DNA from: Botryllus schlosseri
Lineage: Eukaryota
Length of the DNA stretch: 60,000 nt
Reading direction: 5' to 3'
Assembly (NCBI GenBank): GCA_051294905.1
Contig: CM119371.1
Coordinates: 1,366,001 to 1,426,000, forward strand
Positions 1 through 60,000 of the stretch are shown piece after piece; the first letter of the stretch is position 1; each line of letters begins with the position of its first letter. The notes under the pieces were generated by a model. The model saw nothing but the letters and a program-made list of their open reading frames with translations, did not search any database and was not told the origin of the DNA. The translations under genes and the position numbers were made by a program.

Positions 1-177
1 GTTTATTAGTTAGTTGTGTTTTAGTTGGTACGGCATGGTATTTTCAAACGTTGTTAGTTATAGATCTGAATAAAGTTTGAAATTTTTGTGAAGTGAGTGC
101 AAATCCAGTAGTTTGTACAAGTCTGGTTACGGTGCCGCAATAGTGGTTTAAAAGTAAGCATGGGCGTATCTACACAC

Positions 178-281
178 GTTTTTCAGCGAGTCGATACAAT
201 TTGTCACTTCTTCAAAAGTGAAGTCTTGAATTGGACGAGAGCACATCCCTTGCACATGCCAATGGTGGAATTGATGGAGAC
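178..281 (-). pseudogene. RBM28/Nop4-like RRM3 exon fragment (RNP1), copy A1, frameshifted
   Basis: After a ttcag acceptor the minus strand reads ...GMCKGCALVQFKT / (frameshift) FEEVTNCIDSLKN, resembling RBM28 RRM3 HSKGCAFAQF..E....C. Homologous to 5059-5172 and 8351-8445. Confidence 0.55.
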
Positions 282-479
282 CTGAACACCAGATGTCAAA
301 GTGACAGCAACATATTAAAATATACGAAAACGTGCTAGAAAACAATGAACATGTATCTGATCACCATACGTATAATGCATCTAACATCAAAAAGGAAGCA
401 TCAAGTATCTCATTAAATTCGACTTTTTATATTTGCTTTCGACTTCCACGCACTTGCCGTTTACACACATTGAGTTCAT

Positions 480-768
480 TTTGATTTTTGGATGGCGATT
501 TTGATTCACATAATTGGAATTTTTGGTCAACTTGACTTGAGTCGAGCAATTTTCTTGAAAAATGGAAAATGACTCGAGTCAACTTGAAACACTTTATGTG
601 TGGTGTCACCTTGTAGGCCTACTACAGTCATTGCGCAAGTCTCAATGAAGTCATATGACTCAAACATTATATACAACTTGATTGAAGTCTCGTGTATCAG
701 GATCAATACTTGACTCTGCGACTCGAGTCAAGACGAGTCAAGTCATGACTCGATTTATTACAAGCCTG
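480..768. mobile_element. Partial GACTCGAGTC-rich MITE
   Basis: Clustered gactcgagtc/gacttgactc motifs ending ...ttacaagcctg; same family as 5448-6027 and 14824-15038. Confidence 0.55.
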
Positions 769-1380
769 AATGTAGCCACGGTATTGTCATAAAAGGATAT
801 TGTTACGAAGATCTTGTCTATCCGCGTTCCTGTTGCTCATTATCAGTTACTCAAAAAGATGATTCTTGCCATTTTAAAAGCTAGTACTGGGAAATTATTA
901 CCAAAAGCCTGCGTCTCATTCAGACAATCTATTTGGTGAAACAACTTATACTCAAGTACTCATCAGAACTTCTACTTTTGAATATTACTTCAAGTAGTTG
1001 TAACAAGTCTCAAATCACCCATAATTGATGAGAAATTAAGGGGTCGACTTCAGACTTCCTACCAAGTGTCGGAGATTTATCTAGGCTCCCCCTTGTCATA
1101 TCATCTGAGTAAGCAGTGTCTTATAAGAGCCCAGACGCGGGCCGTGCTACAAGTCGGCAGCTAAAGGATGGAAATGAAGAAAATTTGCCTGGTTTTAATG
1201 ACCATGGTAGTCAACAAACACCATGAACACCACAAACAACAACATAATTACTTCTACTTCCACCACAAGATAGTGCAAGGCTTAGAGCTAGAGCTAGAAA
1301 CTGTGTTTACCTATAGTCATACACATGTTAGGAGTGAAAAGAATGAGTATATCATGGTTTTTACTGGTGCTGCCAACAAC

Positions 1381-1947
1381 CAGTGTTGGGATGACTCGAG
1401 TCACTTTTTTCGTATGACTTGACTTGACTTGGCGTGTCAGAAATGTGGTTTGACTCGTGACTCGGAGAAAATGTTCCGAGTCAATTTCAAGTCATCAAGT
1501 AACAGTGTCGATAAAAATGGCTGATCTCGCATATATTCGAATTGTTCTCGATACGCTGGTGTGACATGTAAGAGTGAGCAATCACTATTTTGAATGATAA
1601 GTATAGATTGAGGCTATGCGGTTATTTGAGTACTTTATCAGTTCTACGCATGCGTGGGCGATACGAAGCCTTTTTTTACATGTATTTTAAACTTGGTATA
1701 GTCGTCCCACGGTTCCAAACAAATGGCAACTTCCAAACAGCTCCCGGTATTAAAATGCGATGACGCGATCATGCTTCGTACTTCAAAAAATCAACTTGAA
1801 TTGAACTATGACTTGACTCGTGACTTGACTCGACTCGACTTAACTTGAGCCACCTTTAAAAATAGGATGACTTGACTCGACTCGAGTCAAATGTCAATGA
1901 CTTGAAATGACTCGTGACTCGAAGGTAGTGACCTGGTTCAAACACTG
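1381..1947. mobile_element. hAT-type MITE (GACTCGAGTC family)
   Basis: Termini CAGTGTTG...AAACACTG; 8-bp TSD ccaacaac/ccgacaac (1 mismatch); subterminal gactcga repeats. Confidence 0.8.
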
Positions 1948-2809
1948 CCGACAACACGCCACTATTCGTATATGAAATCATGGATTTGCCAAAATAATAT
2001 AATTTATAATTTACTCACTTTTCACCTCCTCGTGTGTCAGTTGAACATTTATGTTTGTCAGATTCCGACTGAACGATTGAGATTGTCATGCAAACGTATT
2101 TCACGAAAGAAATTTAGATGTATCGGAGGAACAGCATCTCAAATGAGATGTTATGTACGATGATATTCTGATGGCAATCCACTGTAATAAAAGCAAGAGT
2201 TGTTGTATAAAGTAGATTCAGTAAATGTATCTATCTATAGAAAGCGCAGCACCCGACCATATTCATCTATTTTCTATAGTCACAGGCTGAAATGGTCAGG
2301 TTTTCCTCAGTGTTACTCAAGTAGAAGTCACATCATACGTTTCTACTCAAGTACAATTTACAAGCAACTTGAAAGACAAATGCCAGTTTTGCCCGAAAAA
2401 TGAAAACTGTTCAGGTAGAAGTGTAAGTAGTCCTAAATCATAACAACTCGAGTACGGTAATTAGTACTAGTATGCAAAACTTATTTGAGATTTAAGTACT
2501 TCAAAAAAAATTTAAATGACTTCATTACGGACCGCCACTGCTTGCAGATGACCTGATTTGGTTTTCTAGTTTATTTCACGTCCAAGCTTAGCAATGGATG
2601 TGTGTGTTTGAAGCGAGATGAAATATATTTTGAGCATCGGCGGCTACATCGGAATGATCAGCAAAGGTTTAGCTATCGGTTTGATGGGTAGTTCATGAGA
2701 TATCCGGTAATAGTCAGGCTCTAGTTCAACCCACAATGGCAGGGGGCAGACTAGTACACCATACTCAACCAACCATTGGACAGGGAACTGCCTAATTTTT
2801 AAAAAAAGC

Positions 2810-3120
2810 AACTATAACTACTTATTTTCAAAACTAGTAACTAGAATTACTCATTTTTCAAAATTCGCCACTAGAAATAGAAATTTAATTACTCAATTTT
2901 TAACAATTAGCAACTTGAGTTGGAACTACGCTATTTTTAAAATCCGTCACTAGAACTAGAACTACTTGTTTTTCAAAACTAGCAATTAGAACTGGAACTA
3001 CTCAAGTTTTCAAAACAAGTAATTGGAAATAGAAGTATAATCACTCAATTTTTGAAATTAGCAACTCGAGATAAAACCCGAACTCCGATCTTTTCAAAAT
3101 CCGTAGCTAGAACTAGGTCT
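2810..3120. repeat. Degenerate ctagaactagaactac/ttttcaaaa repeat (MITE-like)
   Basis: Repeated ~30-40-bp motif aactagaa(c/t)tact..ttttcaaaa; a comparable repeat-rich family occurs at ~6960-7145, ~10050-10165 and ~53190-53710. Confidence 0.5.
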
Positions 3121-3229
3121 GGCTACTAAGGTGGAGTTAAAAATGGAAAATTTTGAATTTTAAAACGGACGCTTGATATGTGGTGCAAAATTAAAAAAAA
3201 ATAATTCTATAATAATTTTGGGCTCGTGT

Positions 3230-3722
3230 ACACTCTAGTTGTCGAAATTGACTAGACTTTACTATAGTCAACATGTTTAATGACTCAGTTCGAACGCGAG
3301 GCATTTAGCATGACTCTGACCAAGTGATATGACTCGAGTCTGAAACGGCCAAGACCAACATACCATTGCAATTCCGAAGAATAGTGAAGTAACCACAGTG
3401 TTGGTATTTCATCAATTGCTACTGCTACTTGAAAATGCAATCTGAGACTGTTCAAAATGCAAAAATCAGTTTATATGTTTCAAATGTTAACCATTCAATA
3501 TCGTCAGATATCGTTATAAAAAGTAGTTTTACCAAGACTAAATCGAAACTGCGCAGTCAACGCAATGACTTCGACTCGGACTCGAGTCATAATATCATGA
3601 CTTGGACTTGACCCTCTGCTCGCTGACTTGGACCCGGAATGACTCGATGGTGAATTAAAAATGACTCGACTTGACTCGAGTTGAAACTATAAAAGTAAGA
3701 TTGACTTGGGACTCGGAGCCTG
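3230..3722. mobile_element. GACTCGAGTC-family MITE, reverse copy of 5448-6027, termini eroded
   Basis: Reverse-complement similarity to 5448-6027 (e.g. ctctgctcgctgacttggac, aaaatgactcgacttgactcgag). Confidence 0.7.
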
Positions 3723-3978
3723 TATGGTTGTCACTAAATGACTAAGAACTTCAACGTCACAAGATTTGAAAATAATACGTTCTGTTTTGGAATGACCGCA
3801 AGATCAGACTACAGCTTCAATGACTACATCTACTTACTCAACCTTGTACATTGTGAATTTAACCTTCACACACATACCTACACACAATACTGAAGACTGT
3901 ACAATACATAAACAGAGCACGTCAGCACCACAATACCGACAAGTTTGTGCTGAATATTGAATATTGGCTCTCACGTAC

Positions 3979-4091
3979 CTGGTCATAGGAGGTCGAGACA
4001 CAAATTACTCTTGTCCTCCTTTTGATTCTTTAGTTTTTTCTGTTGAAGCACATTGATAGCTTTGAATTTCACTCCCGTTCATGATCTTCCC
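3979..4091 (-). pseudogene. RBM28-like exon (end of RRM3 plus linker), copy B1
   Basis: ttcag acceptor and gtacgt donor; reads KIMNGSEI...KEDKSNLCL with frameshifts/stops, resembling RBM28 L.G..L.V..A....D.RNLYLAREGLIR.G. Follows copy A2 in correct minus-strand order. Confidence 0.5.
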
Positions 4092-4684
4092 CTGAATCAA
4101 TACCCAAACACACACACTTACAGCCGGATTTATACATACTACGAATCTAGTCAGTCGACGGTCATTAACTACTGGTTATCCCGTAGTTCTAGTTCTAGTT
4201 ACAATATTTTTAATGCGAGTAGTTCTAGTTGCATTATGGAATAAGTTAGTTGCGAAACTATAAAACACGTGTCACCGTTCTGTGAATCGTGTAACGGTGT
4301 TCTATTGTGCGTTGTTCTTGCATTGCTAGCTAAGAGTCATCACTACTAACAGTGGTTAAGCCGGTGGTGGGTTTTGATTCACGAAACCCCATTCATCGCA
4401 AGCTCGATATCCTGGCCTTTTGTAATGCCGAATCTATCTCCAATACTTGTTAGGTTGTTTGTGATTCAGTAATTCGTGTTATCCATTATTAGTCAGCTCT
4501 GTTTTAGTTAGTTGGTTTCAAGTTATCAAAGATAGTTAGTTCTATAAAATATAGTCTAGTTTTGGTTGCGAATTTTGGAAAATGAGTACCGTACAGATTT
4601 TGCAAATCCAATAGTTAGTAAAGTTCTTGTTGCAGCTCCGTAACAGTGGATTGAAAGTACCACTTAGCACGGACGCATATACAT

Positions 4685-5048
4685 TAGTGCGGAGCACGGA
4701 CCGGAGCCGGGTTTGATATCCGGCTAGCTTTTTTTTAATTTTGGTTTGACCGTATCGGAGCCGGATCAGTACTTCTTTGATGAGGCCAGAATCTCTATGG
4801 ATAAGCATGACGTTTGTAACTAAATAACTACCAACCAACAACACGCAAGTAAGCACTTAGCCAGTGCGAAAAGAAACGAGCTATGCTTTTAAATTCATGG
4901 AACCACCGTACCGTGTTAGGTCGGATTTCCAGCAATTTTTGGCCGGAGCCGGATCAGTACTTTTTCCTGATACGGCCGGAGCCGGACCAGAGAATTGACA
5001 AACCGGATCGGAGCCGGACCAGAGAATTTGTCGATCCGCTCCTCACTA
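4685..5048. mobile_element. hAT-type MITE with ccggagccgga subterminal repeats
   Basis: Termini TAGTGCGGAGC...GCTCCTCACTA; perfect 8-bp TSD atatacat (4677-4684 / 5049-5056). Confidence 0.85.
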
Positions 5049-5058
5049 ATATACATAC

Positions 5059-5172
5059 TTTTAATCGCCATTCAGCTCGCCGATACAATTTGTCGTTTCT
5101 TCCGGGGTCTTGGATTGGACGTAAGCATATCTCTTGGAGTGGCTGATGGGCTTTGGCAGAGTTGCTGACGAA
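5059..5172 (-). pseudogene. RBM28-like RRM3 exon (RNP1), copy A2
   Basis: tttag acceptor and gtatgt donor; reads ...HSKRYAYVQSKTPEETTNCIGELNGD*, an RNP1 motif plus helix 2 of an RRM. Confidence 0.6.
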
Positions 5173-5447
5173 CTAAACAATATATATTGAAAATGTGACA
5201 GCGACGTATTCAAATACACAAATACATGCAGAAAAACACGAGTTATACAGCATATAAGGATTCTTAATTTTTTTTTTTTCAAATTCAACTGACTACATGA
5301 TAAAGTTGTTAGTATGGCTATAAAAACTCACTACACCAAACTTGGTTTATTACCAATCAGTAGCCGCGTTGCTACAAGAGATGAAAGATTTGGATATAGC
5401 CTATTATATAAAAATTAAATAATTTTTTTTCAATACTTTCTGATCAC

Positions 5448-6027
5448 CAGGGTTGTAACCAAGTCACAAAGCTCCGAGTCACAAGTCAATCTCATTTTTA
5501 TAGTTTTGACTCGAGTCAAGTCGAGTCATTTTCGATTCCCACCGAGTCAAGTCCGAGTCCAAGTCAGCGAGCAGAGTGCCGAGTCCGAGTCATGGAATTA
5601 TGACTTGAGTCCTAGTCCAAGTCATTGTGTTGACTGCTCAGTTTCCAGATGAAGTCTTGGTAAACCCACTTTTCATAGCTCTGTTTGGTGATATCGAATG
5701 GTTCGCATTCATAATATGCCAATTTTCGTCAGTTTCAGCAGTTTATGGTCGCATTTTCAAGTACCAGCACCAACAGACGAAATCCCAATAGTGTGTTGGC
5801 TTCAGAATTACAATGAAATATCGGTCTTGGCCGTCTGAGTCTCGAGTCAATGACTTGGTTCGAGTCATGCGCAATGACTCGAGTCCAATTCGAGTCAGTA
5901 CACAGAATGAATCGAGTCGAGTCATTTCCGTATTTTGAATAAATGACTCGAGTCAAGTCGAGTCATCAGAAAATCGTGAGTCTAGTCGGACTCGAGTCGA
6001 GTCATGACTCGAGTCATTACAACTCTG
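5448..6027. mobile_element. hAT-type MITE (GACTCGAGTC family), full length
   Basis: TIR CAGGGTTGTAA...TTACAACTCTG; perfect 8-bp TSD ctgatcac (5440-5447 / 6028-6035). Confidence 0.9.
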
Positions 6028-6049
6028 CTGATCACCCCATGAAATTTAT

Positions 6050-6240
6050 AGTTTTTCGACAGAAACGCTGCCAAATAAATTTGGTCAATTCCAACCAATG
6101 GAAGCGGAGTTATTGCAGTGGAAAAATTAGGATATGAAAAAATTAATAACCTGCCCACCGTGAATACGACACCAATTATTCATATCCAAATTTCCGACTG
6201 CAATAAATCCGCTTCCACTGGTTGGAATTGAGCTAAATGT
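6050..6240. repeat. Palindromic (foldback) repeat, ttccaaccagtggaagcgga family
   Basis: aattccaaccaatggaagcggagttattgcagt...actgcaataaatccgcttccactggttggaatt inverted pair; related copies at ~6700-6940, 9071-9594 and 58050-59660. Confidence 0.65.
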
Positions 6241-8350
6241 ACGATTGATGTTGAAGCTTCTCAAAGCTTCAAAAGCGACTTTTCATGCTTGAAATTGATG
6301 AATGCGTATCAGAGCTATCTTCTAACTTCTAATATTTACGCAGGGATTTTTCAGATCTCGTATCACTCGAGATTCAGTGATAACTACACCGCGTCGATCT
6401 TTGTATTGGAACAGGAGAAGTCGCTGAAATAGGATGGCTTCGTTTTATCAAAGAACTCATAGAGTAAACATTTTAGCCGGTTCCAAAGAAGAGCAACACA
6501 TTCGACTCCGCTATTTTGGACAGTGTTGTTCTGCTCCCTTTTGGCCAAATTAAGTCGAGACACTGCTTTGTTCAAGTTAACCGGAAATTTAATTGCTCCT
6601 TCGTGGCTGTGCATTACTGTATTAGGACTGTTCAAGAATAAGCTTCTTTCTGGATTCCAGCCATTCGGTGAATAAATAGTCAGGTTACGCTAAAATACGC
6701 TGCACACCAAATTTGGTTCAATTCTGACAAGTATAAGACTGCGCAGATCCAACTAAAATTTTCAATTTGCTAGTGAAGATATAAAAAAAACACAATCAAG
6801 GATAATAATTAGAGAAATATCAACGGAAAACTCGAATAACTCCGCTTCTACTAGTTGGAATTGACTGAAAATTGTTTTGCATCGTCTTTAAAGACAGCTC
6901 AAAAATATCATGGGGTTGACAGTAACAATTTGAATTTTTTTCAATTTGACCTAATAAATTAAATATTTGAATCTAATTTTGAAAAATTGTGTAGCTTTAG
7001 CTGTGATTCTGATCTAATTCGAAAAAAAACAGTCTAATTATAATTCTAAATGTAGTACAATTTGTACATAAAAACTGTAGCTTTTAGCTATCATTCTAAT
7101 TCCAATCTAATTCGAATTTGAAAATGATCTAGTTGTCCCAATCTGGCTGAGAAAACCCAGTTATCGTGTGAACCCCGGTTAGAAACCCCTGCTGCAAGTT
7201 AGCTTAATGAGAAAGTATGCTAATAGTTATGGTTATGACAAACCTTCAGCTTTTGACACTTCTAGTAAGATTGTCAGCACATAATCGAGTTGTACGTCTG
7301 CATTTTTCAGTTTGGCCCGATTTGCATTTTCAATCTTCACACGTTTCTTCCATTCTGTTGCGTTGAGACCTTCAGGGGCTTGCGTTTCTACACAGAAAAA
7401 TCACAGGTGGTCATGTAGTGTGCATCGCACTTTTCTACATGTGTTAATCGGGGGTGGCTACCTAGCTTCACGCTGGGTTGCTATGACTCGATTTAACGGT
7501 GACTCGACTTGACGCGAGTAATTTTTTCAAATAACTCTACTCGAATAAATTGATGTGTTGAATCAACTTGCCTCGAGCAATTTCTTCAATAGACTTGACT
7601 TTAGGATTAGCATATTCTGGAATCGGGAGAGGGGGACACTTTTTCAAAATATTTAAACTTGGAGAAGTCAAAATTATGTCAAAATTGTAGCGATAGGCCA
7701 AAAATTGCCTAAATTGTTTACAAAGTAATAACTTTTTTGCAACCTGCGTTTCGTTCATTTTGTATATTTTGCAGTGTCTGTGAACTTGTCATTTGACATT
7801 ACACCGCTTGTAGCATACTTTAGGCCTGCAGTTGTAGACGGCCCATGGCCTGCTTATTGTGAATCGTAAACATTCAAATGAAACAAATAGGTCAACATGG
7901 TGCTCAACGTACCGCAATATCCCAACTGAAGCTACACTGCGTGGACATTGCAAGGTTCTTATATCAAGAAGTGTTGTGCTACTAAACATTTCAATCATCT
8001 TTACCATAATCCGTGGTGTAACTTCTGAAATTCTTCATAGGGCAAGATTTTCTTAAAATAAAGTTAGAAAAATTTTCAGTTATTGATGCAAAAAAAGTTT
8101 TTTTCAGGCCATACTACTTCGTAAGGAAAGATAGTTCCAACCGGAAATGAAGACAATTCCAACGTTATGTCGGAAAACAGCTCATTTGTATACATTATTT
8201 TTTAAAAGTCGGTCAAAAATGTCAACATATTGAGTTTTAGGTAAAAATCTTTCATTTTTAGGTTAAAAATAAGCCCAGTCAAAACCATACACGTCATCCA
8301 ATTCTCCGTTGGGATTGCCAGCATTCTGATTGCATTTGCATTTTCCTTAC

Positions 8351-8445
8351 CATTCAGTGAGTCGATACAATTTTAAACTTTGTCGAAGGTGAGGTCTTGA
8401 ATCGGACGAGAGCACATCCCTTGGACATGCCAATGGCGATCTGAA
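8351..8445 (-). pseudogene. RBM28-like RRM3 exon fragment, copy A3
   Basis: Reads IGMSKGCALVRFKT...; gtaag donor at 8350; flanking intron sequence (8460-8610) is homologous to 295-430. Confidence 0.55.
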
Positions 8446-9070
8446 TAGAAGATGTCATAAATGTGACAGCAACGTATTGAATCTGAAACAGATGAATACA
8501 AGCAGGAAAATAATGTTCATGCATCTGAGATCTTATGATCATACATACAACACACTTGATATCAAAAAGAAACCATCAAGTTTCGCATTAAATTCAAATT
8601 TCTGATATTTATCTATTTATTTGATATTTTTGGTATTTGGCATCGCCATGACCCAACATATCCATGACTGTTTCAATTCAATAGTGAAAATCGGCTAATA
8701 GTTTTATGGTCTTGTTCTACGTTCACTTTAGTTACAGCAAGTAGTAGAGGTGGACCGATATCGACCTAGCCGATGATCGAGGCCAATGTTTGGAACATCG
8801 CTCCGAGTTCTCAGTCTCAGGGGCTGCGTGACAGATTGCCCTTGCAGGACAAGTTGAACTGGGTGAGCATGCAGTGAAACTATGCTTCGTGCATCACAGC
8901 CTACCTCTACTGGACTGATCTGTGATTCTGCGTCATCTTTTGCTCTTTGGGATATCCCACATTTCAATGAATGTGCACAATTGAGCAATATTTCTTTTCT
9001 AGTTTATTGATCAGCTTTCTGTGGCATGTACAAGAGACAACTACCCTAATCGAACAGAACAGAGTAGAAC

Positions 9071-9594
9071 AGTAGGGCTGTTCGAAAAAATCTGTTTTTT
9101 TCTGAATCTTGTTGGCTGCATCATTAAATCATTAGTTTGGCTTAAAAAACGATGCACACGAAATTGGAATTCATTCCAACCGGTAAGCGCGGACTTCGTA
9201 CAGTTTGAAAATTTTGAATATACCCAAAAATGCAAAAAAAATGCAAATTTTTGGTCAACCCCAAGAAATTGTTGCGCTGTCTTCAAAACGATCTAAAACA
9301 AATTTGAGTTTTTCTTGAATAATTCTGGGATTATCCTTGATCAGTAGATAATCCAAGAATTATCATCGAAAAACTCGAATGAATCTGCTTCTGCGAGTTG
9401 GAATAGAGTTAAATTTGCTTTGCATCGTTTTTGAAGACAGCGCAACACTTTCACGAGATTGACAGAAAAATTTGAAAATTAATTTTCAAGGCATTTTTGA
9501 GTAAATTCAAAATTTTCACACTGTACGAATTCTGCGATACTGGTTGGAATGAATTCAAATGTCGGAAAAAAAGTTTTTTTGAACGGCCGTACTG
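9071..9594. mobile_element. Foldback MITE
   Basis: Ends cagtagggctgttcgaaaaaa / ttttttgaacggccgtactg; internal inverted arms (aattcattccaacc...gtacagt..gaaaattttgaa). Confidence 0.65.
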
Positions 9595-10237
9595 CACAGC
9601 TTGTCGTAGTGGTATGGCGGAAGATAGGGGCTTGGCGTATTTTGCACCATTCACCCAAGATTCGGCAGCTACATATCATACTGCACTATAGTTGTACCAG
9701 ACACAAATTAATAGCTTTGCACAGCATACAGGCAACTAGAGTGGAACATGGCGTAACTAAAAAATCATGACTTTGCAGTTCCAATACAGCAGTTTTCTGA
9801 AGAAAATAGCTACGGCCAACAAAATTCATGATTTTATCTTAAATTTGATATCACTTCATTTTTGGGGCGAAGTGACCCGCGAAAACAATAATTTTTGAAT
9901 ATTTTTGTACAACAACATTTTTCAATAACTGATGCTTCAGCAATAGCCTACCTAAACATTTTTTGCATAATGGAAAATAAAATGCATGTAAATGCTGGTT
10001 TTATTTTCGTTTTAATTGGGATCACCTCTAAAGAGGTTGCCGACCGCAGACTTTGACAACTCGATAATTCTAGTTGTCTTATTTCACTAAATTAGATCGA
10101 AATGCCAGTAATCTAATTCTAATCTAATTTGGAAAAGTCCAAAATTTTCTAGTTTTTCAAGTCTGACCGACCGGTGGTCTAGGGTAGGTCAGCCCCACAA
10201 TACTAACGTTTTTTGCTGAATATTAGACCGCACATAC

Positions 10238-10355
10238 CTGGTCATAAGAGACCGTCTCTGCCGAGATATAAATCCATCTTGCCATCTTTCTAATTCCTTC
10301 ATTTCTTTGTCTGCTCACAGCTTGATCAACTAGAATCTCATTCCCTTCCAGGTTT
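10238..10355 (-). pseudogene. RBM28-like exon, copy B2
   Basis: Minus strand reads LEGNEILVDQAVSR / (frameshift) KDGKMDLYLGRDGLL*PG then a gtatgt donor; matches RBM28 LDGR.L.VDLAV.R...RNLYLAREGLIR.G. Confidence 0.65.
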
Positions 10356-11458
10356 TATGGAATTATGTTGCCACATGGAACATGTACTTAAGTAATGAGT
10401 TAGATGCCAAAATTCTGTAACTAGAATATGGAGCATAATATTCAGCTAAATCACCACATTTTTATAATCTGAAATATTCCCTGTAGTCCAAGTTCGTAAG
10501 AAAATATTACATAAAAACTCCTTTCCTAAAGATTCTATGCGGCAGGTATTATACGCCACTATTTACCAAAATATTCAGGCAAACAGAAATGATAGGGAGA
10601 GTTATGAAATATTTTTACACACAGCGATTTCCATGGGCTTCACCTTCAGCTAAATTCTTGGCAGGGCACCAAAGATGAATATTTTCTCACTGGCTTGCTG
10701 AATTCATCAATTTATACAACATGAAAACATTCTCAGGTATAAGTAGCTCATTTATACAGACACAAGTTCCGATCTGCTTAAAATCAGCACTTGGATTTCA
10801 CGGTTAAATGAGCAGAAAGCTTGTTTTCATCACGCAATAACTTGAAAACTTCATTCAAAATGGATGCCGGTAGCTATCTACTCAGCTATAGCATTTCAAA
10901 AGGTGACGAGTTAAATTTCAGCAAAATCTGCAACTTGATGGAGACCGAATTTCTTTTTGGTTCATTTCACATAGAATTACCTATACACAGCAGTCACAAA
11001 CAATCCAGTAAGCTGGATTGATCATGGCTCAAGGTTGAACTTAACCAGACTTGCAGCATCATTTTACATTCAGTAATTTCATTCTCAAGTGAGGCAGGAA
11101 CGAACGATCGATACTCCATGGAAACTCGAAAATCATGTTTGATAGAAGCTGTAAGCCAATATGTTATCGGTGTCTCGTACGGACTAAAGAGTCTACTGAA
11201 TACACACAGGTGTGAAGCAAGACGCTGAGAACCGTCTTGGCACACCAAACATATTACTCTAAACGTATCAGGATTCCATTTTCGAGCATATTGATTGAAT
11301 ACATACACACTTCTTCCTTGGCGAGAGCAATTTTAGAGTCCGTGGTTACCGGTATTGACTATCAAGCCATGTTACCATTCCAAAAGATTTCACACCACAC
11401 CAAACCTTTCGTAACTAACAGATACAGCCAGAGGCCATCACAATTTCGAGTTGGTAAC

Positions 11459-11979
11459 CTCTATTCCTATCGATATACCAAGACTGTACTATTGTATGTG
11501 AGCATAGTAGAAGCGCGAAACGGTATGCCAATAAAGCGCTGGTCTACATTCTACAATCAATCAACGCTTTATCCAGTAATATAAGTGAATCAGCCTGTAC
11601 TCTGAAACATATTAGCTATATCTCCAACGTCCGATCGAATTAAAACTGATATTAGAACACTCAAGTCTCAATCAGCTGATTTCATTCCATGTTTTGACTC
11701 CGAGCCATTCATGCACGTGAGACATTAGCTCCACCACGCGGAAGAACGAAAGGCGTTAAATCGATAACAACATGCAGTTCGATTATTACATTTCCTACAT
11801 AACCTATTTGGTTTTGTCATCTCTCCTAATTTTATTCTCCTGTACATATCGTTATCATCGGATAGGTCCATAAAGCGCACACTCGAATAGGGTACGTATT
11901 ATAAGCATTCAAAAGAACTATACTGCCAGAAAGGTGAGGAGCCATCGATGCATGACGTCCTTGGAAGCCGAGGAGACCG
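11459..11979 (+). repeat. Direct duplication, copy 1 (uninterrupted; shows the empty site of the 18429-45409 insertion)
   Basis: Near-identical to 18005-18428 joined to 45410-45479 (ctctattcctatcgatatacc...gcatt[c/t]aaaagaactatactgcc...gaggagacc). Confidence 0.9.
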
Positions 11980-14329
11980 CAGTGGTTCCCAAACGGTGGG
12001 GAATTCCCCACTGGTGGGGAATTCGATGGTTTTTGGTGGGGAATAGACACATTTGTTCAAAATTATATACAGGACAGTCTCTACATATTCACGGAGACGC
12101 ATGCGCAATTACCGTTACCAGTTAACTACTCTGGAATATATGCATCGAAAGTTTTATTGCGTGTGGTTCACAAACCCTCATTTTTAACCCAGGATGGCTA
12201 ATCATGGCGTCACAAATGCATCCAGCACGACTAGTTTGACGTGAAATAACGCTTTCGCGAAATTTTGAGCGTAACTGGTATCGGCTCACAATACGTTTTA
12301 TAGGCGATTGTCTTGCGTACTGGTGTGGTTGTGTGTCTTTTGTGGAGTCAAACCAGCAGATAGCTGCTCTGTGATGATCAAAGTACTAGGTAGTGGGGAA
12401 CAGGACCGTAACTGCCGCACCCCAAACCCTCCAAATGGGGGGGGGGGGGTGAGCTCGAAAAGGCCCAAAATTATTTCGTGAATCAACATAAATTAAAGTA
12501 TTTTTTTTGAAAAGGTATGCCACTTTAAAAAAAAATTCGCACTGGGAGCGTGATTTAATATTGCTGAATATCTGATTATTGGGTACCCTTCCTCACGAAA
12601 ATAAGTAGAATTTATATAAATGGAGACTTCGGCGTCTGCCATCTCTGCGCCACGACGCACCAAGGCATATGAAGTTATAGGCCATGTAACATGCAACTCC
12701 GAGAAGTGTGCCAAAACGATTAGAAGCGAGACCTTGGCCGAGAAGGAATGGCCTTGTGGTGACCGGAAACTTCGATACAACAATATACATATACGTTTTA
12801 TTGTCCATAGGCGGCTAAATGGCTGGCGCCAAATGTTCCTGTCCTGGCGATCTGAACCCCACAGGGTAAATGCCATCCCGCAGGGAAAAATTATTTACCA
12901 TGAAAGCAATACCAATTTAAAATCGTGTGTGCCTTTTAGTTTTGGCGATTTCCGTATCTTTTGACATAGCAGATAGGAGGTCACAAAATAGCATAGGCCT
13001 AATGTAATGAAGTCAATATACCAACGGGTCCGCCCGAAGATTTTCAATTCATATTTAGGGGTCCTACCTTTTCCAACACACCTCACTCAGCTCTACCGGT
13101 AAATCTGATTACGTGAGCAGAGAGGGGATAAAAAATTGATTACAAAATATATGTAATTTCCGGTCATATTGACCGATTCAAACACGAATTATATAAATTT
13201 TTCGCTAAACAGTAGACCCAATGTTGCTGATAAGTAGTGGGGAAAAAGCAGACATGCTCAGCGGGGCTGAGGGGTTCTGGGGGGAGTAGGGGTTAAACCC
13301 GCTCAGAGGCCAAACGCCAGACGCCAAACGCCGAGCGGCGGCCGAATGTCTATACGGCGTTTGGCGTCTGGTTTTCTGAGACGCCAAGTAGCTATACGGC
13401 GTTTGGCGTCTGATATGGTGAGACGCCGAGTATGTATACGGCGTTTGGCGTCTGCTATGTTCAGACGCCGAGTAGCTATACGGCGTTCGGCGTCTGGTAT
13501 GTTGAGACGCCGAGTAGCTATACGGCGTTTGGCGTCTGGTGTCTCGATGAACTGAGCAGAGGCTAAATCCTTTCATGGCGCGACTATTGAGTTCTCGCAA
13601 CTATATGATACCGAAGATTGCATATTGTTACATTTTTTTCATAATAAGCGTTGGCAGAATCCCAAATGATTGTATGTTCAGATTCTGGTTTGATGAAAAA
13701 TAAAGACTCTCTCTCTCTCTCTCAAAAAAGACCTACTTGATCACCTCCGGTCGTTATACTACTATTCGACTCACAATTTTTTTGCTGACCTGAATTATTT
13801 TCTTGAAATTGGATTTACTCATCCTATGGCTTATTTAAGAATAGTATATCGGGACTGATAAATGAAAAATAGGCCCTAAACCTGCCTTTTATCTGTTACA
13901 ATAAACATGTTCAGAGTGGGAAAAAATATGAATCATCCGAGGCTTTCGATATGACCCCCGAGAGTTCCACAGAAGTGATCTAAAGCTCAACTGGATGGGG
14001 GAACATGAAACACCATGACTTGGACTCAACCCAGTGCTCTCGGAATTCACTCGGTGGTGAATTGAAAATGACTCGAGTCAAATTGACTTGGTTACAACCC
14101 TGTCACCACCCCATATCAGTGTTGGGATGACTCGAGTCATGACTTGACTCAAGTCACCTTTTTCGTATGACTTGACTCGACTCAAGTCACTTTGCTAAAA
14201 TGACTTGACTTGACTCGAGTGAGTCAAAATGTGCAATGACTCGCGACTCGAAGTTAGTGACTTGAACCCAACCCTTTATTTGTACACTCGCAATGAATTT
14301 CAGACCCAAGTCTGTAGATACAGTATGTA

Positions 14330-14615
14330 ATGAAACCACAATAAGAAATACGCAACGAATACCACAGTAAAAATTATCAAGAAGCAAGCAACAAAACCAC
14401 AGAAAAAGTCACCAAGAAATAAGCAGCGGAACCACAGTAGAAGTCACAGAGAAATAAGCAATGGAACCACAGCAAACATTGAGAAATCAGCAGCGGAACC
14501 ACTGGAAAAGTGACCGAGATATAAGCAATGAAACCACAGTAAAAATCCTTATGAAACAAGCAACGAAACCACAGTAAAAGTCATTAGTAAATACGCAACG
14601 AAACCACAGTAAAAT
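14330..14615. repeat. ~35-bp minisatellite, ~8 degenerate copies
   Basis: Recurring aagcaacgaaaccacagtaaaa at ~35-bp spacing (accacag at 14361, 14396, 14431, 14466). Confidence 0.75.
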
Positions 14616-14823
14616 GTCCCCAATAAATATATAAACATCAGAATTTACATCTGGGTACATAGCATGCAATAAAAATCAGGATCAGGTATCTGCTGTCCCG
14701 GGCAACAGTGCTCGTGCGTCCATCAACCACAGCCGTCACGCGCATCCTGGAAACAAGTTAGAGTCAATATACCTTACAAATGTAATCTTGTAATTGCATA
14801 GGAAAGATGTGGTACCGATAGAT

Positions 14824-15038
14824 CAGGGTTGTAATGACTGAGTCATGACTCGACTCAAGTCATTTTCTCAAAATACGGAAATGACTCGGCTCGACTCGAG
14901 TCAATCTGTGTATTGACTCGACTTGGACTCGGACTTGAGTCGGTGGTAAATTGAAAATGACTCGACTTGACTCGAGTCAAAACTATAAAAGTGAGATTGA
15001 CTTGTGACTCGTAGCCTTGTGACTTGGTTACAACCCTG
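14824..15038. mobile_element. Short GACTCGAGTC-family MITE
   Basis: TIR CAGGGTTGTAA...TTACAACCCTG; TSD cgatagat/cgatggat. Confidence 0.85.
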
Positions 15039-15715
15039 CGATGGATCAAAAATTGCAAAATGATCTCTGGCCCTCAAATCTTCAGCCGATAATATATCTT
15101 TTGCTGGCTCAACACTTTGATCCAAGCTCTACGTATCTTGGACATTTACATGAATATCCGCTTTTTCAAAAAATATTCATGAACGTTAAAAATTCGTTGC
15201 TCGAACGCATCATTGGTCCCCACTCGGTAAGTCCAAAGGCACACAAGTGATACAACCATGGGACCTGGGACCACCTTCAGGCATAAAATAGATTATTTTA
15301 TTATATCAACTCAAATGTTGGGAGTAAAATCACGTTTCGATTTATGCCCAAAACAACAAAATTATTGGCACATACATATTACCCGTAAATCGACATTTTG
15401 ACTTTCAATTACCTCGTTATAGCGATAAAGCACCACAGGAAACTATGATTTGCAGCCTATATGTGTGTAGGCGTGTTTCTGTTGTTAAGTGATTAGTTTA
15501 TTCAAACATTTTGCCTGATTTGGTTATGGTACCATAGGCCCCCCACCCTATAAATATTGTAATTGAATTGAAAATAGTCTACTCGAGGATGGCATTGGAT
15601 TAAAAAAGATGTGGCATTATATATACACTGATACAAGCCCTACACTTCACATTAAAAATAATGGCTGGTTTGTTAGTGTGAAATATTCTGCCAGCATGCA
15701 TTTGTAGACAAATTC

Positions 15716-16671
15716 GTGTAGGGAGAGGAGGCCAAGATGAGACACTTTTCTGATAAATCAAGGCCACTCAAAGAGTAATGCCTTCTGAGGATTAATTTTG
15801 GTACCAATGGAAAGCCTGTGATCTCTACTTTCTATGACGATGACTTGAGTTATATTGAACAACATACTGATGGATTTGTTGGCCCTCAAAAATCCTTGCT
15901 CAAATGTCTCAACTTACCCCCAGGTGAGGGTAAGATGAGACAGACTGTGTTTAAGATGAGACACCAAGCAATTTATGCTCATTACACCACCAATTCATCC
16001 CGAATGATGAATCAACCAGTAACATTGTGAATAAAATATAATAATCATGAAATAATTCATTTTTAAAAAGAGTTAGTACATCATATACAAATATAAATGA
16101 CATCGAAAACCAATTAACCATGAGATAAGAGTTTCGTTATCATTTTGTCTTGTAATGTCACATCTGGTAAATTACTAGATAAATAATACATTTTGTGTGC
16201 CTTCAACAGTAAATTTTTAATCTTCCGAGGCCTTCAATAGAAAAGCCCTCTGATACCCATGTCTCATCTTACCCCCATGATTTTGTCTCATCTTACCCCC
16301 ACACCTAAATTTACATATAAATTTGAATAAAAAAATTTCTGTCCGTTACTTTTCAGATGTAAGCGCATGATTACACTGCTAATATTGCACTCAACCAGCT
16401 TCAGTATTCTTGTTTTATAATATTAAGTACTATGATAGGTATGCCCTTACAAACATGAAATCACATAACTGACATAGGCTATGAAAATATAGTTTTTGGC
16501 ATTTTTCTGCCCAACCTCAAATCTGTTTGCCTTGTTAATATGGTAGGACTATGGAATGGCATTATGGGAACAACATAGTTGAAGGAATCTGTCCATCAGC
16601 AAATTTTTCTATGAAAAAATTGCATGTCTCATCTTGCCCCGTGTCTCATCTTGGCCTCCTCTCCCCTACTG
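15716..16671. mobile_element. MITE with ~28-bp TIR (pogo/Tc1-like)
   Basis: gtagggagaggaggccaagatgagacac ... gtgtctcatcttggcctcctctcccctactg followed by ta; internal repeats of the gtctcatcttacccc motif. Confidence 0.7.
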
Positions 16672-18004
16672 TAATCATAGGATTATCTCAGATAATTTTT
16701 CAAGTATTTTCGGTCCCACATCTCCCCTACCCATTTCATGTTTTTTATTGGGTTTGGACCACTGCATTCAATGTAATAATCTCCCAATTCTTATTCATTT
16801 GCATGCAAAACAGACTACGTATTTAAAATGGTCTTAATCCAACATTGATTAACATACCCGTCGCATCAAGCAAGATTTGACCAAACTGCTGGCGGTAGCT
16901 TTCGCAAGCTCGTCTAGAATGATCAAAATCCAGGTTTGCATCGGGTAGAGTTCAGCGGCCTATTATGTGAAAGTAGATTGCAAATAATTTTTTTTCATAT
17001 CTCAATACGTGAACGCATGACAAACCTTCAAAGCAAGTACTTCACAATTTCATCCATCTTTTTGAACATCAATCCTGGTCTTTAACCTTGAACTTCTCAC
17101 AACCGAAGACCATTTGGAGGAAACTTGTGTAGAATTTTGCGGAGTAATATGGAAACGAAATTTTAGGTGTGTCTTGAATACGATCTCAGTGACGCGAACT
17201 GTTGATTTACCACAGCATACGTGAAGTGGAGATACAAAGGATTTTGCAGCTGTTTCAGTCTAGTCTAGAATCAATCACAAACTAACTATAGGCCTACTAG
17301 AAAACAATAAAATATCTTGTTACTACACGTCACATACTGTAATCTTCTTGCGGATGTTGAGTTCCCAGCAACAAATCATGCAGTACGGTATCTGTAGTAA
17401 CGTGACTGACGATCTGTCTAATACGAAACGCGTATGTTCTCAAGCAGCCAGATCTTCACTGTCGACCCAGCACCGAAGCACACGCGATGTCGTCACAGCG
17501 TGTACGGTACAGTAAGTGTACAGGTACACACGAAACAACCATCAAATCACTTGCCCACTGGCCAATGATATGACATACTTTGCTTAGATTTAGCTGCAGA
17601 AAACTCCTGTTCAAGCCTCAACCTTCAAATCAAACCCTATTCTCAACATACAAGATGCCGAACGCCGTATAGCTACTCGGCGTCTGAACAGACACCAAAC
17701 GCCGTATAGCTACTCGGCGTCTGAACATAACAGACGCCAAACGCCGTATAGCTATTCGGCGTCTCAGAAAACCAGACGCCAAACGCCGTATAGACATTCG
17801 GCCGCCGCGCGGCGTTTGGCGTCTGGCGTTTGGCCTCTGAGCGGGTTTAACCCCTGTTGTCTGGGGGGTTTATCACCACGTGGGGGGCCAAGATTAACGT
17901 GCTTTTGGCGGGGCTGCCGAAGTGCTGTTACGGTCCTGGTGGGGAATGAAGGCTCGGAATGAATCTGAAGTGGGGAATGAAGACAAAAAGGTTGGGAACC
18001 ACTG

Positions 18005-18428
18005 CTCTATTCCTATCGATATACCAAGACTGTACTACTGTATGTGAGCATAGTAGAAACGCGAAACGGTATGCCAATAAAGCACTGGTCTACAATCAAT
18101 CAACGCTTTATCCAGTAATATAAGTGATCAGCCTGTACTCTGGAACATATTGCCTATATCTCCAACGTCCGATCGAATTAAAACTGATATCAGAACACTC
18201 AATCAGCTGATTTCATTACATGTTTTGACTCCAAGCCATTCATGCACGTGAGACATTAGCTCCACCACGCGGAAGAACGAAAGGCGTTAAATCGATCATG
18301 CAGTTCGATATTACATTTCCTTCATAACCTATTTGGTTTGTCATCTCTCCTAATTTTATTCTCCTGTACATATCGTTATCATCGGATAAGTCGATAAAGC
18401 GCACACTCGAATAGGGTAAGCATTTAAA
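18005..18428 (+). repeat. Direct duplication, copy 2, 5' part (continues at 45410-45479)
   Basis: Near-identical to 11459-11913. Confidence 0.9.
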
Positions 18429-19113
18429 AGACCACTGTGATGCTAATAGCACATTGGCAGAAATATAATGACCGGGTGAATCATTGTGAATGTACCTGTA
18501 AATCACGTTATTTTTCCGTATGTAAAATTTAGAATTAACTGGGATATGGGTTGCCAGATCAAAAAATTCTTCAAAATAAAACGGTTGCCTGTTATCATAG
18601 TGTTCTAAGGTGGTGTAGACACTACCGATCGTTCCGCTTCGTCAATTTGGAAAGGCAGTCGCCAAGATGCTATCTCTGCCGCTTGAGCACAGGGAAAAGT
18701 TGCGTTCTAATCAGATCTAGGAGGTTAATTGGTTAGCGCGGTATGTTTTCTGTACGCAATTCATAATGCTGAGATATCACTTCGTAGATTAAGATGTTAA
18801 ATTTTGCTGCCGGTAGGGTTTTTCAGGCAGTGCCAGCGGCATGTTATCGTGTTACATTGCAACTGGAGTAGCCTGTCATAGCTTCCTTGGGAATGTTATC
18901 GTTATCAACTATATGTTTTTGTGTCTGCTGTATGGAATCGACGTGAATATAGTGGGCACACAATTCCCTGTTAGCGCATTACTTTACCTTGGAAGATTAT
19001 TGCTGGCCGGTCGTTATATTAGGCATACCGTACATGAAATTACTTGATGGCTGATGACACAATTTTCTTGAGAAATTTAGTGTTGTAGTGTTCTTAACTG
19101 GTTGCAGAAAATA

Positions 19114-22100
19114 ATGTCAGGCTCCAATTGCTGCGTTCCTGGTTGTCACTGGCATTCACAAAAGGCTCGGAAATCCGGAACACAACGATCGTTTTTTCAA
19201 ATTCGAAGACCAGATTTGGCGAAAACCGAAGAAGAAAGGAAACATAGGGAGGCTCTGCGTAAAATTGTATTACAAATTAGGGATCCAACACAGGGAGACA
19301 CAATAAAGAAGCAACTTCACAAGGAATCGTGAGTCATTGCATATGCCGCATGTGAACTATAGCCTATATACGCCTACCGTATATCTCTTTGTTAGATTTT
19401 GGATGATGATTCTGTTTGAAGTTTATCGCATTTCAGACTTACCGTGTCAATAATGATTTGTACTTTCAATAGAGCCACTATCTGTGATGTCCATTTTCGC
19501 CCTGATGACATCATGAGAAATGGAAAAAGAGTAAGTCTGAAGCTTGGTGCCGTACCCATCCTGGAAATGCCGGAAAAATTCATTTCACCCAAACCTACCC
19601 CGCGAAAATTTCCACCGACACGATTTGAAACCCCGCTAAAATTGCAACATAAATGCCGTACTGATATTTGGAAGTCGATTGAAAAGCTGTCATCAAATGC
19701 AAAAGGTAGCCTATATGCTTACCAAACGCAGTTTTGCTCGTTAATCCTTAGATGAGTTAAAATCGGCACTTTTCACAGGAAATTGGGTTTTCTATGACAA
19801 AAGACAGATGTTTGTAGCAGAACTGCAATGTAGCGATGAAGTCTCTCCCAAGATTAAGTATTAATATTTCCATCCCTTGAGTTTGATATGGAGTGTTAAA
19901 AGTATGAGTGTGTTCAGGTTGCAGTTTGATGACAATATGCATCTCTGTCTGATGTCCGTTTATGGTTGGAATGTCCCGCTTGAGGCATTTCCATCTGGCG
20001 TCAACTTGCAACATCAGACTTTGAATGCGTATTTACGTGAGTAACAGCCTGTTTACGCCTTCGCAGTTATGCCTAGGTCAATGTTTGCAGAATAGCTTGT
20101 TGGGCGAAGGGCTTTTTAGAATAGTAAATTCACTCACATATGGATAGTGATATGAAACTGATATTCATAGGTGTGTATATAGCTTCAGTAGGTAACTGCA
20201 AGATAATAATTAGGTAGCGTTATAATGATTGTAAACATAGAATAATATCGGAGGGCACTAATAGGTTGTGGTTTTGTGAGGAGCTTGAGGTAGAGCATCT
20301 CATAGTAGAGCATCTTGTGAGATGAGAGTAATGGAGGAAATTTGCTTAGTGAAAAAATTGATAGCCCTAGGTAAACTGTCTTCTAAATAAAGTGGCGACT
20401 TTTCAGGAGATGTGGAAGCTATCACAATATGTGAGGGTACTGGAATGCCATACAAAGTACAGAACTCTGTTGTTCATCCGGTGATTATGTTGAATAACGG
20501 GCAGCTTACAGTCCATGAAATGATACGATCACCAGAGTGCCAGATTATTGGTAATAGTATGTTCAATTTAAACCGTTTTGTGAGGATATCTTGACAATAT
20601 GATCCTATGAATTTATTAGCTGGCTGTGTTGAAGACAACAAGTGTTGCATGAAATGTGAAGTCTTTGAGGGAAGATCAGATTCCACATTACTTGTTGAGG
20701 ATTCCGTTGACGTTCAGGTGAACCTCACAGTTTGAGTTGTGTTATGATTGTTTGATTGCTGGTTTTTAAGTAATTGTTCCGAAGTAGCAAGAGCATGTAC
20801 ACTGTACAGTATACAGCGTTAAAGCCATCAGTATTTTTCATTATGACTGCTCAACATTTAACCTGGCTTGAGATTTTTCAGGGAATGCAGGAACCTGGTA
20901 TTGTACAACCTAATGAATGGCAAGAATTATTTTTACGAAATCAAATTGAAAATTCATCGGTTTGCTCTACCAGAAGAAGGTACCATCCGGATGTGATTAG
21001 ATGGGCTATTGAGTTTTATTGTCGCTCACCTGCAGCATATCACCATGTTGTAAACAGTAAAGCCCTCGTTTTACCTTCTGGCAAAACAATACAACGTTAC
21101 AGGTTTGAATATTTCACGGTCTCGTTGAATTGCCATCTGGTTTACTTATACACTTTAATAGGAATTGCATCAAGCCTCAACCAGGAATCAATGAAATGGT
21201 GGTCAGTGAGATCACAAACGTCATGAAGCAGCATGAATTCCTTCCGGCTTTTTTGACTTTGGATGAAATGAAAAGTATATACTGAAATCTTGGTGTTTTA
21301 TAATCAGAACATATTGTTGTTATTTTGCAGTCCGAGAAAATTTGGTTGTATCAGACGGAAAGTTGATTGGGTTCATCGATCCAAATTTTGTGAATGACTG
21401 TCAACTGGCTACTCACATACTTGGTAGTAACAAACTATGATATAAAATTGATCGTTGATTAAAGTATATTATATTTACAGTGTTTTACTTACGAACGGTT
21501 AAAGGAGAGATTTCCTTGCCACTTGCATGGTACCCAACAAGCATTACACCACAAGCGGATCTATGTTTAATATTCTGGGAAATACTTGCTCATTGTGAGC
21601 GTTTGAATTTGAGGATTCATGCTGTAATTGCAGACGGCATGTCAACCAACCGCAAATTTTTTAAACTTATTGCTGGAGTTGACTCAATTCCGATACGGTG
21701 TGCATTCACAGCTCCAAATCCATATGGTCGGAACAGACCAATTTTACTTTGTTCTGACCCCTCACACCTTCTCAAGGTGAGTATAGAAATTGCATTTAGT
21801 GGTACATGAAGGTGTTGAGTGATTGATGTATATTTTGCAGACTGCACGGAATGCTTTATATTCCTCGAAACCGGGAGGAAAAAGGTTCATGAATAGAGCT
21901 GGGAAGCATATTTTATGGACTCACATTGCGAAACTGTATCATAACGAGAAATACAGCCTGATGCTCCGACGATCTCGACTCACAGAAAATCACATAAAGC
22001 TGAATCCTTACTCCAAAGTATGTATCATTTGTGTGTTAGCGTGACCAATATAGTTCAGGCCCATTAGTTGCGGAATGAAATTATTAAAAGATGAAGGTGA

Positions 22101-22849
22101 ATCTAGCAAGGGATGTCCTCAGCTGGGAAGTGGGAAAAAATCTTGAAACCATGGAGGGAGCCAAGGGAACCTCGGAATTCGTCCTCATGATGAACAGGTT
22201 TGAATTCTTTCGTTATTTTTGTCATGAAGATGGGTAAATAATTCTACCTTCTATTATTGAAGCTGGTTCGAAATTGTCAACTGTGGGACGAGGAATCCTA
22301 TCCGCACTATCACTGACAACAGAATTACGAAATTGAAGGAGTTCGTTGAAGAGCTACTGCGTTGGAAAGTGTGTATTGGTTGCAATAATTCAGCCTTATA
22401 TCTTCCAAGACATTGATTATATTATAGGAAGAAGTGGACGGATTTGGGGAACAGATGCGTATACTACCTCAGCCGACTTTGGAGGGGCTAATATTCACCT
22501 CAAGAAACTTCGTGTTTTTATGTGAGAGACTCCTTCAAGAAATGGATTATGTGCGGCTGCGAACTTTTTCACAGGATATATTGGAAGCATTTTTCGGAAA
22601 CCTCGTTAGTATCCTTGGGGTTTAGGATCACATAATTTCATTTGTTCAGATGACTAAATTTAACAGAGAACTTTGGGAAGGTTTTCCCAGAATCCGGACA
22701 TCCAAGAAGTCGGATATGGAATCCAGCACATCATTCAACGAAAAATAATCAAGAAAGTCAAAGGAGGGAATACAACGTACGGTTCTCGTAATGCTTGGAC
22801 TGCAATATGTCATGAGCCTTTACCAAAGCGCCAAAAATCTGATGGTTAG
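19114..22849 (+). CDS. THAP-domain P-element transposase, 15 exons, ~790 aa
   Basis: Manual GT-AG splicing gives an open frame: THAP (CCVPGC...ICDVHF...LKLGAVP), YHPDVIRWAIEFY..SPAAY...LPSGKTIQRY, catalytic LTLDEMK and IADGMSTN, SDPSHLLKTARN, MKVNLA, FSQDILEAFFGNLR, ending ...EPLPKRQKSDG* (TAG 22847-22849). Confidence 0.92.
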
Positions 22850-23500
22850 CCGTAGACCGAAAGTGGTTTCGGAATGGTCGCTTATATCTCGAATCATTTT
22901 CAGAAATTCCTGAATCTTCCAACAGCACCAACTGATCTCTCCACGTAAATCCACACATCTACATCCTCCAGCATTGTGTTCTTCAGAAGGATCAAACTGG
23001 CCATATCTAATTCAACAATGTCGACATCAATATGGGCAACTATCTCTACCCATCACAAACTATTTCATTATTCGACTTGAGTAGCTTCAATTTTGGCAAC
23101 TATGTCGATGCGAGAGAATAATGGAATATTTCCTGGTATGGTCGAGATAGTTTCGGACATTGATACTGCTTGATGGTAACAAAATGTTCCATTGGCAACA
23201 TTGGCAGAATAGATACACCCGGTCAAACCCTACTACTTGTATGATTAAATTGATTGATTTATCTGTTTTCAATTTCATGAATTAGGCTACTCCGTCGAGC
23301 ACAATAAAGTTCTACTTGTGATAGTACTGGTAGTAAGACGTTTGATTCTTTGTGTCTATGGAAATAGGTGAGGTGACTACATTGACCGCTATATGTAGCA
23401 TACGATTAGACCTATTTGAAGCAGGTAATACTTGGTCATATTATTGCATATATCCTGGTAGAAGGTTAATATACCAATGAACCTAACTGATAGGCGGCTA

Positions 23501-23617
23501 GCATACTCTATCTATCAAGACATTGTAAGTAGCTCCAGCTGGAAGCCTATTTTCTCCAAGGCATACTCTATCTATCAAGACATTGCAAGTAGCTCCAGCT
23601 GGAAGCCTATTTTCTCC
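23501..23617. repeat. 57-bp direct repeat x2 in the P-element intergenic region
   Basis: gcatactctatctatcaagacattg[t/c]aagtagctccagctggaagcctattttctcc at 23501 and 23561. Confidence 0.85.
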
Positions 23618-23738
23618 CTTGGATGATGTCTTATGACTGCTGCACTATTGTTTCGTTTGTACACAAAATCAAGTCCCATATATTCAACATGATGACTGTA
23701 ATTGGAAAAAAAGCTGCAATACAAATGATGACAAAAAT

Positions 23739-24638
23739 CTACTGCTGCACCTGTCGTTTGAGGTCACCTCTCAAGCCTCGTGAAAGGAGGCATTTGCTGC
23801 GCATCCGTTGAAATAATTTCTTTGCAAATCCCTTTGTGAGAAGAGCAATGACTGTTGTAAAAATTTGTAACACAATCTGTTCAGTCAAATCATGGTCAAG
23901 TTGAGACATCTCTTCTAGCCTTTCAACATACGATACATAATACAAATTGCTTCGAAGCTCTTTAGTGAAGATGGTTATATCTATTTCGTCAGGTCTCCTT
24001 CTGAAATGCTCACCCAGCATCAAGTACAATTTGTTCAAGAACTGTGCAAGCTCTTCAGAAGGGCAATACAGAGATCCTACTTTTTTTTCCATAAATGTGA
24101 TGAAACTTCCCGGTTTTGGTTGACTCGTCAAATTATCCAAGAGCGAGTTCTTTCCGAATTTTGCTACTGCCTTTTTCAGAGCAAATCCCCCTAGGTATTG
24201 GAGTGTGTCTGTCTCGTATGAAGTTATTTCCGTTGCTGTGGTCGATTCTGATGCGCATTTATTTTTCGAAATTATTTTGATAATTTGAAGGAGACAATAC
24301 GCAGGATCTCTGATTTCATAAGCACCTTTAAAAAATGAAGAAGCTCTAAGGCAATGCTTGCTTTGCTGAGCGACAAGCTTGTCTTTATTTCTTGTCACAG
24401 CATAATCCTGTATCCACATTCTGATATTTTGTAGTCCAAATGAAGTCAATTCAAGTTGCCCATCTCCGCCCTGACTTTCACGTAATAATTGTGTCACTTC
24501 TTCGTCAGTTATTTCTGGCACGGATCTTTTTTTCGAAGACGGATGGATGGGCAAAATATCTTCATCATCAAGCATCAGTAATTCTTGAATCAGTTCCGGA
24601 GAAAGCCACTCAACGCTATATTCTGGAATATTAGCCAT
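23739..24638 (-). CDS. P-element ORF2, 299 aa, intronless; resembles the P-transposase C-terminal domain
   Basis: Open 900-bp ORF starting ~16 bp inside the right TIR. DTLQYLGGFALKK...SFITFMEKKVGSLYCPSEELAQFL resembles the P/THAP9 C-terminal YIAGY..KK...GGL..PS motif; acidic N-terminus. Confidence 0.8.
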   Translation of the reverse strand: MANIPEYSVEWLSPELIQELLMLDDEDILPIHPSSKKRSVPEITDEEVTQLLRESQGGDGQLELTSFGLQNIRMWIQDYAVTRNKDKLVAQQSKHCLRASSFFKGAYEIRDPAYCLLQIIKIISKNKCASESTTATEITSYETDTLQYLGGFALKKAVAKFGKNSLLDNLTSQPKPGSFITFMEKKVGSLYCPSEELAQFLNKLYLMLGEHFRRRPDEIDITIFTKELRSNLYYVSYVERLEEMSQLDHDLTEQIVLQIFTTVIALLTKGFAKKLFQRMRSKCLLSRGLRGDLKRQVQQ

Positions 24639-25134
24639 TGATATTCAATCTAGAATTTCATGTACGTTTTGCCTACTATAACGGGTGACCAGCAATAATC
24701 TTCCAAGGTAAAGTAATGCGCTAACAGGGAATTGTGTGCCCACTATATTCACGTCGATTCCATACAGCAGGCACAAAAACATATAGCATGATAACGATAA
24801 CATTCCCAAGGAAGCTATGACAGGCTACTCCAGTTGCAATGTAACACGATAACATGCCGCTGGCACTGCCTGAAAAACCCTACCGGCAGCAAAATTTGAC
24901 ATCTTAATCTACGAAGTGATATCTCAGCATTATGAATTGCGTACAGAAAACATACCGCGCTAACCAATTAACCTCCTAGATCTGATTAGAACGCAACTTT
25001 TCCCTGTGCTCAAGCGGCAGAGATAGCATCTTGGCGACTGCCTTTCCAAATTGACGAAGCGGAACGATCGGTAGTGTCTACACCACCTTAGAACACTATG
25101 CTGTTATAGGCACTAATTGGTGGTTTCAGATTAA

Positions 25135-26220
25135 TACACTTTACCAGTATTGATATTATAACGGAATTTCAAAAATCATTTTCACTACCCTGCGGCGTCA
25201 AAGGCGTAACTACATATTGCTACAAGTTGAGAGGAGTATCCCAACATTACCCCCAAAAATATTTCAGCCTTCGGAACACAATAGGGGACCCACCAGAATC
25301 CAATGAAATGGGTCATTTTCAGGAAATAGACATACAAGTATTGATATTATAACGGAATAAAAAACCTAATTTTCACTACCCTGCGGCGTCAAAGGCGTGA
25401 CTACATTATGCTACAAGTTGAGAGGAGTCTCCCAATATTACCCCCAAAAATATTTCAGCCCTCGGAACACAATAGGAGATCCACCAGAATCCGATGAAAT
25501 GGTTCATTTTTCAGGAAAAAGACATACCAGTATTGATATTATAAAGGAATTCCAAAAATCATTTTCACTACCCTGCGGCGTCAAAGGCGTAACTACATTT
25601 TGCTACAAGTTGAAAGGAGTATCCCAACATTACCCCCAAAAATATTTCAGCCTTCGGAACACAATAGGGAACCCACCAGAATCCGATGAAATGGTTCATT
25701 TTTCAGGAAAAAGACATACCAGTATTGATATTATAAAGGAATTCCAAAAATCATTTTCACTACCCTGCGGCGTCAAAGGCGTAACTACATATTGCTACAA
25801 GTCGAGAAGAGTATCCCAACATTACCCCCAAAAATATTTCAGCCTTAGGAACACAATAGGGGACCCACCAGAATCCAATGAAAATGACCATTTTTCAGGA
25901 AATAAACATACCAGTATTGATATTATAACGGAATTACAAATATCATTTTCACTACCCTGCGGCGTCAAAGACGTAACTACATATTGCTACAAGTCGAGAA
26001 GAGTAGTAGTGAAAATTAGGTTTGTAATTCCGTTATAATATCAATACTGGTATGTCTATTTCCTGAAAATGACCCATTTCATTGGATTCTGGTGGGTCCT
26101 TTATTGTGTTCCTGAAAATGCTCCATTTTCAGTGGGTCCCCTATTTTGTTTCATTGGCTGAAATATTTTTGGGGGTAATGTTGGGATAGTCATTTCGACT
26201 TGTAGCAAGATGTAGTTCTT
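25135..26220. repeat. 192-bp tandem repeat (~4.5 copies) followed by an inverted, deleted copy
   Basis: taccagtattgatattata recurs at ~25142, 25333, 25525, 25717, 25909; orientation flips at ~26004. Confidence 0.9.
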
Positions 26221-27449
26221 TCCTTGAAACCGCAATAATTGTACGACGCCGACAAATCGATGCACGCAAGGTGTGGTTGATAATAGTTGTTTCATGCGTC
26301 AAAGAGACAGCACTCTCTTGTAAAAGTTAACAGATCCCGCAGAAACACACCATTTCGGATTACATTACCAAATCGATTTCAAACTTAAACCGAATCACTG
26401 GTGTTGAGAGTAGCGATACCCGAGATTTCGAATATTCATATAGACTTAGTGCGCGATCAGTAACGACACTTATAAACATTGTGAATATTAGTAATTCGAG
26501 TCGTGTCTATCTTGTGATGTTTCAAGTTGCTAAAACCATCGAGTGAATCAGTGAACGGATAGTAATCTCGGGTAATCTCGATACAATTATTGTGGCCAGT
26601 CCCCATATTTACCTGTGGTTATATCACTCTAATGATATGTGTTGCATACTGTATCGTTCGCTGTATCGGGAGACCAATGGTAGTTAACTGAAGTCCTGGA
26701 GGGTATGATGATGTTGTCTATGGGTCATACCGATGTGTGCATAAACACCCAACATTTGTACACCGACACATTGTATGCAATGTCATAAACCACATTTACG
26801 TGAGTACTTGGTAGGGTTGAACAATCGTAAAGTATATTCGATATGTATTGTCATTTTTCACGAAAAAAAAAATCAAGGGTTGTGAATCTATATGTTTAAT
26901 TACATTTGGTCATTGGTTCTGCTTTATCGCTTTGCATTGAATATCCGGATCCGGTTATGAACTGGCCTGTATTGGGTTTGTAATTCCATACTGGATGGGG
27001 CGATATGTATTGACCAAGCCGATTACCGCTACATATCCCTGTACGTATAATCTGTATAGTGTGAGCAAGGAAATTAATCACAAGTAACCTGGAATCGTGC
27101 GCACGATGGGTAGCATGCGTTCCTACATTTTCCGAAGATTGTTATCCGTGTATCAACCAGTTAACAAAGTCGGTGGGGGGGGGGGATTACAACTTTAGAC
27201 GGATTGATTCTGGAAAATCTAAAGCACGAACCCGGACATTGCGGTCATATCGAAATAGCGCGTTGTTATTGTGTGTGTGTGTGTGTGTGTGTGGCTAACC
27301 GTCGATTTTGATGGGATGCACCAGAACAAGTGAAAATGCGATTACACAAATGTATCGGAGTCGCTGTTGGTGTATATGTTGTCACTGTCCGTTGTAACAA
27401 TATCCAAAAATATCAAATTGACCCGATGTGGTGGTTAGTTTTCAAAACG

Positions 27450-28130
27450 AAAATGGTATTGTTACCCAGGAAAATGATAGATTTCCAAGTGAAACGGTAT
27501 TGGTACTCAGGTAAATGACAGATTTCCAAGTGAAAATGTATTGTTACACTAGGTAAACGCCGGATCTCTAAAGGAAAATGATATTTTTACTCGGGTAAAC
27601 GACGGAACACCAAGTGAAAATGGTTTGTTGCTCAGGGAAAAAGGTTTGTTACCGGGGGAAAAAATATATTTCCAAGTGAAAAAGGTTTGTTAACCAGAGA
27701 AAAAATATATTTCCAAGTGAAAAAGGTTTGTTAACCAGAGAAAAAATATATTTCCAAGTGAAAAAGGTTTGTTAACCAGAGAAAAAATATATTTCCAAGT
27801 GAAAAAGGTTTGTTAACCAGAGAAAAAATATATTTCCAAGTGAAAAAGGTTTGTTACCCAGAGAAAAGGGGTTTGTTACCCAGAGAAAAAATATATTTCC
27901 AAGTGAAAAAGGTTTGTTACCAAGAGAAAAAATATATTTCCAAGTGAAAAAGGTTGGTTATCCAGGACAAAAATAAATTTCCAAGTGAAAAGGGGTTAGT
28001 TATCCAGGTCAAAAATGTATTTCCAAGTGAAAAGGGGATTGTTACACTGGGTAAACGATAAATCTTCAAAGGACAATGGTATTTTTAGTCAGGTAACGGC
28101 TGACCTCCAGGTGAAAATGGAAATTTTACT
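27450..28130. repeat. 41-bp tandem repeat, homogeneous core with degenerate edges
   Basis: tttccaagtgaaaaaggtttgttaaccagagaaaaaatata at 41-bp spacing (27669, 27710, ...). Confidence 0.9.
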
Positions 28131-29039
28131 TGGGTAGGTATCGTATGTTTAGTGTCGTTGGTATTGTTAAACGTTGTCGCCGGTAGCCGTTGGTATACTA
28201 TTACGAGCGTGAAAAGGATTTGCACGCCCTGTGCAGAGTATCGCGGTGGTGAACATATTTTTCGCGTGACGAAACACGATCGCTGTTTAAATGTTAATGC
28301 ATGCATTTCGATTTCCGAGTTGCTGTACAATAGAGATGACTCCGCGTTAGACCGTGCTGTGTACTTCGATTAAAACCACAAGACCACGTGTAAATCTATT
28401 CGCGCAACTAGATGATGTTGATATAGTGTTACTAAAATTAATTATTACCTATTTACACAACATAAAAAAATAACAATTCATGTCGTAGCAGGTTTCTTGA
28501 ACTCGTGCTTGATGAAAACGATTGGCGACAAGTATGCGTTTGTGTTTGAGTGTAAAATAATTATTTAGAGTAGTGACATTTTGTGACCAACGAATGTAAA
28601 TCGATCATGATATTACAATATACGCTTTCGTCAACATAACGACTTGGCGCAGGAGAAACACTTTCATGTTTTTTCAATAACTGGATTCTCGAGACTTGTT
28701 ACTTGTACCATGTACCGTTGGTGACTATACACTGTAAAAAATAAAGGTGTCCATAGACATGTTTACACCTGGTACCTCTTAATACATGTCCATCATGTAA
28801 AACCATACGACAGGTTCGGTTCCACCTGTTGCCTAACATGTTTCTGCCCGTCATGTAATCTCGAAAACACGTCTGACCTGAGACTTCAATTGACCTTTCA
28901 CCTTGGACCGACTGGCACAAAATCTGTAGCCAGGATATGAATTAAAACAAGCAATTCAGTGTTGGATCAAATGATGGTATATTGAGAACAAATGCATCAA
29001 AACAAGAAAAATTCTGAAATGGCGAGAGTTTCGGATAAT

Positions 29040-30300
29040 ACGTAATGAAATAAGAATTACTATAACGGCTAAAAATATTGACATGTCATGGCGCAATTAA
29101 TTTACTACTTACAGCCACAGTGTAAGTCGAAGAGTACCGAACGTTAAGAAGTTTTGGAACTTATGCAATGAAAGAAGAGTTATATACAACAATGGCTAAA
29201 AATATTGGCCCGTCATCAATGAATTAATTTACTACAAAAAGCCACAGTGTGAGCCGCAGAGTGCCTAACGTTAAGAAGTTTTGGAACTTATGCAATGAAT
29301 GACGAATTATTACAACAACGGCTAAAAATATTGGCCCGTCATCAATGAATTAATTTACTACAAAAAGCCACAGTGTAAGCCGCAGAGTGCCTAACGTTAA
29401 GAAGTTTTGAAACTTATGCAATGAATGAAGAATTATTACAACAACGGCTAAAAACATTGGCCCGTCATCAATGAATTAATTTACTACAAAAAGCCACAGT
29501 GTAAGCCGCAGAGTGCCTAACGTTAAGAAGTTTTGAAACTTATGCAATGAATGAAGAATTATTACAACAACGGCTAAAAACATTGGCCCGTCATCAATGA
29601 ATTAATTTACTACAAAAAGCCACAGAGCAGGCCGCAGAGTACCTAACGTTAAGAAGTTTTGAAACTTATGCAATGAAAGAAAAATTCTTACAACAACGGC
29701 TAAAAATATTGGCCCCTCATAAATTAATTAATTTACTACAAAAAGCCACAGTGTAAGCCGCAGAGAGCCTAACGTTAAGAAGTTTTGGAATTTATACAAT
29801 GAGAGAAGAATTGTTACAACAACAGCTAAAAATATTGACCCGTCATCAATGAATTAATTTACTACAAAAAGCCACAGTGGAAGCCGCCTTGTACCTAATG
29901 TTTTGAAGTTTTGGACATATGTAATGAAACCAGAATTATAATAACGGCTAAAATCATTGACCCATCCTCAATAAATTAATCAAATTAAATTACAATGAAC
30001 AGACACAGTCAGCCACACCTAACGTTAGAAAGTTTCGAAACGTATGTAATGAAACAAGAATTAATATACCGGCTTGAAACATTGACCGGTCCTCGATTAA
30101 TCAAGTTATTACAAATTGTCACAGTGAAAGGCGCCGAGTACCTAATGCAATGACACAAGAATTATAACGGCTAAAAATGTTGATGACCTGTCCTTGGTGA
30201 ATTATTCAAATTAATTTACTACGAACAACCAAAGTCTACCTAACGTTACAAAGTTTCGAGACAGCCGCAGTGTACTTAACGTTCGGAAGTTTCGAAGGAA
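29040..30300. repeat. 126-bp tandem repeat, ~9-10 copies
   Basis: cgtcatcaatgaattaatttactac at 29211, 29337, 29463, 29589 (126-bp period). Confidence 0.9.
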
Positions 30301-30574
30301 AGTTCGTGACGACGGACCATCAATTAGAGGCTGATGGAGCGAACTTGATGTTGGAACAGCCAGTATATTGCCAGTATTATGGCCATAGCATGATGGAAGC
30401 TTCTGACCCATTTGATAACTTTGCCATAGAAGAGAACTTTCCATTCATTCAGGATCGTATTGTACTTGATCGTCGGATATAATTCTTTGGCTCCTGATAA
30501 ATAAAAATGTTATTAGCTTAGTACTATCGATATGGTCTGAGATTAAGAATTGAGTTGAGTATGAGGCCTAATAA

Positions 30575-30949
30575 TAGGGTTACCATGCGTCCTCTTTCAA
30601 TAGGATTTGTACTCTTTCTTGACTTTTTTAAAAGTGTCCTCGGAGGACGCCCTTTTGTCCTCTTTTTTGAGATTTTGTCCTCTTTTTTGAAAATTTAGGT
30701 CACATTTAGAGCGAAATGCGAGTGATATGCCGTAAATTAGCACAGAAGTGACTCTATGGCGGGTATTTCGGAGTGAAAAACGGTGATTGGAGCTCTGAGC
30801 GAAAAGTTGACCTTTTTAAAAATTTTCCAGTCAACCGGTCACAAAGTGGGCAAAATTCACCGATTTTTGAGAATTCTTCTCCGGTTTTGCAAGTCTCAAA
30901 TTTCTGAAAAAGTGTCCTCTTTTTAGATTTCCAAAATATGGTAAGCCTA
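30575..30949. mobile_element. hAT-type MITE (gtcctctttt family)
   Basis: TAGGGTTACCAT...ATGGTAAGCCTA; perfect 8-bp TSD cctaataa. Confidence 0.85.
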
Positions 30950-33046
30950 CCTAATAAGTCATTATCGCGCAAGTCAGGGTCATGCAAAGAGGTAAGAAAA
31001 CGTTCGTACGTGATGGTGCTTTCAAGGATATCGAGCGAGCATAATGGTACCCAGAGTGGAATGATTTTAGCATCAGTCGTAACACTGCAACTTTTTAAGT
31101 GAAATAGGAGGGGCCAATATTGGTTTCACATCATCTTCTTTGATTGGACGCCATAGACTAGTGACAATTTCACCATAGTGTCCTACAGTAGCATGGACAT
31201 CGGAAAATCTCGTTACTCACTGATATTGGATTACATCATTCTTTCGATTTACAGTGACCTGTCGAGATACCAAGTTTTATCAAATACAGTGTTAATACAG
31301 CAATACAGTGTTAATAGTGCCATAAATTGCCATTTTTGTATGATGTGAATGATGTAGCCTGATGGCAGTTAGCCATGCGATTTGCTTGTGTCCACAACAC
31401 AGTGACATAATGCTTTCACATACACCAAACAACTTACTTTGTCAACTAACAGGAAGCTGCCATAGTTGTCATTGAAGAATTGAAGATCGTTGGGATCCCG
31501 ACCATCCACCCCAGTTTTTGACGACCTGAACGAGAAGTGTCAGAAATCAACTCAATGTATGTTTTGACGCGACTGCGACGTCGTAAAGTAAATCAGCGAC
31601 TTTGAAACCTTGCGCGGGCCCCTCTAATGGTGATAAAGATTTTCAGTCATCTGACAGGAGGTAACACGGTTGGGCAAGGGTGAAAACATGACATATATTA
31701 CTACGCAGCAAATTCGATGACAATTATGTTACGACAAGCAAGTGTGCAGTCATGTCCTGCAAGGAGTTGCAGGTCGTCTTTGTATACCTCTGGGCTCATT
31801 TGACAAGGAATATTCCAAGCTTGGACATAAAAATATCAAGGTTGCGGCGAGGCTGCGTACATCGCGTTGCGCAACGGTTTCGCCGCTGACAATATTTCTG
31901 CGAGTACTAATAAATATTATAATCAATTTCTAGAATCGCCTTGCAGGCCGAGGGTTGGTCGCCTTTATATCTAAGGAAGAAATGTCTACGTTTGGAAGTA
32001 TGTGCGATTAAAAAATTCTTCAAGAAAACTACAATCTGCCCAAAAAGAACAATGTATGTTAATTTAAAAAGTATCTTTAGGTCACTGACGAGTTTTATAC
32101 ATTTTGAAAACTGACTTCACTTTTTGCTAACCCATGGTAATAATTAGGGCCATTCAAAGCCATATTTCGTTCTATGCATCAGCAAGTCGTGAAATCAATT
32201 TCAACACAAAACCGTATCCCTTTGAGCTATATTAAAGCTATGAAGTCACATTTTCCTGATTAGGTCATAAAGCTCAAAATTTACATTAAGAAGCGATTGG
32301 ACAAAAACGAGGTTTAACAAACAATGGAGCTGCAAATACAAGACATTTCACCAGCGCTTTATGCACCCCTGCAGAAGTGGCAACCCACATCAGCGTTTGT
32401 GGAGCTCTCACTTTCCTTACCAAAGTCATTTTACGTCCGAATCGTAACTTCAAAGACTTTAACATTTCACACTGCTACTGTACTGCAACAGTGATTTAGA
32501 ATAAAAAATGGACGTGTATAACTGTTGTTGCATAGGTTTTACTCTTTAGTTCCGTCAGTGCCGATATTTGCATGTAAAACTACACCATTTTCACATAAAT
32601 TCATATTTTCCAAAAAATAAAGTCATATTATTGATTTTCTAAGGTCATATAAAAATGGCCCTAGTTATAATATATATGTAATTTGTTGTGTCATGAAAAA
32701 TGATTGCGCATGCCACAAATGCCGAGGGATTGTGCCGTCAGTGACTTGATCATAACACTGCTTTATACCTACGGTACCCAATGCGCATCGATCAAGATCG
32801 GGTAAATCTCCAGCAGACTGTGTTGACATCCCATTCAGAATGGCCTCGCGACGCGATTCGAATGTTCTTTTCATCCTATCCAGAATCGTTTCCTTGTGAG
32901 GTATTCTCCACTTGCCTCTTATTGCGTTTTGATGTATCTCGATGCTGCGCTCGTCGTCTGTGGAGAGTATACATGTTGACTCTGTAGGACAAAATAGATC
33001 CTAATCAAAACATGACCGGTTATCGGTGCAAGGTGCTACTTCTTGC

Positions 33047-36000
33047 CAGGGATATATAGAACTCCGGGATGGCTGACTGCGTCAATTGCGTCATCGCGGT
33101 ATTACCTAAGTGGGTCCAGATTCGCGCATTCAGTTTTGATGTACGTTCCGGTCAGCCGCTACATCTGTGTGTAATTTTAAGTTCTTGAGAGCGGTAGAGG
33201 CATATAATATCCATGTTTATGTTATTATATCAAGCTAGAGGTTAACTAGGTTATGAGATGTTCAGGTAGTCTGAAACTTTGCGGTATAGCCCTATTCCTT
33301 CAGCAGCAATTTACCGGTACACCGGTACGGTCATTTACTCGCCTTCGGAATATATCTGCTTCTGTAGTATCTTATGTAACATGTTTTGCTGCGCTGATAA
33401 TCGCGAGAAGATAACAAAATGTAGAATAATTTCCAACATTGATATCCGCAGTATGATTTTGATCACGCCTTGCGATATGTTTTTCATTTACCGGTATGTT
33501 ATGCGAATGTACCGTATGCCACCATCCAAGGCTGTACATTGTACAAGTACAAGTATACATTTACACTGTGCCGTGTCAACTATGAAGGCGACCGTTAGGA
33601 AGGACTTCGTCAGTTAAGATCTTGTACTATAGATGAATATGTGAATATGCAGGTAGTGCTGGTATTGCAGGCTTACCGGTATTCCAGATCATTGCTGGAT
33701 TATTCCTAGTAAGAATTGGAGCCACTGAGTACACCACCGGTGTGCAAGATTCAAGAGGCATTTCAATTCGGGATAACCAAACATTTGAATCTAATACAAA
33801 CACAACACAACACGTCTAGGTCGTTGCAGTTGTAAGTGTCCATAACAACTGTTGAATCCAATCTCTTGTTACAGATACTATTCATCAGTTACATGTCTGG
33901 TAAAACAAGGCAGGCATATGTTTGTTAATGAACGGCACCTCAATGCTACAGTACTGGAATTATACTTCAACAGAAGTGCACTGTTGTGAACTGCCAATGG
34001 CTGACTCTCAGTATATGGCCACAACATTTGTTGACTATTTGCTCTTACTGAAGCCATGAAGATGCCAACTCCCTTGAATGGATAAGCCAACACAATCGTC
34101 AGGACGCAATACGACCCTGAGATACGGCCTGTCTTTACCATATAAACACTTATAGGCTATAGGCCTGTACGATGGAGGAAGAGAAAACTCTGAAGATTGC
34201 TTTCAATTTGCGAGGTTTAGTCAAATCGTTGCAATAACGCATGGACCTCTCCTCAGTCGGCCCAAGGTGAGTTTGGCTGATTCTAGTGATATGTTATTAA
34301 ATGAGCGATTTACATTAATCCTGATGTGGTTAAAGTAGTCTGCATTGCTACTCAAGTAACAGTCGTATTCCCGGGCGTACTGGTATTTAAACTTCCTCAA
34401 GTAGCTGTAGAAAGGGAAATGCCTGCAAGGTACTTAAGTTTGGAGATGGCTGCTTCAAAATTACAAAATTTAATTTCGAAAATAGGCAACACCTACTTGA
34501 GTACTGCAATGAAGTAGAAGTTCTTCACTACTGACCAACTCTGCATATATCTATATATATTCTTAAGGTTAATTTGTGTCTCTAAATACATCATTTGTTC
34601 ATTTTTGTTGCAGATTCCGGAAAAACAAACGCGATGTTCCAGCATTTGCATCACGTCAACAATGGATATCCTGATATATTATACTGGACACATTCCATTG
34701 AAATCTTGGCAAAGATGGCCACGATCTGAATATTTGGATCTCGTGCCTCCTCACCGAGATGATTTTTTGACATGGAATCATCTTGCGCTCTATCGGAAAA
34801 TCTGCAAGACAATGATACTGAATATTTCTTAACTGATAAATGGCATGAAATGCTTCAGGAGGCCCATTCGTGATGTACCGTTAAGCCATGGTGGTAATTT
34901 CTTCACTGCGGTCATGAAACTATTTCTCGGTGAACAAAATATCAGCGGAATTCAACAACTGGGTCTACCGAATGCTTCTTAAATTGATAGTGATATGTAC
35001 CAGACTTCTACCCCCCCCCCCCCCCCCCCGAGGCTACATTTGAACCTGAAGAGCAGTATCAATGGTGTGTTGATTTCTTGATCAACTTTCATTGAGCGAC
35101 ATAGAAGCTGACAATGCTGCTATCACAATTTCGAGTCCTTACAGACCGTGCTATCTTTTCGTTATTGGAAATGCTCCATGGTAGGGGTGCATTTAAAACA
35201 AACGGTGTTTGAAACACTATGTTTAAAACATGCTTTAAACAGTGTTTTAAACAAAGGCCTTTTGAAAAAAATTCTTTTTAAGTTGTAAAATTATGCCATA
35301 ATTGTGTAAATACTTTCCAAAATACGTGTTGTATGAGCCTATGGACGATTACCACCCGATATAGCCGACTAATATCGATACGGGATTGCTGGAACCCTCA
35401 AAATAGTCGGTTCAACAGCAATAGCACAGATATTTCGTCAAAGGAGCTATATTTACATTACACTATATTTTCAATTGTCAATGTCAATCCAATATGACGT
35501 CACTATTGAATATTATTGACGTCATGGCTTAAAAAAAGTATGTTTTATACAAGGGACTGGTTTTAAACATGTTTGTTTTCAATGCAACCCTATACTCCAT
35601 GGTAATTGTCAATTAACGCAAATTGAAACAGTTGATTTAATCAATCCTATTAACCCCCCCCCCCCCTTTCCAGCTGCAAGGTTTCCGACAATGGCTTGTA
35701 AATAGGTAGAAGACGCTGATATTATTCGTTATTCACTCTGTTATTTATGGCCTGATGCAGATTATATGATGTGTAGAAATTAAACACAATCATGATTTAC
35801 TGAAATTCAGAGTTGTCATAGTTTACTTGGTTGGCTATACAGCAGTGTCATACTTTACTAGGTTGGCTATACAGCAGTAAGGTTGTGATAAGGGAAGAAT
35901 GTCTAGCTTACTCACTAACTATTCCGCAAAAGGTTGAGGATCGTTATTATAGAAACAGCTGTATCGCTAGCTTGCGGAAAAGTGGATATTTCGAGGCAGA

Positions 36001-36076
36001 TTGCAGGTAACTTCCTGGACCTACTTAGGTAAAGGCCAAAATGAAGTCAGCCATCCCGGAGTTCTATATATCCCTG
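33047..36076. mobile_element. 3.0-kb non-autonomous element with P-like termini
   Basis: Perfect 32-bp TIR CAGGGATATATAGAACTCCGGGATGGCTGACT; perfect 8-bp TSD cttcttgc (33039-33046 / 36077-36084); no recognisable transposase. Confidence 0.85.
35182..35592. mobile_element. hAT-type MITE
   Basis: TAGGGGTGCATT...AATGCAACCCTA; ctccatgg on both sides (2-bp offset on the right). Confidence 0.7.
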
Positions 36077-37283
36077 CTTCTTGCCAATGTTCCTTCTAAG
36101 CTGCTCGCATGCGCACAGACACGAGAAAAATTAGACGTAACATTGTCTGTTGGCGTTATCAGTATCATATCAAAATATTCATATTGAGGATATCTAGATC
36201 AAGAAAGCAAGATACTAAAATGCTCACATTGTATGTTGTGACTCGAGAATTCTTGCAGCGTTGACTAGATTTTTCTACAAGCTGCTGAGATTTCCGTTTG
36301 CCAAAGCGTCCATGCTTCTGCTATTCCAAGTGTAAGATGAGAACTTCTTTTTCATGGTGTCTTCTCCATTCCCTCAACTTGTTGCAGAGCTTGTCTTTCC
36401 ATGATCCCTGCAATGTGGCATAGTTGAAGTAAGGTTTGGATTAAGTTTGTACAAACTTCTGAGATGTGTGTCACCAACATTGAAAAATTGGAATGTAATG
36501 CCGCCCCTGCTGTATGATATTACACATTGATAATAATCGTCAATAATTGGTGCATGCATTGCATACGTTGTAGGACTAGCATATTGCATGAACGTGGTAA
36601 GGGGATGTCATTATCAGTGACTTGATCCCAACACTGCTTTATACCTGCCCAATGCGCATCGATCAACATCGGCTAAATCTCGAACAGACTTTGTGTTGAT
36701 ATCCCATTCAAAATGGCCTCATGACACGATTCAAATGTTCTTTTCATCCTAACCTGAATCTTTTCTTGTCACGTAGTCTTTTCGCCCACTTGACACTTAT
36801 TGCTTTCTGCTGTACCTCGATGCTGCACTCGTCTTCTGGAGAATATACCGATGCAGGTTGACTCTGTAATAAATATCTTCATTAAAGCCCAGCGAATTAT
36901 CAGCTTGCCGGTAATAGCGAGTCAATTTATTGCAGAAAGAGCAAAAGTTTTTTTAGGCCTAACTATTTCGTAAGAACAGACAGTTCCAACCAGAAATGAA
37001 GATAAGCAGTAGCCTAAAATTCTAAGGTAATGGGGGAAAACAGGCAATTTACATATACGAGATCACAATTTCATCAAAATTAAGATTTATAGGGTTAAAA
37101 ATGTCAAAATTGTCAGAATGTCCGATTTTATCGGTCAAAATCTTCGGTTTTTAGATAAAAATAAAATCACCCTAGGAGAACATCACATATTCGTTGAAGA
37201 AGTTCATATCAACATATTCCAACATATTCTATTCGGGAAACAAAAAAGTACTAACCTATGGTAGATTAGTAATCTATATAGAC

Positions 37284-37931
37284 CAGGAATGGCCAACCTT
37301 TTCGGCTGAAGGGCCACATGCAATTGACGAGCGAGTTCGCGGTCCACTAGCCACGCCAAGCGAATAAAATTTTCGAAATTTATAAATAAACAAGGTCAAT
37401 AATATTATTACTCGAGTATTGCGGGTCTATTGTATACCGCCCGCTAGACTCAGTTTGCAAGGACACGACTATTTGGCGTCTGGCCACATCGATATCGCCA
37501 TTTCACCATTGACGATCTTTATGCGAGCGCAAACGCGAAAAGACTTTCTCCCGTAATTGCGAATACAGTTAGACTCAATCGGATAAAATAGGCGTTTTTT
37601 TCGTTTTCAGTAGGGGGTAGGCTACCAAGCAAGAAATCGTGCGAAAATTAAACACGCAAAGCGTGAAGAAAAATTTCGCTGCTATTTTACTTTATTATAA
37701 TGTACGACGACTTACTGAAAAGGTGACTGGACCCTGGATCTGCCAATGCGTCGGAACTGATATTTTAGTCATCAACATCCCAAGTGTCGCAGCCAGAATT
37801 GTAATTTTTTGTTGGCATTGCAAGTTCACAATCTGAGCAATTCATTTTCGATAATATAACAGGAAATTAGCTCACGGGTCACGCAAAACCCTCTCGCTGG
37901 CCATATTTGGCCCACGGGTTGGCCACCCCTG
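37284..37931. mobile_element. Buster-type hAT MITE
   Basis: CAGGAATGGCCAACC...GGTTGGCCACCCCTG; perfect TA-centred 8-bp TSD atatagac. Confidence 0.85.
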
Positions 37932-38556
37932 ATATAGACAGGCCAATGCAATAATTTCAGAGCCGGAGCAGCAGCTAGAGCAGGAACAGTTTAAATTTGC
38001 GGCTGCTCTAAAGCCCTGCATAACACGGCGTGATTTTGGCTAAAAATCTATATTCGTTTCTATTACAGATATCGAACAAGACAAGATAATTTTAGTACAG
38101 TATGATTACCATGATCATCGCTTTACGACGATAATTCTGTTGACATGCATAGAATATAATTACTCACTTCCATCGTCAAACCAGTCATATTGTCCCATAT
38201 CTTTGGCAGACAATTCATAAAAATCGCCGTTCAATTCAAGCGACTTGTCGTAATATTCCGTAGTGAATTTTCTGTCCAAGATGGTACTACGAACTGCACA
38301 TCTCACAACATCATAAATCTCAGATAAGTGATCAACTGTGATCACCTTTCTAATATTACCATGGATGATCAGCATTTTCATATTTAATAGCACAAGAGTA
38401 ATAAATCGCTAACCAGTCTGATGAATCTGAAAAATAGAACGTCATGTTCAAAATTACGCAATTTTAATTACCGGTACTTTTCTCTATCGGCATATAGTTC
38501 ACTATTAAACTTTGAAACATATTCTATGATGCAGTCTAATGTAGCCATCTCACCAT

Positions 38557-38729
38557 CAATGTTCCCTCTAAGCTGCGCACATGCACAAATGCGCAGTGCT
38601 AACACGGTCTCTGCGCACAAAAAATCCGATATGATGACCTTTTTTTAGTCTTTACGCAGTGTTGTCCAAGGGTCTGCGCAGTGAGTTCGTGAGTGTGCGC
38701 AGACTCGTCAAAAATTAGAGGGAACATTG
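38557..38729. mobile_element. 173-bp hAT MITE
   Basis: CAATGTTCCCTCTAA...TTAGAGGGAACATTG; perfect 8-bp TSD ctcaccat; a smaller relative lies at ~36085-36144. Confidence 0.85.
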
Positions 38730-39454
38730 CTCACCATACTGTAATTTACCAATACAGTATACCGGTAAATTAGAGAGTCTCTGGTAAAATATTTCACCAG
38801 GTTGTAAAACACAAAGGAAACCGGTTTCCGTCATAGCCTCACAGGAATAACAGTGTAAATATCGCCCAAAGCCTGACTTGAGGATACCACAAATGTGACA
38901 GTGCCCGTCAAAATCTTCATAGAAAAATATTGTACCATCTTGATCCTGATTGACAACATTAATTCTTTTTTGCCGTATTTGTCACATAATTTTACAGAGC
39001 AAACTTGTCCCTCCATATCTTGCATTTGACAAAATGCAACATATTGGCATGGTATACACATCTTCCTAATATATCAACCGGCTCAACTTTCTTAGGTTCA
39101 TTATTTACATAGTTAAGCTAAGACATTCCCCAACATGATATACTGTAATCGACTGGTTACCGTATGCACTCTGAAGCTATATATGGTAAGTGCTAAACGA
39201 TATGCTGCCTCCACACGCCACACGTTACCGTACTGCAGTTAAATGCAGCACACCAACTATGCACACCCCGTAGGCGCGCATATGAATCGGAAACACTTTC
39301 CCCGATGAAAACTGATGTGAAATGCATGCTCTACTAACTGGACAAATACGATCAATAACCGTCAGCCGGTAATAAACTCTACACTCAGTTCGCCAACTTT
39401 TCTGGCCGCGTAGTGATCGCCGATGGAAGTGGCTTCCCGGCACTGAAAGTTTTT

Positions 39455-39715
39455 CAAACCAATCGTAACGCATACGGCAATCACGTGAGCAGTGAAGTAG
39501 AACTTCCGTTTTTTTAACCAATCACGTCGGATCGTGAAATAGTGTGAGTGGTGAACTGAAATTTTACCGTCGTTCTGCAACCAATCACGACGGATACTGA
39601 AATCGAGGACCGTGAACTAAAATTTCCTGTTTTCCAACCACGGATTCGGAAATCGTGTGAGCTGTGAACTGAAATTATACCTCAGTATTTCAACTAATCA
39701 AGACCAATACTCAAA
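39455..39715. repeat. ~60-bp degenerate repeats containing CCAATCACG
   Basis: aaccaatcacg..ggat...gaaat..tgtgag..gtgaactgaaatt repeated ~4-5 times upstream of the minus-strand EnSpm gene; possibly promoter or subterminal repeats. Confidence 0.55.
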
Positions 39716-42700
39716 TGTCTTTTTTTTTTTATAGATAACTAACCTACGCATAGATTCGCACCACCCATCATCACCCTTGCTCGCCGTGAGGAATTGACTA
39801 CTGAAGTGCTCAGCAATCTGAACGCAGCATGATCGGTTATCAATAGCTGAAGACCCGAACCCTCAAAAGATGATCTTATTTGAAAGCTACCGTCACGCTG
39901 ATTCTGAAAATATTACATTAAAATTTCATTAGGACAATGGAACTAACCCGAATTAGCCTTCAAAATCTGAAAATCGGCATCGTGCAGCGATGCAGCACAA
40001 TCACCATAACAACGGCCTTTGCGTTGTTGCGATTGTTCAGAACAATGTCGATTTGCAGACTTTTGGGGCGCATTTCGAGGGGGTTCCATTGCCCCGATAA
40101 GATTTTAATGTATATTTTCGGAATCAATGCGACAGTAGCTTATAAATAAGCTCAACTTTTTTAAATTTGAGTGCTCGGATCGTCAGCGATAGGATTAGCA
40201 ATTATCTTGCGTTCCAATTGGTGCAATACAATTCGAATCTGGTCCCACTGTATCAATATTGCGCAGAATCCGCGTCCCTGAAACTATTTCCGTGTCCGCC
40301 TGGTGCTCATCATAGTTATCTTTGGTTTTTATATATTCAACCAATATATTTGGTAGTTGCATGGTCTTAACATAGAATTTAAAAAAACATGTTGCGTTTC
40401 AGTTTTGAACTTGATTAATGGGAAAACACGTCGCGTTTTCGGTTTTAAACGTGTTTATTTCAAAAACACGTCGGCGTTTTCCGTCGTTTAACGTGTTATT
40501 GGAAAAAACATGCAAAAAACACGTTGAATACACGGTTTATTTTTTACAGTGTAACGGCCATTTTGTATGATAGTACGTTTAGCTGTTTTGTTGTTAGGGT
40601 AATCACTTGATGACCCAGCAATTTTTGTTAGCAAAGTGGATTGATTTGTGTGTAAGATGTAAGCGACGTAACTAGAAAACATATGTACTCTGTTGTTGGA
40701 GTAGCTGATTTATTGCTATGACACGGACATATCCTGAAACCTTGGTTGGTTTGTTGTCTTACGAAAGATGAGGTGACCTCGGTGTCGTAAATTGTGTTAA
40801 CTAAACCCGGATGGATACCACAATTGTGCTGGACTTACACATGGTATTCGCATACTGCACGCATACAAACTTTTGTGTAAACAACTCTGATGTTTCTGTT
40901 GGTACTAGTGTTGTGTTGAACTATTTGGTTCTTAAGACACATGAACACCCATTCAGACAATAAAGGTCTTGTGATATCGAAACAGTTTGTAGAGTCTAAC
41001 CAACCATTCTTTAGTTTCGTAATGCGAGAATATCGAGTAAAGTTAATTACTTAGTGCGATGTTAATATCCTTCGTACTTTTGTAAGAGTTGTGGAGTAAC
41101 ATACCAAGTAACTAGTTGACACAAACAAAATATTGAATGACTGCTAACGCATTGAGTTCATAATCCAAGAGGGTGAAATTTGTTTACTGTCAAACTAACA
41201 TAACTCGTATCCAGCGAAACAGATACAATCCGGTGATGTGATGTTGGTCAATATCCATTTTGTAAAGATTGAGTAAATCCTCTTCCGTCAGGTGGGTGTG
41301 GTTCAAATCAATAGCATGTTACACATAAACATCATTTGTATTGAGGGTGATATTGTTGAGTGATGATGCCGCAACAACACAACAAGTATTATTTTGTATC
41401 GTGTGTTTGTGCTTTAGGAATAGCGAAGTGTGTGATATTTTGGATATCTGTGTTCGGCTGAAAGTAGGGTTGTCCTTGGGTCTTGTGTTGGGTAAATCAG
41501 AACTATGTCTAGAATTCAAGCACGTCCAAGTAACGTCTTTTAGTGACAGAGTATTGTGATGACATTTACTTTAGCGAATGACAACGGAAAAATTTCCAAT
41601 TTCTCTGATCGTGTGTGTGTGTGTGTGTGTGTTTTACAAATAATTCCAGTACACCTAACTATAGGATACATTTAGTAAACATCGTGCAAATTGTTTCTTT
41701 GTGATGGTAACGACTTTCGGCGGCTTAGTTTCATGTCGGGAATTATTATTTGAGGGTTCAAAAACAATTTCAATCAATACTAGAAATGAACAACAATGCA
41801 AAACACGTTTAGCAAATAACAGTGTAGCAAGTACTTTTTTGATATTACGAGTGTTGGATACTAGACACTTCTAGTTGAATTGGATGCATCTAACAAACAT
41901 ATCACAATTTACTTTTACAATAATCAAAGTCTTAGAGTGTATAACCTCGCGATATTTTACATTTAGCACGCACAATGGGGAGTTACTGAAATGATTAAGA
42001 ATTGATCGCTAGCTTCGAACGGTACTCGATACTCAAAGTGATATTTTCACACTCTGTAAAGTGCATATGTTTCAATTCTCTGTCGCAAATTCCGACAGTA
42101 ACGACATTGATGTTAAATCCTCACCCGTGGTTATTGTAAGTGAATCCTAAACATCGCAACAGTCGGTATGGAAATCGAACGCGTGCGTACTTTTAGATAG
42201 GTGACACTAACAAGTTTATTACACCGTGAAATACTCTGAAACGTCGATTCGTGATTGTGTTAGCTATATTCATCTTCCATATCTGTGGACACAAAGATAT
42301 CTTGACTTTGGTTACAACTCACTCGAAACGAATTGTCGCGGGTAATCTAGAAAAGCACAAGTCGAAGACGAATGATTTGATTTCAATAAACTAAAAAAAA
42401 AATCCTTTTGTTTTGATGTTGGATTTAATACAATTTGTATGACTATACCGAATTCGAATCCGAAAGTGCAATGTTACTTTAGTAGAAAAATTGGATGACT
42501 CGCATTTTGATATTGATAGATGTGTAGAGTAATATGACTAGTTTATAAAATCTCGGTAATGTTTTTTTTTCGTCATGTCTGTGATCAACAAATATGTGAT
42601 CAAGTCTTACCATTCGATTTTAACTTTCGCAGTCGGTGTAATTTGTTGAAGTAACAATATCGACGAGTTCAATAATATTCCCCATCGATGCATTCGAATA

Positions 42701-43524
42701 ATATGTCAGCTGCAAGCGGATTTAAAACTTGATGGTGTTTCGCGGTTAACTCAAGTCAGTGGTCGTGTATGTGTTGATTTCAGGAATGATCATGACGAGT
42801 TGCCTGGGTAGATTAGTTTTAATGTGGTTGTAACTACGACCGTACAGAGTTGCTGACACAATATCTTTTACGCTGTAATATACGGATTTATTTGTGATAA
42901 ATTAATTCTCAGTTATTGTTCAGACATTCAAATCTCGTATACTCAAAATATAATATGTCCAAGTCAAATCGTATATGCACCTATTAGTAAATACTTTGTC
43001 TTCAGAATAGTAACAACCTTTACAATTGAATAAAAAGATAGAGCATACGAATACAACCAGGATGAATTAATTCAAATTTGTGAGTTGTAATGATATATTC
43101 AAGTAAGTGAAACTAGATTTTTAACAATTGTTAATGTTGTGAATAATTCTTTTGAGTTTGAAATGTGGCTGGATCAAAGTTGGTAGTCATGTTTGTCAAA
43201 CCTATTTCAATTCACGCAATGTCAAAGTCCAAATATTTCATTCTGGATTATTTGGATTTACCTTTGGTACATCTCGCAAATGGATTTAAAGTTGGCAAAT
43301 TACCAAAATGATTGAATAATATCGGGTCAGAGATAGTTGGTATTGATTCTATAAGTGTTAAGACAGCGGCGTGGAATGTGTGAATGATCCGATGAGGGTG
43401 AATGTTGGCGTCAGTAATATTCAGGTTACGTTCGATTCAACAGATCGCGTTAATAGGATTTGAGTTGGGTCGAATCAATACATTCAAATACGATTCAACT
43501 TGATTTGTGTAGTGAGTTACACTG

Positions 43525-44160
43525 ATGACTCCCACTTTATCAAACGATATGACATCGAACAGCGTCAACACTATGCAATTCGGAGCAACTTCAAATTTTC
43601 ACGTCGGCGTCAAATTCGTCTCATCACCAAAAAGAGGTGGCGTTAGCCAATATCTCAAAGGTATATTCATCGATGGCAATAACGAAGAGATATCTTTCAC
43701 GTGTTTCAATCGTGATTTGTTCGGGAACATTGAGAAAGCATTCACCAAACGAAAAAAACTCATGGTCAAATCCGGTTGGGTTCAAATTGATAAATTTACC
43801 GGAAAACCCGCTGTATTACTGGGACGGGCTTCGTCAGTAACTCTGCATGGAAAATCGAGACATACGACTGAAGAATACCCATTATTGACCTGTGAATCGG
43901 TATACGGAAATAAAGATGAATACTTCTCGATCGCCGCTACTTGTGTTTCTCGAGAGGAGAAGATGATCAATTCTGGCGCCGGAAAGGAGTTGAAATTATA
44001 CAGTTTTACATTGAAGGATGATACTGGTGAGGTGGTTTTGGATCAATGGAACAAAACCTCGCTCGTACCCGGGAAGAAATATCAACTCACTCGTGTTAAA
44101 AACTGTGTCGGCAGATTGAAAATCGATCCGTTAACTAGACTTGTTGAATTGAAAGAATAG
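43525..44160 (+). CDS. Tandem OB-fold (RPA/SSB-like) protein, 211 aa, intronless
   Basis: Two OB-like units: YLKGIFIDGNNEEISFTCFN...KLMVKSG and LYSFTLKDDTGEVVLDQWN...PGKKYQLTRVK (L.D.TG...L..W is typical of RPA OB folds). Confidence 0.7.
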   Translation: MTPTLSNDMTSNSVNTMQFGATSNFHVGVKFVSSPKRGGVSQYLKGIFIDGNNEEISFTCFNRDLFGNIEKAFTKRKKLMVKSGWVQIDKFTGKPAVLLGRASSVTLHGKSRHTTEEYPLLTCESVYGNKDEYFSIAATCVSREEKMINSGAGKELKLYSFTLKDDTGEVVLDQWNKTSLVPGKKYQLTRVKNCVGRLKIDPLTRLVELKE

Positions 44161-44573
44161 TTGCATATTTGTATACCACAATACAATATTTCATTTCGCG
44201 TAAAATGTATGACCTATGTGATTCGACAACTGGGTTAGCGCGGTGTTGTTCTACTGATTGAGGTGTGAAAATTGTGCCATCGCGGTGAAGTCGCGACTGT
44301 GAACAGCAGATTATTTTGTGGGTGCGAAACAGCGAATAATCCGAAAGTATTATTCAGGTAGCAATCAATAGCGAGGAAAGAGAACACGATCGGTCATTTG
44401 ACACGACTAAACTACGACATCATAAATCATAATTTACGATCAAACTATTTCGCGCTGAATGGAATAGTGTAATCGATAGTAGCGGTTGGCCGTGAAACAA
44501 TTCAGCGCACAGGTCATTCGAAATATAGGTCGCGCTACTTAATCCTCACAACAAGCCGCGTTTCCGTTTGTGC

Positions 44574-44783
44574 GACACGATATACACATTAACAAAGATT
44601 CATTCACATGACTATTTACTTGATACATATTCAACACCGGTCGAGAGATGGCTGAAAGTACGAATCACGACCGCGCCCATAAGAACACATGGTGAATCAG
44701 TAGAGACCGTGTAATAATACACGACGATATACACATTAACAAAGGTTCATTCACATGACTATTTACTTGATACATATTCAACA
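44574..44783. repeat. ~60-bp direct repeat x2
   Basis: cgatatacacattaacaaag[a/g]ttcattcacatgactatttacttgatacatattcaacac at ~44578 and ~44725. Confidence 0.8.
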
Positions 44784-44874
44784 CGAAGTACGACATGCCA
44801 ACAACGAAGCCGCGTGCGACCGCTGTCTATGCTGAAAAGGGGTACCGTGCGACCACAAGACACAATAACCGCTT

Positions 44875-45172
44875 GCCACCGCCGCCATAAGACGAAAACG
44901 TTAGTTCGCCACCCCCGCCATAAGACGAAAACGTTAGTTCGCCACCCCCACCATAAGACGAAAACGTTAGTTCGCCACCCCCGCCATAAGACGAAAACGT
45001 TAGTTCGCCACCCCCGGTTTCTCGTTAGCTCGCGACCCCACCCATAAGACGAAAACGTTAGCTCGCCACCCCCGCCATAAGACGAAACGTTAGTTCGCCA
45101 CCCCCGCCATGAGACGAAAACGTTAGTTCGCCACCCCCGGTTTCTCGTTAGCTCGCCACCCCGCCCATAAGA
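44875..45172. repeat. 33-bp GC-rich subterminal tandem repeat
   Basis: ccataagacgaaaacgttagttcgccacccccg units (44886, 44919, ...), with two units carrying an internal hairpin-like variant. Confidence 0.9.
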
Positions 45173-45716
45173 ACCCCTGCCACCGGTTGAGCGATCTACT
45201 ATACTACTAACAGGATCCTTTTTGTTGACCACCTCTAAATATTAAGAGCTGGCAACCGGTTTTTCTGAGAATTTTGAAATCTGGCAACCGATATTCCAGT
45301 TATTCCTAAATTTTATAGACCGAAAAAAATCATGTTGTCCATGTACAGTCACAATGATTCACCCGGTCATCATATTTATGCTGATGTGCTATTAGCATCA
45401 CAGTGGTTTTAAAAGAACTATACTGCCAGAAAGGTGAGGAGCCATCGATGCATGACGTCCTTGGAAGCCGAGGAGACCACTTGCCTAGTAACCACTGTAT
45501 GTTTATATCGTTTTGCACTTGCCCTATGCCAGGGGCGGGCAGCTTAATGTCCGGTCAGTGAGCCGCATATGGGAAAATTAGGCACTTGGCGGACCAGATT
45601 ACGGAATATATACAATTATACATTATACCTTAATCGCGTATTTATCCACCGCTACAAGGAATCAATTGTGTTTAATGCCAGCTATCCGACAGTCGTCGAG
45701 CATGTCCGCATTCAAG

Positions 45717-46234
45717 TAGGGCTGGGCAAAATCGAGTACGTGAGTGAATCGATTCTGAATCACGCAATATGCTTCGAGTCGAGTCGAGTAATCGAGTATC
45801 ACTAATTATGACGTCATAACAGAACGTGATGTGTGAAGGCTTAAATATGCATCTTTTATTCCACCTCGAAGAATATAATGGCTGTTATCCATCACATAAA
45901 AGATATTTTGGTATTTTTTCGACCATACCGATTTTATTGCACTCGGTGACAATGTTGCGGGACGATCCTGAATTTGGAAATCTGCTAGTTCCAGCAACTT
46001 CGTAGCTTTGTACTATATGTTTTGTATGCTACGATATGGCCAATCAAGGTTTCAAGCCTTCAACTGCGAAAATTACTGTCGACACTATAATTCTCTTCTA
46101 CAAATTAACTTCCAGTGGCGAGGAGCGTATAATTCCAGTACTCGAAAAAATCGTTTTTTTTACTACTCGACTCGAATCATCACAATTAATACTCGATTCA
46201 GATTCGAGTACTCGAATCATTATGCCCAGCCCTA
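45717..46234. mobile_element. hAT-type MITE
   Basis: TAGGGCTGGGCA...TGCCCAGCCCTA; perfect 8-bp TSD cattcaag. Confidence 0.85.
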
Positions 46235-46586
46235 CATTCAAGTCGAAATACAAGCAATTTCTCCTAAATCAATACTAGCCAGTCTTCGAGATTACCGGAC
46301 CACGACCTAACATCGACCTCGCCCTTCGCCACATGCCACCTCATTTTGTCGCTAGCGTCTTATATTCTCTGCATCACTTTTCAGTCAGTGTCCATGCCTC
46401 TTATTTACTTCGCCTAGAGCAGCGGTTCCCAACCTTTTTTACCCGCGGACTATTCTCAAGCTCGCCTATATAGCCGCGGACTCAATCTATATTTCAAAGA
46501 ATTTTTTATATTTTTTATTGCAATTCAAAAGAGTTTAATATGGTATCAACGAAATAAGCAAGCACTGTTTTCCAATTGACACATGC

Positions 46587-48392
46587 TCAATGGGATCCTT
46601 GTCCTTGTACTTGCTTGACAAGTTTATCTAATTCCGGATCTATGGTTGTCAGTGCACATCTGATGTCATCTTCTGGTTGAAGTCTATTGCGATACTTCGT
46701 TTTGATCAACGTCAGAGTTGAAAAGCCAGATTCACACAAGTATGTGGTAGGAAATGGCAATAGAGCTTTTGCAGCTTGCTCGCAAAGATTTGACAGATTA
46801 GGCTCCATCGACTGCACATTTGCCCAAAATTGAGTCAAGGAAGCCTTTTTAAACTTGTCTTTCCAAATCTGTCGGCTTTGCAACTCAATCAATTGTTCAG
46901 CAATGCAGTCCATATCTGAATGGACTTCTTGCGCTGTCACCTGAAAAGGATTCCTGACCCAATTAAAGATCCTGCAATAATCGTTGGAAGGAATATAACG
47001 ATCCAATTCGGAAAGAAATGTGTTGAGGTGCTGAAGAAAGATGGGCAGGATGACGTCCAAATTGATCTCTTTCTCTTCTACAAATAAGTTCAATCCCGGG
47101 AAAGCAGCTAACTTCCCACTTTTCATTCGATGCACCCACAGCTTTATTTTACCTTTGAATGCATCAACACTTTCCAAAACATCAAAAAATAGTTTCTCTT
47201 TTCCTTGAATTGAACTGTTCAGTTGGTTTACATGGCAGAAAACATCGGCCAAGAATAGCAACTTCGCAATCCATTCATCATCACAAAAGCGATCAGCAAG
47301 TTCATGGTTTTGGTCTTTCAGAAAGGCATGGGTTTCCTCTTTAAGAGTAGCCACTCTCTCAAGCACCTTTCCTCGTGACAACCAACGAACAGTGGAATGA
47401 AACAGAAGCCCACTAAATTCCGCTCCCATTTCGTCACACAAAGCACGAAATAAGCGAGTGTTCAAAGGACGAGCTTTAATAAAATTTACCACAGATACAA
47501 CTTCTTTGAAAACTATGGCAAGATTTTCTTGTATTTCTCTTGTTGCCAAATTTTCTCTGTGAAGAAGACAATGAACAACCGAAATGTTATTGTTTTTCTT
47601 CTTCACAAAACTGATGAAGCCTTTATTACTTCCCATCATGGCTGGAGCACCATCGGCACAAACGGACACACAATTTGACCATTCAAGTTGATGATCTTCA
47701 AAGAATAAATTCACTTTCCTGAATATTTCTTCTCCTGTGGTATTTTTAGCAAGTGGACGGCAAAACAGAAACTGCTCAACGACATCATTTGTGTCAAAAT
47801 ATCGCACAAAAACCATGAGTTGTGCATCACTTCCGATATCTGTTGTCTCATCCAATTGCAAACTGAATCTTTTACAGCACCTTATGGCAGCGATTGTTTG
47901 TTGCAGAACATTTCTTGAGAGTTCTTCGATACGCCGCATCATGGTGTTGTTCGACAAAGGAACCATTGCCAGTTTGTTAGCAACAGCATCACCACACATT
48001 ACTCTGGCCATTTCAACAGATGCTGGTTTAATCAAATTTTCTCCAGCTGTGTGAGGTGCTTTTGCACGAGCTATTATCCATGCAACCGCAAAAGAAGCAC
48101 GCACAGCTTGACTGTGACAATATATTATTCCTCCCCAAGCAGTTGGGCGATCAAGTCGACTTTGCTTCACATGATGCTCTTTTTCTTTAAATACTTCAAG
48201 AGATTTGTTAACAAAATTTTCATGGTATGATTCGAGGTGCCGACGAAGTTTCGCTTCCTTTAAAGAGCTGTGAGCTAAGACTGTTGAGCACAGCACACAC
48301 TGCGGCCTCACTTCGCCATTCACCTCAATCGAAGTAAATCCAAGCTTCAAGTATTCATCATGATATGCAAAAACTTGCTTTCTTTTAGCCAT
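46587..48392 (-). CDS. Buster-type hAT transposase (ZBED5/SCAND3-like), 601 aa, intact
   Basis: YLKLGF...PQCVLC...KLRRHLESYH BED-like finger, SLQLDETTD, CADGAPAM, HCLLHRENL, VRWLSRG, FPTTYLCESGFS, ending QGQGSH. Confidence 0.97.
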   Translation of the reverse strand: MAKRKQVFAYHDEYLKLGFTSIEVNGEVRPQCVLCSTVLAHSSLKEAKLRRHLESYHENFVNKSLEVFKEKEHHVKQSRLDRPTAWGGIIYCHSQAVRASFAVAWIIARAKAPHTAGENLIKPASVEMARVMCGDAVANKLAMVPLSNNTMMRRIEELSRNVLQQTIAAIRCCKRFSLQLDETTDIGSDAQLMVFVRYFDTNDVVEQFLFCRPLAKNTTGEEIFRKVNLFFEDHQLEWSNCVSVCADGAPAMMGSNKGFISFVKKKNNNISVVHCLLHRENLATREIQENLAIVFKEVVSVVNFIKARPLNTRLFRALCDEMGAEFSGLLFHSTVRWLSRGKVLERVATLKEETHAFLKDQNHELADRFCDDEWIAKLLFLADVFCHVNQLNSSIQGKEKLFFDVLESVDAFKGKIKLWVHRMKSGKLAAFPGLNLFVEEKEINLDVILPIFLQHLNTFLSELDRYIPSNDYCRIFNWVRNPFQVTAQEVHSDMDCIAEQLIELQSRQIWKDKFKKASLTQFWANVQSMEPNLSNLCEQAAKALLPFPTTYLCESGFSTLTLIKTKYRNRLQPEDDIRCALTTIDPELDKLVKQVQGQGSH

Positions 48393-49749
48393 TTTACCGG
48401 CTGGTACCGGCGAGCCTAGTACAGTCTGTAAAGTTATATATCGCGGGTTCTACTGATAATAGACAGCTATGGATTGTTTCTGTGATGAGAACATACCCCT
48501 ACCATTTATCAATATCCAGATAAGTCTACAAGTGAACTATAAGTCGCAATAAATACCATATTACTCAGCGTATATCGTGCCATAAAAGTGTGCATGAAGA
48601 GCTGTCATATAACGATATCAATCTTACGTAGTATTGATATGCATTTGCAGTATGTTTCAATGAGTTGTGTATCCGTTCGGTCGTAGTTCTCGCTATCTGC
48701 CAGAATACGACTAAGTTACTTCAGGTTCGAAAGGACCCGGAGACATGTTGCCAAGACCAAGTCTGACTATTTACTTCCTCTTTTCAATCTCGCACCACTG
48801 GCACGAGCTATATAACAACACGCTACCTGTACGCATGACTGGTCTTGCAACCAGATAATACGAAGACATTATGGCTCCTGAGCCGAGCCGACGGTTTTGC
48901 CCAAGACACAGAAAACTTAAGAACGAATATTGCTTGGAATGCTGAGCAATTTGTTGTAGTGCTCAAGTTACGATGTTCTTGTGTTTGAAATATACGTGGC
49001 GAAACATCGCTTGTTCAGGTATCTTTAATATTGCTTTCAGAAATAGATTCATTGCAGTAGAATTTATCAACTCGAAACCTTTTTGTGTGCCTCTTATAAA
49101 GAGTTTACAGCACAATAAGAAGCATACAGAAAGACATCCAAACGAAAACCAAATCAGCAACATATGACGTAACAGTACAATGATATAAAAGGAACGTTAG
49201 GCAAAGGCAGCTGTTCCGGTACTCCGACAATCTTAACAAAGAGAACCCAGAAAATCGAATTATACGATACACAGAAGACGTTACACATACAATTACCAGT
49301 ATATATTGTATATAATCTCTTCTGCTTCTTATTGTGTCGTTAACTATTGATAAGGGACACGATATTGTAACAGTGTTGTTGTAAGTTCTTTATTCTTCAA
49401 GCTATCAGATCGCAGCACAGGCGCATGGAAACAGGACCAGTAAACATAGCACGTGCGGCTCGCACGGCGTACATCCAAGAGAATGAACGCATCAATAACA
49501 ACACGCTTCGTCAATATGCATTACGTCATCACTAGCCATAGATGGCGCCCCGTTACAATATGTTGATAAATTGCACCGCAAGGAATGTAGTTCCGAGACC
49601 ACTATTCCAGTTTAGGACCGCCGAGATATCTGTGCGTTTTATCTCAGAGCTATTAGGGTGATTAACATTTAAATAGCGGTATTTTGCGAATCAAACATCA
49701 CGGCGGAAGCCTAATCCTCAAATCTTAATTTGAAGAATCCGGACCAGCA

Positions 49750-49831
49750 CGGGGCTCGTTCACTTTCGGACCAAAAAGCTATTTTCTCCGTAAGGATGTA
49801 GTGAGTTTGGTCCGAAAGTGAACGAGCCCCG
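49750..49831. repeat. Perfect 26-bp inverted repeat with 30-bp loop inside the Buster element
   Basis: cggggctcgttcactttcggaccaaa (49750-49775) / tttggtccgaaagtgaacgagccccg (49806-49831). Confidence 0.9.
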
Positions 49832-50511
49832 CTAGTCCGCAAATTACATATTGCGGAATCACAATGCGGAAGTGGACGAAAACATTGCAAATTTTGACAT
49901 TATCATAGATTTTCGACTTGCTGAAGCTAAAACTATGTCCGTGGTAGAAAACAGACCTCCAAATTTTGATCGATGACCCTTTCTCAAGGTATTATCAATA
50001 TTAATGCTCTAAAATAACGAATGCGACATGAGACTAGCGTCTATACATTGAAAACACACACGGAATTGCCAAGTTGACAATTTTTCAACTAGTGTGCTCG
50101 CGGACTCATCCACCCCCTTCCACGGACTCATTTGAGTCCGCGGACTCGGGGTTGGGAAACACTGGCCTAGAGGCTAAGGTTGATGTCTGATCTTAATTGC
50201 TGCTCCAAGTTGTTTTGACACCTTCTTATCTTCTCATTCTATCGCAGTCTTGTGATGTTTTGAAACGATGAAAATATTAATAAACCTGATTGATTGATGT
50301 AAACTTCAAGTTTAAAGCATAGAGATCAACAAGAGTATTTAATGAATTTATTTACAACAGCTATTGAAGTCAATTAGACATCTACGGTCGCTCAATACTG
50401 TCAAGTAGTTTTTTGAAGTCTGATTGCATATCATATGCAAAAACCCTTAGTGATGACTGCGCGCGAACATCAGTTATGTTGGAACGCAGCCCTCATCGTT
50501 AATGTTCGTGG

Positions 50512-50760
50512 CAGTGTTGGGATTAAGTCACTGCCTTCGAATCACAAGTCATCTCGAATCATTGCACATTTTGACTCGAGTCAAGTCAATTCACTTGATT
50601 TTCATAGGTGATAAGGGTCAAGTCAAGTCACTCGATTTTTGGAGGTGACCCGAGTCAAGTCAAGTCAAGGCACGAGTCCAGTAACTAGTCAAGTCAAGTT
50701 GAAATTTCAAAGTACTAGACATGATTCAAATTCATTACTAGGGCGATTTTTATTTGACAC
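50512..50760. mobile_element. Partial GACTCGAGTC-family MITE
   Basis: Starts cagtgttggg; cgagtcaagtcaag repeats; right end not identified. Confidence 0.55.
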
Positions 50761-53700
50761 TTCAAAAGAAGTCAAATTTTGTTTTACATGGTGAGTTTGA
50801 TTTATTTAGCTGTTCTTGTGTAAATCACACTAACATGTAACTTAGTTACTCCCGCCATTTACCGGCTTCAAAAATCTAGTATTTTTCGGCTGGAACTCGT
50901 TTTGTGTTCACAATAGACAAAACTTGCTTCTAAGACAGAGAGAAACATGATGTTTTTGCAGTTTTCATGACCCTACGACCAGTGGTTGTCGAGATGAGCA
51001 ATTTCACCCCCTCTCGCGCAGAAATTGGGGGGATGCGGGCTGAAAATAGAGGCAATCCCCTAAAATCAATTTTTATTGAAGTTTCAAGTCATTTTTTGGG
51101 ACTTAAGAATCCCCTTTTTTCGATTTGAAAAAAAGTCATTTTCACTCCACCCTACAACATTTCAACATTTAACGACAAATGACGATACATATCCTCGCAT
51201 CTTCACCAAGTCTACCTACCTCTAATTTGAAATAAGTTCTGACACATGGAACAATTGTCTGGCATTTATCCTGATTGCTACGCAACCTTTGTCAAATTGT
51301 ACACATTCGCGTAAAATACATTGTCTCTCCATATTCCGATAACCCAAATAAAATGCAGGGCTCAAATAACAAATATTTATTTCAGATCAATTCTATTCAT
51401 TTCAGAACATGAAAACGCAGCCCAATACAACATAAAATCACGGAAATTCCAGCCAATACTCTCTAAGTCTAAGATGCAGATATACTCATTAAGAGTCATT
51501 AACAATTAATACTCTTGAGTTATAATGAGTTGTGGATAATGTCAGTATAATTGCAAATTAGTCAGAATGGACATTAAGAGTAATTTATAGAATGTCAAGA
51601 AGCAAATCATAATATCTCAGTAAAAAGGGAATATTGAATCACATTCATAAGATTATCCGAAATTTCGATTGTTATGGATTAATAATTTGCCTCTTTTTCT
51701 GTTAACGATGGCGTATAAAGTCATTTAGAATCAATTAATCACATATCAATAATAAACAAGGTCATAAAGAGAAATGAGCGAATTATATTATGCTCGAAGC
51801 AATTAGAAACACCAAGGTAGCAGAAAATTTGGCCATTGGTCATAGAAGCAACAGCGACCCTCATCCTACAGAATAATATCAAGGTCATGAAATATCTTGG
51901 TAATGAAAGTTTTAAATTCGGTAAGTATACTTTTCAACACTCTCCTGAAGTCAACTGTACTAAAGATATAGAGAAAGATCACTAGATGATGATGGAACAT
52001 GGATGATCCTACATAATTGACATTACAATGGATTTCATATACTACACTACATTCATTTTCAACAAAATTTAAATTTTTATTTATATTTTTTTGGGTTTTT
52101 TGAAGTACTTAATTTCTATCATAATCCATCACACAAAACGTAAAGACAGTACAAAGTACACAGTGCACAGTGGACATCTAAGAATATACCACTTTTTTTC
52201 ATTTTTCCATATTCATGATTTTTATGTAATTTTTATTATAATCAATTATTTTATAGGTGTAGGACGATGGTATATATTTATTTTATCCCGCGAGTCGATC
52301 CCAACTTGCGAGTAAATCCTTACAATAGCAAACAATTCAACAGGATGACGGCTTGAACTCTACTGTAGTCAAACAACCTTCGCATTCAAATCCATTCAAC
52401 CAGTAATTTGTGCTGTAAAACATTCCTCTTCGAAAATATGTAGGTTCGACGTGACATTTATGGCATTACAATTGTTTTCGTCGATTTATGAAGCTTTATG
52501 TAACTGTTTTGGTTATTGTAAAATGCATATTAGAAATAGTTTCGTGAAATTGCATCGATTGAACATCAAATAGTCCGTTTGAATTCTAAAACGAATAGCA
52601 GTAATTCTGCTTGGCATGTCTCAATTTTGTTGATGACGATTGGCTCTTGTACACGAGTAACAATGTTGCATCTAATGCCTTTTCCAATACTCCCTGAAAA
52701 ACAAATACCTCTGAATAAATCAATATCCCAGTTATTCAATTACGTCAGCAAACTATATGGACTATGAGAAGAAAATTAACTGTTCGCACGGGTATGTCAT
52801 AGCAATGCACAATATAGAATTCGACTTGCTGTAGAGTACCTGGGATCAGAGTCGGACGAATCGTAGGGATTGAATCTACAGGACGATTCGTCATTTAAAT
52901 TTTCGCGAGACGATTCTCACGTATCGTTGGCACACAATCCAATATACGGAAACATATTTAGTCAGTACACGAATTTCATGAGAATAACCCTGCAGACAAC
53001 ACATCGTATCGCGGGAGCGGTATTGGCTGGGACGGTGAACTTGCTAGAGGACTTTGATAACAGTTAACATTTCGATTAGAGAAATTGCGGTGCTGTTAAC
53101 AATATCGAGTATCAATGACACTCGAAAAGTAGATATTGGCTTGTTTTATGGAAAGCCTAAAAGACTGGTGACGATAAGCGTACTGCTGTTAGAATTGGAT
53201 AATTAGATAATTCTAGTTGTCTAATTAGACTAATTAGATCAAATGCCGGTAATGTAACTTGAATCTATTTTGTGAAATGATTCTCTGCACTAATTCTAAT
53301 CTAATTGGTGAATAATTTATATTTTCTAATTTTAATTTAAACCCCATCTCTGGTTTCCCTGCAAATGCTACTGAGAGAATTGTGTAGTGCAAAACGAGCC
53401 AAGCTTTGTTGGAAAGACATTTGCTATTATCATGCTGTTTTGATAGTAATGGAACTGGATTCAATGACCTAGTTTTTGCGGACTCAGTAATTCTAATCCC
53501 AATCTAATTTGGAAAAATGTATAGCTATAACTACAGTTTTAATCTATTTTGAAAAAAGTAATGCGATAATTATAATTCTACCATAAATTGGAAATAACTG
53601 TGTAGCGTCAATTTTAATTCTACTGTATGTTGAAAGAAAATTTAACTGTAATTATAATACTAATCAATTTTGCAAAAGCAGGGAATCTTCTAGATGACTG

Positions 53701-55170
53701 AGTCTGACTGGAAATTAATCTGAAATCTTGTCGATTTGCTGCACAGCTATTGAGCTCATTCAAGAGGAAGTTCACGAAAAATTTGTAAGTTGTCACTTCG
53801 GATTACCTAAGAAAAGTATTCGACAACCAGTCCCAGTAATAATATTTGAAATGCACATACTCTAGTACTTTTCAAACTTTCATTTACACTATTGCTACAT
53901 GTACTCGAGTAAAAAATGAACGGGATCATTCCAACTTCTGTTCGAGTTTAATCAATGACTATTTCGATATAGTCTCTTTAAAAATTATGTGACAACATAT
54001 TACGAACAATAACTATATTTATTTCACCCCCAGCAGCTAAACAATCCGGACGCAATAATTCTCGACCTACGCCGTATTGACATATAAATTCTTCGAGTAT
54101 CTCATCATATCTCAGTTTCATAATACAACAAATACTTCTCCCAATAAAATGAAATCTGTGTGGTCTGAGTGCAGCAAGTAATCATGAATTGAAGTGACGC
54201 ATTACTGCCGAAGATCAACTTTTGTATATATTGACAGAGGTGCTCAGTAACCAACTAACTCCACTTGTTCAAAGTATAAAAGTGCGTTTTGCCCACTTAC
54301 ACTAATTAATTAAGTAGTTATTACTTCAGACTACTTCCATTTGTATTTGACAACTTTCATTTTTTTTCAGCAAATCTAGGAGCGATGTGAAAAGTATGTT
54401 GCGACTCGATGTGAAATGATGTATGACAGCACTATTATATTCTTGCAGAATAAACAAAGTCTTTTTTCCACAAAGCTATGTGTGATGCACCGCGTGTCAA
54501 CGTTATGATGTCACTATACGACATCAGTTAATATTGTATATTAATTTAATTAATACACAGTTTGCGTCACAATATTTCCAAACTGTTGTTTGAAACCAGA
54601 TGTGCATGAGAATGGATCGACTATTATGCAATGGAAGGACGAATCTCAACTCTCATTTTAGAACGGTCAGACTTCGCAACATCTACTCACCTGCGATAAA
54701 AATCCCAGTCGAGTTGCTTCCAGGCATCCCTTTCGCGGATCACTGAAATAAGAAATAAGTTATATGGCTTAAAATGCTTGTTAGCAAAATATGTATGCAT
54801 CCTATTAATTGTGCTCTGTTGATGAGCCTATTGCGTAATATCTGAAACAGTCATCAGGCTCAAAGAGAGTTGAAATCATCAAAAATATAAATGAATTGTG
54901 TCCTACGATACACGGTGGTGTAGTTATGGTGAGTAAGCGTATAGACTTGCGCTTATCTACTATTTTAAATCTGAATCCTGTTCCTGATGATACATTCAAA
55001 TCCAAGTACAAATCCATATTTTATTTTATCACGCGTCCATATCCGCGTCCAATCCGGTAATGGCTGAAACTTGATCAAAAAGTCGCATGAAAATGAAAGT
55101 TTCGTGAAATTCTAAGTCAAAGTACGGATGAAAATCCATCTTCGAATGAATCACAAACCATTATCTAAAG

Positions 55171-55720
55171 CAGTGGTTCCCAACGTGAGCGATTTGGCGA
55201 AAATGAGGAAGGGGGCGGTAGGGGGGCGGAAATGGATAAAAGGTGCGACAGGGGGCGAAAATAGCGAAAGGGACAATAGGGGGGCGATGGCGCGTTAAAA
55301 CGGCTATATTGGCGTCAAGTCGCAGAAATGACTTTTTTAAAAGTCAACCCACGGAAATTCAGCTGCAAAAGTGTAAAACTTTGATATCGAGCCGAAAAGT
55401 TGACCTTTTTTTATTCAACCCACCGGTGATTACAGTTTGTATGCCCATTTTTCGGTTCACAAAATTTGGGGGGGGGGGCGATGATCGCTGTGGTGCTTGA
55501 AAATGCGGCGTTGAGTCGAAAAAGGTAAAAGGCAAAAGAGATGGCACGTGACCTCAATACCATATAGATGCGTAGAGTGGATTCGTAAAATCGTGAAATT
55601 ATTTGTTATAGCTTCCGTTTTAAAGTGGTGGCTTTCAAAGGGAACATTGCTGCGGCCAAAATTGTTTTTCACACTATCCACTTTCATTTCAGACAACATA
55701 ATATTTAGAGCGAAGTGTCG
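55171..55720. mobile_element. Left part of a Buster-type MITE (right end not found)
   Basis: CAGTGGTTCCCAAC preceded by TA-centred atctaaag; ggggcga subterminal repeats. Confidence 0.5.
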
Positions 55721-57421
55721 TTTTAATGTATTATAGTTATGTCAGTGGGCAGTGAATTGAGAAATAACACACAATATGATGCCCCGGCAGTAGAATGTAT
55801 ATTACCTATATCTAATCCAATTAGATATGAGAATGAGTGAAAGTAACTCTAATCCATTTGAAAAACATTCCCTGCAATATGCAGCTAATTATTCATGTAT
55901 TGTCAATCGATTCAAATCACTAAATTTATATTCGATTTATATTCGCACCGGTTCCACGTTCTGTGAGATACTTTCACAGAACGAATATGAACTCGCATAT
56001 TCGTTTTCGTATCGAAGGTAAATCGAACAAAGTAATCCCGAATGCCATTTTTAGAATTATAGTACTTGATTAGGTTGAAAAAAAAACGATTTCGGAATTT
56101 ATGCAATGTTGTTGATTATAATTCAGTTCTACCTAAAAGAATGCACAATGCACATGAATGAGGAAATGGTTCGTATCAACGCCAATTATAAAAAAGTGGG
56201 ATGCTGTATGACATAAAACCACAAATCCTGCGGAGAGTTGGTCAGTAACGAAGTAACTCTACTTTATCAGACAGCTCAAGTAGTGCTGTCTACTTACATC
56301 GCTTTCAAGGTCATTTTAGACTACATCTTGTCACAGCTAATAGTCAAAACTACATTATTCATACAATATTGATTTTGAAAAGTATCAAGTTGTTCCTAGC
56401 TGCGTATTCGTCATCGTTTTCAGTGAAATTCTTATAGGAAAAGCCATAGCCCATGTATCATGGTGACTGCATGGACATATTTTCAAAGATTCCACTAACT
56501 TACAGTGTCTTTAATCATCTTGCATTAGCCGCGAAGATATATCTTGCAATTTCGAAAGTAGATATATCTTATAAACTGGTAAAAGTATGCGGCCCTTCGA
56601 CCAAATCTATTTTTTGAAACATCTTATTTCATTACATTTCAGACTAATACATTTTCTACTTCCACCACAAGTCAATTTGTGATTTCTTGGAAATTGCTAC
56701 TTCAACTTTGTATATCAGCATCGGATTACGGCGCTATTTATCGTTATACATGAGTCTTAACTCTGACTACTTTGGCTATCTGTAATCATTCATGAACTCG
56801 TGTTGACAACTTTCAGAACCAATCGGAGTCCGCTTGATCACCAGATGTCGTAAATAAGCTACATGAAGTATTAACTTTGTTCCATAGTAACATAAGTATA
56901 TAGAAGTGGTTTACAAGTTTCTTTGGCTTATCGTCCCCTCATCAAGCTCGATGTATCTTTATCACGTCCCATAAAGGTAGAAGTACTATCAGCAGCGAAG
57001 TACTTTTGCTTTTCTGTAATACTTATTATTATATACTTGTTTCACCTCCTCAAGTAGTTTTGATCGTATACTACCTCTACTTCAACAATTTTTATATTGT
57101 GAATACTAATTTATGCATACTTGACATTGTCAATTGAAGTAGATTTTGACACAATTCAACGATGCCTTGCTTCGAAATTGATATGCAAGCTCACAATAAG
57201 CAATGTATGAGAGATCATGCCTGAATTCCCTACTACAATTAATCGTATTAAATTAAGTATGGGATATGGAATGAAACTAAAATTCATGAATACCGTGCGT
57301 TATCACATAACCCTGGTAACGTCACTATGTCATGAATGAAACTAAAGCCTCGTGATTTCTAGCGTTAGTAACGAATTTGACCTGTTACGTGAATTGACCA
57401 TTTCATTCAAATTGATCGCGC

Positions 57422-57670
57422 TTATTTAATATACCCAATAAAACGTATCCAAAATACGGTGCAACCAAACAATGACTCACAGTATAAAACTTCCAACTCA
57501 GTATCGAGATCATTGGCAATCTTCTGGGCTCTCTCCAATTCGTCTCCTTTCAACATATGATCAATTATGCGGTATATCAATGTTACTTTCTTCAAATTGG
57601 AGTTTTTGATGAGAGACGAAATTTCATCGAGTGAAACAGGATACCAAAATATGGATCGGATATATTTGAT
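57422..57670 (-). CDS. Probable terminal exon of an unidentified host gene
   Basis: Pyrimidine-rich ctcactgcag acceptor, then 82 open codons IKYIRSIFW...DELERAQKIANDLDTELEVLY...GYIK*; upstream exons not identified in the window. Confidence 0.4.
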   Translation of the reverse strand: MKYIRSIFWYPVSLDEISSLIKNSNLKKVTLIYRIIDHMLKGDELERAQKIANDLDTELEVLYCESLFGCTVFWIRFIGYIK

Positions 57671-57998
57671 CTGCAGTGAGAAATTATGACTATTAATATT
57701 ATGTATTACAATGATGCTTACCACTATTGCTGACCATTTCACCAGGGAACATCATGTATTACAATATACTTTGGATCACTAGATTGGACGGTTTAGTCTG
57801 ACCCACTAGGTGATTCTGAAAAAATGGCCGTATTATCCGGCGCATTTCTAATACATATTGAGATATCTAGTCGGAAACATTTCCATTCTTCAAGACAGAA
57901 AATGTCGAGCATATTCGGTTCAGGTCAAATCATAACCATCCGACCGTGCTGTTGAGCTTACACTGTAGTCATCAGAAACAAGTCACTGCCATGGACAC

Positions 57999-59927
57999 TA
58001 GTGGTACCATACGTCCTCTTTTCTGACTTTTTTGAAAGTGTTCTAGGAGCCCTAGCGGTGTTTAAAAAAAAATTCAAATTTCATCGGTTTGGTTGTCAAA
58101 TCTTCTTCAAAAAGCGTTGCACACCAAATTGACTCAACCTCAACCAGTGGAAGCTGAGGTCAGTCAAATTGAAATTTTGCTCATTTTTGAAATAATAGTA
58201 TTTACGATGACCAATTTTGTCACACAGACATGACCAAAAATCGTGTTCCAGATACGCCCGGAGGGCGGGGATGTCTTTTTCACTTGTATTGATCTTGATA
58301 CAAGCCTAGGGTGGTGTTTGGATTAGGACATCGCGAGTAAACGAAAAAAATATATGACACGGACTACCTGGAAATTGGTCCAGTTCATTGAAATAGACAT
58401 GTCAAAACGATGGTGAGATAATTTTCAAATTGAGTAGGCCTACTTTACACACTGAAATTAAAGACCACGAAAAGAAAATGAACTGACAAGCAGGTAAAAT
58501 CAACGTAAATATATTTATCAAGTGATCTATATTCTTGGTCGGTCCAATGTAAATTTCTTCACGATACAATTTGATATCATAAGATATTTTATCATTTGCT
58601 CTGTACCACTCCTACAGTACTACCACAGGCAAATTATAAGACTTATAGGCACCGTGACCGATCTTCTTCCTATCAAAAGTTATCGCCCTCTATTCATGTC
58701 ATCCCCCTCCATATTAGGATACTATAATCTAATTGTATCCATATATCGTGGTAAAACACCAATGCCTTTTATGACTCTATGACAAGGGGGTCCTGGTGAT
58801 ATTGAAAGACCAGAAAATGACTAGGTAATGTGCTTTATAAGCTCACTGGGTTACCATTTGGTTTCCCCAAATCTCGCATAAGTGAAGTATCAGTAATGTT
58901 TTCCTACTCATAAATACTATTCAGTGGCCTAGCCCATTCTGAATTGCAATCGGTACCATTTTCAACGCTCTGGATCAGTCAATGTCAAACAGCAGAGAAA
59001 TATTCGAACACTGAGCTGCTGAGGAATGCAACTGATGTCTCCGTGGATGAGGTTTTGGGAATGGCAACCTTGTAATCAGTAAAAACTTTGAATCAAGGCA
59101 GAGAGTATGGCCTGCATAACTGAGATAGATTTCGTGAAATATGAATTTGTCGGACAAAAAATACGTTTAGATATGATTATCACTTGAGAAATATATATTA
59201 CTTGTATTTTTCCTGCCTGTCAGTTCATTTTAATTTCGTGGTCGTTAATTTTAGTGTGTTAAGTACTCTATTTGAAAATTATCTCACCATCGTTTTAACA
59301 TGTCTATTTCAGTGAAGTGGACCAATTTCCAGGTATCCGCGTCATATAATTTTTTCGTTCACTGGCGATGTATTCATTCAAACCCCACCGTAGGACCTTG
59401 TCAAGATCAAAACATGTGGAAAAGACACCCTGTCAGTTCGGGCATACATGAAACACGATTTTTGATCATGCCGGTGTGATGAAAGTGGTCACCGTAAATA
59501 TTATTATTTCAAAAATGACCGAAATTTCAATTTGACTGACCTCGGCTTCTACTGGTTGGAATTGAATCGAATTCGATGTGCAACGTATTTTATGTAAACT
59601 GATGATTTGACAATTAGGCCGATGAAATTTGAAAAAAAAAGTTGAAATGACGCTCAAATGACCTCTTTTTGAGAATTTGTCCTCTTTTTTGAAAATTTTG
59701 GTAAAATGTACGTGAAAATTCAACTGAGAAATTTGAAATAAGTACTGGAGTAACGCTCCGGCAGGTCTTTCGGGAGTTGATCCAGAATGGTGACCTTTTT
59801 TTTTACTCAACCAACTACAAAATTGTAAAAAATTTGCAAATTTTTGAAAATTTCACTCCTGTATTGCAAATCTGAATTTTATTTAAATGTTGTCCTCTTT
59901 TCAGATTCCCAAAACATGGTGACCATA
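57999..59927. mobile_element. gtcctctttt-family hAT MITE containing a nested foldback (~58050-59660)
   Basis: TAGTGGTACCAT...ATGGTGACCATA; TSD atggacac/atagacac; internal ~450-bp inverted arms at ~58060-58525 and ~59195-59645. Confidence 0.7.
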
Positions 59928-60000
59928 ATAGACACCCAATTCTGAGAAGGCGAAAAAGGTGAGTTCACAGTTCCATGCAAAAACGGACCACAAAGTAGTT

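Follow-up and report, generated by a model that had tools for sequence, protein, structure and literature searches.

A candidate two-subunit P transposase in Botryllus schlosseri: a P-superfamily transposon with a separate gene homologous to the transposase C-terminal domain

Can a P transposase be encoded in two pieces? A locus in a 60,000-nucleotide stretch of Botryllus schlosseri DNA (hereafter the window) raises this question. The first-pass annotation had proposed that the catalytic core and the C-terminal domain (CTD) of a P-type enzyme lie here in two convergent genes.

Positions 18596–25100 of the window are one complete P-superfamily DNA transposon of 6.5 kb, with ORF1 on the forward strand facing ORF2 on the reverse strand. 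Its ends abut two copies of CTGTTAT (18589–18595 and 25101–25107, read from the sequence), a target-site duplication of 7 bp and not 8. Comparison of the two arms placed the terminal inverted repeats, about 445 bp long, at 18596–19041 (forward) and 24654–25100 (reverse). They are 97.5% alike across 447 aligned nt: the outer arms (18596–18907 and 24789–25100; 312 nt) are 100% complementary and the inner arms (18909–19041 and 24654–24786; 133 nt) 94% complementary. The ORF1 start codon is 73 nt inward of the inner edge of the left repeat, and 16 nt separate the ORF2 start codon from the right repeat's inner edge. The left repeat may thus hold the promoter and 5′ UTR of ORF1, and the right repeat those of ORF2. 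The spacer that separates the 3′ ends of the two genes contains a 60-bp unit in two tandem copies (23501–23617, 98% matches). Both frames are open, as first annotated. The near-identity of the repeats, from which the element had been called young and functional, is not valid evidence by itself, because the likeness of inverted-repeat arms does not date a cut-and-paste element.

In the spliced model, ORF1 (19114–22849, forward) has 15 exons and encodes 797 amino acids, remaining open from ATG at 19114 to TAG at 22847–22849 with 14 GT-AG introns. It carries a THAP domain, a Cys-rich region, a helix-turn-helix (HTH) and an RNase H domain into which a GTP-binding domain is inserted. The THAP zinc-finger DNA-binding domain is split by intron 1 between exons 1 and 2 (19114–19328 and 19473–19705). 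The exon-2 frame alone matched the Pfam family at E 0.00098 (20.3 bits, under the cut-off of 23.9), and the CxxC, CxxH and GAVPIL motifs are visible in the exon 1–2 translation. Exons 3–6 (19752–19857, 19918–20036, 20407–20556 and 20620–20717) form the Cys-rich region between THAP and HTH. The two of these exons that were scanned had no Pfam match; the four are weakly collinear with the N-terminus of the Ciona protein P0044. A PF12017 region follows (20882–21102; E 0.015), where homologues align and the splice donor at 21102 was seen in RNA. Exons 8–10 (21162–21776) encode the N-terminal half of RNase H (PF21787, E 9.6e-05 on exon 10), with residues 415 and 501 as the putative catalytic Asp pair, judging from motif position. 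The GTP-binding insertion occupies exons 11–13 (21841–22368; PF21788, E 0.0012). The C-terminal part of RNase H, with the catalytic Glu, and then a basic tail and the stop lie in exons 14–15 (22428–22849; PF21789, E 0.06).

With its catalytic Glu at residue 731, ORF1 continues for 66 residues more; the early stop is as annotated, while the count of about 68 was slightly off. These 66 residues are conserved and basic (net +7), and 70% identical to P0044. In the Drosophila enzyme, whose catalytic Glu is E531, about 220 residues follow it, instead of the approximately 300 previously given. The CTD of that enzyme spans residues 566–751, with the RNase H/CTD border at 566, according to the available text of PMC10824691.

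The short end of ORF1 is shared by its relatives. Its closest named relatives are Ciona and Phallusia proteins. Residues 170–791 are collinear with Ciona P0044 (45% identity), and P0038 is also collinear (53%); the alignments reached the final residues of both (635/635 and 464/465). The Ciona intestinalis genes LOC101242444 and LOC100183340 end at the same residue as ORF1, so that three ORF1 lineages have a common end point. P0038 and P0044 both have PF21787 (E 2.9e-22 and 3.2e-19), PF21788 (E 1.8e-15 and 4.1e-11) and PF21789 (27.5 bits in P0044, above the family cut-off), and PF12596 was absent from both of these scanned Ciona proteins. The alignment of P0038 with the fly chain 6p5a_A (E 7.4e-11) runs to chain residue 557 of 569, and the ORF1 end point corresponds to a place within the disordered linker of the fly protein. 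A comparison of the ORF2-family profile with the ORF1-homologue profile by hhalign gave no match (probability 0.05). These comparisons support the earlier claim that ORF1 has a catalytic core and truly no CTD. Because both Ciona homologues stop there, this early end belongs to the lineage and does not reflect damage to the present copy.

ORF2 (23739–24638, reverse) is the intact, intronless gene of 299 codons plus stop that had been annotated: its stop-to-stop frame at 23739–24644 is uninterrupted, with ATG at 24638. Alignment and a structure model divide the protein into three parts. Residues 1–135 (24234–24638) form an acidic N-terminus and a three-helix module, with modelled helices at residues 14–21, 45–55 and 66–125, a net charge of −10 over residues 1–60 and a conserved ELL-type helix in the N-terminus. 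This part had no known-domain match and no clear structural match in a search of PDB chains. Residues 136–282 (23793–24233) correspond by profile and fold to Drosophila CTD residues 617–734. Residues 283–299 (23742–23792) are a basic tail with a GLRGDLK motif conserved in the family alignment; the last 40 residues have a net charge of +9. The tail may be the counterpart of the 17 unmodelled basic residues that end the Drosophila CTD in the available text of PMC7776569.

The homology of ORF2 to the P transposase CTD is supported by sequence profiles and by predicted fold. Among 1.84 billion representatives, 31 clusters matched ORF2 at E ≤ 0.001. They are unnamed, free-standing proteins of around 300 amino acids, including one Ciona "uncharacterized protein". 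Their lengths range from 83 to 331 amino acids, with the sole exception of a 2755-residue protein that matches only the acidic stretch 24–71. Identity within the family ranges down to 24%, with the starts, central motifs and C-terminal tail conserved. PF12596 was matched at E ≤ 1 by 13 of 21 aligned members, with every other family matched by at most one member. At E ≤ 0.1 it was matched by 9 of 15, three of which exceed the curated cut-off. ORF2 itself scored 14.5 bits (E 0.055), under the cut-off of 22.6, which weighs against the assignment. The best PDB match of the family profile was the fly CTD in chain 6p5a_B at E 0.0012, with the runner-up at E 0.15. The same chain ranked first among 48,161 when the AF2 model of ORF2 (pLDDT 80.9) was searched with VIA-align (Z 9.8, rmsd 3.1, 117 of 118 residues aligned). 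In this search a Z below about 13 can represent a common arrangement in helical proteins, and three unrelated helical chains had Z of 8.7–9.2 over 76–88 residues. The Foldseek E-value against 6p5a_B (0.45) also weighs against the assignment.

The two genes are transcribed separately. In the single-cell RNA run X23, with strand and peaks read from second mates, a forward-sense peak (82x) lies at 23062–23264, the 3′ end of ORF1, and a reverse-sense peak (21x) at 23671–23873, the 3′ end of ORF2. Coverage between them, at 23468–23670, is zero. ORF1 and ORF2 therefore have convergent transcripts with distinct 3′ ends. A signal scan and the X23 coverage place the ORF1 3′ end region at 23244–23308 (ATTAAA at 23244, AATAAA at 23303) and a candidate ORF2 signal, the variant AATATA, at 23679–23684 (reverse). 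In the RNA contigs from run X16, ORF1 had a depth of about 9–11 and ORF2 was uncovered, which weighs against the two-subunit reading. RNA reads may stem from any copy of the family; 203 of the 327 placed reads are 95–99% alike to the element.

Seven of the 14 coding introns and one optional 3′ intron were seen spliced in RNA. Introns 7, 8, 9, 10, 12, 13 and 14 are visible in X16 contigs as GT..AG joints or as loose ends that match, and three of these were also in X23 reads. Over 19106–19925, 20371–21100 and across intron 11, the X16 contigs run collinear with the genome, so that introns 1–6 and 11 are unconfirmed by RNA; intron 11 (22018–22090), unspliced in its X16 contig, is supported by homology. 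Copy-to-copy variation also follows the gene model: 19 of the 28 listed substitutions are in modelled introns, whose share of the span is 36% (binomial p 0.0006), and so are eight of the ten indels listed within ORF1. The optional intron (22845–22903; GT..AG joint 22843/22903, cut +1, in an X16 contig) removes the stop codon of ORF1.

We put the probability at roughly 60% that the element is an autonomous cut-and-paste transposon of the P superfamily with a split, two-subunit transposase encoded by genes that face each other. ORF1 would provide the DNA-binding and catalytic body, ending in its conserved basic tail at the point of the fly's flexible linker. ORF2 would provide the all-helical CTD as a free protein, plus the acidic and helical N-terminal module and the basic C-terminal tail. 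By analogy with the fly enzyme, ORF2 would dock on an ORF1 dimer, between one subunit's RNase H domain and its partner's insertion domain, the place of the tethered domain in the fly strand-transfer complex. There it would make the contacts with the transposon and with target DNA. ORF1 would need ORF2, each gene would probably be driven by its adjacent long inverted repeat, and the element may still be mobile. The lack of introns in ORF2, compared with 14–15 in ORF1, fits separate acquisition as well as the fission first proposed.

The domain order of ORF1 (THAP, HTH, RNase H split by a GTP-binding insertion) is that of the 87-kDa transposase of the Drosophila melanogaster P element (PDB 6P5A/6PE2) and of human and zebrafish THAP9/Pdre. 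The present element also shares with them terminal inverted repeats, a short target duplication and a helical, DNA-contacting CTD, recognisable in ORF2. It differs in that this domain is a separate opposite-strand gene with about 135 extra N-terminal residues, and in the Cys-rich region of about 150 amino acids between THAP and HTH. Its repeats are 445 bp instead of the 31 bp of Drosophila P, its target duplication is 7 bp instead of 8, and ORF1 has 14–15 short introns instead of three. Very long repeats, as in the present element, are known from Galileo and 1360, Drosophila members of the P superfamily with a 7-bp target duplication. The available text of PMC3688188 describes the repeats of Galileo as unusually long, with multiple THAP binding sites. 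For both elements the sources at hand describe a single transposase gene and report no separate CTD gene, in contrast to the two genes here. P-like elements of Ciona intestinalis, from the same host group, were reportedly described by Kimbacher et al. (2009, Mol Genet Genomics 282:165) and probably are the same or a sister lineage.

Two-gene transposons are known elsewhere. The second protein of PIF/Harbinger is required, and ProtoRAG offers another two-gene comparison to the MuDR-type architecture. MuDR of maize has two convergent genes (mudrA and mudrB) within long inverted repeats, as here, and those repeats, about 215 bp, hold promoters and start sites in the available text of PMC3440606. 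That of PMC5543537 gives PIF/Harbinger elements a further ORF next to that of the transposase. These three belong to unrelated transposase superfamilies, so that the present element may work like them without being a member, and their second proteins are not parts cut out of the transposase, as ORF2 would be.

A possible but clearly less probable reading makes ORF2 a regulator instead of a subunit of the active enzyme. As a free CTD it would inhibit or tune transposition, perhaps from the CTD site itself or through binding to transposon DNA, and ORF1 would now be independent of the domain. Protein repressors, 66 kDa and KP, are known from P elements in the available text of PMC7776569; those known repressors carry a THAP DNA-binding domain, which ORF2 lacks, a point against this reading. 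The apparently lower expression of ORF2 in X23 and its absence from X16 contigs would suit a regulator, and the basic tail of ORF1 might replace some CTD contacts. On the other side, the fly form that lacks the C-terminal part has no activity (PMC7776569, available text), and an ORF1 without CTD is therefore expected to need the domain.

It is unlikely that the arrangement is a dead end, in which a rearrangement such as an internal inversion, or a nested fragment from a different P element, separated the CTD and the element is immobile. The open frame of ORF2 and its transcription would then be due only to chance or to a host function. The window holds a single copy, ORF2 has no introns, and indels that shift the frame of exons 2 and 6 are present in the copies behind run X12. 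The only other loci recovered, L001 and L002, did not include another intact element with both genes. Each has a decayed ORF2-like frame, which in L002 lies beside a 26-aa ORF1-like fragment on the same strand, a different arrangement. For the named ORF1-like and ORF2-like genes of Ciona the listed contigs differ in length, so that the genes are not established as neighbours; this and the lack of another two-gene element among the recovered loci also weigh against the two-subunit reading. Against a dead end stand the diverse but conserved stand-alone ORF2 family, the end shared by three ORF1 lineages, the two intact frames and the depletion of variants in exons. Near-identical 31-mers were present in at least 20 runs from 10 studies with three organism labels, among the runs listed, and an inverted-repeat search of the element found no inner inverted repeats or duplication bracketing ORF2.

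That ORF1 gains a CTD from its own transcript, by downstream exons or trans-splicing that would make ORF2 redundant, is highly improbable: the optional intron does remove the annotated stop, but ORF1 then grows by only 10 codons to a new TGA at 22932–22934, no extra exon supplying the domain was seen in the spliced RNA contigs, the spliced contig ends at 23142, 3′-biased reads pile up just before the two poly(A) signals, and two Ciona gene models stop at the same residue.

For the proposed two-subunit transposase, a close parallel is in Drosophila, where the 66-kDa repressor (intron IVS3 retained) is, like ORF1, a transposase body without the C-terminal part. Presumably its break is near residue 570, by mass ratio, close to the border at 566. 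In the available text of PMC7776569, the fly CTD is attached via a flexible disordered linker, touches both DNAs and has a basic stretch at its end. The same text has the 66-kDa product, without the C-terminal part, bind P DNA, repress and be unable to transpose, the missing part being added by a regulated step. Our literature search found no description of a separate CTD gene for P elements. In the present element the missing part, if supplied, would come as another polypeptide, expressed from its own promoter, and not through splicing. By analogy, ORF1 alone would resemble the 66-kDa repressor form and ORF1 with ORF2 the active 87-kDa form, so that the split between the two genes would parallel the Drosophila switch.

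The region 18596-25100 of the window is one complete DNA transposon flanked by inverted repeats of ~445 bp. The near-identity of these repeats noted in the first-pass annotation was borne out: they were 97.5% alike across 447 aligned nt, with a complementarity of 100% between the outer 312 nt of the arms and of 94% between the inner 133 nt. A 7-bp target-site duplication, CTGTTAT, was present at 18589-18595 on the left and at 25101-25107 on the right; the chance of a heptamer matching on both sides is about 6 in 100,000 (4^-7). Target-site duplications in the P superfamily are 7-8 bp long, and the element had both the terminal inverted repeats and the short target-site duplication that characterize this superfamily. 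No further copy or fragment of it was found within the window. Immediately to its right, a 192-bp unit is repeated in a tandem array of 4.5 copies (25142-26005, 92% matches), followed by inverted partial copies up to about 26234. A 222-aa open frame spanning these repeats had no credible Pfam match.

ORF1, the P-type transposase gene on the + strand, was modelled with 15 exons and 14 GT-AG introns, encoding 797 aa from an ATG at 19114 to a TAG at 22847-22849. Ten of the introns were of 56-73 nt and the remaining four of 46, 144, 164 and 370 nt. Intron 2, of 46 nt, could alternatively use an in-frame acceptor at 19778, which would lengthen it to 73 nt and shorten the protein by 9 aa. Weak Pfam matches of the + strand frames followed the domain order known from P transposases: THAP (PF05485; exon-2 frame alone, E 0.00098, 20.3 bits against a cut-off of 23.9) and, in stop-to-stop frames, HTH (E 0.015), RNase H N-terminal (PF21787; E 9.6e-05), GTP-binding insertion (PF21788; E 0.0012) and RNase H C-terminal (PF21789; E 0.06). 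All these single-frame matches were under the Pfam cut-offs because introns cut each domain. PF21787, PF21788 and PF21789 were weak on single exons of ORF1 but strong in its collinear homologues from Ciona intestinalis, P0044 (LOC101242444; ORF1 residues 170-791, 45% identity) and P0038 (LOC100183340 isoform X2; 53% identity). The closest named relatives of ORF1 were Ciona and Phallusia proteins, which makes an ascidian host probable. P0038 matched the fly transposase (chain 6p5a_A, E 7.4e-11), with the catalytic Glu motif included. The spliced ORF1 model carried the THAP signature of the superfamily (CxxC, CxxH and a GAVPIL motif) and its RNase H-like DDE domain broken up by the GTP-binding insertion. 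Between THAP and HTH, a Cys-rich stretch (19918-20717, ORF1 residues about 185-307) had no Pfam match and aligned with the N-terminus of P0044. It may represent an extra, lineage-specific zinc-binding module.

Introns 7, 8, 9, 12, 13 and 14 were seen as GT..AG joints in RNA contigs of sequencing run X16, and intron 10 as matching loose ends. Reads of the single-cell run X23 repeated three of the splice joints seen in X16. X16 contigs were collinear with the genome at 19106-19925, at 20371-21100 and through intron 11, so introns 1-6 and 11 were placed only by frame, homology and variant pattern. Among the listed inter-copy variants, a set that omits 42 further sites, the modelled introns held 19 of 28 substitutions against 36% of the span (p 0.0006), and 8 of 10 indels. 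The listed substitutions were too few for dN/dS in ORF1 exons (4 synonymous and 5 non-synonymous) and in ORF2 (1 and 3).

Splicing in the X16 contigs was uneven along the gene, with six modelled 5′ introns (19106-21100) unspliced, yet all 3′ introns but one spliced. The contigs of X16 and of another run, X12, both start exactly at 19106, 8 nt ahead of the ORF1 ATG. Intron 11 (22018-22090) was supported by homology, yet unspliced in an otherwise spliced X16 contig. With this intron retained, the frame would end at 22042, ahead of the remaining insertion domain and the catalytic Glu. The product could be a shortened isoform resembling the fly repressors, or the contig could simply be pre-mRNA.

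The catalytic Glu of ORF1 is residue 731 and is followed by 66 residues. The stop shortly past this residue was thus confirmed, at a distance slightly shorter than the ~68 aa claimed in the first-pass annotation. Extra ORF1 exons could have supplied the C-terminal domain (CTD) of the Drosophila P transposase, but no such exon was found in the RNA contigs or in the 3′-biased single-cell reads. A further intron in X16 (22845-22903) takes out the stop codon and adds only 10 codons before a TGA at 22932-22934; the contig with this splice extends to 23142. The 3′-biased X23 reads peaked at 23062-23264 (82x, + sense), and the poly(A) signals ATTAAA (23244) and AATAAA (23303) lie just past this peak.

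The same end was found in Ciona, where ORF1 aligned to the last residue of P0044 (635) and to residue 464 of 465 of P0038; judging from these alignments, the early stop is shared beyond the present copy. The last exon was the best-conserved part of ORF1 (70% identity to P0044 versus 45% overall). Neither homologue had a match to PF12596, the Pfam family of the CTD, and the profile of the ORF1 homologues did not match that of the ORF2 family (hhalign probability 0.05). The fly CTD comprises residues 566-751 (PMC10824691) and is described as joined through a flexible, disordered linker (PMC7776569). The alignment of P0038 to 6p5a_A reached chain residue 557 of 569, which indicates that ORF1-type proteins stop about 40 residues further on, and their end point falls inside this linker. 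In place of the single polypeptide including the CTD that is typical of the P superfamily, the CTD-type domain was found in ORF2, on the opposite strand.

ORF2 (24638-23739, - strand) is a frame of 299 uninterrupted codons, with its ATG 16 nt inward of the inner edge of the right repeat. HMMER, run in full against 1.84 billion representative proteins, gave 31 relatives at E<=0.001, 20 of them at <=1e-10, versus 2 found by a word-indexed search. The relatives were of 83-331 aa, except for one 2755-aa protein that matched the acidic stretch 24-71 only; because the others are all short, they are free-standing proteins and not tails of long transposases. Among 20 clusters looked up, 18 had no name, and the other two were the Ciona intestinalis 'uncharacterized protein LOC113475742' and an unnamed MetaClust entry. 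Features kept across 21 aligned members were the start codon, an N-terminus that is acidic and has an ELL-type helix, a motif in the centre of the type LEYLGGY..KA...F and then ME.K.G.L.YPS, and a basic end FAKKLF...GLRGDLK.

PF12596 matched 13 of the 21 ORF2-family members at E<=1, while other Pfam families were each matched by at most one member. In a scan of 15 members, 9 matched at E<=0.1 and three relatives exceeded the curated cut-off of 22.6 bits (P0009, 23.3; P0012, 24.8; P0017, 26.5). ORF2 itself was under this cut-off (14.5 bits, E 0.055), and the match of the family was limited to profile positions about 58-105. When the family profile was compared with PDB sequences, the best match was 6p5a_B, the chain that holds the CTD in the fly transposase structure (E 0.0012, profile positions 129-247; runner-up, 0.15). 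The sole phmmer match of ORF2 alone in the PDB, USP14, was at chance level and was dropped.

An AlphaFold2 model of ORF2 built on the 21-sequence alignment had a pLDDT of 80.9. Foldseek gave no match of this model to the PDB at E<=0.001; 6p5a_B was found at E 0.45, with a probability of 0.91 and a TM of 0.62 by target length, and all remaining rows had a probability of <=0.16. VIA-align placed model residues 136-282 on 6p5a_B 617-734 at Z 9.8, aligning 117 of 118 residues with an rmsd of 3.1, and 6p5a_B ranked first both among the Foldseek candidates (next Z 6.7) and among 48,161 representative chains. The VIA-align search flags helical models such as this one as needing caution, and three unrelated helical chains reached Z 8.7-9.2, but over 76-88 residues. 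In the predicted model, ORF2 shares its all-helical fold with 6p5a_B across the entire domain; this fold evidence by itself would not suffice for homology. As the Pfam, profile and fold lines agree, we regard the homology of ORF2 to the P transposase CTD, first proposed from the sequence alone, as established. No clear structural match was obtained for the N-terminal module (residues 1-135), searched as part of the whole-ORF2 model. An ESM Atlas search gave no usable match. The two proteins are also alike at their ends. ORF2 has 17 residues beyond the CTD-aligned part, with a net charge of +9 in its last 40 residues, and the fly CTD is described as ending in 17 unmodelled, basic residues aimed at target DNA (PMC7776569).

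None of the indexed runs listed as containing the element's sequence was RNA; X23 carries the species label of the best of these runs. Of the 327 X23 reads aligned to the element, 323 were second mates. In addition to the + peak, - sense reads lay over 23671-24076 (21x and 10x) and became sparser towards the start of ORF2, and no X23 reads were found at 23468-23670. An AATATA signal lies on the - strand at 23679-23684. The two peaks and the empty gap between them indicate a pair of convergent transcripts that terminate separately, their 3′ ends kept apart by a silent spacer of some 340 bp. X16 had a depth of 9-11 over ORF1 and none over ORF2, although contigs cannot prove absence. X12 was excluded from the expression evidence because its introns were present, as in DNA or unspliced RNA, and the bulk RNA run X21, in which no read aligned to the element, has no bearing on it. 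Of the 327 X23 reads, 203 were 95-99% alike and so possibly came from sister copies.

The spacer contains a 60-bp unit in two tandem copies, 98% alike (23501-23617). An X12 contig skips 73 nt there (23536 to 23610), so copies of the element differ in the number of these units. A terminal motif, TAGTGTTCTWA, recurs just ahead of the ORF1 ATG and was considered as a binding site; this argument was dropped, as 40 of 100 shuffles matched equally often.

No relatives were found by a profile scan of metagenome, prokaryote-genome and viral contigs, nor was a second intact two-gene element found in them; with P0060 as query, only two decayed loci were recovered. In one of these, L002 (positions 3576-4411) on a metagenome contig, an ORF2-like frame was frameshifted, truncated and without the basic tail, and 26 aa of an ORF1-type insertion domain came after it on the same strand. 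This locus physically links ORF2-like and ORF1-like sequence, but the order is rearranged and differs from that of the present element. In Ciona, the named genes of the ORF1 and ORF2 kinds are listed on contigs that differ in length.

In the fly strand-transfer complex, the CTD sits between the RNase H and insertion domains and touches both transposon and target DNA. It acts on the partner subunit from a floppy tether and is the kind of domain able to survive severing, which led us to read ORF2 as a putative trans-acting CTD subunit of a two-protein transposase. The extra N-terminal module of ORF2 and the unusually conserved ORF1 tail would be candidates for a new interface. In flies, a 66-kDa form made without splicing on the last exon is described as inactive and repressing (PMC7776569). 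Judged by mass ratio, this form stops close to residue 570, where the RNase H domain borders the CTD, so ORF1 alone would be its structural counterpart and ORF1 with ORF2 that of the active enzyme. Both genes begin just inside identical long repeats, which suggests that their promoters may be borne by these repeats. MuDR of maize also has two convergent genes, transcribed from 215-bp repeats (PMC3440606). In two-component transposons of the MuDR and PIF/Harbinger type, a second protein encoded by the element is needed for transposition or modulates it; what is shared with them is architecture only, convergent genes within repeats. As for the origin of the second gene, the absence of introns from ORF2 beside the intron-rich ORF1 leaves room for its capture from another P element instead of simple fission.

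The split itself might be a regulatory device, a tentative reading to which we give roughly one chance in four. ORF1 alone would then be repressor-like and bind the element ends, with transposition only in cells also expressing ORF2, and the covalent linker would have been replaced by a newly evolved docking pair, the conserved tail of ORF1 with the acidic N-terminus of ORF2. If so, the second gene in sea squirts would do the job of the germline-specific splicing of intron 3 in Drosophila.

The P transposase is familiar from textbooks, and whether it is active in flies depends on the splicing on of its C-terminal exon. Two reviews treat it as one polypeptide (PMC7776569, PMC10824691). In the full-text literature searched, no element of the P superfamily was described as having two genes or its CTD encoded separately; an earlier notice may exist in the Ciona P-element paper (Kimbacher et al. 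2009) or in Repbase. A natural lineage with the CTD as a separate protein shows that the coding sequence of this domain need not be joined to that of the catalytic body, and the split point shows a border between functional domains without relying on the cryo-EM structure. This element brings the P superfamily into the small group of eukaryotic DNA transposons that encode two proteins, and gives a likely role to about 31 clusters of an unnamed protein family, Ciona LOC113475742 among them. Comparison of one-protein and two-protein enzymes offers a simple handle on the role of the CTD, and the system could yield a two-part, titratable transposase for ascidian transgenesis.
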